A stretch of DNA of 64,000 bases, from the NCBI GenBank assembly GCA_963726255.1, contig CAVSBL010000002.1, positions 2,240,001 through 2,304,000 on the forward strand. The letters run 5' to 3'. Under the pieces are notes generated by a model. The model did not search any database. It saw only the letters and a list, made by a program, of their open reading frames with translations, and was not told where the DNA came from. This DNA comes from Candidatus Bathyarchaeota archaeon. GTDB taxonomy: Archaea; Thermoproteota; Bathyarchaeia; 40CM-2-53-6. The first letter of the stretch is position 1. Each line of letters opens with the position of its first letter. Position numbers and translations under genes: made by a program. Positions 1 to 64,000 of the stretch are shown piece after piece.

Positions 1-1821
1 TGGGCTGCCATGTGGGAATTTGCCGACATCAAAGCGTCTCGTAAGTACGACGAGGTTGTCGACGACCTAGACCGTTTTCCGGGAGCAAGATGGTTTCCTG
101 GGGCAAGGTTGAATTTTGCTGAAAACCTGCTGCGGCATCGAGATGACCACCCGGCCTTCATGTTCAAAGGAGAAACCAAGAGATCTGCGAGACTGACATA
201 TTTCGAACTCTACGACCAGGTATCGCACCTCGCGATGAGCCTCCGCGAGATTGGTGTGCGACCGGGGGACCGCGTATGCGCCTACATGCCAAACCTGATT
301 GAAACAGCCATCGCCATGCTAGCCTCAACCAGCCTCGGCGCGGTATGGGCTTCTTGCGGCGCTGAACTAGGGCCAACAACTGTCCTCGACCGCCTAGGTC
401 AGATCGAACCCAAGGTACTGTTCGTAGCTGACGGATATTTCTACAAAGGACAGGTCTTCAATAGCCTACCAAACGCAGAGAAGGTTGCCAATGGAATTCC
501 CTCGATAGAAAGAGTCATTGTAGCCTCATACGCCGGTGAAGGAATCGAGGGTGGGGGCCCTTCGAAGTTTGAGGCTTACGACGCCTTCCTCTCCAAGCAC
601 AAAAAGGCTGAGTCTAGGTTTGAACAACTGCCTTTCGACCATCCTGTGTATGTCATGTTTTCCTCAGGGACGACTGGAAAACCAAAATGCATGGTACAGG
701 GACCTGGAGTCCTCCTCAATCACCTCAAGGAACTCTTACTGCACACCGACCTAAGACGTGAAGATCGGATTTCGTACATATCGTCGCCGAGCTGGATGAT
801 GTGGAATTGGTTGATGAGCGCCTTAGCTGTAGGGGCGACCATAGTCCTGTATGACGGCAATCCGAATTATCCAGATTGGGGAACCATGTGGAAATTGGTC
901 CAGGACGAAAAGGTAACAATCCTCGGATGCAGTGCGAGCTACCTCAACTATCTTCGAAGCGTCGGAGCTAAACCTGGAAAAAGCTACGACCTAGCGTCGC
1001 TTCGGGAAATTTCGCAGACCGGTTCCTCACTATCTAAGGAAGGATTCGGATGGGTCTACCAAGAAATCAAGCAGGACCTGCACTTCAACTCCATTTCCGG
1101 AGGCACGGACATCAACGGTTGTTTCGCTGGCGGAAGCCCAATCCTTCCAGTGTATGCGGGTGAGCTGCAAGCTGCGGGTTTAGGAATGAAGGTCAAGGCG
1201 TATGATGAAAAGGGGCAGCCTGTATTGGACAGGGAGGGAGAGCTTGTCTGCGAAGCCCCTTCCCCATCCATGCCGCTCTACTTCTGGAACGACCCGCAGA
1301 GTGAGAAGTACAAAGAAGCCTACTTCAACTTCTACAAGAGTATCGGGAAGAACGTGTGGCGGCACGGAGACTACATCATAATCCACAGCGACACGGGCGG
1401 CATAACCTTCCTCGGCCGATCAGACAGCGTGCTAAAACCATCCGGCGTACGGATTGGAACCGGAGAAATCTACACCGTCCTCGAACGCTTTCCCGAAATT
1501 GCGGACAGCGTAGTTGTTGGACAGGATTGGAAGGGAGACCAACGAATCATATTATTCGTTCAGCTTTCACCTGGATGCAGCTTGACAAAGGAGCTGAAGG
1601 ATAAGATACGGAAGGCCCTGCGCGAAGACGCTTCCCCAAGACATGTTCCGGCGCTGATACTTGAGACCCCAAGTATCCCTTACACATTCAACATGAAGAA
1701 AGTTGAAAGTGCGGTCAGGAATATCATAAACGGCAAACCAGTATCAAACCGGGATGCCTTGACTAATCCTGAGTCACTCGAACACTTCGAAAGAATCTCC
1801 GCTGACCTACAAAGAGAATAG
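1..1821 (+). CDS. Acetoacetate-CoA ligase, 5'-truncated by the window edge
   Basis: WFPGARLNFAENLL, AMP-binding FSSGTTGKPKC, SISGGTD, WRHGD, GRSD..LKPSGVRIG; frame is open back to base 1. Confidence 0.9.
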   Translation, partial: WAAMWEFADIKASRKYDEVVDDLDRFPGARWFPGARLNFAENLLRHRDDHPAFMFKGETKRSARLTYFELYDQVSHLAMSLREIGVRPGDRVCAYMPNLIETAIAMLASTSLGAVWASCGAELGPTTVLDRLGQIEPKVLFVADGYFYKGQVFNSLPNAEKVANGIPSIERVIVASYAGEGIEGGGPSKFEAYDAFLSKHKKAESRFEQLPFDHPVYVMFSSGTTGKPKCMVQGPGVLLNHLKELLLHTDLRREDRISYISSPSWMMWNWLMSALAVGATIVLYDGNPNYPDWGTMWKLVQDEKVTILGCSASYLNYLRSVGAKPGKSYDLASLREISQTGSSLSKEGFGWVYQEIKQDLHFNSISGGTDINGCFAGGSPILPVYAGELQAAGLGMKVKAYDEKGQPVLDREGELVCEAPSPSMPLYFWNDPQSEKYKEAYFNFYKSIGKNVWRHGDYIIIHSDTGGITFLGRSDSVLKPSGVRIGTGEIYTVLERFPEIADSVVVGQDWKGDQRIILFVQLSPGCSLTKELKDKIRKALREDASPRHVPALILETPSIPYTFNMKKVESAVRNIINGKPVSNRDALTNPESLEHFERISADLQRE

Positions 1822-1964
1822 AAAAATGGCGGTTCTTCGTGTCACAACAAATCGGGATGTGACGCGGGATAGGCCAAGAGCATGTTTCGAAGCAAGATGT
1901 CCCACAATTCTGACAGGTGAGTACATCCAAGAGAGGACGTGGAAGCTTTCGAGATCAAGGAATG

Positions 1965-1984
1965 AAAAAAAGAAAAAAGAAAAA
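1965..1984 (-). terminator. Oligo-T terminator downstream of alba
   Basis: A-runs on + (T-runs on -) about 40 nt after the alba stop. Confidence 0.55.
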
Positions 1985-2021
1985 TGGTGATGGGGTTTAT
2001 CCACGAGCCATCGGGTTTAAG

Positions 2022-2348
2022 CTACTTCTTTGTTAGCTTAATCTCGATCGTGGAAACATTTCTCGTTTGGCCCTCTTCACCTAGCACTTCGGTTCCTATA
2101 TTGACGTCCTTTATCTCGAGCTTTCCTTCGAAGAAGCGTCTTCGGCAGACCTCGACTACGTCGACTGCCTTAGATATGACGCGGCCTCGTGCCTTAACGG
2201 AAAGTTCCTTGGAGCCGCTATTGATCTGCATAACAATGGCGGTGGCGTAGGCCATCAAGGGCTTCTGGCCGATTAGGATCGTATTCATTGGAATATTGCC
2301 TCTGGTGGAAGGGGGTCTTTCTACAACTGTAGTTGTCTTTTCTGTCAA
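2022..2348 (-). CDS. albA: DNA/RNA-binding protein Alba
   Basis: ILIGQKPLMAY, VKARGRVISKAVDVVE, RNVSTIEI; start reassigned to TTG at 2348, preceded by GGAGGTGA (2356-2363). Confidence 0.93.
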   Translation of the reverse strand: MTEKTTTVVERPPSTRGNIPMNTILIGQKPLMAYATAIVMQINSGSKELSVKARGRVISKAVDVVEVCRRRFFEGKLEIKDVNIGTEVLGEEGQTRNVSTIEIKLTKK

Positions 2349-2590
2349 GCGTTGTTCACCTCCGTGATGAAAGTATACTGGTAGCGTTGTGGAACCCGCC
2401 ACACGCCTTCCATTCAATAAAAGGCTTCCTGCGTGAAGCGACTGATTCAAATTTGGAACGCCTGGGGGATTTTTTTTCATTTCTCGCAGTTCGCGAATAG
2501 GCCTTACACAGTAACCGGTTTGAAAGTGCGAATGTGTAGTCGAGGCGAATTAAATAGGGTGTTAATGCATTTCTCAAGCTCAGAGCGCAG

Positions 2591-2914
2591 ATGGCGGAGA
2601 ACAGTCCGGAGAATAAGGGCCCGTCCAAATTGGAAATTGACAGGCCCAATGATTTCAAATTCCATATTGCGTACGGCGTTTATTCCCGAACTTGGGATGA
2701 AAACTCATCAGACACGGCCCGACTCAAATTGAACGAATTGATTTCGGCTCTCGCAAGCAATGAGGATGGGTATCAGGATTTCTATGGTCAAATTCAGGAA
2801 TACCGGAGGGATCAGCCATCCTTCCGTTCCGGCCGAACGCGAATTGAGACTCAGAGGAAGAGAGATTGGCAGCGGGCTGACACGAGGGATGGAAGAAACC
2901 GGCGCCACAAGTAA
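2591..2914 (+). CDS. Hypothetical protein with basic C-terminus
   Basis: 107-aa ATG ORF filling the gap divergent from alba; no recognised family. Confidence 0.65.
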   Translation: MAENSPENKGPSKLEIDRPNDFKFHIAYGVYSRTWDENSSDTARLKLNELISALASNEDGYQDFYGQIQEYRRDQPSFRSGRTRIETQRKRDWQRADTRDGRNRRHK

Positions 2915-3090
2915 GAACACTGTCGAACTGGTCTTGTGAGTTTTTAGGTAGCGTTATTAGGCGCCGAGAAAGGGTATGTTGGTAAGCTATGTGTACGGGC
3001 TGAAGCCGACCGTCTTATACGTAACCAAACGTTCCGACGCGCGAGTTTTCTCCCGACGAACTAGCTGAATGAAAAGTCGAGGTGAAACGC

Positions 3091-3297
3091 ATGAGCTTTG
3101 AACGTTCCTTCAACAAGCCAGTTGAGGAAGGGAAGGAATACGAAGTTGAGATCAAAGAGACTAGCCGCCGCGGTGACGGAGTCGCGAGGATCGAAGGTTT
3201 CGTAGTCTTTGTCCCACAAACCAAACCTGGCGACAAGGTGAAGGTAAAGATCAACACCGTTGGTCCACGTTTCGCAACCGGAGAAGTCGTCAAGTAA
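3091..3297 (+). CDS. Single TRAM-domain RNA-binding protein
   Basis: PVEEGKEYEVEI..SRRGDGVARIEGFVVFVP...GDKVKVKI; GAGGTGA at 3079-3085 precedes ATG 3091; T-rich tract follows. Confidence 0.92.
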   Translation: MSFERSFNKPVEEGKEYEVEIKETSRRGDGVARIEGFVVFVPQTKPGDKVKVKINTVGPRFATGEVVK

Positions 3298-3397
3298 TAG
3301 CTTGGCAACTCCTGCGTGCGAACCCCTTTCTTTCCAACCTTATTATTTTGCACGTTGATGCACAGGATTGTGCAGTGAGCTTCGAGTCCACTTGCTT

Positions 3398-4513
3398 TTA
3401 GGAGACTGGTTCCCAGACAAGCCCGAGATCGTTAGCGTAATCCTGCGCTCTCGTGATCTCCTGCGGACTGGGGCGCCGAGCAATCTCGTGATACATTTCA
3501 GGTTCTTGCAGTACCAAATGCTCCGGTCTATATTGACCCATAACGTTGACCAGTGCTCGCGGGCACTTCTCTGCTGCCCAATTAAGAATCGGTTTAGTAC
3601 AGCATTCTAAATGGCCTGGCATAACGAGATGCCTGATTATCATATCGCCATTCTCATATGCCATAATGTGATTTCGGGAAACTACATCGAAGTATCTGAT
3701 TATCCGCGAGTATTTCATGGCGCAAAGGTCGTTGCCCCACTTGAAGTCGGGCAACCAAATGTCCACAAGATCTTCCAAGATTTGCATGGCTTCAGCGGTC
3801 AGGTACATGTTGCTATTCCACAGGATCGGGACATTTACTGTCGTTAGGTTAAGGGCCTCCGTTATGACGTGAAGGTTAGGCGTTGGCTCACCTCCAACGA
3901 AGTTAATGTTAGCAGCACCCTCACTTCTGAGTGACTTCATCATGAGCGAAAGTTCTCTTGGTGAGACAGGCGCCCCCGCGTCAGGATGCTGGGAGATATC
4001 CCAATTCTGACATAAAACACACCTGAAGGTGCATGAAGCAAAGAAAATCGTTCCGGAGCCATGCCGGTCGACTAGGGGTGGTTCTTCGCCTTGATGAAGG
4101 AAAAACGATGCGACTCTCGCTACGCTGCCTAAGTGACATGCTCCCTTTCTCTTTCCTTCCACGCGGTCAACCCTACATCGCCACTCACAAAACGTGCACT
4201 TCCTGAGAATCCGGTTCAGAAGCTCCATCTTAACATCCAAGAAACTGAACTCCGGTCGTTTTACCGACTCGCTCGGCAGTTCGTTCTCCCGGATTCTGTT
4301 CAAGGCTTTGCGAAATTCGGTGTGGAGCTTTTCGTGTTTATCCCATAATTGTGCTTCCGTCATCAGCCGTGGGTTTTGGCTGCAAGCTATTTGCTTGCAC
4401 ATCAGAAATTTCGCGGGCTTCAGGTCCCGAAGTACATTATAGTACCACGACAACCGATCTCGGACTACTTGGTCTTGCCAGACATCGGAGACGTGGGATC
4501 TGAACAACGACAT
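3398..4513 (-). CDS. Radical SAM protein, PflX family
   Basis: CTFRCVLCQN (CxxxCxxC), CTFCEWRCRVDR, GGEPTPN, LPDFKWGND, RHLVMPGH. Confidence 0.88.
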   Translation of the reverse strand: MSLFRSHVSDVWQDQVVRDRLSWYYNVLRDLKPAKFLMCKQIACSQNPRLMTEAQLWDKHEKLHTEFRKALNRIRENELPSESVKRPEFSFLDVKMELLNRILRKCTFCEWRCRVDRVEGKRKGACHLGSVARVASFFLHQGEEPPLVDRHGSGTIFFASCTFRCVLCQNWDISQHPDAGAPVSPRELSLMMKSLRSEGAANINFVGGEPTPNLHVITEALNLTTVNVPILWNSNMYLTAEAMQILEDLVDIWLPDFKWGNDLCAMKYSRIIRYFDVVSRNHIMAYENGDMIIRHLVMPGHLECCTKPILNWAAEKCPRALVNVMGQYRPEHLVLQEPEMYHEIARRPSPQEITRAQDYANDLGLVWEPVS

Positions 4514-4545
4514 CTACGGAAATTCCACTTGGATGATTTCCGGGT

Positions 4546-5244
4546 TCACGGGATAGTGAAGTAGAGTCTTCTGTTGCTCTTGCCCTTGTTCTCGAATTTC
4601 AACGGGTCTATCCTGGTTATTTCCCCAAGCTCTTTCACGTGGACACCGCCGTCGGCTTGAATGTCGTATCCTTCGATTTCTACGATGCGGAGTTCCTTGA
4701 CGTCGGGAGGAGCAGCCGCTGCGAGTTTTATGATACCAGGAATCTTCATCGCCTCTTCCCGTTGCATAAAATACGTTTTGACCGGCGGGTTCTTCGCAAT
4801 AGCTTCGTTAGCCTGCTTGCAGTGGAGTAGCATCTTCTCCCTATCGAAGTTCTCGAGGCTGAAATCTATCCTTGACTTGTCGGGTTCTATCTGGTTCCCT
4901 GTGATCAGGGCGCCGGTTTCCTTGTTGAAGATGGAACTGAGAAGGTGGGCGGAGGTGTGCATCCTCATTATCCTATGCCGCCTGTCCCAGTCAAGGTTTC
5001 CATGCACGCTACTTTCCGTACCCAAACCAGCGGCCGATTCGACTACGTGTACGATTGAATCGTTAGCTCCTTTCACCGTGTCAAGAACCTTCACATTACC
5101 CAAGGTCCCAATATCTCCGACCAGTCCTCCTCCACGGGGATTAAACGCGGTCTGGTCAAGCACTACTTGATTGCCATCAACAGACAGGATCTTAGCATCG
5201 AATTCCTTGAGGTATGCGTCATCCCAGAAGAGCTTCTTGGTCAA
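4546..5244 (-). CDS. alaXM: Alanyl-tRNA editing protein AlaX-M
   Basis: LDQTAFNPRGGG, MRMHTSAHLL, QADGGVHV, NKGKSNRR. Confidence 0.9.
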   Translation of the reverse strand: MTKKLFWDDAYLKEFDAKILSVDGNQVVLDQTAFNPRGGGLVGDIGTLGNVKVLDTVKGANDSIVHVVESAAGLGTESSVHGNLDWDRRHRIMRMHTSAHLLSSIFNKETGALITGNQIEPDKSRIDFSLENFDREKMLLHCKQANEAIAKNPPVKTYFMQREEAMKIPGIIKLAAAAPPDVKELRIVEIEGYDIQADGGVHVKELGEITRIDPLKFENKGKSNRRLYFTIP

Positions 5245-5327
5245 TGGTTAGGGCCGAGGGTAGGCAGTTCACTGGCCAGAAAAAGCTTTGCGGGACCTTA
5301 AATCTCCTCCAAGCATACTGACAACCT

Positions 5328-5804
5328 ATGACTCGCCCGAGTTGGGACGAATACTTCCTCAAAATCGTGGACACCGTGTCTGAAAGGTCCACGTGTGATA
5401 GAGGTAAAGCTGGTGCGTTGATCGTGAAGGACAGGAGGATCCTGTCTACTGGTTATGCAGGGTCTCCCCCAGGCCAACCGCACTGCGACGAGGCGGGTCA
5501 TATGATGAGAAGAGTCGTTGATGAGAACGACAACATCAGCCAGCACTGCGTTAGAACCATACACGCGGAAGCCAATGCGCTGATCCAAGCTGCGAAATTT
5601 GGAATATCTGTGGAAGGAGCTACATTGTACTCGAAATTTGAGCCTTGCTACGCATGTGCCATGCTAACCGTAGGAGCCGGAATCAAAAGAGTAGTTGCCA
5701 GAACGAAGTACCATGCGGCCGAGGAGACTCGGAAGCTTTTGAAAAACGCTGGTGTCGAACTAGTTGTTGTCGAAGACAACGTAATGAAATACGAAAACCA
5801 GTAG
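5328..5804 (+). CDS. dCMP deaminase family protein (ComEB-like)
   Basis: RPSWDEYF, RSTCDR, HAEANA, EPCYAC zinc-deaminase motifs. Confidence 0.9.
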   Translation: MTRPSWDEYFLKIVDTVSERSTCDRGKAGALIVKDRRILSTGYAGSPPGQPHCDEAGHMMRRVVDENDNISQHCVRTIHAEANALIQAAKFGISVEGATLYSKFEPCYACAMLTVGAGIKRVVARTKYHAAEETRKLLKNAGVELVVVEDNVMKYENQ

Positions 5805-6073
5805 ACCGTTCTCCCGTGAGCTCAGTACCCTATCGTGGCCGGCATTGTGGTTGGGACCACTGGTGGAGGGGTGGTACCATATGGTCCCAAGCCGAGGTAA
5901 CCCTGAGCTGCACATACACGTCGACCCACTCCTGTACAGCGGCCTACGAGCCCAAGCCATTTTTGAGCTTCTTGTCGAGTGGGTGGCACCCAGACATCGG
6001 ATGGATTCCAACCTCGCTTGCAGCACAGCCTTGTTCATAACTCAGACTCAGAATCCATGCACTATCGCATATC

Positions 6074-7462
6074 GTGGGAAAGCGAATGGATAGATTCGTC
6101 CTAGAAGAGCTCAAGAGGATTGTGGGCACAACCTATGTGGTAACCAATATCGAGCAAATGCAGAATTACCTAGTCGATGAAAGCCCTCTTTCAGTAAGAC
6201 CGAAACCTGCAAACGATCTTGCTTTGGTAAGACCAGCTGATGCTCAACAAGTCTCTTCAGTGCTACGCTTCGCGAGCGAAAATCGGCTCGCAGTTTTTCC
6301 AAGGGGAGGCGGGACTGGTCTCGTGGGAGGCGCGGTACCGACCAGAAATGGGATAATACTTTCGATGGAACGGATGAAAAGAATTGAAATCGACAAAGCC
6401 AATCTCATGGCGATTGCAGATGCCGGGGTCACACTCGGGCAACTTGCGAAGACGGCGGAAGAAGTCGGCTTATCCTTTCCGCCCCATCCCGGCGATGAAA
6501 ATGCCCAGGTGGGCGGGCTCGTGGCTACGAACGCTGGAGGGTCCCGAGCAGTAAGGCATGGAGTGATGAGAAATCATGTCAGAGGAATCGAAGTCGTACT
6601 TGCCACGGGAGAAATACTGAATCTTGGAGGAAGGGTCCATAAGAACAATGTAGGCTACGACTTGATGCAGCTCATCATCGGTAGCGAAGGAACGCTTGCA
6701 GTAATAACAAGAGTCATCATTCAACTCTACCTGAATCCCGGGGCAACGATGACCCTCATTGTACCCTACAACAGTCGGCACGATGCACTGGCGAGTGTCC
6801 CAAAGATATTGCATTCAAGCACGCCCCTAGCCGTAGAATATGTCGAGAGAGACCTGTTGGAGAAAAGCGCACAACGGCTGGATGTATATTGGCCAGTGAA
6901 GACAGGGAAAAGTCATCTAATCATAATCATGGCCGAACCTAGCAAGGATCAAGTTCTCTCGGAAAGCCTCAAAGTAGCCCAAATATGCCAAGAGAATACG
7001 CCTTACGAAACATTTGTGGCAGAATCAAAGAGCGACCAAGACAATATCCTCAGAATAAGAAGCAACATCTACAACGGCTTGAAGAGCGAAACAATAGACA
7101 TCCTGGACATAACCGTGCCCGCTAGTGAGTTAGAGACAGTGATGGGCGAAGTGGAAAACGTCGCCGCAAAGCACGGAGCTCCACTGCAAATCTTCGGACA
7201 CGCAGCTGATGGAAACCTCCACATCCACATAATGAAAAAAGAAGGCGAGGGCACACAATACGTGGAAGACCTGAGAAATGGAATCTATGAAATTGCGACG
7301 AGAGCTGGAGGCGTAATAACGGGGGAGCACGGAATCGGGAAGATAAGAACGAAGAAGCTCGAATCGCTCATGACAAGGAAAGAGTTCGAACTGATGAAGA
7401 ACATAAAGAACCTATTCGACCCCGACGGGATACTGAACCCTGGAACCAAGTTACCCGGCTAA
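6074..7462 (+). CDS. FAD-binding oxidoreductase (GlcD/D-lactate dehydrogenase family)
   Basis: PRGGGTGLVGG, GSEGTLAVIT, GHAADGNLH, GEHGIG, FDPDGILNPG; start may be ATG 6086. Confidence 0.9.
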   Translation: MGKRMDRFVLEELKRIVGTTYVVTNIEQMQNYLVDESPLSVRPKPANDLALVRPADAQQVSSVLRFASENRLAVFPRGGGTGLVGGAVPTRNGIILSMERMKRIEIDKANLMAIADAGVTLGQLAKTAEEVGLSFPPHPGDENAQVGGLVATNAGGSRAVRHGVMRNHVRGIEVVLATGEILNLGGRVHKNNVGYDLMQLIIGSEGTLAVITRVIIQLYLNPGATMTLIVPYNSRHDALASVPKILHSSTPLAVEYVERDLLEKSAQRLDVYWPVKTGKSHLIIIMAEPSKDQVLSESLKVAQICQENTPYETFVAESKSDQDNILRIRSNIYNGLKSETIDILDITVPASELETVMGEVENVAAKHGAPLQIFGHAADGNLHIHIMKKEGEGTQYVEDLRNGIYEIATRAGGVITGEHGIGKIRTKKLESLMTRKEFELMKNIKNLFDPDGILNPGTKLPG

Positions 7463-7556
7463 CGCTCGTTGAGCCGGGTCCGTAGACTGCTTCGTATGAG
7501 GGGATCGAGGTGTAAAATGAGGCGAGGGTTACCTTCGTTTGGCACCACCCCTAGAG

Positions 7557-7570
7557 GGGTGGATCCACCC
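7557..7570. repeat. 14-bp perfect palindrome GGGTGGATCCACCC, copy 1
   Basis: Identical copy at 8435-8448. Confidence 0.75.
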
Positions 7571-7721
7571 TAATCCTTGAGCATGGAATAGGTAAAGTGA
7601 GGACCAGTAGGCTCCAGTCAATTATGACCGAAAAGGAACTCGAACTTATGAAGGGTTGTACTGTTCAGGTGTAGCACGTGCGGGAGGCTAGGCACCTGTC
7701 GTGCGGCGGCCCATGAATGGG

Positions 7722-7946
7722 CTAATGACGATGCATCGTGGCTCGGTAAGAGGCCGCCTTGGAGTGAAACCTAGACTCCCCCGATTGAACCTCACTTTCC
7801 GGGGAATATTCGCGCATTAGAAGACCGCATTGGGTGCATCTCACGAGCCGCAGAGGCCTTCCATCTTTGTCGACATCTTCCCCAATTTCATGAACTCGTG
7901 GGTGTGCACAGATTTCGAGGATAAGAGACTGCAATCCTAAACCCAC
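7722..7946 (-). CDS. Small putative zinc-finger protein
   Basis: CAH...RCTQCGL motif; start uncertain. Confidence 0.5.
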   Translation of the reverse strand: MGLGLQSLILEICAHPRVHEIGEDVDKDGRPLRLVRCTQCGLLMREYSPESEVQSGESRFHSKAASYRATMHRH

Positions 7947-7981
7947 CTCATACGTAAGCGAATTGCCACACCATGCAGTAG

Positions 7982-8296
7982 CTATGGGTTGGCTGGCTTA
8001 ACTTTCCTGAGCGTTAGGCCTAGCCACACAACGCCAATTATCGCAATGATCACAGCTAAGATCATGAGGCCACCTGTGATGCCTCCGTATGGGTTCACTA
8101 TTCCAAACTGGCGTGTCCTCGTAAAGTTCCCGAACTGAGTTTGGGTGAAGTTTCCCGGATTGAAGGGGCGGGATCGAAGCATCTGGCTAACTAAGTACGA
8201 ACGAACAGCGTTGTAAACCGTGGTTACAGACGCCAAAGCAACGCCAACCAAAGTGACCAAGTACGCATACCTGATCTGCGTTTCACTACTTGCCAT
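7982..8296 (-). CDS. Small two-TM membrane protein
   Basis: Two hydrophobic segments, repeated GNFT motif, upstream TATA-like TTATAT. Confidence 0.7.
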   Translation of the reverse strand: MASSETQIRYAYLVTLVGVALASVTTVYNAVRSYLVSQMLRSRPFNPGNFTQTQFGNFTRTRQFGIVNPYGGITGGLMILAVIIAIIGVVWLGLTLRKVKPANP

Positions 8297-8434
8297 CTAA
8301 CTACACCAAGTAGTTAGCTCCTCGACTTGCCGGTATATAATGTGCATGGATGAATCATCTACTGGATTTCGCTATATCGAGAAACAGACTAAGGTATCCG
8401 GAGTGTTCAAGCTGACCATGAAAACCGGGGGGGC

Positions 8435-8448
8435 GGGTGGATCCACCC
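8435..8448. repeat. 14-bp perfect palindrome GGGTGGATCCACCC, copy 2
   Basis: Identical copy at 7557-7570. Confidence 0.75.
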
Positions 8449-8474
8449 ATTGAGGAGGATGCTGATTGGCAACC

Positions 8475-9329
8475 TTAGCCGCTCATGAGCGAACGTGCAA
8501 GTAAGAATATGTTGCTTTTGTGCTCGCTGATTCTTCTCGTGGAGTATGCCCACCAACGCTTTCCGAAGGGTATGTATTCGCTTGATCGATATCCACTTTG
8601 AGCAAGCTCCAGCTTCTTCTTGTCTCTAATTCCCATCAGCATTTCGAATTCGAAATCTGCGTGGTGGACATTGCTCAAGATAATGGCCTCTTGAATCAAC
8701 TTCTCATCATGGGTGGCGATTGCGAACCCTTGCCCACGTTCGAAAATCAAGCGCATCAACTTGGAATAGTTGCGGTTAATATCATCCCGCTTCTTGAAAA
8801 CAATCTCCGGGCTCTCGTTATAAGCCCCCTTGCAGAGTCGAATTTTCCCATTCAAGCCTAAAATTCTATTCACATCTTCCTCGCTTCGCTTCAGGTAGGC
8901 TTGGATGGCAAGTCCGACATTATCGAATTTCCTGACGAGTTCTAGATATGAATCAACTGTCTGCGTGGTGTATCGCGATCCTTCCATGTCCATCCAGACA
9001 AAGTTGCCTAGAGATTTCGCTTTGCTGACGACTGTGCTCAAGTTCTCCTCAAAGAAAGCTCTGTCAATTCCCAGTCCTAACTGCGTGGGTTTGATTGAGA
9101 TACAACTCTGAACTTTCCGGGCGGCGATCGTCTCAAGTATTTCCAAGTATTCCTGCGTGGCTGCGGAAGCGTCGTCTCTTGCAGTAATCTCTTCCCCGAG
9201 AAGGTTCACAATCCCTTGGATCTTTTGAACGTTTGACTGAGCTGCTCGGTTCAAAGCATCTTCATACTCTTCGCCCGCAATCCAATGCTTAGCAATTCGG
9301 AAGAGCAGGCCGTTCAACAGGCTCGCCAA
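8475..9329 (-). CDS. Proline dehydrogenase (monofunctional)
   Basis: SIKPTQLG, WMDME, AIQAYL, IRLCKGAY, IATHDE, YIPFG, RRISE. Confidence 0.92.
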   Translation of the reverse strand: MASLLNGLLFRIAKHWIAGEEYEDALNRAAQSNVQKIQGIVNLLGEEITARDDASAATQEYLEILETIAARKVQSCISIKPTQLGLGIDRAFFEENLSTVVSKAKSLGNFVWMDMEGSRYTTQTVDSYLELVRKFDNVGLAIQAYLKRSEEDVNRILGLNGKIRLCKGAYNESPEIVFKKRDDINRNYSKLMRLIFERGQGFAIATHDEKLIQEAIILSNVHHADFEFEMLMGIRDKKKLELAQSGYRSSEYIPFGKRWWAYSTRRISEHKSNIFLLARSLMSG

Positions 9330-9566
9330 TTACGAAACCCCAGCCAAGGATTACAGCCATCGCATAAATTGGTTGCCCCATTTAGCGAAGATGAATTAAT
9401 GACTCACACCGAGCGCGCCAGCCTTCGAATATTGACGGCCTTCCTACTTCGCACAGGCTAGAGTCTCGGCCTCGAGCTTCTGTCCTCGGAGAATGTTGGC
9501 CTAAAGGAGAAGCCCTTCCTGTTCTCCGGAGGGATGGGTGTGAAACCTACGGATGATTTTCCTAAG

Positions 9567-9678
9567 TGGAGCCTCGGGCGGGGTTTGAACCCGCGACCTG
9601 CCGCTCTCCTGAAAAGTTTACGAGGCGGCCGCTTTCCGGTACCGTGGAAAGGTATCTACCAGGCTGAGCCACCGAGGC
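9567..9678 (-). tRNA. tRNA-Thr(CGT) with two introns (22/23 at 9634-9655; 37/38 at 9606-9618), CCA encoded
   Basis: After intron removal: GCCTCGG/CCGAGGC acceptor, GCTC/GAGC D-stem, GCCGC/GCGGC anticodon stem with CT-CGT-AA loop, GCGGG-TTCAAAC-CCCGC T-arm. Confidence 0.9.
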
Positions 9679-9836
9679 ATGTATCCCTAGCCAGAGAGCC
9701 TCGAATCTTAAAGTGTATTCATTCTTCACTGAAACCTATGAGGTAATATCCGGCTGTAATAATTTTCATTAACTAAATGACGAATTCTTCTTTGGGAATT
9801 GCCCGATTCGTAAGTCGCATTGTGCTAATTGTCCGG

Positions 9837-10001
9837 TCACCGAAGAGCTTGGCCTCTTCCTTGGCCTGCGGCAACGTTGCGGTCCACCACCAACACCGAC
9901 ATGTGCGGGTTGTTTTGCTTGATATGATAGGCGGCGGATAGGCCGATTACGCCCGCACGAATTACGAGCACGTCCCAGTGCTGTTTGCCTCTTGCATTCA
10001 A
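9837..10001 (-). pseudogene. N-terminal fragment of an FAD-dependent oxidoreductase (DAO-like)
   Basis: 54 codons WDVLVIRAGVIGLSAAYHI...VLVVDR; Rossmann GxGxxG changed to RAGVIG, then an early stop. Confidence 0.7.
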
Positions 10002-10126
10002 GCTGTAGCCCACTCATGTTGGCCCGAGTCTCACCGAGGTTTGGACTATTAATTCTCCGTATGTGATGCAAGAGCTTACAAAGCTGAAAAGGAAAGCCTA
10101 TCTTCGAATGCTTAGCCTAAGTAGGA

Positions 10127-10609
10127 ATGATTCTCATGCGCATGAGGTATGATAAGAGAACCGACCAGTTGCAACTTCTCATTCGCGATGACAAAGACGT
10201 TACGCCGAAGGCGTTGGATGAGGATGTGACTGTTGGTTATACTAAGGATGGGGAAGTAGCTACAATTAGCGTAAAGAATGCCCTAACCAGAATCTTCGAT
10301 GGCCTTGGGGTAAAGTTGCCATCTGAACGGCAGGCGCCGGCGGAAGAGCGGGAGGGTGGAGTAAAGGTCGAACTCGACGCGGATAAGTGCCTCGGGTTTG
10401 GCAGCTGCGTCATTGTCTCACCCGACGTTTTCCGACTCGACGAGCGCCCCGGGCAGGGGGTATTCCGTAGCCGAGCCAAGCTAGATGTCCTGGATGAGGC
10501 TGGCGGCAAGGACTACGAAAATCTCCTGATCGCCGCCCAGTCGTGCCCAACTCAGGCGATTACAATAGTCGACAGAAAAACCGGAAAGAGAATTTACCCG
10601 CCCGAGTAG
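10127..10609 (+). CDS. DUF2283-like domain fused to a single-cluster ferredoxin
   Basis: N-term MRYDKRTDQL...GYTKDGEVATISV; C-term CLGFGSC...SCPTQAI. Confidence 0.75.
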   Translation: MILMRMRYDKRTDQLQLLIRDDKDVTPKALDEDVTVGYTKDGEVATISVKNALTRIFDGLGVKLPSERQAPAEEREGGVKVELDADKCLGFGSCVIVSPDVFRLDERPGQGVFRSRAKLDVLDEAGGKDYENLLIAAQSCPTQAITIVDRKTGKRIYPPE

Positions 10610-10719
10610 GCTCCCTCGGGTTGGGCTTGCCAAGCAAGAGCAAAATGGTCCACACCTGACCCTTCAACACTTAACGCCCGCGAAGCAATCGCCCTATTGA
10701 AGGAAGGGCTCGGGTTCCA

Positions 10720-11931
10720 CTGACCTCTATCTACACAATTTCTCGTGAAGACCTCTACGACTACCGAAGGTGCCCGAAGATCGTGGCTATCAAAGCCTAC
10801 AGAGCACTCAGGGCCGTACGAGAGAACCGATCCAGCGAGCCGCGCGTACTGGAACCCGCAACTATTGGCATGATTGGGGAAGCGGCCGTAAAGCTTGGAT
10901 TCCAAGGCCTACCCAAAGCCGTCGCGATGGAGCACATTGCTCGAGCTATTCCTCAAGTGAACTTCAATGAGTACCTCGAAGAAATCGCATCCCAATCCCT
11001 GAAGGGCGTCGAGAAGGTTCGGGCAAAACTAGCTAAGGAGTATGGGGAGCTAACAATAATCGGGAAGGGTGAAGGGCGCCACCCCGACCTTCCCGGGAAG
11101 GTGCGCCCAGATTTCATTGCCTTCAAAGAGCGGAACCAGAATCCAATCATCATCGAGACTAAGGACACTACGAGAATGAATCCAACTGATAATTTCCAAG
11201 CCGCGCTCTACAATGGCATAGCCGAACGATACGGAGTCTACCTCATCGAGGAGAGGGTCGAAGGTGGAGTGCGCACGTTTTCTCCGTTTACGATACAAGG
11301 GAACGCCGAGGCTGTTCTGATTTATCCAAGGCTCGCCGAATACTCCATCATAAAGGACCGGTTTGTTCCAGATAGTGAATTGATAAAGGAAATTTGGAAG
11401 GCGAAAGAACTTGGATTCAAAGGCTTAACCCCTGAGACTGATTGCGGAAAGAAATGCGCACACAACAGGTTGAAAGTAAAACTGGGGGAGGGGAACCTGG
11501 AGCCCGCGCCACCACTCCCCCTCATATTCTCCAACGCCGTCCTGGAAAGCGGTTTCAGTTATGACTTAGGCTACCAGGTAAGCTACGGGTGGAATCTGCT
11601 CCCGCTTAGGGTCAAGGTCGCCATCGCCTTGTCGGCGCGCGTGGCTGGCGTTGCTGGTGTTAAGGAGTGGTTGACGGGGACGGCGGGGCTTGAGGAAGAG
11701 GCCGCTCGGATCGTTGTGAATTGGGAGAGGCGGGAGGCATTTCTTCATTCCAAGCCAGATGCGGAAAGTTTGCTGAAATCCGCGGACAGCCAACTTGAGC
11801 CATGGCGAACAATCCTCAAAGGGAGGCTCACGACTGGGGCGCCAAGCATCTTGGCCATAGCCACAGCCATCTACTCTCTACCAAAGAAAAGTTCCAAGTT
11901 TGTCCATGAAGCATGGGGCAGATGGCAATAA
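10720..11931 (+). CDS. Cas4/RecB-like PD-(D/E)XK nuclease, stand-alone
   Basis: RPDF...IIETK...QAALY motifs; frame extends upstream of GTG 10783 through ISREDLYDYRRCPK to a CTG at 10720; later CGKKCAH. Confidence 0.65.
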   Translation: MTSIYTISREDLYDYRRCPKIVAIKAYRALRAVRENRSSEPRVLEPATIGMIGEAAVKLGFQGLPKAVAMEHIARAIPQVNFNEYLEEIASQSLKGVEKVRAKLAKEYGELTIIGKGEGRHPDLPGKVRPDFIAFKERNQNPIIIETKDTTRMNPTDNFQAALYNGIAERYGVYLIEERVEGGVRTFSPFTIQGNAEAVLIYPRLAEYSIIKDRFVPDSELIKEIWKAKELGFKGLTPETDCGKKCAHNRLKVKLGEGNLEPAPPLPLIFSNAVLESGFSYDLGYQVSYGWNLLPLRVKVAIALSARVAGVAGVKEWLTGTAGLEEEAARIVVNWERREAFLHSKPDAESLLKSADSQLEPWRTILKGRLTTGAPSILAIATAIYSLPKKSSKFVHEAWGRWQ

Positions 11932-11989
11932 GGGTAGATTGCACCCGGAGCCTGTGCCATAAGAGTAAATGGCACCCGGAGCGCGTGCC
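11928..11989 (+). repeat. Two tandem 31-bp imperfect repeats
   Basis: ATAAGGGTAGATTGCACCCGGAGCCTGTGCC and ATAAGAGTAAATGGCACCCGGAGCGCGTGCC, 26/31 identical. Confidence 0.75.
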
Positions 11990-12082
11990 TAATCCCTTGA
12001 AATTGACGTCTAACATATGTTATACACTGCAAGAGAAGTTGGGTTGCCCGACCCCCCTCGGGGGGCCTAGCTTACTGAGCTG

Positions 12083-13087
12083 TTAGTCGCCTTGGGGTGA
12101 TGCTACGCTGATATACTCAAGCTTTTGCGGCGGTGATTCGGGCGGTGGGCGGGAAGCTACGCGCATTAGTATGATCCTGTTTCTGGTTCCGGGGACGCTT
12201 CCCTTCACGGTCACGTAGTCCGAGTTGATCACGCCGTACCGCAGGAAGCCGCCTTTCGGCGTAATCTCGCTGCCGTTATTGCCAACCTTCATGACTATTT
12301 TGTTGTATTCGGTTCTTTGGTGGAAGCCCATTTGGCCAGCCCTCGGGACGGAATACATGACGAAGTGGGGTGTCCAGCCACCAATTGAGCCGACTTGGCG
12401 AACGGTCTTTCGGGCTTTGTGAGTCTTCCTTCGGATTCCCCACCGCTTAACCGGCCCCTGTATCCCTTTGCCCTTTGTAATGCCAATCGTGTCGACCGCC
12501 TGCCCTTCTTTGATGAAGTCGGCGGCCTTCACTTCTTGCCCAAGTATCTTCTTCGCATACTCAAACTGGTCCTTGATGGTGCCTCCGCCGATCTTCACCT
12601 CTACTAATTCCGGGGCTTTCTTGCCGTGCTTCGCAAGTCTCGGTTGGGTAGCCATTAGCATACGTAAATCGCTGATCTTGTCCAGGTTGGTTTCAATCTT
12701 CTTGAGCCCGTCTTCCTTGGCAAACTTCTCCGGAACCGTAATGACGCGCCCGAAATCCTTTGGCACTGTCTCCATCCAAGCCTCACCAAACGTACGCAGC
12801 CCTTCGTAGGTCTTAGTGTAGGCACGTAGGGCAGAGGCCAACATTGGTGGTGTCTCCATGGTTGTCAACGGAATGACGATCTCTTTTCCAAAGGTCAGTG
12901 ACCCTTGCCTGTTGTCTACGGCTATGGCGTAGTTCATGCCCGCTTTGAATCCGGCAAAAGCAAGGAGACGAGGTCCCTCGTCCACTTCGGGCCAATACCT
13001 GATTCTGCCAACCCAGCGTGAAGCGCGTCCCCTAGGCAGGTAGGCCAGTGAGCCTCGTTTGGGGGCGTGAACTTTCCTATGACCCAA
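12083..13087 (-). CDS. rpl3: 50S ribosomal protein uL3
   Basis: HAPKRGSLAYLPRGRA, GFKAGM, TKGKGIQGPVKRWG, PRAGQMGFHQRTEYNK. Confidence 0.97.
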   Translation of the reverse strand: MGHRKVHAPKRGSLAYLPRGRASRWVGRIRYWPEVDEGPRLLAFAGFKAGMNYAIAVDNRQGSLTFGKEIVIPLTTMETPPMLASALRAYTKTYEGLRTFGEAWMETVPKDFGRVITVPEKFAKEDGLKKIETNLDKISDLRMLMATQPRLAKHGKKAPELVEVKIGGGTIKDQFEYAKKILGQEVKAADFIKEGQAVDTIGITKGKGIQGPVKRWGIRRKTHKARKTVRQVGSIGGWTPHFVMYSVPRAGQMGFHQRTEYNKIVMKVGNNGSEITPKGGFLRYGVINSDYVTVKGSVPGTRNRIILMRVASRPPPESPPQKLEYISVASPQGD

Positions 13088-13226
13088 TTAGACCACTAAT
13101 TAGCGTTGGCTTCTGGGCAGAAACATTCAAGCTCTATTTTACCGTATCGGACCTGCAGCACCAAAAGAGGTCTAGGCGGTCTCGTCTGGTAGAAGTTTAA
13201 GTTCGAGTCTTCGACGACAATTTCTC

Positions 13227-13466
13227 TTGAGCCCGATGACAGACCTCTCCGGTTCCTTGTTCGTCATCTTTACGCTGTTCTTTGTGATTCTCGGCGCTAT
13301 ACTCGCTGCCGTCGGGTACGGGTATGCGCATGGCTACTTCAGGAGACGCAGGTCTCCGCGAATTATCTGCGGCATATGCGGCAACAAGACAAGCCGGCTC
13401 AGGAAATATTGCGGAATATGCGGGGCTCCAGCATTGAACTTTGTCGAACTTGCGCAGGAGATGTGA
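13227..13466 (+). CDS. Small membrane-anchored zinc-ribbon protein
   Basis: N-terminal TM helix followed by CGICG...CGICG. Confidence 0.7.
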   Translation: MSPMTDLSGSLFVIFTLFFVILGAILAAVGYGYAHGYFRRRRSPRIICGICGNKTSRLRKYCGICGAPALNFVELAQEM

Positions 13467-13575
13467 TCAATTGAAAAGGCACCTGCCATAGCGAGGGTTG
13501 TGGCGCTATCGGTCTAGCGAAACTCTTCTTGGCTAGAAGAAATGGATTATTTGATTGCGGCCCTTTACCTACCTA

Positions 13576-13869
13576 CTATTTGTCGTCCTCGTCTTCGTCC
13601 TCGTCTGAGTCTTCCGCACCCCCGCCTTCCGCCGGGGCCGCTTTCTGTGAAGTTTCAGCCTTCTCGAAAGATTGTAACGCTTCCTGCAGTTCTTCCTCGG
13701 TTATTTTCCCCGCAACGAACAGTATGTCGTTTATCCACTCGGAGACAAGGGCTTCAATGTTTGCCGCGGGGACCAGTGGGTGCTTCTGCAGGGCCGCCTG
13801 AAGCTCGGTGAAGAGTTGATCTAGCTCGACGCTGTCAACCTTCTGTTTCTTTCCGTAAACGAACTTCAA
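13576..13869 (-). CDS. Hypothetical protein with acidic tail
   Basis: 97-aa ORF ending EDSDEDEDEDDK; divergent from tRNA-Leu. Confidence 0.7.
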   Translation of the reverse strand: MKFVYGKKQKVDSVELDQLFTELQAALQKHPLVPAANIEALVSEWINDILFVAGKITEEELQEALQSFEKAETSQKAAPAEGGGAEDSDEDEDEDDK

Positions 13870-13993
13870 TTAGGCCACTGGTCCGCCCTGTCTTACCAGA
13901 GCTGCTGTCAGTGAAGGTTAACTAGATAATCTTTAAGACTTGCCACACGCGCTGTCGCCGCGGCCCTTACGGGTGAACTTGTTTGGCCTGGAG

Positions 13994-14133
<140 letters not shown>

Positions 14134-14176
14134 ACCCAACCATCCTACAACACGCCCTATGGATGACCCGCCACGG

Positions 14177-14464
14177 CTATCGCCCCACTACAATCAGTAG
14201 TTCGCTAAGTTGATCCAGCAGCTCTTCCCTTAGTCGTCGTCTCACCCATTTCGTGCCGGCGATCAATCGTCTGTAATTATCCTCCGAGAACGCAAGGAAC
14301 CTCCAAGCGGTCAAGTCCTTCCACCGACAATCAAACCCTAGGAATTCTAGGCTGAAATCGTGATGCCGTAGTTCTGACTTTATCGCTTCAAGCATTGTGA
14401 TGGCTTTCTGCTTGGTTTCAATTGGCAATCGTTCGTTAGTCGCGACCTGGCCTGGGAATGACAC
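14177..14464 (-). CDS. Hypothetical protein
   Basis: 95-aa ORF downstream of the ParB-like gene; no motif recognised. Confidence 0.45.
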   Translation of the reverse strand: MSFPGQVATNERLPIETKQKAITMLEAIKSELRHHDFSLEFLGFDCRWKDLTAWRFLAFSEDNYRRLIAGTKWVRRRLREELLDQLSELLIVVGR

Positions 14465-14550
14465 CCCAGATAGGCGAATGGTTGATCAGAACATTGTTCC
14501 ACTCTAATGCCTGATTTTAGGCAATTTGGCACACGCTGATTTGTGTCGGC

Positions 14551-15450
14551 TTAGAACGGCTGCCTTTGTTTGCTCTTCTTGATTCTTCGCCTATCCATCA
14601 TATTTTCCAATATCAACTTGTTTCCGCGCATATAGAGCATACAGTATTTGCCCGGAGACAGACCCATGGCATCCAAGTACTCCGAGGGTATATTCACGCC
14701 ACAGTGGTCGGCAAACATCTGTATTCTGGTCTTCGTTGGCGGAGGAGCTCCATTCAAGATGTCTTCAAGTCCTCTGACGCTGAGCCTTTTTCTCTCAACG
14801 AATTCGGCAAGTGAGCGTTGTTTTCGAGGATCCTTGATACGTGAGAGAAGTTCTGCATGACTTGGAGTCAAGTATCGGCTTGCGCCTGAAACTTTAGAGA
14901 GCAGTGAATGATCGAGTCGATGGAGAAGAGCAAGTCTTTCGCTAACGTAGCTATCGCATTTTCCTATGCGTCGAGCTATCGCATTTATCGTCCAACCATG
15001 GTTAACAAGTTCGTTGTACCCCTTAGCCTCTTCCATCGGATTCACGTAGGCGTTCCTAACTAGATTCTCTGACACCCGCGCAAGAAACGCCTCCCCATCG
15101 TCTAGGTGCTTAACCATGGCTCTTATTTTTGGAATTCCGAGTCTTCTGAACGCCTCAACTCGGTGCTGGCCGAATATGATTTCATATTTAGGACCGTTTT
15201 CACGCACAACTATCGGTTGGAGCAATCCCGAGTTTTCTATCGATCTTGCGAGCTCGCACACTACACCATCTTCGATGGGTCTCAAAAGACGGGCAGGCTG
15301 AATCAAAGCATCCAGGTCAATATCGACTATCGGATCGCACGCATTCTCCAGTATGACATGCGACTCGCTCATACTTTGACCAGGCTTGAATGATTCGTGA
15401 CTTTCATTTGTTACAGTCCGCATAATAATCTGGTGTAAGAACATGGCCAT
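14551..15450 (-). CDS. ParB/Spo0J-like protein with HTH and possible C-terminal AbrB-like domain
   Basis: SIENSGLLQPIVVR, IFGQHRVEA, SENLVR, NPMEEA, HTH IARRIGK..SYVS; C-term VNIPSEYLDAMGLSPG. Confidence 0.85.
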   Translation of the reverse strand: MAMFLHQIIMRTVTNESHESFKPGQSMSESHVILENACDPIVDIDLDALIQPARLLRPIEDGVVCELARSIENSGLLQPIVVRENGPKYEIIFGQHRVEAFRRLGIPKIRAMVKHLDDGEAFLARVSENLVRNAYVNPMEEAKGYNELVNHGWTINAIARRIGKCDSYVSERLALLHRLDHSLLSKVSGASRYLTPSHAELLSRIKDPRKQRSLAEFVERKRLSVRGLEDILNGAPPPTKTRIQMFADHCGVNIPSEYLDAMGLSPGKYCMLYMRGNKLILENMMDRRRIKKSKQRQPF

Positions 15451-15514
15451 GCTACAGTTTCAACCGTAAGTTACATTACTTACCCCGTGCACCTAGAAAA
15501 CCAGGCGTCTTTCG

Positions 15515-16339
15515 GTGTCTAAAGAAGACTTAACGAGTCTGGCCGACCTCGGGCTCAGTTTCCTCCAGGCGAAAACTTACATTGCATTGCTTAGTCTTGG
15601 GAGTTGCAAAGCAAGTCAGCTCACCTTGAGGACGGGACTTGTTCGCCCTGAAACATATCGAATTCTCCGCGAGTTGTCAGTAAAGGGACTGGTTCAGCGG
15701 AGCGCTGGTTCCCCTTATCTTTATTCACCTACTCCTCCAAGCGAAGCATTGTCAATCTTGTTCAATAGAGTGGGTGAAAGATTTGCGGCTCTGAAAAAAG
15801 GAAAGAATGCACTTGCTCGGTCACTCGCAAGCTACGTTTCTCACGGCGAAGGATTGCGAGATGAACGCTTTGATTTGATTACAGGAGGTGGAAATGCGCT
15901 TCGCACGGTGTTGGACATGATCAGACGAGCCGAGAGTGAGTACGTTTCAATAAGCAGCAAAGATGGGCTCATTCGGTTAGGAGGTCGAGGCATACTGGGA
16001 GAGGAGTACGAAGCTGCAATCATCGCGGCAAAACGACGACATGTGCGAATTAGGGTGATTTCCGAGATCGATAAGTCAACTCTGCCAGCAGCGGAGCACG
16101 TGTCGCGATTCGCTGAACTGCGGAAGCTTAAGGACGTTCTATTTTACATCGACATGGTTGATAAACGAGAAATGTGCATCGGGCCTGGCATTACACCTGA
16201 GGATGCGGGTGAGCAAAATGCTAGGGAAGCTGACCTTTGGACTAACAATGCAAAGTTCATTCGGGGCATGTGTGCCATGTTCGAAAGATTATGGAAAGCT
16301 GCGCCGCCATATTTGTCGAGCATAAAGGAACTATCATGA
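15515..16339 (+). CDS. TrmB family transcriptional regulator
   Basis: LGLSFLQAKTYIALL...TYRILRELSVKGLV HTH; C-terminal effector domain ending FERLW. Confidence 0.88.
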   Translation: MSKEDLTSLADLGLSFLQAKTYIALLSLGSCKASQLTLRTGLVRPETYRILRELSVKGLVQRSAGSPYLYSPTPPSEALSILFNRVGERFAALKKGKNALARSLASYVSHGEGLRDERFDLITGGGNALRTVLDMIRRAESEYVSISSKDGLIRLGGRGILGEEYEAAIIAAKRRHVRIRVISEIDKSTLPAAEHVSRFAELRKLKDVLFYIDMVDKREMCIGPGITPEDAGEQNAREADLWTNNAKFIRGMCAMFERLWKAAPPYLSSIKELS

Positions 16340-16421
16340 AAGACGCTGTATCGATGAGGGCCTTCGCACGTGCGAAAACAAGCCGCGATGCGACGTGTCG
16401 ACGGCGTCTTCCATTGGGAGA

Positions 16422-16793
16422 CTACGCGAGTTTGCCATCTACGAATACCATCCTAAGCCCCCTTAAGTGATATATCACCTCTCTGAATTTCCCGATCTGC
16501 AATTCCTCCACAGGTTCAAATCCCTTGGTCTTCATCTCGGCCTTGGTCTTCTCAACATCAGTGACTCGAAGGTGGAAACTCCGTACTCTGTCGGGTCCGG
16601 GAACTTCAACTGGGCTCTCTAGCAGTTCGAACCCGAAGGGAGTCACAGCCCACCTCGCCGTGCCCTCCTTCAGTTTCGTTTCGTGAGTCTTGAACTTCGT
16701 GTCAAGCAGTTTCTCATAGAACTTCACAGCTTCATCCAAATTGCTCACTCCGACTGCCAACATTTCGAGCTTTTCGATCTTCATGCAATACAC
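16422..16793 (-). CDS. VOC/glyoxalase family protein
   Basis: AVGVSNLDEAVKFYEKLL, FELLE, FHLRVTDVE. Confidence 0.8.
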   Translation of the reverse strand: MYCMKIEKLEMLAVGVSNLDEAVKFYEKLLDTKFKTHETKLKEGTARWAVTPFGFELLESPVEVPGPDRVRSFHLRVTDVEKTKAEMKTKGFEPVEELQIGKFREVIYHLRGLRMVFVDGKLA

Positions 16794-16840
16794 CGACTAC
16801 CCTATGCAGATCTAAGAACAAATATGAGTTGTGTTGGGAA

Positions 16841-17227
16841 TCAGTCTTCACGGCAGGCAATTGCGTTCATTTCAAGCAACATGCCAGGAATCACGAAACC
16901 TGCAACCACAGTAGTTCTAGTTGGCGGATTCTCGGGGAAGAATGTCTTGTAGACCTCATTCATCCTCTTGAAGTCGCGGCGTCTTTTCAAGAAGACAGAT
17001 ACCCTAACGATATCGGGCATCGCGAAGCCTGACGCATCAACAATCGCTCTGATGTTTTCAAGGGTCTGTCGAGTCTGTGATTCAACGTCCCGCCCCACCA
17101 GTTTGTCGGTTCTTGGATCAAAGGATCCTTGGGCCGCAACGAAGAGTAAATTGCCAACCGTGATGCCTTGAGAATAGGGACCAGCGGCAGGGGGCGCGTT
17201 TAAGGTTTTGACAAAACTCTTTGTCAT
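16841..17227 (-). CDS. RidA/YjgF family enamine deaminase
   Basis: APPAAGPYSQG, QTRQTLENI, MNEVYKTFF..NPPTRT. Confidence 0.9.
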   Translation of the reverse strand: MTKSFVKTLNAPPAAGPYSQGITVGNLLFVAAQGSFDPRTDKLVGRDVESQTRQTLENIRAIVDASGFAMPDIVRVSVFLKRRRDFKRMNEVYKTFFPENPPTRTTVVAGFVIPGMLLEMNAIACRED

Positions 17228-17378
17228 CTTGTGTCACATTGACGATTAGCGCTACTCTACGAACTAAATCGCTTCCGGTCCTTCACGAAGGCCCTACTTT
17301 GAGTCATCTCAAAACACGCTCGGCGTGTGAACACGCTAAATAGGTAAAGATCAGTAACTCGAGAAACGGGACGCAGTC

Positions 17379-19061
17379 TTGAATGTTGCAGAATCTGTGG
17401 CACAGACTTTACGTCAGTATGATGCTGATTATTTCTTCTTGGTAACTGGCGGCGACCAAGATTTCTGGTTCGCACTGCAGGACGCGGGAATCAAGTTTGT
17501 ATTGACCAGAAGTGAGAAAGCCGCGGTATACATGGCGGACGCCTACGCAAGAGTACGCTACAAACCTTCATTCGTATACGGACAGTTTGGCCCCGGCGCC
17601 GCCAATGTTGCAGCTGGTATGGCCGATCCGTTCTGGGCGTGTAGTCCCGTCGTAGCGATTACCAGTTCCATGTCAACTCAGCGTAGATACAAGCCTGAGT
17701 ACCAGGAACTAGATCAGACGCGAATGTTTGATCATGTCACAAAGTGGAACGGGTACGTCCCGACTCCCAATAGAGCCGCAGAGCTTACTAGGAATGCTAT
17801 CCGGGTGGCTGTAAGTGGCTGTCCAGGCCCTACCCACCTAGACATTCCTTGGGATTATTTCCCTCTTCAAGTTGAAATTCCCGAGATTTATGCTGAGGAC
17901 CCATGCAAGGAATACCCTGCGTTCAGATGTTCTCCCGATTCCTCCAAAATTCTTGAGGCTGCAGATCTGTTGGTGAAGGCCGAGAGACCAGTTGTCGTGG
18001 CTGGGTCCGGCGCAGTTCTCTCGCGTGCATGGAATGAACTAGTGCAACTAGCGGAACTGATGTCAATTCCGGTGGCAACAAGTATGGGAGGAAAAGGTAG
18101 CATACCGGAAGATCACCCGCTATCCATAGGCGTTGTCGGGAAATATTCAAGGAAGAGTGCAAACGACATCGTCTCGAGTAGTGACTTGGTACTCTTCGTC
18201 GGATCCAAGACAGGGGGACTTGTTACGAACGCCTTCAGCATTCCCAAGCAGGGAACTCGCGTCATTCACATAGATATTGCCCCCGAGGTTCAAGGCAGAA
18301 ACTACAAGACTGAGGTATCCATACTTGCAGACGCCAAACTTGCGCTGCGAGCCTTGGTTGACGTTCTCTTGCAAAGGAAGGTCTCGAGACCTATGATTAA
18401 TCCTTGGGTTGACGAAGTGAGAAAGATTACTGGCCAATGGAGAAAGGATTTTGAAGGTATAACCTCGAAGCCTTCACACCCGATCAAACCTCAACGAGTA
18501 ATGAAGATGCTAAGAGAGCTGCTTGGTAAGGACGATGTTGTTGTGGTCGATACAGGTTATATGGCGGCTTGGGCCGGTGCTCTTTTCCCCGTCTTGTCGA
18601 GCGGTAGGACGTTCCTGAGGGCGGCAGGATCTCTAGGGTGGGCGTTTCCTGCCTCACTAGGGGCGAAACTGGGCGCCCCGGACAAGACAGTTATTTGCGT
18701 AAGCGGCGACGGTGGGATAGGATACCACCTACCAGAACTGGAAACAGCGTTGAGGCTGAAGATACCCATAATCGCTCTTGTGCTAAACAATGTCTCTCTG
18801 GCTTTTGAATACCATGACCAGAAGTACCTGTACGATGGAAAGATAGTGAGTGGAGTGAACGATTTTCTCGATGTAGATTACGGAAAAGTCGCTTCAGCCT
18901 TTGGAGCGTACGGACAGAGAATAGACAGAGATGAGGAGCTCAAGGACGCAATTAAGCAAGCTCGTGATTCTGGCAAGCCAGCACTCATCGACATTATGGT
19001 CGACAAGGAGGAGTCTGGCCCCACCACATACTACGAGCAGATCATCGGGAGAAAACTCTGA
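17379..19061 (+). CDS. TPP-dependent enzyme (acetolactate synthase large-subunit-like)
   Basis: TRSEKAAVYMADAYAR, GPGAAN, YQELDQ, GDGG...NN TPP motif. Confidence 0.9.
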   Translation: MNVAESVAQTLRQYDADYFFLVTGGDQDFWFALQDAGIKFVLTRSEKAAVYMADAYARVRYKPSFVYGQFGPGAANVAAGMADPFWACSPVVAITSSMSTQRRYKPEYQELDQTRMFDHVTKWNGYVPTPNRAAELTRNAIRVAVSGCPGPTHLDIPWDYFPLQVEIPEIYAEDPCKEYPAFRCSPDSSKILEAADLLVKAERPVVVAGSGAVLSRAWNELVQLAELMSIPVATSMGGKGSIPEDHPLSIGVVGKYSRKSANDIVSSSDLVLFVGSKTGGLVTNAFSIPKQGTRVIHIDIAPEVQGRNYKTEVSILADAKLALRALVDVLLQRKVSRPMINPWVDEVRKITGQWRKDFEGITSKPSHPIKPQRVMKMLRELLGKDDVVVVDTGYMAAWAGALFPVLSSGRTFLRAAGSLGWAFPASLGAKLGAPDKTVICVSGDGGIGYHLPELETALRLKIPIIALVLNNVSLAFEYHDQKYLYDGKIVSGVNDFLDVDYGKVASAFGAYGQRIDRDEELKDAIKQARDSGKPALIDIMVDKEESGPTTYYEQIIGRKL

Positions 19062-19392
19062 ACGAGCCTAGGTGCGCTTAGATAATTCCCATGTTACGCA
19101 CACAATTAGCTGACCGCTTCATTTCTTTCACGGAGGTGACTCGCTGGCAATAGAAGCCCTTTCTGGATCAGGCTGCGTGATTATCTCGCAACTCAACAAT
19201 TCCGCCAAGAGATGTTACGATTAGGCCATGTTTTATGGAAGCGAGTCAATCCATCATCCACGACACGCTATGACGTCTGCCTCAAGTAGCATGCCCGGTA
19301 CGACGAAATGCAATGCGCCTTCTAAGCGATATATCATTTACAATTCAGGACTGCGAGTCATCCGCAATGAAGGCTAGCGGTGTGTGAACCTT

Positions 19393-20514
19393 TCATCGGT
19401 GCGCACCACTCGGCCCTAAGTCCGCATCGGAAATCTCGATGTGGAACCTTTCAGCTGTCTTCTTGATCTCTCTCCAAACTTCCTCAGAGATTGGTATTCC
19501 TTCTTTGAGTCGTCGTTCTTGCGCCCTAAACTCTGGTTCTCCGGGTATGAGGATCTCTTGCACTCCGGCTGCTTTGGGGGTGCTCTTGATCTCCACAATT
19601 AGCTTGTCAACCTTGGATGTGAAGTCTGACAAAGGCATAAAGGACCCAACGTTAACCGCCATCGCAAGAAACGCCTCAGTACCGGTGTAATCCGACAGTG
19701 CCCCCGCGCCACTTAGAATTCCACCCAATACTTCGTTTACGACGCCGAGACCGTAACCTTTGTGCGCGCCGAACGGAAGCAAGACGCCGCCCTGATCGAG
19801 TATTCTGGGATCAGTGGTAGGATTACCGTGCGAGTCCAACATCCAGCCCGCCGGGATAGGTTCATTGTGAACCATTGCAAGCCGTACTTTCCCTGCTGCG
19901 GCGACACTAATCGCGAAATCAATCACGATGTGGTTCTCTTGTCCAGCAGGAATAGCAAAGCAGACGGGATTGTTGCCTAAAACGCGTGTCCTTCCTCCCA
20001 GAGGGGCTACCAAAGGATCGGTCTTCACAAAAATGGCGCCTATCAGGCCTCGAGCGGCCGCTATCAATGGGTAGGACGCGAGCCTCCCAATATCATTGCA
20101 ATTTCGAGCTGTCACAACACCTATACCCAAACGCTTCGCTTTTGCAATTGCCAGGTCCATAGCTCTAGCCGCAACTACCTGACCGAATCCCCAATCGCCA
20201 TCAATTCGTGCGACAGCACCAAAGTCATTTACTGTTCTGATCTTAGCTCTGGGGTTGATCGGAAAAGTTGCTTCTCCCAGCATCCTAGCAACATACTTAG
20301 GAATACGTATTATCCCGTGTGTATCGACGCCGGCCAGGTTCGATTCTACAAGTTGGTTGCTTACTTTGGCTGCGTCGTCCGCTAATGCGCCCGCTGCTTC
20401 AAGAATCGTCTTTCCCAGATTTCTGAGCTTGTCCGCCGAGAAGGTCACGTACATGATCGTGGGTTGAGGATCTACGTATAAATCACTATTCGTCTTCCGT
20501 ATATCCCGAGCCAA
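19393..20514 (-). CDS. LDH2/ureidoglycolate/sulfolactate dehydrogenase family (AllD/ComC-like)
   Basis: GVDTHGIIRIPKY, IDGDWGFGQ, LGNNPVCFA, HKGYGL, LIPGEPE; true start may be ATG 20454. Confidence 0.9.
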   Translation of the reverse strand: MARDIRKTNSDLYVDPQPTIMYVTFSADKLRNLGKTILEAAGALADDAAKVSNQLVESNLAGVDTHGIIRIPKYVARMLGEATFPINPRAKIRTVNDFGAVARIDGDWGFGQVVAARAMDLAIAKAKRLGIGVVTARNCNDIGRLASYPLIAAARGLIGAIFVKTDPLVAPLGGRTRVLGNNPVCFAIPAGQENHIVIDFAISVAAAGKVRLAMVHNEPIPAGWMLDSHGNPTTDPRILDQGGVLLPFGAHKGYGLGVVNEVLGGILSGAGALSDYTGTEAFLAMAVNVGSFMPLSDFTSKVDKLIVEIKSTPKAAGVQEILIPGEPEFRAQERRLKEGIPISEEVWREIKKTAERFHIEISDADLGPSGAHR

Positions 20515-20684
20515 GGATTGTTAACTGCTTCGAGCGAATCCCTGCGCAGCTGTCGCGGCAGCGTACATCTCATGTTCGTGGTTTGCTGAAATCGAAACAA
20601 GCTGGCGGTTCTTTGAGTTGCACTTGCCCAACAGTTTGCAGAGAAAATGGAATCCTCCGCCACTCGTCAGCATCCTTAGGTTGT

Positions 20685-21824
20685 TTAGGAGCGGCTGAGT
20701 TTGTTCAGGATCTCATTCGTGTGTTGGCCGAGCAATGGCGGGGTTAGCCTCATTCTGAATTCTGTGTCAGAGAACTTGAAGGGTATCCCAGCTATTTTCA
20801 CCTTAGGGAGTCCGGGGTATTCGAATTCCTGAATCATTCCTCTGTGTTTCACTTGTGGATTATTGACGGCTTCCTCGACCGTACATACAGGTGCGCAAGG
20901 GATTCCAAACGACGCCAGCTTGTCAACGACTGCGTCCGCTCTAAGTTTGGAGATAGCGGAACCAAGAATGTCGTGCAAAATAACCCTATTGTGGACTCTA
21001 TGTTCATTGCTAGCGAATCGACTATCCCCAAGAAGGTTTCGAAGACCAAGAGCGTTGCAGAGATCTTCCCAGAATCTTTCGTTCGACGCAGCTAGGAAGA
21101 CATACCGATCTTGCGCCTTAAAGATCTCATAAGGTGCGATACCCGGCCATCCGGTTCCCATCTTTGGCGGCAGCTTACCGGTTATTGCGAAGTATGGGAT
21201 CCAGTACATCATCATCGTAAGTCCGCAATCCAACATGGAAATATCGATCCGTTCGCCTCTCCCCCTCTGCTCCCTTGTTCGAAGCGCCGCCATGATTGCC
21301 AGGGCCGCGTACATTCCGGAGATCGCGTCAAAAAGTGACGAGCCAATTCTGACTGGCGGCTGGCCTTCTTCTCCGGTCGTTTTTTGAATTCCTATTAGGG
21401 CTTGGATTACTGGATCCCAAGCTCCGCGATCGCTATATGGGCCGTCTTGTCCGAATCCTGTGATAGAGCAGAATATTAGACTTGGATTCAGACTTCGCGT
21501 TTGTTCGTATCCAAAACCTAGACGATCCATTACTCCAGGACGAAAATTCTCCACAATCACATCGCCCTCTCTTACGAGCTCTGTCAAGACTTTCTTATCC
21601 TCCACTGTTTTCAAGTTCAGTGTAATGCTTCTCTTATTCCGATTCAATGCCAGGAATTCAGACGCCCCCAAAAACATAAAGGAGCGGGCTTCGTCGCCAA
21701 CTTCAGGTTTTTCTACCTTAACGACGTCTGCTCCAAGATCGCCCAGGAGCATGGTGCAAAATGGTCCCGCTACATCATGACTTAGATCTACTACCTTTAC
21801 ACCATCGAGTGGAAGGATTGACAC
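20685..21824 (-). CDS. Family III CoA-transferase (CaiB/BaiF, Frc-like)
   Basis: VAGPFCTMLLGDLGADVVKVE, NRNKRSITLNLK, ENFRPG, PPLLGQHT. Confidence 0.93.
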   Translation of the reverse strand: MSILPLDGVKVVDLSHDVAGPFCTMLLGDLGADVVKVEKPEVGDEARSFMFLGASEFLALNRNKRSITLNLKTVEDKKVLTELVREGDVIVENFRPGVMDRLGFGYEQTRSLNPSLIFCSITGFGQDGPYSDRGAWDPVIQALIGIQKTTGEEGQPPVRIGSSLFDAISGMYAALAIMAALRTREQRGRGERIDISMLDCGLTMMMYWIPYFAITGKLPPKMGTGWPGIAPYEIFKAQDRYVFLAASNERFWEDLCNALGLRNLLGDSRFASNEHRVHNRVILHDILGSAISKLRADAVVDKLASFGIPCAPVCTVEEAVNNPQVKHRGMIQEFEYPGLPKVKIAGIPFKFSDTEFRMRLTPPLLGQHTNEILNKLSRS

Positions 21825-22173
21825 GAGAACAAACCGAAGTGGAGTGAAAGAAAGATCAGCTAATTAGATTTGTGGATAAAAACCATGCAGTTCCATCACG
21901 GGACTGTGGAAAAGATTTCCGATTTTCTGGCGTCCTCATTGCCAATCACTAGAACACTTGATGTCCCAAGATCACATGAAGAAGTCCGCTGATCGCCAAC
22001 GAAGCAGAAACAATATTCTTCCACGGGACAAAGACCTGGCGATATTTCGCGCATGGTGATGCGCCAAGACTGCTGGCCTTCACGTCGTACTTGTTGATGC
22101 GAATGCTTGTTCTACGTACCCTACGTATCGTATTGAGTGAAGACTTAGAAAGACGGCCGCCTTACATACAACT

Positions 22174-23379
22174 ATGGGACGCATTAGAGGAAAAGTCGCG
22201 ATAGCGAGTTACGGGGAGACGCCGGTCAACAGAGAACGGACTAGAAACATAACGATTGAACAGTATCTGGCTCAAGCCGCGAAGCAAGCTCTTGACAGCG
22301 CAGGAATGTCAAAGTCGGACCTTCGTGATCAGGGGGTGGGGCTGCTTGAACCCGAATCTGTTCCGCCAATTTGGTCGATGCAAATTATCCAAGATCTCGG
22401 ACTCGAACCTCGAGTCGTTATCCGATCCGATCATGGAGGCATAGGAGCCGCGGCTCTGTTGGAGGAGGCGGGAGCAGTCATAAGTGCTGGAGTAGTTGAT
22501 ATGGTTCTGTGCCTCGGAGCTGATGCTCCGCTCAGCTATCTCCTTCACGGCGCAACATCAGGAGGAGGAGGCGCCCTGAGAGACTACACAAAGCCGTTTG
22601 GCATGATGGGCCCCAACAGTCAAATTGCTTTTGTCGCTCAGAGATATATTCACGATTACAACGTGAAACCCGAACAGGTCGGAAAGGTCTCCGTTGTGCA
22701 ACGCAACAATGCGGCTCTTAACCCGATCGCCTACCTGAGAGATAGACCTCTAACGATGGAGGATTACTTGGACTCCGGAAGAAACCCGATGGTCTCCGAT
22801 CCGATTAGACTTCTGGACTGCTGTATTCCAGTAAACGGCGGTTTGGCCTTTTTAGTGACGACGGTTGAGAAGGCTAAAGAAATCACCGATATACCGGTCT
22901 ATCCGCTGGGATTGGGAATTGCCTATAATTATCTTCATGGAAGCAGAATGCGACCCGACATCACTTACATGGGCGTCGTCAAAGCCTCAAGAGAGGCGTT
23001 GGCTGAGGCTGGGGTAAAGCACAAGGATTTTTCATTCTTTCAATGTTACGACGATTACACCTATGCCGTGCTCACGCAGTTAGAAGATAGCGGCTTCTGC
23101 GAGAAGGGCCGAGCAGGCCGTTTCCTGGAGGCGACGGATGTCTCCTTGGGAGGTGAACTCCCAATCAATACAGGCGGAGGACAACTATCTTCCGGGCAGT
23201 GTGGAATGTCAGGGGCATTCTTGCCTATGGTTGAGGCTATTCGTCAACTCAGAGGGGAAGGTGGAAAGAGGCAGGTCAAGGATGCCAAGCTAGGCTTCGT
23301 TAGTTTGATTGGAGCCATAGGTCAATACTGCGCGAGTTTGACAAATACAGCTGCTTGCGCGTTGGGAGTGGAGGTTTGA
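22174..23379 (+). CDS. Thiolase family protein (SCP2/Ltp2 type)
   Basis: DPIRLLDCC, YDDY, PINTGGGQLS, EAIRQLRGEGG.RQV. Confidence 0.88.
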   Translation: MGRIRGKVAIASYGETPVNRERTRNITIEQYLAQAAKQALDSAGMSKSDLRDQGVGLLEPESVPPIWSMQIIQDLGLEPRVVIRSDHGGIGAAALLEEAGAVISAGVVDMVLCLGADAPLSYLLHGATSGGGGALRDYTKPFGMMGPNSQIAFVAQRYIHDYNVKPEQVGKVSVVQRNNAALNPIAYLRDRPLTMEDYLDSGRNPMVSDPIRLLDCCIPVNGGLAFLVTTVEKAKEITDIPVYPLGLGIAYNYLHGSRMRPDITYMGVVKASREALAEAGVKHKDFSFFQCYDDYTYAVLTQLEDSGFCEKGRAGRFLEATDVSLGGELPINTGGGQLSSGQCGMSGAFLPMVEAIRQLRGEGGKRQVKDAKLGFVSLIGAIGQYCASLTNTAACALGVEV

Positions 23380-23383
23380 GAGA

Positions 23384-23818
23384 GTGATTGGCACTGAAAG
23401 GGCCAATCAAAGACCCTTACCCGATGTGACTTCAATTGACAAATCCTTCTGGGAAGCAGCTAAGAAAGGAAAGTTGGTGCTCCAAGAGTGCGGCAACTGC
23501 GGAGCAGTCCAGTGGTATCCCAAACCTTGGTGCGCAGATTGCGGATCCCTGGATGTCGGTTGGACGGAGTCGAAAGGCCGAGGAACGGTTTACTCATTTA
23601 CAATTCCGCGTAGGGTTATGGACAATTCGCCTGTTTTTGAGTCCCAAATCCCATTCATCATAGCGATTGTTGAGCTAGAAGAAGGACCAAGGATGTACAG
23701 TAACATTATTGAATGCAAACCCGAACAAGCATCCATCGGAATGCCAGTTGAAGTTGTCTTCGAGAAAGCAACGGATGAGATTCAGTTACCAAAATTCAGG
23801 CCTAGAAGAAAAGTTTGA
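23384..23818 (+). CDS. DUF35 Zn-ribbon/OB-fold protein (thiolase partner)
   Basis: FWEAAKKGKLVLQECGNC..YPKPWCADC, GTVYSFT, VELEEGPR. Confidence 0.92.
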   Translation: MIGTERANQRPLPDVTSIDKSFWEAAKKGKLVLQECGNCGAVQWYPKPWCADCGSLDVGWTESKGRGTVYSFTIPRRVMDNSPVFESQIPFIIAIVELEEGPRMYSNIIECKPEQASIGMPVEVVFEKATDEIQLPKFRPRRKV

Positions 23819-23945
23819 TTTCGTTGACCAAAGCGATTGTTCGAGGCCTGTAGCCTTCAAGCATGCCGAGTAGCATCAGGTAAAGACTGCAACAACTTCT
23901 GAGAACGCGGACGAAGATTCTGTTGATTTTGTAGGGTTGAGAGTA

Positions 23946-24920
23946 CTAGAGCGATAGTTCGCCACAAACACTTACTGGAAGTGCGTCGCGCGCGTCCCAT
24001 CCATTCCCCAAAATCCACATCAACTTCACTAAGGCAACTTCAGATAGCATGTCACCGACCGGAATCACGTTTGGAAGTGAAGCGATAGTTCTGTCAACTT
24101 TGAACATGTCAGGATTCAAACGAACTCCATCAAACCAGCATTGAGAAGAGAGTGCAAGTGGTTTTTCGAACTGACTGATGGTCGCAAGGAAGTCAGAGTC
24201 GTCGGTTCTGATTTGGCCCGAACCGTATGCCTCGATAACGGCTCCTGACATCCCTCTTAGCATTGTCAACATGCTGGTCGCCGTCAAGGCTGGGTGCATT
24301 TTAACCAGGGCGACCGAGGAGTTTAGTTTTGACTGTAGGTAGGGGGTTGTCGAGCTTCGCCTTCTCTGGATGAGACGCTTATCCAGTGTTACTTCTCCGT
24401 TCTTTACATATCCAATCTCTGGAAGATTGACGCTTCTGAAAGCATTGTTCCTGGTCCCTGAGATTTTTCGACATCTGGTTCCTCTTATCACTATTGCATC
24501 TTGTCCCGTTTCGAATTGGGAAAACACCACGCACACCTCTGCAAGATCAGAATCAGAGACTAGTGCGATCGCGTTCTGAAGGTTGCTTATTGCATCAGTC
24601 TCCGCATAAGATCCAGGAATCATGGACCCGGTGATGGCTATGGGAACGGGCAAATCCTTTATCATAAAACTCAGAGCAGCCGCGGTAAAGCCCAAGGTAG
24701 CTGTCCCATGAGTGATCACTATCCCATCGACGCCCTTCTTGCAGGTGTCGACCACGCATTGCGCGATTGTCACCCAGTCGTTTGGTCCAACGTTGTTACT
24801 ATCTTTGTTGAATATCTGAGTGAGGTCAATTTTCAAGTTCTGAGCGACAAGCTTTGAAAGGGGTTCGATCTGGCCTATAGTTCCGCCAGTTTCAAGTATA
24901 CACACTCTCTGCATGGACAT
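23946..24920 (-). CDS. Asparaginase/glutaminase family amidohydrolase (type I-like)
   Basis: ETGGTI, THGTATL, ITGSM, GTRCRK, EAYGSG; start placed at ATG 24920. Confidence 0.82.
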   Translation of the reverse strand: MSMQRVCILETGGTIGQIEPLSKLVAQNLKIDLTQIFNKDSNNVGPNDWVTIAQCVVDTCKKGVDGIVITHGTATLGFTAAALSFMIKDLPVPIAITGSMIPGSYAETDAISNLQNAIALVSDSDLAEVCVVFSQFETGQDAIVIRGTRCRKISGTRNNAFRSVNLPEIGYVKNGEVTLDKRLIQRRRSSTTPYLQSKLNSSVALVKMHPALTATSMLTMLRGMSGAVIEAYGSGQIRTDDSDFLATISQFEKPLALSSQCWFDGVRLNPDMFKVDRTIASLPNVIPVGDMLSEVALVKLMWILGNGWDARDALPVSVCGELSL

Positions 24921-25548
24921 CAGCTTGCGGGAGTGAGCTCTCCCAAATAACATTAGTTCTCGGACTAATCGTAGCACTAGCACATGCGCTGGCGCAGAAT
25001 AACATAGGTCGGGTCTGTCAAAAAACAACTGTGCCGACCTAAGGCAGCTCTCTCTCTGAAAGATGCTCACAACAGAATATTACCCGACCACAGTTGTGTT
25101 CCTCAATTCACCACATGTCTGTCACCAGTTTAGGGGTGTGCCTTCTCACTGATCCCAGTCACGTGGTAGGAGGGCATTTCGAATACTCATAGGTTTTTGG
25201 AAAAGGATCTGGTCGGAAAATCCACGACCACGAAGAAAGCCTCGCTAGGCTTGGTTTGGATGTTGGGGAGTTTCAGGTGGATTTGACTAAGAGCATGAGA
25301 ACAGAGATACGTGTTGCAACCCATAATCTAGAATAACCATGTCTGAGAACCGGAATGTTTCCCAAGCCAATATGTGATACGATAAATACTCCATAATGCC
25401 GAAAGAATTCGGTCACGGTGAGTTAAATCTGAAGCTCAGGAAATGGTGAACTTGCAAATACCCAGGAAATCAACGCTGATTCTAAGCCCCCAGGTTTTTC
25501 CGTATGAAGATCGACGAGAGTCTGAAGTCGAAGTGAGGAATTAGGGGC

Positions 25549-26523
25549 TTGCCAGAATTATTGTCAGTTCGAAATCTGAGGACGCAGTTCTTCACTGATA
25601 GAATCGTGACGGCAGTCGACGACGTATCCTTTGACGTCAGAAGAGGCGAGACTCTTGGTATCGTGGGGGAGTCGGGATCGGGAAAGACGGTGACAGCCTT
25701 GTCGATAATGCGCGTCGTTCCCCCTCCAGGAAGAGTGGTCGGCGGGCAGATCATGCTCGAAGGCGTGGGCGACCTTTTGTCTCTTCCAGAAGATGAGATG
25801 ACGTTAGTGAGGGGCAGAAGGGTAGCTATAACTCTCCAGGACCCGATGACTTCCCTCAACCCAGTAATGAAGGTGGGTGATCAAATCGTCGAGGGCATTC
25901 GTCACCGGGGCGCCAACAAGAGAGATGCTTTGAAGCAAGCACAAGGTCTGATGGAACTTGTAGGAATACCCTCTCCGGCCGCCAGAATGAACGACTACCC
26001 TCATCAACTCAGCGGAGGAATGCGGCAGAGAATTCTCATCGCGATGGCTCTTTCTTGCGAGCCCGAACTCCTTATTGCGGATGAACCGACGAGCGCCTTA
26101 GATGTCATAATACAGGATGAGATACTTGACCTAATGAAGCAACTAAAGGCAAGACTGAAGACCTCCCTCGTGATCATAACGCATGACCTTGGCATCGTCG
26201 CAGAACTAGCAGACAGAGTACTCATAATGTACGCTGGCCGCGTATTGGAAATCTCTGATGTCAAGACAGTTTTCTCGAGGCCCAGGCATCCGTATACGGA
26301 GGCACTTTTGAGAGCCATTCCCCGACTTGACGTTCCAATGGACAGACTAGACACCATCGAGGGCTCTATACCTAACATGGCCTCCCCACCTTCTGGCTGT
26401 CGTTTTCATCCCCGCTGCCCTTACGTCAAGGACATCTGTCGAAGTGACGTTCCAAAACTGCAGCAGGTGCGCGATGGTCATCTTTCCGCATGTATTAGGC
26501 ATAGCGACATTTGGAAGGATTAG
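25549..26523 (+). CDS. Peptide ABC transporter ATP-binding subunit (DppD/OppD)
   Basis: GESGSGKT, LSGGMRQR, IADEPT, HPYT, CRFHPRC. Confidence 0.95.
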   Translation: MPELLSVRNLRTQFFTDRIVTAVDDVSFDVRRGETLGIVGESGSGKTVTALSIMRVVPPPGRVVGGQIMLEGVGDLLSLPEDEMTLVRGRRVAITLQDPMTSLNPVMKVGDQIVEGIRHRGANKRDALKQAQGLMELVGIPSPAARMNDYPHQLSGGMRQRILIAMALSCEPELLIADEPTSALDVIIQDEILDLMKQLKARLKTSLVIITHDLGIVAELADRVLIMYAGRVLEISDVKTVFSRPRHPYTEALLRAIPRLDVPMDRLDTIEGSIPNMASPPSGCRFHPRCPYVKDICRSDVPKLQQVRDGHLSACIRHSDIWKD

Positions 26524-27530
26524 GGATTATTGCCATGACGGACCCGCTGCTTAGAGTTGTGAGAGTGAAAAAGTATTTTCCTGTCGAACGAGGAATCGGG
26601 GGCTTTGGATCAACTTCCGAGTTTGTCCATGCTGTTGATGGAGTCAGTTTAGCCATAAACCAGGGACAGTCATTGAGCCTGGTTGGAGAGACAGGGAGCG
26701 GGAAAACGACCCTCGCTTTGATGATCGCTCTGCTAGCGAAACCTACCGTCGGAGAGATCTTCTTTGACGGCAAAGATATTTCGGCCCTTCGCGGTGGTGA
26801 AAGGCGGAGCATACGGCGCGATATTCAGATGATCTTCCAAGATCCTTATGCATCTCTGAATCCGCGAAAATCGGTGGAGAACATAGTTGGCTTGCCCATC
26901 AAGATTCACAAGATTGCTCATGGAGACAACATCAGACAAAGAGTATGTCAAATCCTGGAGATGGTTGGATTGAGCCCCGGCGACCAGTACGTCGACAGGG
27001 GTCCTCATGAACTGAGCGGGGGCCAAAGGCAAAGAGTTGCAATTGCTAGAGCCCTATCAACCAAGCCTAAATTCATCGTAGCTGACGAGCCCGTATCGTC
27101 TCTCGACGTTTCGGTTAGATCCCAGATCCTTAATCTAATGCGAGACCTCAAGGCCGAGTTCAATCTAACATATCTCTTCATTGCTCATGATCTTTCGGTA
27201 GTCAGGTACATGAGCGATTACGTTGCTGTCATGTACCTCGGTGAGATCGTCGAATATGCGCCCACAGAAGAGTTGTACAGCAATCCTCAACACCCTTACA
27301 CGCACGCTCTTCTTCATGCGATCCCAGTGCCTGATCCAGCAAAGACACGTATCAGGATCAAACTCCAAGGTGAGATGCCGAGCCCCATTCACCCTCCGAC
27401 GGGCTGCCGCTTTCACACAAGATGTCCCTACGCCGAAGAGATCTGTAAAACGAGCGAACCGATACTTCGATCCATGAAGGGTGGGCACCTAGTAGCCTGT
27501 CACCTGGCGCCGATAGACTACGGAAATTAG
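26511..27530 (+). CDS. Peptide ABC transporter ATP-binding subunit (DppF/OppF)
   Basis: GETGSGKT, LSGGQRQR, ADEPVSSLD, CRFHTRC; start likely ATG 26535. Confidence 0.95.
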   Translation: MEGLGIIAMTDPLLRVVRVKKYFPVERGIGGFGSTSEFVHAVDGVSLAINQGQSLSLVGETGSGKTTLALMIALLAKPTVGEIFFDGKDISALRGGERRSIRRDIQMIFQDPYASLNPRKSVENIVGLPIKIHKIAHGDNIRQRVCQILEMVGLSPGDQYVDRGPHELSGGQRQRVAIARALSTKPKFIVADEPVSSLDVSVRSQILNLMRDLKAEFNLTYLFIAHDLSVVRYMSDYVAVMYLGEIVEYAPTEELYSNPQHPYTHALLHAIPVPDPAKTRIRIKLQGEMPSPIHPPTGCRFHTRCPYAEEICKTSEPILRSMKGGHLVACHLAPIDYGN

Positions 27531-27666
27531 TACGGATCATCTTGCAAGGCATGGTACCAGATCTTGCTTCACTTCGACTTTTACTTTTCGACCAGAAGCA
27601 ACGCCATGTAAGAGTTCTGGCCACCAGCTCAAGGCAGATGTTTCGCATGCTCACACATCAGGGATA

Positions 27667-28722
27667 ATGCATAATTCTCGGCGACCGCTTACAAACACAA
27701 AGCAACCATCTGGCCAGGGGAGTATCATGGCAAGACCGCGTATCCGTGAAAAACTTGGATTAGTATTGTTCGTGGCTCGCAGGATCGTAATTGCGATCCC
27801 GGTGGTCTTATTCACGATAGTTTTCAATTTCATATTGATCCATTCTGCTCCTGGAGATCCAGTTTCGTACATGATGCAACAATATGCTGCGACTCCCGAA
27901 TATGTGGCGTTAATCAGAAGATCCTATGGATTGGACAAGCCGCTTTACGAACAACTTTTTATCTATTTGACCAAAGTTCTCACTGGTGATCTAGGGTATT
28001 CATTTTCTTATCACCAACCTGTGGCTAATTTGATACTCTCGCGAATACCCGCCACATTACTGCTCGTGGGAACTGCTCTTGTTATCTCGACCATCGTGGG
28101 AATTATCGCTGGCGTAGTTTCATCGACCAAGCAGTACTCAGCGACCGACAGCTTGATCTCAACAATTTCATTGCTAGGCTATTCCGTGCCGGTATTTTGG
28201 CTTGGCATGATGGGAATTTTCATTTTTTCTGGGTACTTACATCTCTTCCCAGTCATGGGCATGTCTGCAGGTGAACAAGCGGACCCGGTTAGTCGTTTCT
28301 TGAATATTCTCTGGCACACGATACTTCCCACGTTCACGCTAGCGGCTTCGCTCATAGCAATGACGGCGAGACTCACTAGGACAAATATGCTAGAAGTTAT
28401 GAGACTCGATTTCATGACGACTGCTGTATGCAAGGGTCTTGACAGAAAGACGGTGATCTACAAGCATGCTTTGAGGAACGCTTTGATACCTGTTGTCACA
28501 ATTCTCGGGATCAATGGCGGATATATTTTAGCTGGATCGATACTTGTTGAAAGCGTTTTTGCTTGGCCTGGACTCGGCAGGTTGCTGTACGAATCCATTT
28601 TTTCAAGAGACTACCCGTTGATGCTGGGGGAACTTGTCGTTTTATCAATTGCGATGATTTTCGCAAATCTTGTTACAGACATCGCCTACGCCATCCTAGA
28701 TCCTAGAGTGCGGTACAAATGA
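27667..28722 (+). CDS. Peptide ABC transporter permease (DppB/OppB)
   Basis: APGDP, YGLDKPLYEQ, GDLGYS, HALRNALIP, FAWPGLG, LDPRVR. Confidence 0.95.
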   Translation: MHNSRRPLTNTKQPSGQGSIMARPRIREKLGLVLFVARRIVIAIPVVLFTIVFNFILIHSAPGDPVSYMMQQYAATPEYVALIRRSYGLDKPLYEQLFIYLTKVLTGDLGYSFSYHQPVANLILSRIPATLLLVGTALVISTIVGIIAGVVSSTKQYSATDSLISTISLLGYSVPVFWLGMMGIFIFSGYLHLFPVMGMSAGEQADPVSRFLNILWHTILPTFTLAASLIAMTARLTRTNMLEVMRLDFMTTAVCKGLDRKTVIYKHALRNALIPVVTILGINGGYILAGSILVESVFAWPGLGRLLYESIFSRDYPLMLGELVVLSIAMIFANLVTDIAYAILDPRVRYK

Positions 28723-28766
28723 AGACGCAGGGAGTGCTTCGTCAACCCGTAGGGACAGGTGTTTGA

Positions 28767-29600
28767 GTGGGCTCATTCTGGCGCTTGTATGCCAAAAATA
28801 AGCTTGCAGTTGTAGGCCTGCTAATAGTAATCTTCTTTCTGGTTTTGGGTGCTTTCGCTCAATATATTGCTCCGTACGACCCACGTTCGATGAACGGAGT
28901 ACTTTTCGGTCCTCCTAATCTGCAACATCTGATGGGAACTGACCAATTGGGAAGGGACATATTGAGCGGTGTGATCTTCGGAGCCCGCCCTTCGATGACA
29001 ATTGGTTTTCTTGCTGCAATAACTGCAACATTTGTCGGAGTACTGGTCGGTTCATTTGCTGGCTACTACGGCGGATGGGTTGACGATACTCTGATGAAGT
29101 TTACTGAAGTTTTCTTGGTGATTCCGATATTTGTTATTGCACTCGTGGCGGTGAGCGTCTTCGGGCCCACTATATGGAATATTGTTGTGGTTATAGGCGT
29201 GTTGAGTTGGCCAACGATAGCTAGGCTTGTGAGAGCGGACTTTCTTAGTCTCAAGAAGAGGACGTATACCGACGCGGCAAGAGTCGCTGGTGCCACCGAC
29301 CTTTATATCATGTTCAGGGAATTGCTGCCGAATGCGCTGCCAACCGTTGTTGTTGCCACTTGCTTGCAAGTTGCTACGACGATATTACTTGAGGCAGGAT
29401 TAGCCTTCCTTGGTCTCTCTGATCCAAACTGGATTAGCTGGGGATTCATGCTCAACCAATCCTCGCTGTTCTTCCTTCGCGCTTGGTGGTTATCGGCATT
29501 TCCAGGATTGGCGATATTTGCCGCTGTTCTTGGAGTAAATCTGGTAGGCGACGGATTGAATGATGTCCTGAATCCCCGGCTAACAGCGAAAAGTGAATAG
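28767..29600 (+). CDS. Peptide ABC transporter permease (DppC/OppC)
   Basis: GTDQLGRD, EAGLAFLG, NLVGDGLND. Confidence 0.95.
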   Translation: MGSFWRLYAKNKLAVVGLLIVIFFLVLGAFAQYIAPYDPRSMNGVLFGPPNLQHLMGTDQLGRDILSGVIFGARPSMTIGFLAAITATFVGVLVGSFAGYYGGWVDDTLMKFTEVFLVIPIFVIALVAVSVFGPTIWNIVVVIGVLSWPTIARLVRADFLSLKKRTYTDAARVAGATDLYIMFRELLPNALPTVVVATCLQVATTILLEAGLAFLGLSDPNWISWGFMLNQSSLFFLRAWWLSAFPGLAIFAAVLGVNLVGDGLNDVLNPRLTAKSE

Positions 29601-29681
29601 GATGCTTTGTAAAGAGGGGCGGAAAGCCATATATCTAAAATGAAGCCCATTTAATCACAGTTCAAGACGGTTGGGAGAGTT

Positions 29682-31445
29682 TTGGAAAGCATCCAACAAC
29701 GATTTGTTGTACTGATTTTTCTTGTGTTGCTTCTGCCGGCCCCGTTCTCTATGCTGGTTCAAGGCCAGGCCAGGCCGGGTGGAACGTTGATCATAGCGAT
29801 ACCTCGGGATTTGAGAGTCCTCAAAGGTGGAATCCACTACTACGGCGTCGACGGTTATGTTACAGGGCAGATCTTCGACGGCCTGGTAGGAAGCTCTTTT
29901 AATTTCACCTATACGCCGCGACTGGCAGAATCCTGGAGTGTTTCGTCTGACGGCCTGGCATGGACTTTTAACCTCCGACATAACGTCAAGTGGCATGATG
30001 GGGTTCCCTTTACATCCGCTGATGTGAAGTGGAGCATAGAGAACGCTACAATTCCCTTTCACCCGCTAGGGAAATCGAACTTCGAAGCTCTTGATCATAT
30101 CGAAACCCCAGATGACTACACTGTTGTGTTCAAGCTCACGCACCCGGTTCCCTGGTTTCTCAGCTATCTAACTGAAACGATGGGGGGCATTTTGCCCAAG
30201 CATCTTATGGCTGGTACGGATATTTTGGCTCACCAGTTGGACCCACCTATAGTCGGAACGGGGGCTTTCATGTACAAGGAGTATGTTCCGGGCGACCACG
30301 TTACTTTGGTCAGGAATCCTAACTACTATATTCCGGGGAAACCATACTTGGACACGATTATCTACAAAATAATCCCTAACACCCAGACCGCAGAACTGGC
30401 GCTTCAGAACGGAGAGATTGACGTGATTCCACTATGGTTGTCTCCGAGTGATGCCGTGAGCCTACAATCCAAGGGCTTCAGTATTTCGAAGGATGGAATG
30501 GAAGCCTATGCGACAGACATGGAACTCTTCTTCAATCTAGACAAGAAGAATGCTCCTTATGCAGATGTGCGAGTAAGGCATGCAATTGGATATGCAATAG
30601 ACAATTCCGAAATCATACAGAAAGCAACTGCTGGACTGGGAATAGTTGCAAGTGGGCCGATTGTGTCATTCAACACCTACTTTGACCCCAACCTTCCGCA
30701 GTACATGAACAATGTAGATGAGGCTAACAAACTGTTAGATGAGGCCGGTTATCACCCGGGTCCTGACGGTACTCGGTTCTCGCTAAACCTTGTCTACGCG
30801 CCGGCTTTTTCGTCTCAGCATGCCATAGTGCCGCAGATTCTTCAAGAGCAGCTCAGAGCGGTCGGAATAAACCTTGTGCTGAAGCCAGAGGAGTATTCGA
30901 CTATGGTTGACACCATATTTACCGGCAGAGACTTTGATATCTATATGCACAACTACGCCTACTACGGAGCCGACCCCGTTGGATTAGATGTTCTTTACAC
31001 ATCCGCCTACGTTGAGACTGGCGTCCCTCACGTAAATCCTGCCCATTATAGTAACGCGCGCATCGACGAGCTTTTCAAACTTGTTCAGAGCGAGGTCGAC
31101 CCGCAAAAGAGGGCGCAAGAATTCAACGAGATCCAAACCATACTCGTGAACGATTTGCCAGTCATCTGGATCTATCAAATACCAAACCTCACAGCATTTA
31201 ACTCGAAATTCGTCGGATTGCCTGCAGGTCCGTGGGAGTTTTCCGACTCCCTCGATAGTGCGTATGACAGCTCGCAACCTTTGCCGACCACAACCGCTGG
31301 TCCGACGACGGCTGTGTCTACAACCTCTGTCTCCACAGCTCTCGCATATGATTACACATCATATGCAGTTGCGGTGGTGATAGTACTCGTAGTGCTTGCG
31401 GTTGCCGCCGTTGCTCTTGCAAAAAGACGGTCCAAGAAGACGTAG
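29682..31445 (+). CDS. Peptide ABC transporter substrate-binding protein (family 5) with Thr-rich linker and C-terminal TM anchor
   Basis: PRLAESW, LRHNVKWHDG.PFTSADV, GTGAF; signal peptide; TATA-like CATATAT near 29628. Confidence 0.93.
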   Translation: MESIQQRFVVLIFLVLLLPAPFSMLVQGQARPGGTLIIAIPRDLRVLKGGIHYYGVDGYVTGQIFDGLVGSSFNFTYTPRLAESWSVSSDGLAWTFNLRHNVKWHDGVPFTSADVKWSIENATIPFHPLGKSNFEALDHIETPDDYTVVFKLTHPVPWFLSYLTETMGGILPKHLMAGTDILAHQLDPPIVGTGAFMYKEYVPGDHVTLVRNPNYYIPGKPYLDTIIYKIIPNTQTAELALQNGEIDVIPLWLSPSDAVSLQSKGFSISKDGMEAYATDMELFFNLDKKNAPYADVRVRHAIGYAIDNSEIIQKATAGLGIVASGPIVSFNTYFDPNLPQYMNNVDEANKLLDEAGYHPGPDGTRFSLNLVYAPAFSSQHAIVPQILQEQLRAVGINLVLKPEEYSTMVDTIFTGRDFDIYMHNYAYYGADPVGLDVLYTSAYVETGVPHVNPAHYSNARIDELFKLVQSEVDPQKRAQEFNEIQTILVNDLPVIWIYQIPNLTAFNSKFVGLPAGPWEFSDSLDSAYDSSQPLPTTTAGPTTAVSTTSVSTALAYDYTSYAVAVVIVLVVLAVAAVALAKRRSKKT

Positions 31446-31828
31446 CGCAAATAGTGCGAATCGTATCCCATCCAATGCGTTCGATATGCCGCAGCGCTAG
31501 GTGCGATGAGAGCGTTTAACGGGTGAATGATGCAGAGCCTGGCATTGACAAAACGAGTTAGCGCCTCTTCTACACTTGTACAGGTTGCGGATCCTTGGAA
31601 TGGCACGGTCTGTCATCGTAACGAAGTCTAGAAACGAAAACGGTCGCTCCTGAACACTGAATGGAATCTCCCACTTCGCACGTGCGAACAAAGATGGGCG
31701 TCACAGAAAGGCCGATAGCGATATCAACCGGGTCGATGTCGTTTTTCTAAATCTTAATCTTACATTTTTCGGTCGGAACTATGACTTCCCCTTCTTCCAT
31801 TCAAGGCGCATTCATGAACGGGTGTTGA

Positions 31829-32992
31829 CTATATTTGTATCAATTCTGGAGTTTCAGTCGAAAGCAGATCAACGCCGGTTTCAGTCACAGCCAAGACATC
31901 CTCCCAGATGAACATTCCCTCCTCGGCTAGAATACCAGGCTCGAGGCTAAACACCATACCCCTCCGAAGAATGTTTTCATGATAAGGAGCAACGAAAGGC
32001 ATCTCAGTGACCTCCATACCCTGAGCATGCCCATAGTGTTGAGTCCGATTAGAAAGATCCAGATTTAATGATTGAACCAATTTCTCTGATTCCAATTTCT
32101 TCAATTCCTTCTCGACCATAAAACAGACATCGCAAATTCTCTGCCCCGGCTTGATCTGTTCCATAACTCTGTGGGTTAGGTCAACTATTGCCTTGTGGAG
32201 AAGCGCCTGCCTTTCAGTTGGTCTTTGTCCTACAACAGCCATGCGAGAATAATCAGATATGTAGCCCCTATATGCTGCTCCTCCATCGGTCCACAAGATG
32301 TCTCCCTTCTTCAATTTCCGATCATAACCTGGATGCAGACTGTGGAACGGCCCACTGTTGACATATATGAAGAAGGGTCTAGTGGCTCCCTCTTCGATCA
32401 TCGTCCTGGCGAAGATTCCCGCGAATTCCTGCTCAGTCATACCCTCCTTAGCCATACCAAAAGATCTCTGACGTGCTCTTCCTGTTATGTCACATGCCTT
32501 CCTCATATAGTCGATTTCAGCTGCGGATTTGATACTCCTAAGCTCCCAAAACGTCTCTGTAGCATCTACAAACTTGGCTTTGGGGAGTCCCTTTCGGATC
32601 TCTTCAAAGGTGTTGTATGGTATTCCAAGACGTAAATCAGCCCCTAATTCGCAACCCATCTTGGAACTCGTTAGCCTCAAGTCGGTCAGGGCGTTTACAA
32701 CAGCCTTGCCAAAGTTCAATTCTGCTCTTCCCGGGAAGTACTTAATGTTCTGATAATGGCTTTCTTGGGCATGTGTTTCTTTCAATACGGTTGAAATAAC
32801 CAGCATTGGATCTTCATTTAATGGAATGATGGCGCACCATGGGCGATACGGATTGTAAACATCGATTGGCACACCAGTAAAGTAGGCGTAGTTTTCTATT
32901 CCAGTCACAAGAAGAGCGTCAAGACCATCCTTACTCATGAGCTCTCTAGCTCTTCTCAATCTCACCTCATATTCTTGCGCGGCAAAATCCAA
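31829..32992 (-). CDS. M24 (Xaa-Pro peptidase/creatinase) family hydrolase
   Basis: LRSIKSAAEI, DGGA..GYISDYSR, GHAQG, LEPG, WED. Confidence 0.9.
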   Translation of the reverse strand: MDFAAQEYEVRLRRARELMSKDGLDALLVTGIENYAYFTGVPIDVYNPYRPWCAIIPLNEDPMLVISTVLKETHAQESHYQNIKYFPGRAELNFGKAVVNALTDLRLTSSKMGCELGADLRLGIPYNTFEEIRKGLPKAKFVDATETFWELRSIKSAAEIDYMRKACDITGRARQRSFGMAKEGMTEQEFAGIFARTMIEEGATRPFFIYVNSGPFHSLHPGYDRKLKKGDILWTDGGAAYRGYISDYSRMAVVGQRPTERQALLHKAIVDLTHRVMEQIKPGQRICDVCFMVEKELKKLESEKLVQSLNLDLSNRTQHYGHAQGMEVTEMPFVAPYHENILRRGMVFSLEPGILAEEGMFIWEDVLAVTETGVDLLSTETPELIQI

Positions 32993-33173
32993 AACAGTTG
33001 CCTCAAGGTCCAGCTGGATACCACATATTTAACGTATGCGCGAATCTCGCAAGTTTTCTCATGGCCCGAACGACTCGGGAGAGTTACATGCTTCCTTATT
33101 CGGAGAAGAACAAGAGTCGGTCTAAACGCCAGTTCCTTAGCGGAGGTTGTCGGAGGCTACCTAGGGAACAGTC

Positions 33174-34490
33174 TTACTGCACGTACTTTTCACCAAATCT
33201 CGTGAGCGCCTTTTCGAAACACGCAATTGGTGGCCTTGAATAACCTGTTCCAATCAGTCCCATATTGGGCTTCTTATGCGCTATCCCGGTGTTTATGACA
33301 GGCAAAATGCCAGTCTGAACGACCTTTCTTATATCAACTCCCAAGGGAGCGCCTTCGAAATTCATATATGGAATCAGAAAATTGCTGTTACTTGATGTGA
33401 CGATTTCTTTCATTTCCATCCAAAATTGCTTTAAGTTTTCCACAGAGCCCCCTATGAAGCTCACTATCGTTGGAGCCGTAATGTTGACGAGCCCACCTAA
33501 CCCGATCGTTTCAACGATCGAGCTATCCCCCATGTCAGGAGTGGCGTCTTTTGGTCCGTATCCAGGATAATACACTCCGTTTATAGCACTAGACGGCGCC
33601 GTGAACCATTCGCTTCCTAAGCCACTAAGTCGAATACCATATTCCACGCCGTTCCGAGCGATCGCAGTTACGATGGTTGAGTAGTCTACCCCGTGCCCAG
33701 AATCCGCGATTGCTTTGCATGCAGCCATCCAAATTGTGAGGAAGAAGTTATAGTGAGAACCTGTAATGAATTTCAAAATCTTAGGCACTGCGCTGTTATT
33801 CTCCTTGAGCAGGTAGGGCAGAAGTCTGTCGATGAACAGTAAAGTGGCGGCAGTGCTTCTGTTATGACACTCATCGCCCATGGTCAAAGCTTGTGCAACC
33901 ATAGGGATCAAATCTATTTCTTTAGCCTCTCTAACTGCTCTCTGGAGCGCAGGCCCTAGAATCTGTTCCATCCAACGCAGTTGTTCGATAACTTTTTCAT
34001 CATAACATCCAAACGCAGCTGTCCTTCCCCGTCCTTCATACAAGTTGCAGTACGCGAGATTCCCTTGATCCTTGTTCCTTACAACATATACCCACTGCGA
34101 CGCGGATATTGCTCCGCCCATAGAACCAACTGCGTTATGGTGATGGCAGGGACTAAGTTCAATCTCGCCTGATTCAACTAATTTGACGGCAGTTTTCGGG
34201 GTCTTGGCGAGTCCTTCATAGATTATGCTGGCAATGACACTTCCTTTCTGTGGCCAACACATTCTATTCCACTTTATGGGCGGGCCTGAATGTAGGATCA
34301 ATCTCTTTCTCATTCGCGGTATTGCTTCAGCTGCTGGCCTAACATCTATCAAAACAGGCTTGGCGTTCTGCATCTTCCCTACTACAATTCTGTTGGCATC
34401 CTCAATTTTCTTTCTTATGTCCCTTGCCATAGCCATCGAAGTGTGGTTCGGCGAATAGCGGATATTTATGACTTTTCGACCAGTCTTCAA
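33174..34490 (-). CDS. ylbE: DUF1116/YlbE (AllG) oxamate carbamoyltransferase subunit homologue
   Basis: ILHSGPPI.W, PCHHHNAVGSMGG, MGDECHNR, RNGVEYGIR, DMGDS, PVINTGIAHK. Confidence 0.88.
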   Translation of the reverse strand: MKTGRKVINIRYSPNHTSMAMARDIRKKIEDANRIVVGKMQNAKPVLIDVRPAAEAIPRMRKRLILHSGPPIKWNRMCWPQKGSVIASIIYEGLAKTPKTAVKLVESGEIELSPCHHHNAVGSMGGAISASQWVYVVRNKDQGNLAYCNLYEGRGRTAAFGCYDEKVIEQLRWMEQILGPALQRAVREAKEIDLIPMVAQALTMGDECHNRSTAATLLFIDRLLPYLLKENNSAVPKILKFITGSHYNFFLTIWMAACKAIADSGHGVDYSTIVTAIARNGVEYGIRLSGLGSEWFTAPSSAINGVYYPGYGPKDATPDMGDSSIVETIGLGGLVNITAPTIVSFIGGSVENLKQFWMEMKEIVTSSNSNFLIPYMNFEGAPLGVDIRKVVQTGILPVINTGIAHKKPNMGLIGTGYSRPPIACFEKALTRFGEKYVQ

Positions 34491-34537
34491 ACTCGCATGA
34501 TTCTTCTAATCGGATTCCAAGGTCTTGCGTGAACAGT

Positions 34538-35545
34538 TTAGGCGGGAAACGGCGAAGTTCTCTTCGAGAGCAGCAAGGATTCATAGATGCCCATGACTAT
34601 TCCAAGCAGGCTGTCTTTTCCCGAGTATGCTCCGATTCTTAGTACGTTCACGGTTCTCTCCATTAAGGTATTTTCGGACAAGAGAATTGCTTTCACTAGA
34701 TTGAAGACTGGTTCCGTGACTTCTCCTTTTGCCGCATATTCAATTAGAATCTCACCTAGTAAGTTTGTTCGTCCTTTGACTTGAGCCAGGATTTGACTAC
34801 TGGCTTCCTTCAAAAAAGCGTCATCAGCTCTGAGATAATTCGTTGCGAGCCACATACTGGCCATAAGAGAAGCGAGAAAATCATCTCCTGAAGGGGTCGA
34901 ACCTGGTCCTAAACCAACTAGAAACGAGGCGCCATTTACCAGTTCATGAAACCTCATGTATCTTATGCCTTTCATGAACCTCAGGATATGTGGAAGAGCA
35001 ATCTCCGCCATTTCATTCAGTTTTTTTTCTCGGACACTGAAACGAGAGAGACCAAGGTCAAGAGCCAGTAAGATCTCGCCCAGACTGTTCTGCATATCGA
35101 ACATAGAGCAAATCCCTATGACTGTTCTTAGATTATCCATCACATTCTTTGCACAACAAGACTCTTGTTTTGGCATGACGGGCATCGTCCAAATCTCTGC
35201 GCCTGCCAACGTAAACTGGATGCATGCCTCAGGTATGGTTAGGGAATTACCTATGCGAATAACACGCATGTTCTCTGTTATTCCTATTTCGCGAAAACTC
35301 ACAGGCAAATCCACTGCGACGGTGAGGGCGCTTCGAAGGTTTTTCGAAACAATCGCAATTAAGTCGTTGCCTTTTGTGATCACATTAACGGAAGTATCGA
35401 AAACACTGTGCACCGCGCCGACGAAATGTTGGCTAGAGATAGTATTGTATGCCCTGTTACCTACGCTTTTGCAACTTATGATTGTGTGGCATCCTGAGAT
35501 GCGCTTACTACTGCATCCGATGTTCACAGCTGGTCTGTGCGTCAT
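34538..35545 (-). CDS. ylbF: DUF2877/YlbF (AllH) homologue
   Basis: VHSVF..SVN, LVGLGPGSTPSGDDFL, IGAYSGKDSLLG. Confidence 0.82.
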   Translation of the reverse strand: MTHRPAVNIGCSSKRISGCHTIISCKSVGNRAYNTISSQHFVGAVHSVFDTSVNVITKGNDLIAIVSKNLRSALTVAVDLPVSFREIGITENMRVIRIGNSLTIPEACIQFTLAGAEIWTMPVMPKQESCCAKNVMDNLRTVIGICSMFDMQNSLGEILLALDLGLSRFSVREKKLNEMAEIALPHILRFMKGIRYMRFHELVNGASFLVGLGPGSTPSGDDFLASLMASMWLATNYLRADDAFLKEASSQILAQVKGRTNLLGEILIEYAAKGEVTEPVFNLVKAILLSENTLMERTVNVLRIGAYSGKDSLLGIVMGIYESLLLSKRTSPFPA

Positions 35546-37389
35546 GTCAGTTCATCGAGGAGAGAAAGGAGTTTCTTATCGTAGACAATCGGCGGAGTCC
35601 AGTCGACATGTATTGCCTCTGCATTCTGCTCCTTCAGGGAACGGAAGAAGTCTATGATTCCAATATTAATCACTCTGATTTTCGCTTGCGTCGAGCTCGG
35701 TTCCATGACTTGGCCGCGTCCAAGCAGATTACTTGCTTTGCGTCCATGTTTCGCACGTGGGAAAACCCGCTTGATGGCATAGTCGGTCCCTAAAACGCTG
35801 CTTACCTTTCCTCTTCGCGCTATTAGCGCAGCCATTTCTGTCGCCTTCGCATTGCTTGGCATTACAATTACGCCGGCTTTTTCGAGTTTCCTTTGTTGGC
35901 GACTATGGTCCTGTGGGTCTTGGTCAGTCCCACAAACCGAAACAACAATCGGTAGGTATCTTCCATCCAATGCCGCCAAGCCTTTCGCTTTTTGCAATAT
36001 GGGAATGATTATGCTTGCGGGATCTGGATGTGCGCTGTATCCAAGGATAATGTCGAGGAGAAGGACAGCTGTTTCTGGGTCCTTAGCCTCTAGTACAATT
36101 CTTTCTTTCTCAACAAGAGGGTTCAGTATTGGATGCGGTTTTCCAAGCGTAAATTCTTCTGCTCCAAGATCAACGATTGTGTGCCTAATGCTTTGATTTG
36201 GATCAGATAATCGAGTGGCATATTCAACGTTCATATTAGTGTGAACGTCGCCTAACATAGTTTTGATTATTAGACACGCCTCTGAACCCAACGTTCCACC
36301 CGTAAATAACCCTCTTACGAACTTTTGACCTACCGCCAGTTGTGACGCTTCCTTCTCTGCGATCTTAAACATCTTGGGGTGAATAGTTGAGAAAGAGGCG
36401 AGGTCAAAGCCTTCTCCGGAAATTGTTGAGACGGCCCTAAGCGCCGTCTCTTCCAAAGTCCTGCACTGAATCACATGTTCGCCGCTAACATGCAAATCGC
36501 GAGACCCAACAAAGTTGATGAAAGCGGGTTTCCTACACTTCTTCAAGAAACGTAAGATCTTTCTCTGGATCTCGTACGGAAACGGCTTTGACACGACAAC
36601 TACCACCTTGGTCTCAGGGTCACTTTCTTGCATCCTAAGCGCTTTCATCATCGTGATTGCACCCACTTCTTTGGTGACGTCATTGGATCCAGTGCCAATT
36701 GCTTGCGAAATACCGCTCCCATGTCGATGGATCAAAGAAGTAACTTCCTGAATCCCAGTTCCTGACGCTCCTACTACGCCTATGGGCCCGTTTCTTACCC
36801 TATTTCCGAAGCCTAGTGCTACCCCTCTCATGATCGCTGTTCCACAATCAGGACCCATTACTAAGCGATTTTTCTCGTTTGCAAATTGCTTTATTTTGAC
36901 TTCGTCAACTATGGAAACATTATTGCTGAAAATCATGAGGTCCAGGCCCCTCTTCAACGCGTTCATGGCTTCACGCTTGACGAAGGCTCCTGGAATTGAT
37001 ATAAGGGCCAAATTCGCTTCTGGAAGTAATTTCAGTGCCATTTCGAGAGTTCTTGTAGTTCTGCTTTTTTCCGCGATGGCAATTCTTGGCGAAGACAGCA
37101 GCTCTTCCGCTTTGCTTACGGCTTCCTTGGCAATACTTGACGAGGATGCTCTCACTGCGACTGCTATGTCATTTGGGGACCCATCTCCAATCTCGTGTGC
37201 GAACAGACCGACTTCACGGAGTAATGCTTTGTTTTGCTCAGTTGTGTTCAAAATGGCAACCCGTGAAATGCCCTCCAGCTTCTCGATCTTATTTGCAATC
37301 TGCATCAAAAATACAGAATCACGATAAGTGCCTCTGATCAACTTAGCGAACAAAGCCATGATTTTCACACCAGTTGTTTCTCTGTGCAT
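35542..37389 (-). CDS. fdrA: FdrA (AllF) acyl-CoA synthetase-like protein
   Basis: YRDSVFLM, MGPDCGT, GASGTGIQE, GLFTGGTL, FTLGKPHP, VCGTDQDPQ, VINIG...HVDWTPP. Confidence 0.9.
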   Translation of the reverse strand: MHRETTGVKIMALFAKLIRGTYRDSVFLMQIANKIEKLEGISRVAILNTTEQNKALLREVGLFAHEIGDGSPNDIAVAVRASSSSIAKEAVSKAEELLSSPRIAIAEKSRTTRTLEMALKLLPEANLALISIPGAFVKREAMNALKRGLDLMIFSNNVSIVDEVKIKQFANEKNRLVMGPDCGTAIMRGVALGFGNRVRNGPIGVVGASGTGIQEVTSLIHRHGSGISQAIGTGSNDVTKEVGAITMMKALRMQESDPETKVVVVVSKPFPYEIQRKILRFLKKCRKPAFINFVGSRDLHVSGEHVIQCRTLEETALRAVSTISGEGFDLASFSTIHPKMFKIAEKEASQLAVGQKFVRGLFTGGTLGSEACLIIKTMLGDVHTNMNVEYATRLSDPNQSIRHTIVDLGAEEFTLGKPHPILNPLVEKERIVLEAKDPETAVLLLDIILGYSAHPDPASIIIPILQKAKGLAALDGRYLPIVVSVCGTDQDPQDHSRQQRKLEKAGVIVMPSNAKATEMAALIARRGKVSSVLGTDYAIKRVFPRAKHGRKASNLLGRGQVMEPSSTQAKIRVINIGIIDFFRSLKEQNAEAIHVDWTPPIVYDKKLLSLLDELT

Positions 37390-37555
37390 TCTTAGCGTAT
37401 TTCAATGGCACGGTTAGGTGACCCCCGGACTGGTCAAAAGAGCGTTACGAGACTCCGTCAAACTCGCATTATCGGCGATAAGCAACGCCTAGTGGAAGGC
37501 AATCAATTAATCGGGGTGACGTGCGATCGTTCTGTTAAAGGCGTGATCCGCAGCT

Positions 37556-38767
37556 TTGAAGGATGGGATCATTGGTGGGATGGAGAGTAATGCTCCTGTA
37601 CTCGGAGTCACCAATGGTCCGAGACCAATGCTGCTCGGCCTTTACATTTTTGTCTTGACGCTCATGTTTGGGGTCGGTGTCGCTAACCCGATCGTACCGT
37701 TATATTCAGCTAGTCTGGGGGCATCGTGGATAGAGATCGGACTGATCGGGACAGGTTGGGGATTAGCGTACACTTTGCTCGCCCCAGTTGCAGGAGGGTT
37801 TTCGGACAGATTTGGTCGGCGACCTGTTCTGATCGCAAGCGGAGGACTAAGCGCAGCTGCGGCACTGTTCTACTTCTTCTCCTCGACATTAAGTCAAGTC
37901 ATCGTCATCAGGATATTGGAAGGCATGGTGTGGGGATTGATTTGGCCAGTTGCCGAAGCCATGACAACCGAGGCTGCTCATCCGAAACTAGTCGGACGAG
38001 CTATGAGCTTCACCGTTGTTTCATATGCGGTTGGATTTGGGGCCGGCTCACTGTCATCAGGGTCAATCGCAGAGATCCTGGGATACAAGCCGATCTTTCT
38101 GATTTATCTGGTATTCGCGATAGCCTCGATCCCCATCGCGGTTTACTGGCTTAGAGGTGTTCGGACTCAGCCGAGACCAAGTGAGAAGAAGCCTGCGGAG
38201 TTTGAGAGCGTGAGGTCGAAACCTGCTATTATGGCCTACTTTCTCGGAGTCACATATACAATTGGCTATGGGATCTTAGTTACTTTCTTCTCAGTCTATG
38301 CAAGAATGTTGGGTGTCACCCTGTTCATCATAGGCGCATTATTTGCAGTTTTTTGGCTGGCAAGGATGATAGGCTCCTTGAGTGCAGGGTATCTATCCGA
38401 TAAGTATGGACGGGAGATTGTCGCGAGCGCTGCGATGATTAGCTCGACTGCGGGGTTCATTGCGATTGCCACGTCGAAAGACGTTTGGTTGCTTCTACTA
38501 GGTGTCACCATTTCAGGATTCAGCACCGGCGCGATGGCGCCCGTTGCGGTTGCCTTGCTTTCCGACAGCGTTCGGCAATCCGTTCGCGGCTTTGCGATGG
38601 GAATCTACGAGGCAGTCTCCGGGGCAGGTGTCATTATAGGCGCTTCGATTGGGGGTCTGTTGGCAGATACGTATTCACCCCGTGCTCCTTATTTTATGGT
38701 CGTGTTCCTTAACGTAGTCTGCGTAAGTTTCTTCGTTGCCGCCCGGACTAGACGAGTTTCTGCCTAG
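37556..38767 (+). CDS. MFS transporter
   Basis: GGFSDRFGRR and GYLSDKYGR motif A; about 12 hydrophobic segments. Confidence 0.9.
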   Translation: MKDGIIGGMESNAPVLGVTNGPRPMLLGLYIFVLTLMFGVGVANPIVPLYSASLGASWIEIGLIGTGWGLAYTLLAPVAGGFSDRFGRRPVLIASGGLSAAAALFYFFSSTLSQVIVIRILEGMVWGLIWPVAEAMTTEAAHPKLVGRAMSFTVVSYAVGFGAGSLSSGSIAEILGYKPIFLIYLVFAIASIPIAVYWLRGVRTQPRPSEKKPAEFESVRSKPAIMAYFLGVTYTIGYGILVTFFSVYARMLGVTLFIIGALFAVFWLARMIGSLSAGYLSDKYGREIVASAAMISSTAGFIAIATSKDVWLLLLGVTISGFSTGAMAPVAVALLSDSVRQSVRGFAMGIYEAVSGAGVIIGASIGGLLADTYSPRAPYFMVVFLNVVCVSFFVAARTRRVSA

Positions 38768-38901
38768 CGATGCCGCGCATAGTATAGGCAGTTCTCATTC
38801 GTCTTCAACAATTCTAAGGTTGATTCACCGAAACTAACCACTCCATCGCTTTCGTCCGATCGTGGAGAGGACATTGATATTGAAGATTTATAACGTGAAT
38901 C

Positions 38902-39717
38902 TTGGCCAAAGGCTCAGAGGAGCGAAATAGGTACAATCTATTTCGAGGGAACGTTATGCATCTTAGGGAAAAGGTCGTTCTAGTGACCGGAGCTGGGACC
39001 GGAATCGGAAGGGCAACTGCTGTTGAGTTCGCCAAGAAAGGATGTAGAGTTGCCATAAATGATGTGAATGAGAAAAATGCAAACCAAACGAGGGTACTGA
39101 TTGAGAACCAGGGCGGACTGGCCAAAATCTATCTTTGTGATGTTTCTGACTCCGAGAAAGTCGAAGCAATGGTTAGTGATATAGTCCACACCTACGGAAG
39201 GATTGACGTGCTTGTGAATAACGCGGCCATAGCTGATTCGGATAGCCCGCTGACCGAGATTTCTGAGCAGAGATGGGACAGAGTGATCCGGGTAAACCTG
39301 AACGGGGTTTTCTACTGCACAAAAGCAGCGATGCTCCGTATGAAACAAATGGGCGGCGGACGCATCGTCAACATCTCTTCGTCAGCAGCCGTGGGAGGAG
39401 GCACCGGGGATCATGCGCACTATACGGCCTCCAAGGCTGGAGTAATCGGCCTGACGTTAGCCGCTGCCCGCGAGGGATCAAGACATAGCATACTTGTCAA
39501 CTGTATTACACCTGGTGCCGTGAACACGCCAATAATCGCTTCCGAGACTGAAGCGGAGATGCTCAGGTCGGCGACGGCATTAAATAGGCTGGCAGAACCT
39601 CAAGAAATCGCTGAAGCAATAAACTTCATCGTAGAGCAGGATCACATGACAGGCGCGATTCTCTCGATTGATGCAGGCATTTACCTACTTGACAGGCCAA
39701 AGGTATCGCATACCTGA
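38902..39717 (+). CDS. Short-chain dehydrogenase/reductase (FabG-like)
   Basis: TGAGTGIG, VNNAA, NISS, YTASK; start likely ATG 38956. Confidence 0.92.
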   Translation: MAKGSEERNRYNLFRGNVMHLREKVVLVTGAGTGIGRATAVEFAKKGCRVAINDVNEKNANQTRVLIENQGGLAKIYLCDVSDSEKVEAMVSDIVHTYGRIDVLVNNAAIADSDSPLTEISEQRWDRVIRVNLNGVFYCTKAAMLRMKQMGGGRIVNISSSAAVGGGTGDHAHYTASKAGVIGLTLAAAREGSRHSILVNCITPGAVNTPIIASETEAEMLRSATALNRLAEPQEIAEAINFIVEQDHMTGAILSIDAGIYLLDRPKVSHT

Positions 39718-39785
39718 GACTGACTCAGCTACAATGAACCCTTCTAGTACGCGGCGTCACTGGCAATCTGGGCCAGGAAACTACA

Positions 39786-40985
39786 CTATTTCGAGTAGAA
39801 TTCTATTGCTGCCTTGACGCCCTCCCCGGATGGCAGTGTATAGCCCTCTTTCTTGAGGGCTCTTTCTAGAGCTTCCAGAACCAAGCACACTATTCCCTCA
39901 TTCGAGTTGACGCCCATCAGTCCGATCCTCCAGATTTTTCCACCGAGTACTCCCAGGCCACCTCCAACTTCTATGTTGAAATCGTTAAGGAGAGTTGCTC
40001 TCACTTTCTTGTCCAAAACGCTTGCAGGTACAGAGACAGAACTGAGGCTTGGAAGCCTATGCCCTAGTTCGGCGTGTAACCCGAGACCCATCGCCTCAAC
40101 TCCCTTCGTGAATGCCTCACTATTTCTCTTGTGTCTCGTCCATCTCTCTTGAAGGCCTTCGTCATGGATGACCCTTAGGGCCTCTCTCAAACCGTATATC
40201 ATAGAGATTGGAGCTGTGTGATGATAAATCCTTCCCTCTGACCAATAGTTGCGGATTAGAGATGCGTCAAAATACCAGCTCTGGACCTTGGTCTTCCTGT
40301 TAAGAACGATGTCGATAGCTCTATCGTTGAACGTGATCGGCGCGAGGCCAGGGGGACAATTCAGACACTTCTGGCTTCCACTATAACAGATATCAATCGA
40401 CATCGCATCGATGTCAAGTTCACAACCACTCAGCGAAGTTACAGCGTCGACAAGCAAGAGTGCACCGTACTCATGAACAATTTTCGAGATGTCAATTAGA
40501 GGCTGAAGTGTTCCGGTCGAGGTCTCAGCATGAACTAGTGCAACAACCTTCGCATCGCTCTTCTTCAACGCGTCTTCAACATGTTCCTTTCGTATGACCT
40601 TCCCCCAATTCTCCTTAATGCCTATGACTCTGCCTCCACAGCGCGAGACAATCTCCGCCATTCTCTCTCCGAAGAACCCGTTCATTCCAACGATTATCTC
40701 GTCTCCCGGCTCAACTACATTGCATAGAGCAGCTTCCATTCCCGCAGATCCAGTGCCGGAAACCGGTAAGGTGAGCTTGTTGTTGGTCTTGAATGTGTAC
40801 CTCAGCAGTTCAGTTGTTTCGTTCATGATCTTAAAGAAGTACGGGTCGAGATGACCCACAATAGGAGACGACATTGCTTTGAGTACCCTTGGGTGCACAT
40901 TGCTTGGTCCTGGGCCGAGAAGGAGGCGAAGAGGAGGATTGAGCTCACGAAAGCCATCCATGCTTAACACCACGATACTTGACAA
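39786..40985 (-). CDS. Class V aminotransferase (alanine/serine-glyoxylate, PucG-like)
   Basis: LLLGPGPS, SGTGSAGMEA, HAETSTG, DAVTS, GSQKCL..PPG, YHHTAP, WRIGLMG. Confidence 0.93.
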   Translation of the reverse strand: MSSIVVLSMDGFRELNPPLRLLLGPGPSNVHPRVLKAMSSPIVGHLDPYFFKIMNETTELLRYTFKTNNKLTLPVSGTGSAGMEAALCNVVEPGDEIIVGMNGFFGERMAEIVSRCGGRVIGIKENWGKVIRKEHVEDALKKSDAKVVALVHAETSTGTLQPLIDISKIVHEYGALLLVDAVTSLSGCELDIDAMSIDICYSGSQKCLNCPPGLAPITFNDRAIDIVLNRKTKVQSWYFDASLIRNYWSEGRIYHHTAPISMIYGLREALRVIHDEGLQERWTRHKRNSEAFTKGVEAMGLGLHAELGHRLPSLSSVSVPASVLDKKVRATLLNDFNIEVGGGLGVLGGKIWRIGLMGVNSNEGIVCLVLEALERALKKEGYTLPSGEGVKAAIEFYSK

Positions 40986-41168
40986 GCATATTGCTCAGCG
41001 ATCACGCAGCAATAAACTGTTTTGAATCTTCAATTGCAAGACGTCTGAAGATTGGATGGATAGAGGTCATTATTGGGCTGATAGGTTGAGTGCGGATTGC
41101 GATCCCAATTGTCAGAGGGGGACTAGGGACACAGTAGTCATAAGAGAGTGAATTAGTGAAAGGCGAGT

Positions 41169-42167
41169 GTGGTAGTAATGCGGAAATTGAATGTCTTGTA
41201 CGTAGGTCAGATACCGGACCCGATTCGCAAAGAGCTATCCTTGAGGCTGCCCGTAGGCTTGGCGTTAGAGTTCTTGTCCGACAAATCTACTAACGCTGAA
41301 AGACTTGAGAGTTTACAGAGCGCCCATTTCCTTATGGGTTTTCCAGACTCGATTTCTGCAGATGACTTGGAGACGGCAACGAATCTAAGATTGGTGCAGT
41401 TGTTGAGTGCGGGTTACGAAGTTTTTGATGTACAAAGAGCTACACAGCTTAGAATTCCAGTCGCGAATAATGGTGGTGCAAACGCGATTGCGGTTGCGGA
41501 ACACACGATTCTTTTGATTCTTGCCTTGTACAGGAAGTTATGTAAGTTTCATAACGGATTATTGAACGGCATATGGGTCCGGGAAAAGGACCATCCGCTT
41601 AGCCTCTTTGAGCTAGCTCATAAGCAAGTGGGAATAATTGGGTTTGGCAATATCGGAAAAGCTCTAGCCAGACGCTTACTCGCTTTCGAAACGACGATAA
41701 ATTACCACGACGTGCTGAGATATGAAAGAGCAGAAAAAGAGCTCTCGGCCGAATTCATAGCCCTTGATGAGTTACTGAAACGATCCGATATCGTCACATT
41801 GCATTTACCGTTACTGGAAACGACGACAGGGATGATCGGCGAAAGAGAATTCAACTTGATGAAAGGTTCCGCCATTCTGATTAACACTTCCCGTGGAAGA
41901 ATCATCGATGAGCAGGCTTTGTACGAAGCTCTGAAAAGCGGAAGAATTGCCGGAGCTGGATTAGATGTCTTTCTTCGAGAGGATGATATGCAAAAGGGAA
42001 TATGCGCGAACGCATTATTTGAATTGGAAAATGTAGTAGTCACCCCTCACCTCGCTGGTGATACCTACGATACATGGCTGCGAAGAATAGAAATAGGTTA
42101 TGCGAACATTAGCAGGACTGCCAAAGGCAAGAAGCCGAGGTTTGTAGTCAATAAGGATTTGACTTAG
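41169..42167 (+). CDS. D-2-hydroxyacid dehydrogenase (glyoxylate/hydroxypyruvate reductase-like)
   Basis: AVAEH, GIIGFGNIG, INTSRG, AGLDVF, TPHLAG. Confidence 0.92.
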   Translation: MVVMRKLNVLYVGQIPDPIRKELSLRLPVGLALEFLSDKSTNAERLESLQSAHFLMGFPDSISADDLETATNLRLVQLLSAGYEVFDVQRATQLRIPVANNGGANAIAVAEHTILLILALYRKLCKFHNGLLNGIWVREKDHPLSLFELAHKQVGIIGFGNIGKALARRLLAFETTINYHDVLRYERAEKELSAEFIALDELLKRSDIVTLHLPLLETTTGMIGEREFNLMKGSAILINTSRGRIIDEQALYEALKSGRIAGAGLDVFLREDDMQKGICANALFELENVVVTPHLAGDTYDTWLRRIEIGYANISRTAKGKKPRFVVNKDLT

Positions 42168-42169
42168 AA

Positions 42170-43858
42170 TTGAAAACCAAAGCACCTAACGCTCTTGTTA
42201 GAATTCTGAAGGCAGAAGGTGTAGAGTGGGTAGCCACCTTTCCCGATACTGGTATCAACAATGCGTGTGGGGAGGAAGGGATTTCCAACCTTATGACCAG
42301 AACAGAGCGGTTTGCAGTAGCGATATCAGACGGCTTCTCGCGGGTCTGTGACGGTAAGCGCTTCGGCGTTTGTACTGTGCAAGGCGGGTTGAATGCCGCT
42401 GGCATGCAATATGCCTACGGCGCTCTCGCTCAGGCTTACGAGGACTCTACGCCTATCCTATGCATCACTGATGGAATACAAACATCAGTCAGTGAGACAA
42501 AAAGGTTCAACCTAACGGAGGCATTCAGAGGTGTTACAAAATGGAGTGGATACATAAACATCCCGCACCGTGTCCCAGAGTTCATGACTCGCGCCTACAC
42601 CTATCTAAAATCAGGGAGGCCAGGGCCTGTCCTCCTTCAGCTCCCGGTCGATCTGGGAGAATACGACGAGTCCGAATATCCCTACACGCCGGTGAAGGGC
42701 TGGAGACAACAAGGCGATCCCACGGACGTGAGGGTCGCCATACGCGCACTCCTAGCAGCGAAGAAGCCTCTGATATACGCGGGGCAAGGGGTCTTCTACG
42801 CGGACGCATGCAACGAACTGCTCGAATTTGCGGAACTCGTCCAAGTGCCAGTGATGACAACATTGAAGGGGAAGAGTGCTTTCCCAGAGAACCACCCCTT
42901 GTCAATCGGCATGAAGGGAATCCCGGTTGAGAAATTCCTTTACAGTGCTGACCTAGTTTTCGTGGTTGGCGGTAGTCTGTCGCCAGGGAGGCGATATGGA
43001 GGGTTCGCACATCAAATACCCAGCACGAAACGTAGCGATCTAATTCCGGCACACGCAGGAAAGGTCATCGTGCAGTGCACGATTGACGAGATGGATATCA
43101 ATAGATACTACCAGGTGGATCATGCAATTCTTGGCGACGCAAAATTAGTTCTAGCTCAGCTCATCGCTGAAGTGAAAGAGAGGGGGCCCGCTAAGCCCAG
43201 AGAGGACATACTGGAGGAGATACTTACCGCGAAGAAAGAGCATTTGGCGAAGTTTACCCCGCTGATGACATCAAACGAGAAACCTATCAACCCCTTCAGG
43301 GTCTACGGGGAGTTGATGAACACCGTTGACAGAAGAAATTCTTTCGTAACCCATGACTCTGGCTATACTAGAGAGCAACTTGCGACGGTTTACGAGGCCC
43401 TCATACCTCACGGCTTCATGGGATGGGGGTGCGTATCAACCCTCGGTTTCGGCTTAGGTGCTGCGACGGGTGCCAAGCTCGCTTTCCCAAAGCGAGAAGT
43501 GGTGCACGTCGCCGGCGACGCTGCTGTCGGCTACCAGCTCGGAGAATATGAGGCTCTTGTACGAAACAAGATTGGGATAACGACCATCCACATAAACAAC
43601 TCCACTTTCAGCGGAAGTGGCCCCGGGTTCTGGGGGCCTGGTGCCGCTCCATATACGGCAAATGTCACCTCATCATCGGAGATGAACATGGCGAAGGCGG
43701 TGGAGGCCATTGGAGAGCACGCTGAGAGGGTCGAAGATCCTGATGAGGTCGCCCCGGCTCTAAAACGAGCTTTGAATGAGAACAAGTCGGGGAGACCAGC
43801 ATACATCGAGGTTATCTGTAGTGCGTACCCAATTGCTGGCCGTTGGCTCGTCGAATAG
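42170..43858 (+). CDS. TPP-requiring enzyme of unknown specificity
   Basis: TRTERFAVAISDGFSR, SGRPGPV, GKSAFPENHPL, GDAA...NN. Confidence 0.88.
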   Translation: MKTKAPNALVRILKAEGVEWVATFPDTGINNACGEEGISNLMTRTERFAVAISDGFSRVCDGKRFGVCTVQGGLNAAGMQYAYGALAQAYEDSTPILCITDGIQTSVSETKRFNLTEAFRGVTKWSGYINIPHRVPEFMTRAYTYLKSGRPGPVLLQLPVDLGEYDESEYPYTPVKGWRQQGDPTDVRVAIRALLAAKKPLIYAGQGVFYADACNELLEFAELVQVPVMTTLKGKSAFPENHPLSIGMKGIPVEKFLYSADLVFVVGGSLSPGRRYGGFAHQIPSTKRSDLIPAHAGKVIVQCTIDEMDINRYYQVDHAILGDAKLVLAQLIAEVKERGPAKPREDILEEILTAKKEHLAKFTPLMTSNEKPINPFRVYGELMNTVDRRNSFVTHDSGYTREQLATVYEALIPHGFMGWGCVSTLGFGLGAATGAKLAFPKREVVHVAGDAAVGYQLGEYEALVRNKIGITTIHINNSTFSGSGPGFWGPGAAPYTANVTSSSEMNMAKAVEAIGEHAERVEDPDEVAPALKRALNENKSGRPAYIEVICSAYPIAGRWLVE

Positions 43859-43916
43859 AGTGAGGCAGCAATCCAGAAAGCTTGTCGATATGCCCATTCA
43901 TCTTGAAGCGTACGCT

Positions 43917-44912
43917 TTAGATGTCCACTCTGGTTCCCTTGTTCTGTTCTATGGCCTTGTTGTATACGATGAGCGCGGTCGATATGTCTTGAATGGCCAG
44001 CCCTACAGATTTGAAGAGCGTGATCTCCTGATCTGATGTCCGACCTTTCTTCCTGCCTAGCACTACGTCTCCCAGCTCACTCCAGATGTGTTCGAAAGAA
44101 ATGGCTCTTTCAGCTATGGGAATGATTAGATCGCCAGCCTCTCTCAGAGCCACTTGCAGGGAGTCGACGATCACTTTCGCTCTTCTAACAGCTGTCGTGT
44201 CGATCTCGCGTGTATCAGGAGTATGAGAACCTATTCCGTTGACATGCATTCCGAGCTCTAACCATTCTCCGTTGAACAATGGGACCCGCGAAGTTGACGC
44301 GCAGATAACAATGTCGGCGCCGCGAAGCGTATCTCTCGGAGACGTGCCTTGTTCAACATCGATCTTGAGCCTCTTTGACATGCGTTCGCAATACTGAATT
44401 ACCCGCTGGGTTACTGTATCGAAGACTTTAGCTGCCTTAATTCTTCGTACTTCAGCCATCGCTTCGAGCTGAGTCTCCGCTTGGACGCCGGCACCGAACA
44501 CAGCAACGGTTGAAGAATTGGTTCGTGCAAGGTACTTGGTCGCGACTCCGCTTGCTGCGCCGGTTCGCATGGCTGTGAGAAACGCTCCATCCATTACAGC
44601 CAGGCATTCTCCTGTCTCGGGGTCCAGAAGTTGTACCATCGCGAGAATTGTGGGAAGGTTCTTTCTCGAAGGGTTCTCAGCATACACGGTCACGGTCTTC
44701 TGCCCTAGAGCGTTCATATCGCCCGCGATATACGCTGGCATAGTCAACATGATCCCCTTGTTCTGTTCGATTGAAATGGACGACCTAATAGGCATCTCAA
44801 TGTTGCCTAACGCGAACTGCTTGAACGCCTCTTCAACAGCCCGTATAGCGTCTTTCATCGTTAATAACGATTGGACATCTTGGCGGGATAGCAACAACAT
44901 GCCACTTCTCAC
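43917..44912 (-). CDS. Ornithine cyclodeaminase/archaeal alanine dehydrogenase family
   Basis: LTAMRTGAASGVATKYLAR, GAGVQA, FKSVGLAIQD. Confidence 0.92.
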   Translation of the reverse strand: MRSGMLLLSRQDVQSLLTMKDAIRAVEEAFKQFALGNIEMPIRSSISIEQNKGIMLTMPAYIAGDMNALGQKTVTVYAENPSRKNLPTILAMVQLLDPETGECLAVMDGAFLTAMRTGAASGVATKYLARTNSSTVAVFGAGVQAETQLEAMAEVRRIKAAKVFDTVTQRVIQYCERMSKRLKIDVEQGTSPRDTLRGADIVICASTSRVPLFNGEWLELGMHVNGIGSHTPDTREIDTTAVRRAKVIVDSLQVALREAGDLIIPIAERAISFEHIWSELGDVVLGRKKGRTSDQEITLFKSVGLAIQDISTALIVYNKAIEQNKGTRVDI

Positions 44913-45286
44913 CTATTACTCACAGTCATTCCCGAATGCGAAAGCTGTAAACTGCCTACTAAACCCGCTCTATCGAAATCTGAACACGAAAAACATATGC
45001 AGGTTGATTGATAATTTGGTGCTCTTTGAGGGCAAAATCCATGTGATGGTTCATACGGGGAAAATTCGAGCGTGGTTTCGCCGATTAGGTGAGCTCCTAG
45101 TTCAGCATCGGTCACGATGGCAATTATGGATTCTACGTTTTTCCTGTCGACGGCAAGCATTTTCCGGATACTTTCTTGACAAGCGTTCTTGCACCCTCAT
45201 CAAGCACCACGAAAGACGAGTGATTCACTCCATGAGTCCCCGAAGGTTCCGGACGAGCGCCTTGGATCGAGATTCCGGTACATTTC

Positions 45287-45514
45287 GATACGCTTGATCC
45301 TGCCGTCGCGTCCAAGGAGGATACGGAAGCAACTGTGGGCGTATTCGATGGGATTATCGAGATCTTCGAACGAGAATTGCAGGAACTATCCAGAAGATTC
45401 CTTGTTGTTAAGAAAATGTATGGTCGCGATTACTCGGACGAGGAGCTGATGCTCGACAGACGCAAACTTCAAGGAAGAGTTGGTCCATACAGGCTCGACC
45501 GTTCCTGCTTCTGA
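45287..45514 (+). pseudogene. C-terminal fragment of a KaiC/RAD55-like ATPase domain
   Basis: Frame with no upstream start reads TLDPAVASKEDTEATVGVFDGIIEIFERE...RFLVVKKMYG, resembling RecA-fold C-termini; upstream in-frame stop at 45233. Confidence 0.55.
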
Positions 45515-45724
45515 CCTTTCCAACGTTGGCCGTTCAGAACTATTCAGAAAGATGCGTATTCTAGCTCAAACTATCAACAGTATCTCTGTAAGGGATGCTG
45601 ACTTGTTCAACCCGATATTACCCAATAACAAGTGAATAGTTTAGAGTGGGTTACACACTAACGCAGGCTGTGAAGTAATTGACCGACGAGAGAAACTCGC
45701 GAGAAGGCAAACGGGGTTCGCATA

Positions 45725-45952
45725 GTGAAGCACAAGAGCTGCGGGGGGTTCGAATCCCATCCCCCGCACCATTTCGAAGCTCCCAGAACTCTTCCTTCTG
45801 CCATAGCGGCGAAAATCGCTGACCATGCGTATTGGATGAAATGTGAAGGCTATCGAGACTCAACAATAAGGACCTCAGTCAAGGCTATTGGTCGGCGTTG
45901 TAATCTCCTAGACGCTGAGGCATTCAAGGACTATATGAGCGGAGTATGGTGA
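45725..45952 (+). pseudogene. Truncated tyrosine integrase fragment read through the att repeat
   Basis: KIADHAYWMKCEGYRDSTIRTSVKAIGRRCNLLDAEAFKDY resembles, from memory, core-binding regions of tRNA-adjacent archaeal integrases; no catalytic domain follows. Confidence 0.55.
45745..45771 (+). repeat. attR-like copy of the tRNA-Leu 3' end
   Basis: GGGGTTCGAATCCCATCCCCCGCACCA vs GGGGTTCGAATCCCCTCCCCCGCACCA (14107-14133). Confidence 0.85.
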
Positions 45953-46007
45953 AAATCGTAGAGACCACCATGTGGTTAGAGTCCACACAGTCACATGGGG
46001 TATTTTC

Positions 46008-46169
46008 TCAATTACCCAATTTGCCGACTGCCCTACGTTTTGTTCTTAACGCCGAAGGATTATGCAACAGCTTGTTCATCTGGGCATTCTTACGCTCTCC
46101 ACAATAAACGCACATCATTACCCCGAGCGGCATCGCATGATGGAATTCATGGTCATGTTCGTGATGCAT
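46008..46169 (-). CDS. Small His/Cys zinc-finger protein (53 aa, not in ORF track)
   Basis: MHHEHDHEFHHAMPLGVMMCVYCGERK...; TTAAAT about 36-41 nt upstream. Confidence 0.55.
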   Translation of the reverse strand: MHHEHDHEFHHAMPLGVMMCVYCGERKNAQMNKLLHNPSALRTKRRAVGKLGN

Positions 46170-46335
46170 GGCAGTTTCACTGCGGCAACCAAGAGTCCAG
46201 TGTCATTTAAGCGGGCGGCACTTCTGGTGTGCACCACGGATGAGTATCTGCGATTGGCGCAGCACAACGACTCTTGGTGCGGGCAACAGAATTTGAACCA
46301 AGAAATGAGGCTAACCTTTGGCTTAACTCAGTGGC

Positions 46336-46367
46336 TTATATGTACCGGTAAATTGGGGTCGAGATCC
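46336..46367 (+). repeat. Direct repeat copy 1 flanking pheA
   Basis: TTATATGTACCGGTAAAT identical to 47376-47393; imperfect match continues. Confidence 0.8.
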
Positions 46368-46409
46368 TGCTCCATCCATGGTCCTCGAAATATGATTCCC
46401 GCAACAGGT

Positions 46410-47237
46410 CTACATAGCTTGGGGGTACGAACCCAAAATCTTGAGGAATGTTGTTGATCTTCTTAGAACCTCTAAGGCTTCAGCACATTTTGGATCTGTG
46501 CGGTGTCCCTCAAAGTCAACAAAGAAATGATACTCCCATGGCTTGCCTTTGATGGGTCTAGACTCGATTCTCGTGAGGTTGATCTTCCGTGTTGCAAGTT
46601 CACTGAGAGCTTTGTGCAGAGACCCGGGCGTATGTTTTGTTCCGAATACTACTGATGTCTTGTCGTTCCCTTTTGGAGACGCGTCGTTAAGACCGATTAC
46701 GAAGAATCTTGTGAAGTTCTCGGGCGAATCTTCAATGTTTCTCTTTAGAACCGTCAAGCCGTAAAGATCAGCAGCCCGTTCGCTCGCTATCGCAGCGCTA
46801 TTACGCAATCGCCTTTCCTTGATTATCTTCGCGCTGCCTGCCGTGTCGTATGTCGGTTGCGTTTCGACCTGCAATTTCTCCATGAAAGTCGCGCATTGGG
46901 CGAGTGCTTGCGGATGTGAGTATACGACCCTAAGATCCTTTGTTTGGGTTCCTGGGAACGCTAACAAGCAATGGCTTACCCTGATTTTGACCTCTCCAGT
47001 TATCTTCAGCGATGATTCCAACAGCAGGTCATATGTTTGATTTACACTTCCTTCAAGAGAATTTTCAGCAGGAACCACGCCATAATTGGCCACTCGACTC
47101 TCGACCGAATGGAAAACCTGTTTGAGCGTGGTACAGGGTTTCGTCACCGCGGTGGACCCAAAGTGCGTTAGGACTGCCTGCTCACTGTACGCTCCATGTT
47201 CGCCTTGAAAGGCGACGATGCGACCTGAACGTTTCAA
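46410..47237 (-). CDS. pheA: Prephenate dehydratase
   Basis: AFQGEHGAYSE, ENSLEGSV, SHPQALAQC, DTAGSA, NFTRF, LTRIESRP. Confidence 0.95.
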   Translation of the reverse strand: MKRSGRIVAFQGEHGAYSEQAVLTHFGSTAVTKPCTTLKQVFHSVESRVANYGVVPAENSLEGSVNQTYDLLLESSLKITGEVKIRVSHCLLAFPGTQTKDLRVVYSHPQALAQCATFMEKLQVETQPTYDTAGSAKIIKERRLRNSAAIASERAADLYGLTVLKRNIEDSPENFTRFFVIGLNDASPKGNDKTSVVFGTKHTPGSLHKALSELATRKINLTRIESRPIKGKPWEYHFFVDFEGHRTDPKCAEALEVLRRSTTFLKILGSYPQAM

Positions 47238-47375
47238 GAGTTACCTATTCCTTGATATTCATAGGCAAAACAACATCATTTAGAATTGCGTAGACCTCCC
47301 CATTGCGAACGATTTTCAGAATTTGGCTATCTGACTTAACCAAGAAACGGGTTGCTGTAGCTCGGCTCTAGCAGG

Positions 47376-47421
47376 TTATATGTACCGGTAAATAGGGGCC
47401 AAAATCCCCTCCCCAGCACCA
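47376..47421 (+). repeat. Direct repeat copy 2 plus degenerate tRNA-Leu 3' end
   Basis: 18-bp repeat followed by AGGGG-CCAAAAT-CCCCT-CCCCAGC-ACCA (23/28 identical to 14106-14133). Confidence 0.75.
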
Positions 47422-47601
47422 TCGAGACACTAATCTCACCCGACATCAACTGCTCACCGTGCCCCACCGAGATCAAGGGCTATTGCTAGTGGGATGCTGC
47501 TTCTAATCCGAGTATTCTCGTGACTTCAGTTTCTGGGATTTGCAGTTGAGAGGATAATAGTTCTGTTGAAATCGCTAGGTTGTGATTTCTTATTTTAAGT
47601 A

Positions 47602-48564
47602 ATGCTTAATGCCAAATGCGATAACCCTAAAGCACAATCAACTGAACGTGATCCTATGCAATCAACAGGCAACAGCAGTCACTTTCTCAGCAACTTAACG
47701 GATTACTTCAATATGACTAAGCCTGCCATTGCATCACTGAACGTGTTCGTCGGCTTGGCAACGATGCTCCTAGCAGTAGGGTTTCACGTCGTTACTTCCA
47801 CTTCAATGATGGTGCTTGGCTTGGCTGGTTTCCTCTCAGCTGGTGGCGCAGGAGCACTCAACTGCTTCTTAGAGAGACGACTTGATTCTCAAATGAATCG
47901 AACTCGGCATCGACCCCTGCCGTCAGGTCGAGCGTCTCCAAATGCTTCCTTCTCTTTCGGTCTCTTGCTTTCGATTAGCGGCGTGGCGTTGGCCGCATTC
48001 TTCTTGAACATATTGACGGCCACTTTCATAGGGGTGGGCGTACTATGGTACGTCTTTGTTTACACCCTGTGGCTGAAGCCTCGGACGAAATGGAATATTG
48101 TCATTGGTGGAGCGGCCGGCTCGTTCTCTGCGCTCGCAGGATGGGCTGCCGTGACGGGGTCCATCAGCCTAGTTGCGCTTCTAGTTGCGTTTCTTATTTT
48201 CCTTTGGACGCCGGGTCATTTCTGGGGCCTAGCGATTGCTAAAACGGAAGAATACGCCAAAGTTCAAGTGCCAATGCTGCCAGTGGTTGATGGTGCGAAA
48301 ACAAGCGCCGTCTATACTGCCCTTTCAAACATGGCTCTCTTCCCATTCACTCTCGGCCTTTTCGCTCTGACCGCTTACAAAGGAAACATTTTGGCAGTAA
48401 TAGTGCTCGGGGCGGTTTTGGTCGCCTACAACGCGAAGTTTCTGGCGGCCAACCTTAAAATGATAAAGCAACCGACGCCAATGAGCGCATGGCGCGTGTT
48501 CAAGATGTCGATAATCTACTTGTTCGTAGTTCTCTTCCTCGTCGTGGCAGCTCACATCATATAA
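47602..48564 (+). CDS. cyoE: Protoheme IX farnesyltransferase (heme O synthase)
   Basis: TKP, DSQMNRTRHRPLPSG, YTLWLKPRT..NIVIGG, WTPGHFW, EYAKVQVPMLP; start likely ATG 47656. Confidence 0.92.
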   Translation: MLNAKCDNPKAQSTERDPMQSTGNSSHFLSNLTDYFNMTKPAIASLNVFVGLATMLLAVGFHVVTSTSMMVLGLAGFLSAGGAGALNCFLERRLDSQMNRTRHRPLPSGRASPNASFSFGLLLSISGVALAAFFLNILTATFIGVGVLWYVFVYTLWLKPRTKWNIVIGGAAGSFSALAGWAAVTGSISLVALLVAFLIFLWTPGHFWGLAIAKTEEYAKVQVPMLPVVDGAKTSAVYTALSNMALFPFTLGLFALTAYKGNILAVIVLGAVLVAYNAKFLAANLKMIKQPTPMSAWRVFKMSIIYLFVVLFLVVAAHII

Positions 48565-48665
48565 TCCTTGGATGACTTTGTGCTAGCTCTCTTAGATCAT
48601 TGAGATAGCATAAAGCCTGTTTAGCGCTACGGGGCCTTCGATTACCACTTGAGTTCAAACGGCTG

Positions 48666-49151
48666 CTATTCGGTAACGATGAGCTGCCCATTCAACATGT
48701 AAGGGTGAACGGGGCAGAATATGTTGCAGTACATCGTGAAAATACCTGCCTTGTCGGCCACGAAGGAAATGCGGAATGTTTCATGTGGCATCAGCGCCAC
48801 ACCTCCGTCCAAGTAATGTTCGATTGCGAACCCGTGCGGCGAATAATCATCATTGTTGCACACCATAATATTTACCCTGTCGCCCCTATGGACTCTGACG
48901 ACGGGCCACGGCTCGTTGGGTGATTTTTGTATGTGTGTGACGCTGTCATTGAACCCCTCTAAATCTGCGATGATGAGAAAGTAGCCTGGAGGTCTCACAC
49001 AGGCCGTCGCCGTTTGAGTTACTGGGGGCGGATTTGCAGGCGTGCTCAATGAGGGCCAATAAACACTCACGACGGAACCTACCACTACCGCGGCTAGGAT
49101 GCCGACGACGAGAAATTTGTTCAGCAGGATTCGGCCTCTCGACGCCTTCAT
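48666..49151 (-). CDS. Membrane-anchored cupredoxin-domain protein (CuA-like motif)
   Basis: N-terminal TM, PHGFAI, FVADKAG, YCNIFCPVHPYM. Confidence 0.8.
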   Translation of the reverse strand: MKASRGRILLNKFLVVGILAAVVVGSVVSVYWPSLSTPANPPPVTQTATACVRPPGYFLIIADLEGFNDSVTHIQKSPNEPWPVVRVHRGDRVNIMVCNNDDYSPHGFAIEHYLDGGVALMPHETFRISFVADKAGIFTMYCNIFCPVHPYMLNGQLIVTE

Positions 49152-49189
49152 CGTTTACACTATATTTCCTTATTGAATGACGAAGCGGA

Positions 49190-50071
49190 CTACTGTGGTA
49201 GTCTCGGTGTTCTTCTCTGTTCGCGTTCGCAGTGGCCAAGCACGGCCTGCCCGAGCATTCTAGTGCTCAGGTACATCCCACCTATCAGAACTAGGATTGT
49301 GCCGACTACGAAATACAGTTGCGTGCTAGGTAGGATGACAAGGGCGGACGACCCTAGGCCTACGACGAGGGCGGAGAAGAAGAGGCCGGCGCACGTGGGG
49401 CATGCGGTGAATAATCCTGTGAAGGCGCCCAACCCCAGCAGCCCAGAGGCACCGCGGGGCCTGTTATGGTACTCACAGACGATTAAGGTTGCATTCAACC
49501 CCACCAGTGCGGACACCGCGGCAAGGATTAGGATGTTCGCTGGGATTACGAGCAGCCCAAGCTGGTTTGTCAGGAACACCGTTAGGACAGGTGTGAACGC
49601 TGTGCTGCCGCAGCATACCGCGATGACCGCGGATGGTGCTTGAATGAGATATTCCTGTGCAAAGTTTTCCATGGGGCGGTAGACAACGGTTCCAGAAACA
49701 ACCGCGAAGAATAGGCCATAGAGGAGGGTCGCCGCGACCATGATGCGTTTGTACCTTTCCTCGCTCAGGACTTTCGCGACGGCGAGCAATGTTGCTAGGC
49801 CAGAAACGCTTCCCGACCGAAGTTCGTTGAGAAATCGGTGAATGCCGAGGATCACAACGAGAATGCCACTTAGCGTGGAGGTGAGTACCAAGTAGGCTAG
49901 TGGTTCGAGCCGGGACAAACTCGAGTTGGAAAAGGTCGGAATTGAGTTCACGTACACTGAGTATGTTTGAAGCGGCAAGGCGATAAGCAATAACCCCAAG
50001 ATGGCCTCGCCTAAGCCAGGCCAATTAAGCCATAATGATCTTGCGGAATGAGACACGTGGTCTCCCTTCAC
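49190..50071 (-). CDS. Multi-pass membrane protein with CCG and CPTC motifs
   Basis: Several TM helices; VCCG and TACPTCAG. Confidence 0.75.
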   Translation of the reverse strand: MKGDHVSHSARSLWLNWPGLGEAILGLLLIALPLQTYSVYVNSIPTFSNSSLSRLEPLAYLVLTSTLSGILVVILGIHRFLNELRSGSVSGLATLLAVAKVLSEERYKRIMVAATLLYGLFFAVVSGTVVYRPMENFAQEYLIQAPSAVIAVCCGSTAFTPVLTVFLTNQLGLLVIPANILILAAVSALVGLNATLIVCEYHNRPRGASGLLGLGAFTGLFTACPTCAGLFFSALVVGLGSSALVILPSTQLYFVVGTILVLIGGMYLSTRMLGQAVLGHCEREQRRTPRLPQ

Positions 50072-50388
50072 TTCTTCATCTTACATGCTGGGGAGACGGA
50101 GTAGTGTATGTTGCGTGCTTCTTCTAATGCCTTCACATCAAACCCTTTGTCAGTCCTATAGATTACCGCATGGCATTTTCCACACTCGATCGCATCGGGT
50201 TCCTCAATCGGTGCCTGTTTTCCTGGGTTAGCCAGAAGAAGACCTCTGGGAGCAATTTGTTTCATTGGGCCTGAAAGCTCAGTCGAATCCTTCTTTGGAG
50301 CAGGTTTCCAGACTGAGCTCCCGCACCTCGGGCATTTCTGCCGATTCGTCTTCGCCGACCATCCGCATGACCCGCACAACCATTTCAT
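50068..50388 (-). CDS. Zinc-ribbon protein
   Basis: CGSCG...CPRCGS and CGKC...H....C; overlaps the next gene by 4 nt. Confidence 0.7.
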   Translation of the reverse strand: MKWLCGSCGWSAKTNRQKCPRCGSSVWKPAPKKDSTELSGPMKQIAPRGLLLANPGKQAPIEEPDAIECGKCHAVIYRTDKGFDVKALEEARNIHYSVSPACKMKK

Positions 50389-50732
50389 CTGGAAATTACC
50401 GCCTGTCTTGGTGCGAATCTATCGTTGCGTGTTGCATTAATCAAAAGGCGGAGCCCAGGACACACGAGAGAATTGATCGTTTGATGTGGGGATTTCACGT
50501 TTGCATTAACGTTGGGCAATATCCCCGACCCCAATTCAATTCCCGATGTCTTGTATCACAGGGCCACATTCCTTGTAGGTGGAAGATAAACGGCTCGTTA
50601 TGCGTGCCGCACCCGTCGAATTTCCACTAGGTGGAAAGGGCGTTGAGAAAGTGGAGTGGTGGTACCCACAGTTAAGCAGCGGGGGCTCGCATTAACCTCT
50701 CACGTGAAAAATGGGAAAGGAGGTGTCGATGT

Positions 50733-50834
50733 ATGCGGCAAAGAGTTTGGATGCCCAGCTACGTCTACTCCTACAACCCATGGTACGGATACTACCCGTC
50801 CCTAACCTGGCAGGAATACGAAGTAGACTACTAA
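50733..50834 (+). CDS. 33-aa Tyr/Trp-rich peptide (not in ORF track)
   Basis: GGAGGTG upstream; MRQRVWMPSYVYSYNPWYGYYPSLTWQEYEVDY; T-run downstream. Confidence 0.55.
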   Translation: MRQRVWMPSYVYSYNPWYGYYPSLTWQEYEVDY

Positions 50835-51049
50835 GCTGCAATCCGTTGGCAAAATCCCCTTTCCGATTTTTTCTTCCTATATTATCACTGAAGAACTATG
50901 AGTCGGCCCGAAGGTGGTGACAATCGCAATGGCGTATAGCACGATGCCAACAATCGCGTACGCAAATGCTGTGTAGTCTATCCTGACCAGGTCGGCCACC
51001 TATTGAACTCGAACAATTTCTCAGATTAATGTGATTATCGAATGGCCCA

Positions 51050-52309
51050 TTGTTTTCCCATGTGAAGCGCAACCAGCATAGTTCTTTATTGGTCGGAATC
51101 TCACAGCGGCGCCGAACTAGTTCCCGGGTAAGCGGATTGAGGCGCGTACTTGACCGCCGCGCGGTCATTTCACTGGTCCTTTCCAGGGCAGCCTATGCGA
51201 TCAATTGGTATAACGTTGCCGCGGTTTTCGCGTTCATAGCCTTTGACTACGGCCTGAACGTGTCGGGCCTGGGCATATTGACTGCAAGCTTCTACATTGG
51301 CTTGGGACTGTTTCAGATTCCGGGCGGAATAATTGCGGCGAAGCTCGGCCCTAGAAGAACTGCGATTTATGGAATGTTGTTATCTTCACTCGCAGTGTTG
51401 TTGACGGCGTTCACCTTTCAGTTCTACCAACTCGTACTCTTGAGATTCTTCGTCGGGGTCGGGATGGCCCTATTCTTTGGGCCAGGGGTCACGCTAATCG
51501 CGAAAGCATTCCGAAGGGAATCGCAGGGGCTTGGTGTTGGAACCTTCAACGGAGCTTTCTATGTTGGCGGCGCCGTTGGCCTCTTTGGATGGTCAGTTCT
51601 CGCTGACCTAACCGGCTGGCGGCTGAGCCTAGCTGCTAGCGGAGGACTGGGAATTCTGGGAGGCTTACTTCTCCTAGCCTACCTGCCTAAGGACGGTTTG
51701 CGTAAAGGATTCATTGTCAAAATGACGGACTTGAGAAAGGTTCTTTCAAACCGATCCTTATTCTTGCTCTCGTTCGAACTATTCGGGATAGGTAGCGGCC
51801 AAATTCTCATCAACACCTTCATGATTTACTACCTCGAACAATCCCTGAGGCTAGCGCCCGCCTCCGCAGGAATAATTGGGAGCCTAAGCCCGCTCTGCGC
51901 TATCCTCGCATCTCCACTCTTCGGCATCCTATACGACAAGACGAAAAGAACCCGTCTTCTTCTGTTCCTGCTTGGGACGGTGTTAGCAATTGCTGTTGCA
52001 ATAGCCTCGATAGGAAACATCTACTCCGCAATCGGCGCATCGCTAATTGCAGGTTCGAGCAGCGGCGCCTTCACGATCAGCTACTTGGCTGCCAGGAAGG
52101 TTCGCGCAGCGTCGGCGGAATATGAGACGCTTGCGGTGAGTTGGGTTAACACTATCCAAATGTTTGCAGGCTTCTGGTCCCCCGTCGCGTTCTCCCTCCT
52201 AGTCATATCATTCGGATACGGGACATCGTGGCTGGTTGGGGCAGCGTACACATTTCTCTTGATCTCAGCCATTCTCTTGGCAAAAGAGCGGCGTGGTACG
52301 GTAGCCTAG
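51050..52309 (+). CDS. MFS transporter
   Basis: QIPGGIIAAKLGPRR, GILYDKTKR, about 12 TM; start likely downstream near 51137. Confidence 0.9.
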   Translation: MFSHVKRNQHSSLLVGISQRRRTSSRVSGLRRVLDRRAVISLVLSRAAYAINWYNVAAVFAFIAFDYGLNVSGLGILTASFYIGLGLFQIPGGIIAAKLGPRRTAIYGMLLSSLAVLLTAFTFQFYQLVLLRFFVGVGMALFFGPGVTLIAKAFRRESQGLGVGTFNGAFYVGGAVGLFGWSVLADLTGWRLSLAASGGLGILGGLLLLAYLPKDGLRKGFIVKMTDLRKVLSNRSLFLLSFELFGIGSGQILINTFMIYYLEQSLRLAPASAGIIGSLSPLCAILASPLFGILYDKTKRTRLLLFLLGTVLAIAVAIASIGNIYSAIGASLIAGSSSGAFTISYLAARKVRAASAEYETLAVSWVNTIQMFAGFWSPVAFSLLVISFGYGTSWLVGAAYTFLLISAILLAKERRGTVA

Positions 52310-53070
52310 TTCCTTTCTGTCAATTCCAGGAACTTGCCCAAGTACTCCTTGAGAAGCCTACGGTAACCATCCTCAGTGATGTCTTCGTTCAAGTTCGTCA
52401 TCAGATTCATGAAATATGGGAACTGGCTAGAGGCCGTCACAGGCAATTGAGGTAGGAGCCTCTCGTTCGATGCTTGGGCTCTGCCGCCAACGTCCGATAT
52501 TCTATGCCTCTTCATTTGAGCGAGTGCTCGCGCATTGTTTGCCATCATGGCCGCGTTAACCCATCTATCCTTCTTTGGGTCAGTGTATTTCACTGGTTCA
52601 TCTTTGACCCAACTCTGTAGGAAAGTGCTCAACTGGCCGTTCGGAAGGAAGCGGCCATCCCGGAAGACCTTCATCGCGATGTCGTCGGCATACAGGTCTT
52701 GAATGTTGTTTACAAGTTCGCCGATTATTCTCCGCTGGTATTCCTTTGAGAGGCGTTGCTTCGCCAGGCCGTTGACCACTTCTTCTATGATGCGGTGGTT
52801 GTGCGAGGGGTGATTAGTCTGCATTCGGTATACGTGGGACATTTCGTGCACCAGGAGCCCTTCAAGCATTCCTGACTCGACGGCCATTCCGGACACGACT
52901 ATCCTGAAGCCGTCACCTTGGGGAACCGTATACCCCATGAATGGAAGTTGCGGGTCAACGGCAACCTCCACGATATTGCCAACATCAAACCCAGACTTTC
53001 GCATCATGCCCATGGCGTTCTGATGGGCTTCCCTCACTCGCTCAACAGTAGCTTCGTTCTTTGCCAGCAT
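52306..53070 (-). CDS. HExxH zincin-like protein (DUF5781-like)
   Basis: VDPQLPFMGYT, LLVHEMSHVYRMQTNHPSH, QDLYADD. Confidence 0.7.
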   Translation of the reverse strand: MLAKNEATVERVREAHQNAMGMMRKSGFDVGNIVEVAVDPQLPFMGYTVPQGDGFRIVVSGMAVESGMLEGLLVHEMSHVYRMQTNHPSHNHRIIEEVVNGLAKQRLSKEYQRRIIGELVNNIQDLYADDIAMKVFRDGRFLPNGQLSTFLQSWVKDEPVKYTDPKKDRWVNAAMMANNARALAQMKRHRISDVGGRAQASNERLLPQLPVTASSQFPYFMNLMTNLNEDITEDGYRRLLKEYLGKFLELTERN

Positions 53071-53144
53071 TGTCAGTCGTGTGCAAGCTCCAACCTTAAG
53101 ACAGAGATAAATTGTAACGGTCTCCAGTTACGCATGAAGCTACG

Positions 53145-53639
53145 ATGTTTGCGATTTTTGAGCTCTACGATTATGCATCCCGCGTTCGGCGTAGGTTTGC
53201 GGATAGGCTTGCAGAATTGCCGTGGGAGACGTTGGAGAGGAATAGGGAGGCGAGTTTCTACAGCATGAAGAACATACTCCTGCATATGGTGGATAATGAG
53301 GATTGGATCGTCAACTGGGTCATACCCGGCCGGGGTGGTGATTACGTGCGCCGGAAGTGGGTTGAGTACACGAGCATTGGAATGGTGCTGGCGCATCTAG
53401 AGGAAGTTGAGAAGAAGACTCGAGCCTGGTTGGCGGGCATAGATGAGGACGGTTTGAGGCGGAAGGTGAGGTTCACTCTCTCCTCCGGAAACGAGTTCGA
53501 ACTCGTGATTGAGGAATATCTTCTCCAATCCTTCACCGAGCAACTATACCATATGGGTGAACTAACCGCGTTAATGTGGCAGGAAAACATCGAGCCGCCT
53601 AAGATGCAGTGGTTCTGGAACAACCCAAGAAGCAGCTAG
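53145..53639 (+). CDS. DinB/YfiT family protein
   Basis: SMKNILLHMVDNEDW, EQLYHMGEL. Confidence 0.8.
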   Translation: MFAIFELYDYASRVRRRFADRLAELPWETLERNREASFYSMKNILLHMVDNEDWIVNWVIPGRGGDYVRRKWVEYTSIGMVLAHLEEVEKKTRAWLAGIDEDGLRRKVRFTLSSGNEFELVIEEYLLQSFTEQLYHMGELTALMWQENIEPPKMQWFWNNPRSS

Positions 53640-53774
53640 ACGAGGCAACACGCTGCCACATGATTTCTGCTTGGTAGAAATGTGGAACATTCCCCATTTG
53701 CGCTTTTTTCTCCAAGCCCCGTTAAATACGTTGACGGGTAAGGTGTCGGTGTTGAAGGCTGGAGGTGAGTCAAG

Positions 53775-53861
53775 ATGGCGAAGAAACGCAAAGTCAAGAT
53801 GAAGCTTGCAGAAAGTGGTCACGTTAAATCTGAAACCGGTCAAACCGAATACGTAGCATAA
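53775..53861 (+). CDS. 28-aa small protein (not in ORF track)
   Basis: GTTAAATA (53721-53728), GGAGGTGA (53761-53768), MAKKRKVKMKLAESGHVKSETGQTEYVA, then a hairpin and T-run. Confidence 0.6.
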   Translation: MAKKRKVKMKLAESGHVKSETGQTEYVA

Positions 53862-53916
53862 GAGGGCTATAGTCTGCGGGACTGTTAATCCCGCCCTCTC
53901 CTCAGTTTTCTTTTTC
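53861..53916 (+). terminator. Hairpin plus oligo-T terminator
   Basis: AGAGG...GCGGGA-CTGTTAA-TCCCGC-CCTCT followed by TTTTCTTTTTT. Confidence 0.6.
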
Positions 53917-53994
53917 GAATAATCTGCTTCTGGTGAAAGTCTTACCTTCTAGTGGGTGGCCGTTAATCACAGCCGCTTTGCGGGTGTAGGGGAC

Positions 53995-55059
53995 CTAGAT
54001 TCGAGAGTAAATGTTGGAGGCCTGTGTTCCCTTGCTTTGAATTTCCTGCTCTATCTGCCTGAGCAGGAGTATTCGCTTGTATGTGGGTGGGTGCGTGGCG
54101 AAAGCTTCGTTGATGGACCGCCAGTGGGACTTCGCCTCCTGTTCCATCGCTAATTCAAGCTCATGCTCATCCAGTACACCGTTGTGATCGAGATCGTACC
54201 GACTCTTCTGTTCCAGAATCTCAGCGACCTCCTGCTTCGCTAGTGCAGGGTCCGCGATGAATAGGGCCCGGGCGCCGTGGGTGTCCTGCGGGGCAAGAGA
54301 AAGGCCGTACGTTATTCTAGTGAGGGCGCTTTCGAGGCTTCTAGGCGATTGCGTAAGGTATGCTGAGAAAACATCCGCGAAGCTTTCCCTAAGCCTGCTC
54401 AAGCGCAGGACTAGGAGTTGGGATATGAAATAGACGACTAAGGCAACTATGCCAGCCAAAACAATGTATCCAACTCCACTCTCCCGTTCCCCCCTCCTTC
54501 CGCCGCCTCCATAGACCTGGAAGCCAAACGCCGACCGAACTATCACGTATGCGATTAGTGGAATCGCGGACATGAATGTCATCACGATCGAGTCCTTGTG
54601 TCGAACATGACCAAGCTCGTGTGCAATGACTCCGTGAATCTCATCTTCGCTCAGCTGCGTTAACAGGCCTTGGTTGACGGCCAGGGTCATGTTCGATGAG
54701 GAGTTGCCGAAGACGAAAGCGTTAGGCGTCTGGTCGGGAACAATAGCTAGACGTGGCTGCTTCACGCCCGCCTCTTGGGCCAGCTTACTGACGGTCTGTT
54801 CTAGCCAAGCATTCTCGCCCGGCTTCAGGTAACGCAGCCGGGTCGTTAACCGAACAATATACGGGCTAATAGCGAATTCAATCAGCATGAAAATCACCGC
54901 CAGAACAAGTCCCCCGAACAATATGCCAGCAGGGGAAAAGTCGACGCCGACAGCAGCGCTGATGAAGAGGGAGACGACAGCTATGAAACCGATGAAAATG
55001 AAGAGCGTAATGATTACCGTGAAGTACATGGTGCCTTTCAGCTGCCCAAGGTTCGCCAA
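53995..55059 (-). CDS. htpX: HtpX family (M48) membrane zinc protease with EF-hand-like insert
   Basis: PNAFVFG, AHELGH, SRLRESFAD, THPP; insert DLDHNGVLDEHE. Confidence 0.88.
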   Translation of the reverse strand: MANLGQLKGTMYFTVIITLFIFIGFIAVVSLFISAAVGVDFSPAGILFGGLVLAVIFMLIEFAISPYIVRLTTRLRYLKPGENAWLEQTVSKLAQEAGVKQPRLAIVPDQTPNAFVFGNSSSNMTLAVNQGLLTQLSEDEIHGVIAHELGHVRHKDSIVMTFMSAIPLIAYVIVRSAFGFQVYGGGGRRGERESGVGYIVLAGIVALVVYFISQLLVLRLSRLRESFADVFSAYLTQSPRSLESALTRITYGLSLAPQDTHGARALFIADPALAKQEVAEILEQKSRYDLDHNGVLDEHELELAMEQEAKSHWRSINEAFATHPPTYKRILLLRQIEQEIQSKGTQASNIYSRI

Positions 55060-55148
55060 CGATTACCACGACTCAAACTTCGAGTTCGCATGCGAGAAGG
55101 AATAGAGACATTAAAGATTAGCTACCGTAATCCCGCAGTAGATTAGAC

Positions 55149-55904
55149 TTGGTCGCGGTCACGAAGGAAATAGCTTGCTCGCACTGCGCGGCACCCCTAC
55201 AGGTACAGCCTGGCGAGATTCTCGTAACATGCAGGTATTGCGGGTTCACAAGCTTCATTGAAACCGGTAAAGCGTTCGAGTTCGAGCATTCGCTCATCCT
55301 CAACTCCATCCAGGGGCCACAGGTTTTCAAGCTGGTTCAAAGCTGGATGGCCAGCAGCTTCATCGCGTCAAAGGACCTTCAGAAGAAATCAACCCTGGCC
55401 GAACAGAACCTGACCTACCTACCCATCTGGGTAGTCAGCGCCGAAGCCCAAACACATTACAAGGGAATCATAGAGCGCATCGCTCCACCCGTGCAGCAAG
55501 AAGGAGACATCTCAGACGAGTACGACTGGCTGGTGCTGGCTAGGAGGCAGACCGACTTTCCCACCCGCTCATACCACCTCTCGCTCGCCGGGAAAATCCC
55601 CTTCGACGCCGCCAGAATAGAAAGCGGCGCTAAGGTCTTGAACAGCGAGATGGATGCCGACGAGGCCGCCAGGCAAGCTCGGGACGAAATCGTGCACCTC
55701 CATGAGTACCTTGCCAAGGAGAAAATCGACAGAGTGGAGGACATTAAGACCACGTTCAACGTCACCAGCAATCTCTACCTCCACGCCCCCGTTTGGTTTG
55801 TAACCTACGTCTACAAGAACTCCCGATACCAAGTCCTGTTAGATGGCTCCTCATCGGAAGTTATCAAAGGTGACATGCCAAGTTCCGACTTCAAACTAAT
55901 GTAA
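55149..55904 (+). CDS. Zn-ribbon protein (YdjG-like)
   Basis: CSHCAAPL...CRYCG, YLPIW, LHAPVW..Y.Y...Y.VLLDG. Confidence 0.75.
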   Translation: MVAVTKEIACSHCAAPLQVQPGEILVTCRYCGFTSFIETGKAFEFEHSLILNSIQGPQVFKLVQSWMASSFIASKDLQKKSTLAEQNLTYLPIWVVSAEAQTHYKGIIERIAPPVQQEGDISDEYDWLVLARRQTDFPTRSYHLSLAGKIPFDAARIESGAKVLNSEMDADEAARQARDEIVHLHEYLAKEKIDRVEDIKTTFNVTSNLYLHAPVWFVTYVYKNSRYQVLLDGSSSEVIKGDMPSSDFKLM

Positions 55905-55967
55905 GCCAATTCAGGCACGATTAATCCTTAAGAGCAAAAGCAGCTCTGTGGATTGTAGAGAACTTCC

Positions 55968-56504
55968 ATGGCCGCAAAGACACCCCTCGAACGAGTTCAG
56001 GAAAGCGACAGGCCCCTAGAACGCATAATGCTTCAGCTCCCCGGCTTCCGCGGGTACAAGGTTAGGGAGGAACGAAGGGAAGCCGACAGGATCCTGAGGG
56101 ACTACGTTTACCGTGCCCTCAAGGGCGCCCGAGACGACCTCATGGTCTGCTTCCAGCTCCTCAACAACGCTGGCACCCCAGAATTAATGGAGCCAACTAA
56201 CCAGCTCATCGCAAAGTTGGACCGAGTTGCTGAGAAGGTAAACCGTGCCTCATACGGGTACAGCGGGTTCTTTGACTCGGTGCGCATCGAAGTCCCTCAG
56301 CTGGATCAGATGGTGGCTTGCGACACGCAAATGATGGATACTGCACGGAAGTTGGCTGATTCAATTTCTAGTTTCAAAACGCAACTTAGCCAGGGGAAAC
56401 TCGAAGATACACGGAACACGGAGAATGCTCTTGACGCTTCGATTTCACAACTTGAAGCAACGTTTGACAAACGCAAGCAAGTGATTGAAGGAGTGGCCGT
56501 CTAA
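55968..56504 (+). CDS. Conserved helical hypothetical protein
   Basis: LPGFRGYKVREERREAD, ASYGYSGFFD; stop overlaps the SPFH start (TAATG). Confidence 0.75.
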   Translation: MAAKTPLERVQESDRPLERIMLQLPGFRGYKVREERREADRILRDYVYRALKGARDDLMVCFQLLNNAGTPELMEPTNQLIAKLDRVAEKVNRASYGYSGFFDSVRIEVPQLDQMVACDTQMMDTARKLADSISSFKTQLSQGKLEDTRNTENALDASISQLEATFDKRKQVIEGVAV

Positions 56505-57490
56505 TGCCGCAAGTTATCGAGTGGGTCAACGCGGGGCCCGACGACCTAGTGTACCGTTACCCTGACGAGAACATAGTTTGGGGAGCGCAACTAATCGTTC
56601 ACGAGTACGAGTACGCTGTCTTCTTCCGCGACGGCAAAAGCTACGATACCCTAGGCCCGGGTAGGCATACGTTAACAACACTGAACCTTCCCTTGATCAC
56701 AAAGGTTCTGCAAAAAATCGCTGGGTTTCAGCAGACACCCTTCAAGGCGAACGTAATCTTCGTTTCCAACAAGCAGTTCGCCGGGAAATTCGGGAATAGG
56801 GCCCAGACAACCGAACTCGCACCGCTCATGACCTTCGGTTCCTTCTGGTTTAGGGTCGAAGATGCTTCATTATTCGTGAATGAGGTTGTGGGCGGGCAGA
56901 ACGCGTACACGACTGCGGATGTTAACAATTTCCTACGAGGGTTCGTTAACGAAAAAATGATAGACACCCTCTCCAAGTACGACCTCCAGACAGTATTCAC
57001 AAAGCTTGACGAGACGTCGAATGACGTCAAAGCCAACCTTGTTGACTACTTCAAACGAATCGGGGTCCAGATGATCGACCTCAAATTCGAAGGAATCGAC
57101 ACAACGCCCGAATTCCGGGACAGGTTGTTCTGGTTGAAAACAGGCCGCGTCTCACCTGACGAAGTGATTAGAATGGAGACTGTGAAGGACGCTGCCGCGT
57201 CTCTAGGTGAATCTACAGAGGGGGGTGCGGCCTTCGGCGCCGGCATGGTTCTCGTGCCGCCATTATTCCAAACCGCCGGCGGGACGGCCCCTGCGGTGGC
57301 GCTGGTTGTCTGCCCGAACTGCCAGGCACATATCCCGTCAACATCAAAGTTCTGCCCCAACTGTGGCACAAACATAACCGGTTCCGAAACACAGCCTGCC
57401 CCTGCACCTGGAAAGAAATGTCCAAAGTGCAACAGCATCGCATCTGCAGGCGCCACGTTCTGCCAAAACTGCGGCGCGAAACTAACCTAA
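56504..57490 (+). CDS. SPFH/band-7 protein with C-terminal double zinc ribbons (YdjI-like)
   Basis: QLIVHEYEYAVFFRDG, GPGRHTLTT.NLP; CPNC..FCPNCG and CPKC..FCQNCG. Confidence 0.88.
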   Translation: MPQVIEWVNAGPDDLVYRYPDENIVWGAQLIVHEYEYAVFFRDGKSYDTLGPGRHTLTTLNLPLITKVLQKIAGFQQTPFKANVIFVSNKQFAGKFGNRAQTTELAPLMTFGSFWFRVEDASLFVNEVVGGQNAYTTADVNNFLRGFVNEKMIDTLSKYDLQTVFTKLDETSNDVKANLVDYFKRIGVQMIDLKFEGIDTTPEFRDRLFWLKTGRVSPDEVIRMETVKDAAASLGESTEGGAAFGAGMVLVPPLFQTAGGTAPAVALVVCPNCQAHIPSTSKFCPNCGTNITGSETQPAPAPGKKCPKCNSIASAGATFCQNCGAKLT

Positions 57491-57606
57491 CCTTTCCTAA
57501 CGGGATACAAACCGAAAAGCGCACCGAACCAGTACAAAACTCGCAAGTACTCCATCAGCGGACCAAATCCGAAGTCTTATTTTCTCAATTTAAGCACTGT
57601 TTGCTC

Positions 57607-57771
57607 ATGGCAAGACGGAGAAGAAGACGTAGTCGCAGGAAACGCAGAGTCAGAAGACGGAAAACCAGTCCCGGAAGAAAAGCCAAGCGAATAATGCGTA
57701 AACATGCGAAGCACGCGCGGCGCAAAATCGGGAAACGCCTACTCGGATTAGGAAGAAAGCTCGCTAAGTAA
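57607..57771 (+). CDS. 54-aa Arg/Lys-rich protamine-like protein
   Basis: MARRRRRRSRRKRRVRRRK...; 30/54 residues K or R, no acidic residues, all six Arg codons used. Confidence 0.65.
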   Translation: MARRRRRRSRRKRRVRRRKTSPGRKAKRIMRKHAKHARRKIGKRLLGLGRKLAK

Positions 57772-57998
57772 ACAATTCGCGCAACTATTCATGGTTCTCA
57801 AAGCCGCAGTCCTCCGGCGGCCTAGACGAGCAAAACCGCTCCAAGCAAGAGGCCATAAGGCAAAGTTGAATCAACATAACTCGAACCGTCGTTTGTTGAG
57901 TAACGGACCGCTTCGAACGTCCGACACTGGCTCATATTGAAAAATAGAGGGGATAAGCCGGAATGGTCCGGCCCATCAAGTTGGATTCGGAGACGTGT

Positions 57999-58445
57999 TT
58001 ACTTGAATTTCTGAAGGTTGGCGTTGTCTTCGTTGAAGACCATGTCGAGCATAGCCAAGACTGATTTCTTAGTTGAAGCATCATCCAAGCCTTGCGCAAT
58101 GAATTCGCCTTCAACTACAACCTTTGTCTTCTGACCCATTGCGGTGTAGGTGTGCGTATGCTTCGTTCCTTTCATTGGACCAGCGAGCACTTCGGTATAC
58201 ATTGATGTAGGCGGGTTCATGGTGATCTTCCATGCCTCCGTGTACGTTGTTCCGTCGGGGCGCTTGACCTCGAGGTCGAGAGTCACTCCCTTTTCGGTTT
58301 GGTCGCGCATGCCGGTTACTTTGACTAAGCTGTGGGAGTGTTCGTCGTCGTTGATGTATCTCCAGATTTTTTCGACTGGGGCGTCGAAGACGCCTTCGTC
58401 TCTTATGTGAACCATTTTCTGTCCCCCGACTATAACATATGACAT
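57999..58445 (-). CDS. SRPBCC (START-like) family protein
   Basis: FDAPVEKIWRY, EVLAGPMKGT, TKVVVEG; start likely ATG 58415. Confidence 0.75.
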   Translation of the reverse strand: MSYVIVGGQKMVHIRDEGVFDAPVEKIWRYINDDEHSHSLVKVTGMRDQTEKGVTLDLEVKRPDGTTYTEAWKITMNPPTSMYTEVLAGPMKGTKHTHTYTAMGQKTKVVVEGEFIAQGLDDASTKKSVLAMLDMVFNEDNANLQKFK

Positions 58446-58518
58446 GCATTTAACTGTTCTAAATCCGTCTAGCTGCCCGCGTCACTATTGTCAAGGACAC
58501 TTTGAACCGTTGGGTAGT

Positions 58519-59337
58519 CTACGACTCGCGCCATTTTGCTTTCAATAGGGCGAGTAATAGAAATGCGAGAGTGAACGCTGGAAGTGCGAGCCAGCTCACG
58601 AGGATTTGAGAGCCACTGGGCGAGATGCCCATGACGCTTCGAATTAGGTTTGCCGCGTGAGTCGTGGGAATGAGTTCGGCAACTGGCCTCAAGGCCGCTG
58701 GTAGCGTGGTGACTGGGTAGAAGACAGGGGGTAGGATTGAGAGGACGATCGAGATGAATGAGACAGTGATGAAGGCTGATCTGGTGTTTAGCACGTAGGT
58801 GGATAGGAAGAAGCCTATCGAGCTCGACATTACCCACGTCAGGATTATGACCAGGATCATTTCAAGCAGTGCCAGTAGGCCAAACCCGACCGTCGTGTAG
58901 GCGACGATGGCTGTTATCACGAACACTGCGGGGGCGGCGAACGCCAGTTCGGATAGTGCGACTGAGAACATGTAGGTGAACGGCGAAACCGGCGAAGCAA
59001 CGACCATAGATTGGAACTTGTGATCTATCTTCAAGCCTGTGAGGTCGGCGCCCAAGAATAGCCCTTGCTGGGTTGCGGTCATTGTGATTGCGCCAGCGAG
59101 CCCATATGCGAACGCGGTCCGTTGTCCCGCTACGAAGAGTATGAAGAGAATGGTGAATGGTGTTGCGAAGACGAAGGGCAGAAGCGTGGGTATCCTGAGC
59201 ATCGGCAAGACTCCAATATAGTACGCCAAAGCACCCGCAGCCCTCAAGTTCCTTCGCAATGAATCAATTAACGAGTCATTTTTCATAAATCGAAGTTCCC
59301 TTTGCTGGTTCAACTTTGTTGTTGGCGGGAAGGTCAC
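58519..59337 (-). CDS. ABC-2 type exporter permease
   Basis: VASPVS, PPVFYP..LP, IPTTHA; multiple TM; start likely ATG 59286. Confidence 0.85.
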   Translation of the reverse strand: MTFPPTTKLNQQRELRFMKNDSLIDSLRRNLRAAGALAYYIGVLPMLRIPTLLPFVFATPFTILFILFVAGQRTAFAYGLAGAITMTATQQGLFLGADLTGLKIDHKFQSMVVASPVSPFTYMFSVALSELAFAAPAVFVITAIVAYTTVGFGLLALLEMILVIILTWVMSSSIGFFLSTYVLNTRSAFITVSFISIVLSILPPVFYPVTTLPAALRPVAELIPTTHAANLIRSVMGISPSGSQILVSWLALPAFTLAFLLLALLKAKWRES

Positions 59338-60250
59338 GATCTATCTCTGAGCCAACAAGCTCGACGAAGACGTCGTCAAGGGACACGGGGCTGATCGAGA
59401 TCGCAACTCTCCGGTTTAGCGCTTCCTTACTAATTTCCTGAGCTTTCGTTTCGTCCGTGATGATTCGGAGAAGGTTTCCCGCGCGGACAACCTTCCCATA
59501 AGCTTGGAGTTCTTCGGCAGTGAAGCCATTGCTGACGTCGACTCTAATTCTCGCATCAAGATGCTTCTCCCTGACGTCCGAGGGGCTGCCGCTCGCCAGA
59601 ACTCTTCCCCTATCGATGATCGCAAGCTCGTCTGACAGTGATTCAGCTTCGTCCATGTAGTGTGTGGTGAGAACGATCGTGCGGCCTTCATCCCTCTTGA
59701 GCCTGATCAACTCATCCCAGACTTTCCTCCGGCTCAGTGGATCCAAGCCTATTGTTGGCTCGTCAAGAAAGATGAGTTCCGCGTCACAGGCGATAGCCAT
59801 TGCGATTAGAACCCGCTGCTTCATTCCACCCGACAGGTCCTCGGAACGAGTCTTCTCGACCTCCGTCAGTTCAAGTGTCTCAATAATTCGCTTCGCCTTG
59901 TGTGCCGCTTCGGAATGGCTTACCCCTCTCATCATGAGCGCGAGGACGATGTGGTCCTTCGCGGTGAGGGTCCAAAGCGGCCGACCTTCCTGGGGTGCGA
60001 TCGCAATCCGTTTTCTTATCGCCTTAGCATCCTTCAGCACATCTAGGCCGAGGACGCTGACTGAGCCGGAGGTAGGCAACAATTGGGTCGTGGCTATGCG
60101 GAGGAAAGTTGTCTTTCCGGCCCCGTTTCTCCCAAGAAGAGTGAATATTCTGCCCTCGTTCACTGTCAAGTCTAGGCCGTCTAGTGCCGGGATTTCGCTT
60201 TTCCCGTAGTACTTGACAAGCTTGCGTACTTCGATAATCGAGGAGGGCAA
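59276..60250 (-). CDS. ABC exporter ATP-binding protein (DrrA-like)
   Basis: GRNGAGKT, LSGGMKQR, LDEPTIGLDP, TTHYMDEAE. Confidence 0.95.
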   Translation of the reverse strand: MPSSIIEVRKLVKYYGKSEIPALDGLDLTVNEGRIFTLLGRNGAGKTTFLRIATTQLLPTSGSVSVLGLDVLKDAKAIRKRIAIAPQEGRPLWTLTAKDHIVLALMMRGVSHSEAAHKAKRIIETLELTEVEKTRSEDLSGGMKQRVLIAMAIACDAELIFLDEPTIGLDPLSRRKVWDELIRLKRDEGRTIVLTTHYMDEAESLSDELAIIDRGRVLASGSPSDVREKHLDARIRVDVSNGFTAEELQAYGKVVRAGNLLRIITDETKAQEISKEALNRRVAISISPVSLDDVFVELVGSEIDRDLPANNKVEPAKGTSIYEK

Positions 60251-60393
60251 TGATGATTCACGCTTGGTTCCGACTCGAAAACACGCATGGTTCTATTGAA
60301 GATTGAGTCGGAGGTCTGCATTGACTTTCCTTGCTCTCACACTGTGCGGAAGCGAATTATGTGGCCTCAAAGTAGCCTTGTTTCCGTGTTCAA

Positions 60394-61044
60394 ATGGGCG
60401 ACGAGAAGTTCGAAATCGACCTCGGGAATCTTCTCTCAAGGCTCCTCCCCGACGAGAAAGACTCGGCTTTCAAGAAGTTGGACGCTGTCAAAGCGAAGCT
60501 TGTGGAGATGCACGACCGGAATCTAGTGAAGATCAATCATTCGGCTATGGAGGTTATCTGTGCTAAGGATTTGATTTTGAGGGGCTATGAGGTCGATGTT
60601 GAGCACGGCTTAGAAGAAGCGCTTGTCTGCGACCTGCTGGGAACCAAGGGCGGCGGAAGGGCCATAATTGAAATCGAGACGGGTTTCGTCCCCCCAGAGC
60701 ACGCATTGGATCCCACAGCCTTTTGCTCAGCTAGAATTGCCAGCAAGATAGCTCGGTACAGTAGATTCGCGGACAAATTCAGCTTAGCTTCACCCCTCTA
60801 CCAAGTCCTGCCAATTCCTTCACTCTTCCTGAAACCGCCGCGAGTGAGAGAGCAAGCGGAGCTGTTGGAAATGAAGACGCTGTGCGATCGCTACTACGAT
60901 AATCCACCCATAGTCCTGAAGGCGATAGCTACCGGTAGACTTCACTCGCTCTTCTTCATTGATGTGGACAGCGGGACACTGAGAGAGGTGGACCCTGAAA
61001 CTTATTCTGAGTCACTGAGTACGTGGGATAAGTTGAGAAGGTAA
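60394..61044 (+). CDS. Conserved archaeal protein with PD-(D/E)XK-like fold
   Basis: VKINHSAME, VEH..LVCDL...IIEIETGFVPPEHALDP, SKIARYS. Confidence 0.7.
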   Translation: MGDEKFEIDLGNLLSRLLPDEKDSAFKKLDAVKAKLVEMHDRNLVKINHSAMEVICAKDLILRGYEVDVEHGLEEALVCDLLGTKGGGRAIIEIETGFVPPEHALDPTAFCSARIASKIARYSRFADKFSLASPLYQVLPIPSLFLKPPRVREQAELLEMKTLCDRYYDNPPIVLKAIATGRLHSLFFIDVDSGTLREVDPETYSESLSTWDKLRR

Positions 61045-61045
61045 T

Positions 61046-61274
61046 TGCTGCCCAACTTTCGAGGCAGATGTGGCTTTCCCTTCGCGAGGGACTTTCGACC
61101 TTTCCCTCATCCAACGCCTTGGTTTTCCCTCACTCGGGCATCACGGAGTTTCTGCGGTTTCCCGCTAGCGTCGTAGCGCTACGCCCGAGCGCTCATCGAT
61201 CCACATAACGACCCAAGGCAAACCCTGGGACGGAAGCCGACCGACGAATCTACCCCTGTCTCGGTTGAGCAGCA
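61046..61274 (-). ncRNA. Candidate structured ncRNA of unrecognised family
   Basis: Eight fully nested helical segments spanning 229 nt, paired termini, GAAA tetraloop and A-rich loops on the minus strand, no long ORF; strand not certain. Confidence 0.5.
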
Positions 61275-61424
61275 GACTATGATTGTCGTTGCAGAGATAT
61301 GGGGATTGTGGTTGAGCCCCAAACATCAGGTGTGATTTCCAGTGGAATGGAACATAGCTGGGTCCACCGACTCGCTACCTTCAAAAAACCAAAGCATGAC
61401 GACTCAATCAGGATGAATCAACCT

Positions 61425-61664
61425 ATGTCTAGTTCAAACCCTCACCATTGCACGAAAAGTTCTCTCACGATGGAATTCTCATGAGCAAGGTTGCAATGGC
61501 TAGGCTTCAAGAGGTCTTACCTCATTGACGTTGGAAAAGTCTCCTGCAAGAAATGCGGACGAATATTTTCTATCGAAGAACACACTGTTCAGAAAGCCTT
61601 GGCGAAAAGAGCAGCTGAGTTCAAAGAAGACCTTCAGGAAATCGCGTTTGAGCGCAAAGGCTAG
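61425..61664 (+). pseudogene. Small Zn-finger-like ORF interrupted by an in-frame TGA
   Basis: MSSSNPHHCTKSSLTMEFS*ARLQWLG...SCKKCGRIF...; TGA at 61482-61484. Confidence 0.35.
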
Positions 61665-61701
61665 GGTCCGACGGGTATTTGCGGGCTGGCTCTTGGACGG
61701 G

Positions 61702-62724
61702 CTAGACGGATTCCATTAGGCTCGCGACTTTTTCTTCATCAAACACTTGATCTGAAATCTTACGTAACTTCATGGCGAGAGTCGCATCTCGGCCGTTTCC
61801 CAAAGCCCATTTCATATCTGAAGCTACAAACCCACTGTCCCTGAACATTCCTCTCGCGGCAAGTACGAATGGGCATGAGGTTAGGGGGTGGCCTTCTTCA
61901 AGGAGTAGTTTGAGGACGGGGCTGTAACGATAATTCTTGAACCGGAATCTGGCTTCTGAACGTGACAGGTCGATATTGATCTTGTCCGACAACCCTTGGT
62001 TTACATAGAATTCCGCTAGTTTGTTTAGGGATTCTTTGTGTCCTTCGGGAAGTTTCGTGTGGAATTCGTCTCGTAGAAATTCGATGATTCCGTGGCCGAT
62101 GTTATCGAGGAGGAGTTGGGCTTGTGCTCCTAGGTATTCGAAGCCACACGCTAATCCATACTCAACAGTCTCGAACGCAGGTAACCCCACTTTGGTATTC
62201 GAGTAGCCTGTTGGTGGGACTGTGCTAAGGTCTGCGTGCTCCGGTGCAGTGAGAACTGAGTCGGCAGGCGGTACATTCCTGAATCTGAGGCTGTATGTTC
62301 CATCTGGGGACAATCCTTCGGACAGAACTTGTGATCCACGGTGTTCTTCTCTCTCGATTGCTCCCCGTGCGAGGCATAGGGGGCAGGTTAAAAGGAAGCA
62401 ATTCTGGTTCCGGAGTTTCTTCATTAGGCCTATGAATCTCCAACCGTGCATCTTAACGAGGAAAGCCTCTCCGTCAGGTGAGAACTCGACTCCGCTCACG
62501 TAGCCAGTGTCCTTGAAGAAGCGGATAAGTTCGGAAATGGATTGGTATGGGTCTTGTGAGAGCTGTAGGTAATTCAGTTTCACTCCGTAGTCAATGATTC
62601 CAGTCCCGATTCTGTCGAGCATCTCTTGGCCGCGTTCGTGCCCAAGATAGTCGAAGGCTCTTGCTGCTCCGTAAATAACAGAATCCAACACGGCGAGCTG
62701 AATTGATTCCGTTTTTTCCGCCAT
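61702..62724 (-). CDS. Tandem V4R/MetOD1-like two-domain protein
   Basis: Two homologous halves (IYGAARAFDYLG..QEMLDRIGTGIIDY...LTCPL and EYGLACGFEYLG.QAQLLLDNIGHGIIEF...TSCPF). Confidence 0.65.
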   Translation of the reverse strand: MAEKTESIQLAVLDSVIYGAARAFDYLGHERGQEMLDRIGTGIIDYGVKLNYLQLSQDPYQSISELIRFFKDTGYVSGVEFSPDGEAFLVKMHGWRFIGLMKKLRNQNCFLLTCPLCLARGAIEREEHRGSQVLSEGLSPDGTYSLRFRNVPPADSVLTAPEHADLSTVPPTGYSNTKVGLPAFETVEYGLACGFEYLGAQAQLLLDNIGHGIIEFLRDEFHTKLPEGHKESLNKLAEFYVNQGLSDKINIDLSRSEARFRFKNYRYSPVLKLLLEEGHPLTSCPFVLAARGMFRDSGFVASDMKWALGNGRDATLAMKLRKISDQVFDEEKVASLMESV

Positions 62725-63290
62725 TATATTTTCACAACTTTGTCGCAGAAGGGTGCGAGTTGTGATACTACGTCCCGTTCCGCATTCATCTCAACGGTGA
62801 GAAGTGAGCCTGAAGTGTTCCACCTGCGCATCTTCTCCGTCAATAGGTGAGCAAATTTGGCGACGGATTTTGGGTCATTGTATATGAGAAGGGTTGAGAG
62901 GCTGTCCAAGACTAGGAACTTCTCTCCAGTAATCCCGTTAATGGCCTTGGAGATGCCAATGCAGAGGTTACTTAGGTCTACACCCGACCCCAAACAAGCG
63001 TGATCGTTCTCTTCCTGAATTGATGGGACGTTCGTAATCCCGTCTACAAAGAATAATGAGCTGGATGGGATTCCAGCCTTCTCGAACGACTTGGTCAGAA
63101 CGGCGAACGGTTTGTTTAGGCTGACGTAGACCCCCCGGGAAACCTTAGCTGTGAAGTAGCGTAGGAGCTGAAGAACCGCGTCCTGATACTTGATTGGGTC
63201 GATTAGCGCGAGTATTACCGGTCGCTCTAACCCGTCCAAGCTCTCGCCAATACTGACCGAAAGATCAACGGTCAACGGGAAATCTGACAA
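62724..63290 (-). CDS. Inactive KaiC/RecA-like ATPase domain protein
   Basis: GVYVSLNKP, FFVDGIT, LVLDSLSTLLIYN, CDKVVKI; no Walker A; stop overlaps the next start. Confidence 0.75.
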   Translation of the reverse strand: MSDFPLTVDLSVSIGESLDGLERPVILALIDPIKYQDAVLQLLRYFTAKVSRGVYVSLNKPFAVLTKSFEKAGIPSSSLFFVDGITNVPSIQEENDHACLGSGVDLSNLCIGISKAINGITGEKFLVLDSLSTLLIYNDPKSVAKFAHLLTEKMRRWNTSGSLLTVEMNAERDVVSQLAPFCDKVVKI

Positions 63291-63404
63291 TCATGATTTG
63301 CACGGACATAAAACCTTTCGATAACTAGCTAGAGCAGCTGTCGTGTGAATCTTAATAGTTGACCTTGCAGTTAGCGGATTGAGTATTCTGTGGATTGACG
63401 ATCA

Positions 63405-63875
63405 ATGGCTGAAGATAAGATTGGCCAGGTAATGAGTAAACCCGTCCGAACAGTCAAGCCCGACGAAAAGCTCAGTGCCGCGATGGTAATCATGGAGAAG
63501 AACAACGTCGGCAGCGTCGTTGTCGTTGAAGGCGAGAACCCTATTGGAATCATAACCGAACGCGACGTTATTCGGCAAATCCTGAAAGGAACTCAAATGA
63601 TTCAGGGAGCAGTAACACAAGTGATGTCAAAGCCTTTGATCACAGGGGGACCTGATATGCTTGTTCAGGACGCCGTGGACCTGATGCTTGAGAACAAGAT
63701 TCGTCAACTTCCCGTGGTTGAAGGAAACAAATTGGTTGGCATAGTTACGGACGGAGACTTGATGCGGTCGGTTCTCCGCGTTTCATACGAGAAGCTGAGC
63801 AAACTTAAGCTTCGGGAATTGGAAATTGAAGCGGCAAGGATAGCAGCCCAGATAGTTACATTGCTAAATCTCTAA
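63405..63875 (+). CDS. CBS domain pair protein
   Basis: VMSKPV, GSVVVV..GIITERD, IRQLPVV..GIVTDGD. Confidence 0.92.
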   Translation: MAEDKIGQVMSKPVRTVKPDEKLSAAMVIMEKNNVGSVVVVEGENPIGIITERDVIRQILKGTQMIQGAVTQVMSKPLITGGPDMLVQDAVDLMLENKIRQLPVVEGNKLVGIVTDGDLMRSVLRVSYEKLSKLKLRELEIEAARIAAQIVTLLNL

Positions 63876-63895
63876 CACTCATATTCGGAGTGTTA
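63873..63895. terminator. Hairpin between convergent genes
   Basis: TAACACTC-7nt-GAGTGTTA; the arms contain both stop codons. Confidence 0.5.
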
Positions 63896-64000
63896 TCGCC
63901 GCCGCGACAGCACGACGGCGGATACAACCGCAACAGCGGCCACTAATCCAGCAATTAGTATGAGCCCAACACCCGAATGAGGGCCGGGTGAGGATACAGT
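63893..64000 (-). CDS. C-terminal membrane anchor of a surface protein (partial)
   Basis: ...GVGLILIAGLVAAVAVVSAVVLSRRR*; frame runs off the window edge. Confidence 0.65.
   Translation of the reverse strand, partial: TVSSPGPHSGVGLILIAGLVAAVAVVSAVVLSRRR

Follow-up and report, generated by a model that had tools for sequence, protein, structure and literature searches.

Among the RNAs that archaea circularise are C/D-box sRNAs and the permuted SRP RNA of Thermoproteus. Another kind of system, the type III toxin-antitoxin system ToxIN, places a nuclease gene beside the gene of a processed structured RNA and in this respect is like the locus described here. The closest described RNAs are the archaeal circles flanked by bulge-helix-bulge (BHB) motifs; the parts of the literature that deal with them list pre-16S and pre-23S rRNA, excised tRNA introns and a 5' UTR intron of Haloferax (PMC7714728; PMC12918454). 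The definition of the BHB and the broader specificity of the TACK splicing endonuclease are likewise covered in sections of one of these papers (PMC7714728).

Here, we analysed a window of 64,000 nt (the whole stretch of DNA under study) from the genome of a Candidatus Bathyarchaeota archaeon, in which a preliminary description had proposed a multi-stem RNA adjoining a PD-(D/E)XK-like gene (216 aa in our analysis). We found that this RNA is a structured ncRNA family of Bathyarchaeia and ammonia-oxidising archaea, previously undescribed. We propose that the locus encodes a new RNA family, that the mature RNA is circular and that it matures by the BHB route, a joint claim to which we give a probability of about 0.7.

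A conserved structured RNA gene on the minus strand

The structured element placed at 61046..61274 was confirmed as a conserved block at window positions 61047-61273, and conservation ends where its terminal stem, P1, ends. As stated before, the element starts 1 nt past the stop of the PD-(D/E)XK-like gene, whose stop codon ends at 61044. Folded as the minus strand, it reaches -106.6 kcal/mol with a z-score of -4.45, and 0 of 200 shuffles folded as well; the plus strand gives a z-score of -2.30. Covariation is very strong in an alignment of 25 homologues from Bathyarchaeia and Nitrososphaeria: 92.5% of the cells are paired, against 34-40% with slid partners, and compensatory changes occur in 58 of the 69 consensus pairs, a number that 0 of 500 shuffles reached. 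Invariant G-U pairs appear when the alignment is read as the minus strand. We assigned the RNA to the minus strand, toward which the preliminary description had leaned, because of these invariant G-U pairs and of a promoter box upstream on that strand.

The TATA-like box of this genome (Table 1) has stronger counterparts in relatives at the same distance (TTTATATC, CTTAAAT or TATAAATA), and all 25 aligned homologues have an A/T-rich box on the strand of the RNA, its end lying some 20-25 nt before P1. Judged from the sequence, the RNA is an independent minus-strand gene with a putative archaeal promoter box of its own.

Rfam 15, queried in genomic order only, gave 0 matches at gathering thresholds across the whole window and 0 matches in seven related loci. 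Admitting E-values up to 10 yielded five chance-level matches, the best of 17 bits against a cut-off of 100, and RNase P, SRP or self-cleaving ribozymes were absent from these permissive matches. No tRNA or tmRNA was called in the region, and no published description of the RNA was found in the literature. RNase P RNA (173.6 bits) and SRP RNA (163.6 bits) are both encoded elsewhere in the same genome, in agreement with the earlier remark that the element has no hallmarks of either. The earlier suggestion of an undescribed archaeal ncRNA is therefore supported by the absence of any Rfam match, strong covariation, the promoter box and the high level of the RNA in RNA libraries, while nothing points to the ribozyme proposed together with it.

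Table 1. Features of the RNA locus and of the neighbouring gene (window positions)
Feature	Position	Strand	Remarks
TATA-like promoter box of the RNA gene (putative)	61294..61301	-	CATATCTC in own genome
P1, 5' strand (outer helix h of the BHB)	61264..61273	-	Absent from all RNA contigs
Central helix H, 5' strand, CGAG	61260..61263	-	Pairs with 61060-61063 in 25/25 sequences
5' bulge, ACA	61257..61259	-	Family consensus A/U-N-A; putative cut between 61258 and 61257
Mature circular RNA, 200 nt (probable)	61058..61257	-	RNA contigs, back-joints, covariation, circular fold
P2 of the mature circle	61248-56/61061-69	-	Would be capped by GAAA once ligated
P3 arm	61193-61247	-	Terminal hairpin 61213-18/61223-28 conserved
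P4 arm	61131-61191	-	Contains GNRA hairpin
P5 arm	61072-61129	-	One of four junction arms
Central helix H, 3' strand, CUCG	61060..61063	-	In the circle, 61061-63 would pair in P2 and 61060 open the GNRA loop
3' bulge, AAA	61057..61059	-	Family consensus A-R-N; putative cut between 61058 and 61057
P1, 3' strand (outer helix h)	61047..61056	-	Probably removed from mature RNA (covariation, RNA contigs)
216-aa protein gene	60394..61044	+	Converges on RNA gene; predicted PD-(D/E)XK fold at residues ~46-202, N-terminal helical hairpin

RNA data point to a circular mature form

The RNA is strongly represented in RNA libraries, with very high contig depth in four habitats. In all four metatranscriptome runs, which belong to four studies, RNA contigs cover only 61055-61257, and contig depth is zero on the flanks 60394-61053 and 61274-61700. 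Each of the four runs also contains a back-joint that connects a position near 61255 with one near 61056: it runs from 61255 to 61056 in runs X2 (depth 62.9) and X5 (depth 3089.9), from 61251 to 61055 in run X1 and from 61257 to 61059 in run X9. Joint depth and internal depth are of the same order. The position of the joint is ambiguous by 2 nt because AG stands on both sides. Considering the back-joints and the restriction of the contigs to 61055-61257, the mature form would therefore be a circle of about 200 nt, as told from assembled contigs of mixed communities rather than raw reads, which give neither the strand nor the exact ends. No linear form was seen among the contigs, a type of data that cannot exclude one, and the circle seems to be the final form, not an intermediate.

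As the mature form is probably circular, its genomic order need not equal its functional order, and the RNA could in principle be a known family in circularly permuted order, invisible to the linear Rfam models, which were queried in genomic order only; the SRP RNA of Thermoproteus, reportedly permuted and circularised, would be a precedent. We consider such an identity very improbable: a standard RNase P RNA and a standard SRP RNA stand elsewhere in the genome with the high scores given above, and even at E-values up to 10 there was no partial local match, which conserved arms would usually yield.

The RNA contigs also bear on the reading of the element as cis-regulatory (a riboswitch, a leader or a 3' UTR structure), or as an intron whose spliced flank is the product. 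The closing terminal stem is of the kind found in many aptamers, and in some lineages the RNA lies directly downstream of a same-strand gene. Such a role is nonetheless hardly credible, as the putative promoter box is present in every aligned homologue, the next gene downstream of the RNA is convergent in all three gene arrangements described below, the abundant species is the excised circle, with flanks not seen in RNA, and conservation stops at the ends of P1 with no tRNA called. On the grounds of the convergent downstream gene and of the promoter box, we rejected a riboswitch or cis-regulatory leader.

Circularity, together with a patchy distribution, would also suit a mobile or viral element, namely a MITE, a viroid-like replicon or the RNA of a provirus. 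We give this practically no weight: the RNA gene has one match in its own 2.42-Mb genome, every genome with a match carries a single one, which rules out a MITE or other repeat, the gene is chromosomal and sits amid housekeeping genes, none of 20 pattern matches in viral contigs is the RNA, and no self-cleaving ribozyme matched.

A bulge-helix-bulge motif at the ends of the transcript

Pairing the first four nucleotides of the loop between P1 and P2 with the end of the 3' strand of P2 brought out a BHB motif at the base of the RNA. Its outer helix is P1, a stem of 10 bp with 98.4% of cells paired and compensatory changes in 9 of 10 pairs, which confirms, as 61047-56/61264-73, the helix previously drawn at 61046-56/61264-74. 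The central helix has 4 bp (alignment columns 14-17 with 280-283) and is paired in 100% of cells of the 25 sequences; it occurs as CGAG/CUCG, CGAA/UUCG, CAGG/CCUG and CGGG/CCCG, with 3 of 4 pairs compensatory. All 25 sequences share the bulge consensus, A/U-N-A on the 5' side and A-R-N on the 3' side. Among full-length metagenome copies outside the alignment, 8 of 8 retain the motif (33/33 overall). The inner helix h' is short, its first pair being formed in 25/25 and its second in 17/25 sequences, and the 5' bulge measures 3 nt only when this helix forms, a larger drawing being possible. The back-joints put the RNA ends at 61255-57 and 61056-58, that is, within the bulges or at their edge. 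For lineages whose 3' bulge ends in U or C (G-A-A-U, G-A-G-U), the model predicts a joint G-A-R|A-(P2) that lacks this last nucleotide.

The terminal helix 61060-67/61256-63 of the preliminary description survives in part: its outer 4 bp (61060-63/61260-63) are the central helix of the motif, conserved and paired in 25/25, while the remainder is not conserved. These four pairs compete with P2 of the mature form (61061-69/61248-56). That the terminal stem would be a BHB processing signal and the mature RNA circular had been missed.

The enzymes needed for such a route are encoded in the same genome, with two matches for EndA (80.9 and 53.3 bits), suggesting by their being two paralogues the broad-specificity alpha-beta type, and one for RtcB (571 bits). 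Transcribed from the RNA's own promoter, the primary transcript can pair its ends as the 10-bp P1 and then over 4 bp with a 3-nt bulge at either end, one in each strand. The archaeal splicing endonuclease would cut both bulges, and RtcB would ligate the ends into a circle. The 3' strand of the 4-bp helix would then re-pair to complete P2, with the junction becoming a G-A-R-A tetraloop; for all 25 sequences, a GNRA loop is predicted to arise on ligation. For the cuts of Table 1, we applied to these bulges what we take to be the cut position inside a canonical bulge. The intron boundaries of the genome's own tRNAs, as called by ARAGORN, were too uncertain to calibrate the cut geometry. The internal loop between P1 and P2 was also compared with a K-turn, with a loop like that of the hairpin ribozyme and with an RNase P/Z site of tRNA-like form, and its conserved nucleotides fit none of them.

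Architecture of the mature RNA

Folded as a circle, the 200-nt form has a minimum free energy of -84.3 kcal/mol and a z-score of -4.3. We infer that in the mature fold four capped arms (P2 to P5), with conserved purine-rich internal loops, meet in a closed four-way junction. Several of the helices first drawn are present in this fold: covariation confirmed the hairpin GCGG-GAAA-CCGC at 61154-65 and the helix 61133-39/61183-89, the latter as 61131-39/61183-91, and the hairpin 61086-108 is roughly right, with weaker support. By contrast, covariation does not support the helices 61072-76/61234-38 and 61116-22/61213-19, and the hairpin 61166-81 is not conserved. The pairing 61212-18/61223-29, which had been taken for the alternative state of a switch, corresponds to the conserved terminal hairpin of P3 and had been assigned to the wrong helix; no sign of a switch was found there.

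The neighbouring 216-aa protein

Searches of Pfam, NCBIfam and PADLOC placed the 216-aa protein in no family. Its homologues are many (2601 at E-values up to 0.001), and the family occupies at least 571 places in a one-genome-per-species collection. A structural model built from 60 sequences reached a pLDDT of 91; it superseded an earlier model from 18 sequences, which was poor (pLDDT 63) and gave no significant Foldseek matches. With the newer model, the best Foldseek match was 4g6v_A (E 5e-4), a toxin of PD-(D/E)XK fold that we take to be a tRNase. The best five VIA-align matches, led by 3dnx, 2okf and 1y88, all have what we take to be the PD-(D/E)XK fold, although their titles name only 2vld, a repair endonuclease. 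Lower rows include structures titled as restriction endonucleases and Can2, and splicing endonucleases are among the weak matches. These comparisons, made with a predicted structure, agree with the PD-(D/E)XK-like character previously ascribed to the protein.

Residues D80, E93 and E95 are invariant in the 60 sequences and lie on strands that presumably correspond to those of the PD-(D/E)XK motif, which would here read D...ExE rather than ExK; the missing lysine could come from K85 or K118. We also modelled the protein as a homodimer and obtained an ipSAE of 0.83, against 0.00 for the best of three controls. Of proteins solved as same-chain pairs, 20 of 30 attained this mark, and of those solved as single chains, 1 of 23. 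Runs agreed in at least 91% of contacts, with a partner pLDDT of at least 90. The 216-aa protein is thus predicted to have a PD-(D/E)XK fold and to form a symmetric homodimer.

A predicted nuclease dimer beside the RNA raises the idea that this protein, and not the splicing endonuclease, cuts the region of P1, loop and P2, the ends being ligated afterwards. With one putative cut in each strand, the pair of cuts has a pseudo-two-fold symmetry that would suit the predicted symmetric homodimer, and the best Foldseek match is a toxin of this fold, a fold class that the splicing endonucleases share, as their weak matches reflect. We judge this improbable. The motif fits the known substrate of a splicing endonuclease that the genome encodes, therefore no extra enzyme is needed, and the RNA is also found unlinked from the protein gene. 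Moreover, RtcB is not known to join the ends left by metal-dependent PD-(D/E)XK enzymes. Cleavage by the splicing endonuclease is accordingly the route that we retain.

Linkage of the RNA to the protein and possible function

The protein gene adjoins the RNA gene in 8 of 8 loci of its own order, where the other neighbours vary. Three arrangements were found: the two genes converge, stand on the same strand, or are separated, with the protein gene 1.3 kb upstream across one gene. Genes around the locus are ordinary housekeeping genes. In genomes collected by the RNA, the protein was present in 10 of 10 (8 of the same order, G131 and G270), against a background of 25 of 105 genomes of the order and 13 of 41 Nitrososphaeria (about 24-32%), a count that overstates the case because related genomes are not independent.

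The RNA itself is distributed patchily. It was detected in 8 of 105 genomes of the order, in one of 150 sampled genomes of the phylum besides G000, and as two strong matches among 41 Nitrososphaeria genomes; these figures come from two RNA models (R1 and R2), and the genome searches behind them scored only part of their candidates, so that divergent copies may have escaped. Seventeen of the 25 protein-positive genomes of the order have no detectable RNA. With filters off, 12 protein-positive loci from the order yielded RNA matches at chance level only, G031 and four more protein-positive genomes were negative when searched whole for the RNA, and an nhmmer profile of 25 sequences found no further RNA copies in loci collected by the protein. 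All-against-all blastn of the regions downstream in RNA-negative loci returned only blocks resembling neighbouring genes and no second RNA. The motif ARCCACAT, tried as a stand-alone marker of the RNA, was not diagnostic. A weak RNA match of 23 bits was seen in the protein-negative genome G297.

In G131, G257 and G270 the RNA gene is not linked to the protein gene. In a metagenome sample collected by the RNA, the protein was found in 3 of 12 loci and was absent from three loci with full 1.8-kb flanks. The linkage of the RNA to the protein family of 60394-61044 that the preliminary description had in view is thus real but partial. Its idea of a partnership with the adjacent protein is favoured by the adjacency in 8/8 loci, the three arrangements and the co-occurrence in 10/10 genomes, and disfavoured by the unlinked copies and by the frequency of the protein without detectable RNA.

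Two readings of this pattern deserve consideration. In the first, the circular RNA is as described above but unrelated to the 216-aa protein: adjacency would be inherited gene order, and the RNA would do something else, such as scaffolding RNA-binding proteins that are common in archaea. The unlinked genes, the scarcity of the protein in the RNA-first metagenome loci, the many protein-positive genomes without detectable RNA and the housekeeping neighbours all suit this reading, and we hold it to be quite possible, a little short of an even chance. Against it, adjacency outlasts inversion of the RNA gene and recurs in three arrangements across Bathyarchaeia and Nitrososphaeria, and the protein accompanies the RNA in every RNA-first genome, far above its background, with kinship inflating that count.

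In the second, the circle works with the homodimeric PD-(D/E)XK protein as a bound RNA subunit, a regulator or a decoy, which we put forward tentatively, with the odds somewhat against it. Its four-way junction would then resemble what a junction-binding nuclease takes as substrate. A more specific form, in which the circle is the dedicated partner of this resolvase-like protein, seems unlikely as it stands; it would involve an RNP whose closed junction regulates, sequesters or directs the nuclease, or alternatively a protein that re-opens or remodels the circle.

Comparison with known systems

In soils, peat, sediments and waters, Bathyarchaeia and Nitrososphaeria rank with the most abundant archaea, and cultured members are few. 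The RNA described here would give archaeal cell biology an abundant RNA species that is new and matches no described family. If the proposed maturation is correct, the splicing-endonuclease/RtcB pathway has as an end product a circular RNA that is stable, structured and stand-alone, which would extend this pathway beyond rRNA, intron and guide-RNA substrates. With a mature form that is circular, such an RNA would therefore be missed or mis-annotated by linear RNA models, and in metatranscriptome mining the circle may be mistaken for a viroid-like RNA. For a widespread protein family, the locus also provides a first lead on function that can be tested.

Concerning the protein, its core fold (residues ~46-202) resembles those of SPO1766 (3dnx), XisH (2okf), AF1548 (1y88), AF2093 (2ph7) and NucS (2vld), with Z-scores of 9.2, 8.5, 8.2, 7.5 and 6.9; CdiA-CT (4g6v) and the Hjc resolvase (2wiw, 4tkk) were further PD-(D/E)XK relatives compared. 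Unlike these, the 216-aa protein belongs to no sequence family, has E and not K at the third motif position, and has an additional helical hairpin at the N-terminus and, at the C-terminus, a CDRYY..PP segment. To our knowledge, linkage to a structured RNA gene is known for none of the PD-(D/E)XK relatives listed. In contrast to ToxIN, the RNA locus has no tandem repeats, has its own putative promoter and varies in orientation, and the protein is frequent without the RNA, stands in a housekeeping context and has no PADLOC match.

Concerning the RNA, it is like archaeal RNase P and SRP RNA in being abundant, conserved and multi-helical, with a few hundred nucleotides and GNRA loops, but it matches neither in sequence or structure and is patchy in its distribution, and both of those RNAs are encoded elsewhere in the genome. 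The closest likeness is to the BHB-flanked circles of archaea, in which the flanks form a helix with a 4-bp helix between two 3-nt bulges and the piece between the cuts is circularised, the genome encoding EndA and RtcB. Unlike them, the new RNA has no match in Rfam and is not an rRNA, an intron, a guide sRNA or an SRP RNA; it is a separate gene of about 200 nt, with a promoter of its own, to judge from the box upstream, and a conserved four-way-junction fold.

A covarying RNA family with its own promoter

The stretch 61046-61274 is flanked by the stop codon of a 216-aa ORF and by about 430 nt without long ORFs. Folded alone, its minus strand reached -106.6 kcal/mol (z -4.45; none of 200 shuffles did as well), and the plus strand gave a z of -2.30. 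A preliminary description had proposed here an ncRNA of no described family, and indeed Rfam 15 at gathering scores returned no match in the whole window, while a search of 60900-61750 at E-values up to 10 returned five matches, all at chance level. RNase P and SRP RNA had been dismissed from the outset, in agreement with the standard archaeal genes for both (173.6 and 163.6 bits, respectively) present elsewhere in the same genome, and ARAGORN identified no tRNA in the RNA region. A MITE, the alternative raised at that stage, would occur in many copies, whereas this sequence is single copy in its own 2.42-Mb genome.

Using blastn, the RNA sequence was recovered in 6 of 40 relatives (identity 99-78%), and these included a different family within the order. 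In the seven-sequence alignment the conserved block begins and ends precisely at the ends of the terminal stem (P1), and RNAalifold predicted 69 pairs; several invariant G-U pairs are possible on the minus strand only. Two covariance models, R1 and R2, extended the RNA to a third family of the order, and it was also found in another order of the class (genome G131) as well as in Nitrososphaeria-type genomes, reached via loci retrieved by the neighbouring protein, whose record titles name Bathyarchaeia, Nitrososphaerales, Nitrosopumilales and Nitrosocaldus. Although the alignment of 25 full-length sequences (A8) was fitted to a covariance model, which favours the structure, the margin was still very large: standard pairs filled 92.5% of cells versus 34-40% with partners slid by 1-3 columns, compensatory changes occurred at 58 of the 69 pairs, and the observed covariation score was attained by 0 of 500 shuffles. 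A weak, partial 23-bit match to the RNA model was seen in a Nitrososphaeria genome without the protein (L133 of G297).

On the RNA strand, all 25 genes carry an A/T-rich box of archaeal promoter type whose end lies some 20-25 nt 5' of the terminal stem (for example TTTATATC, CTTAAAT and TATAAATA in relatives), and a T-rich stretch often lies 3' of the gene; the RNA is therefore an independently transcribed gene. Together, these results show that the RNA forms a new, covarying family and has a promoter of its own.

Features of the locus and back-joints of the RNA contigs (window positions)
Feature	Position	Strand	Depth	Remark
216-aa protein gene	60394-61044	+		convergent neighbour
RNA gene	61047-61273	-		
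Promoter box, weaker CATATCTC in own genome	61294-61301	-		A/T-rich box of 25 homologues
57-aa ORF	61491-61664	+		CxxC motif
340-aa ORF	61702-62724	-		
188-aa KaiC-like DUF7504 protein gene	62724-63290	-		1-nt overlap with 340-aa ORF
Back-joint, soil run	61255>61056		62.9	
Back-joint, peat run	61255>61056		3089.9	
Back-joint, sediment run	61251>61055			three letters between
Back-joint, freshwater run	61257>61059			one letter between

Metatranscriptomes contain an abundant, back-joined RNA

Nine metatranscriptome runs from seven studies contained a small fraction of the sequence words of 60394-61700, and four of them, each from a different study (sediment, soil, peat and freshwater), were mapped. 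Contigs were confined to 61055-61257 in all four, with zero depth on the 216-aa gene and on 61274-61700, which argues against DNA carry-over, and the terminal stem (61047-56, 61264-73) was absent from every RNA contig; in the peat run, summed contig depth was up to about 15,000. Each run also contained a back-joining contig, and the depths of the joint and of the interior were of the same order. The joint has 2 nt of positional ambiguity, since AG stands on both of its sides; compared with the genome sequence, the sediment and freshwater joints are identical to it apart from substitutions in a relative. The data thus reveal an abundant RNA species whose back-joint falls at a conserved bulge-helix-bulge (BHB) motif, and for contigs that are assembled, strandless and inexact at their ends, the back-joints are most simply read as a covalently closed molecule of about 200 nt.

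The BHB motif and the proposed maturation of the RNA

The 'internal loop' between P1 and P2, with strands of seven (5') and four (3') nt, is not a true loop. Its first four 5' nt (CGAG in the window; CGAA, CAGG or CGGG elsewhere) pair with CUCG (UUCG, CCUG or CCCG), made of the last three nt of the P2 3' strand and the following G, and this 4-bp helix forms in all 25 sequences, three of its four pairs showing compensatory changes. This leaves three bulged nt per strand (A/U-N-A on the 5' side, A-R-N on the 3' side), the two bulges lying at opposite ends of the helix. The outer side of the motif is the 10-bp P1, the inner side a short helix whose first pair is present in 25 and second in 17 of the 25 sequences, and all eight additional full-length metagenome copies retain the BHB. 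An 8-bp helix had initially been drawn here (61060-67/61256-63); its four extra pairs, 61064-67/61256-59, are possible but not conserved outside the genus. Within the genus, this extension of the central helix would bury the 5' bulge.

The back-joint is compatible with cuts two nt into each bulge, 61258|61257 and 61058|61057, which we take to be the cut position inside a canonical bulge. With those cuts, the ligated junction is G-A-R-A in 25 of 25 sequences, a putative GNRA tetraloop that would cap P2 once the 3' strand of that small helix has paired anew. As a closed circle, 61058-61257 folded at -84.3 kcal/mol (z -4.3 versus 200 mononucleotide shuffles), with a predicted four-way junction of P2, P3, P4 and P5. 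The genome encodes two EndA-domain proteins (80.9 and 53.3 bits) and one RtcB (571 bits). According to passages of PMC7714728, the alpha-beta splicing endonuclease, found mainly in TACK archaea, tolerates varied bulge lengths, and pieces excised by the splicing endonuclease are closed into circles by a ligase. We infer, with good support, that the splicing endonuclease would excise the RNA and RtcB would close the circle.

ARAGORN with intron search placed introns in 31 of the 35 tRNA predictions of the genome, several implausibly long and with doubtful boundaries; together with the two EndA paralogues, these predictions suggest that this organism relies heavily on the splicing endonuclease.

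The neighbouring 216-aa protein

The 216-aa protein matched no family in Pfam, NCBIfam or PADLOC. We found 2601 homologues at E up to 0.001. Clustering at 50% identity gave 250 representatives, almost without exception about 200-240 aa long or fragments, and its relatives occupy at least 571 places in a one-genome-per-species collection. The AlphaFold2 model from a 60-sequence alignment (pLDDT 91, pTM 0.87) had CdiA-CT as top Foldseek match in the PDB (4g6v_A, E 5e-4), followed by SPO1766, SfsA, AF2093, AF1548, XisH, HindIII and NucS, and VIA-align over residues ~46-202 gave Z of 9.2 (3dnx), 8.5 (2okf), 8.2 (1y88), 7.5 (2ph7) and 6.9 (2vld). The predicted fold is therefore PD-(D/E)XK, as first guessed from sequence. 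D80, E93 and E95 are invariant in 60 sequences, the motif being D...ExE and not ExK.

Two copies were predicted as a symmetric dimer with a score of 0.83 versus 0.00 for the best of three controls. When the tool was calibrated, 20 of 30 proteins solved as one-chain pairs attained the mark, as did 1 of 23 single-chain proteins; the runs on the 216-aa protein share at least 91% of contacts, with pLDDT of at least 90. Dimers are usual for this fold, so that part of the score may reflect resemblance to solved complexes. The model supports pairing, short of demonstration.

Linkage between the RNA and the protein

The genes around the RNA are metabolic or housekeeping, not defence or mobile, and none of 20 pattern matches in viral contigs was the RNA. 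The 57-aa ORF is 81-100% identical in three genomes of the genus, its zinc-ribbon and FUR matches being weak and below cut-offs. The 340-aa ORF has no Pfam or NCBIfam family and lies directly downstream of the DUF7504 gene, a pair common to the closest relative only.

A link to the adjacent protein had been suspected, and there are findings for and against it. In the own order, R1 found the RNA in 8 of 105 genomes; all eight have the protein gene right beside it in convergent orientation, while the remaining neighbours vary. Nitrosocaldus-type and related loci carry the RNA on the strand of the protein gene, 50-110 nt downstream of it, so the RNA gene is inverted relative to the protein with adjacency kept; in Nitrososphaera-type genomes it lies 1.3 kb upstream, past a 3-hydroxyacyl-CoA dehydrogenase gene. 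Among 80 protein-first loci, 16 held a full RNA copy and 4 an edge-cut copy. The protein is present in 10 of 10 genomes reached by the RNA alone (eight of the own order, G131 and G270), versus a background of 25/105 in the order and 13/41 in the Nitrososphaeria sample, counts that come from related, not independent, genomes.

On the other hand, the two genes lie on different contigs or 296 kb apart in three genomes (G131, G257 and G270), and the RNA went undetected in 17 of the order's 25 protein-positive genomes; R1 and R2 may miss divergent copies. Twelve loci of these 17 genomes yielded no RNA with filters off, and nothing credible emerged when G031 and four more genomes with the protein were searched in full. 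When metagenomes were sampled by the RNA first, 12 of 80 pattern matches proved to be the RNA; just 3 of these 12 loci contained the protein, and three with full 1.8-kb flanks had no protein gene.

The PD-(D/E)XK gene of Nitrosocaldus-type loci is immediately preceded, on its own strand, by a gene with a Prok-JAB domain (L031 988-1446 (+), with comparable ORFs across L022-L032); a gene for mannosyl-3-phosphoglycerate synthase is divergently oriented there. In the soil Nitrososphaerales-type genome G257 (L127 1-2665), the RNA gene lies within about 2.6 kb without an ORF of at least 90 aa and without an Rfam match.

Relation to known systems

We infer, with modest support, a functional tie between the circle and the dimeric PD-(D/E)XK protein; by analogy, a closed RNA four-way junction beside a dimeric enzyme with a junction-resolvase fold would be suggestive. 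No description of the RNA was found in the full-text literature, and as far as that literature was searched, what is new comprises the RNA family and its fold, its linkage to the protein and its status as a stable circular product that stands alone. The maturation route is of a known kind.
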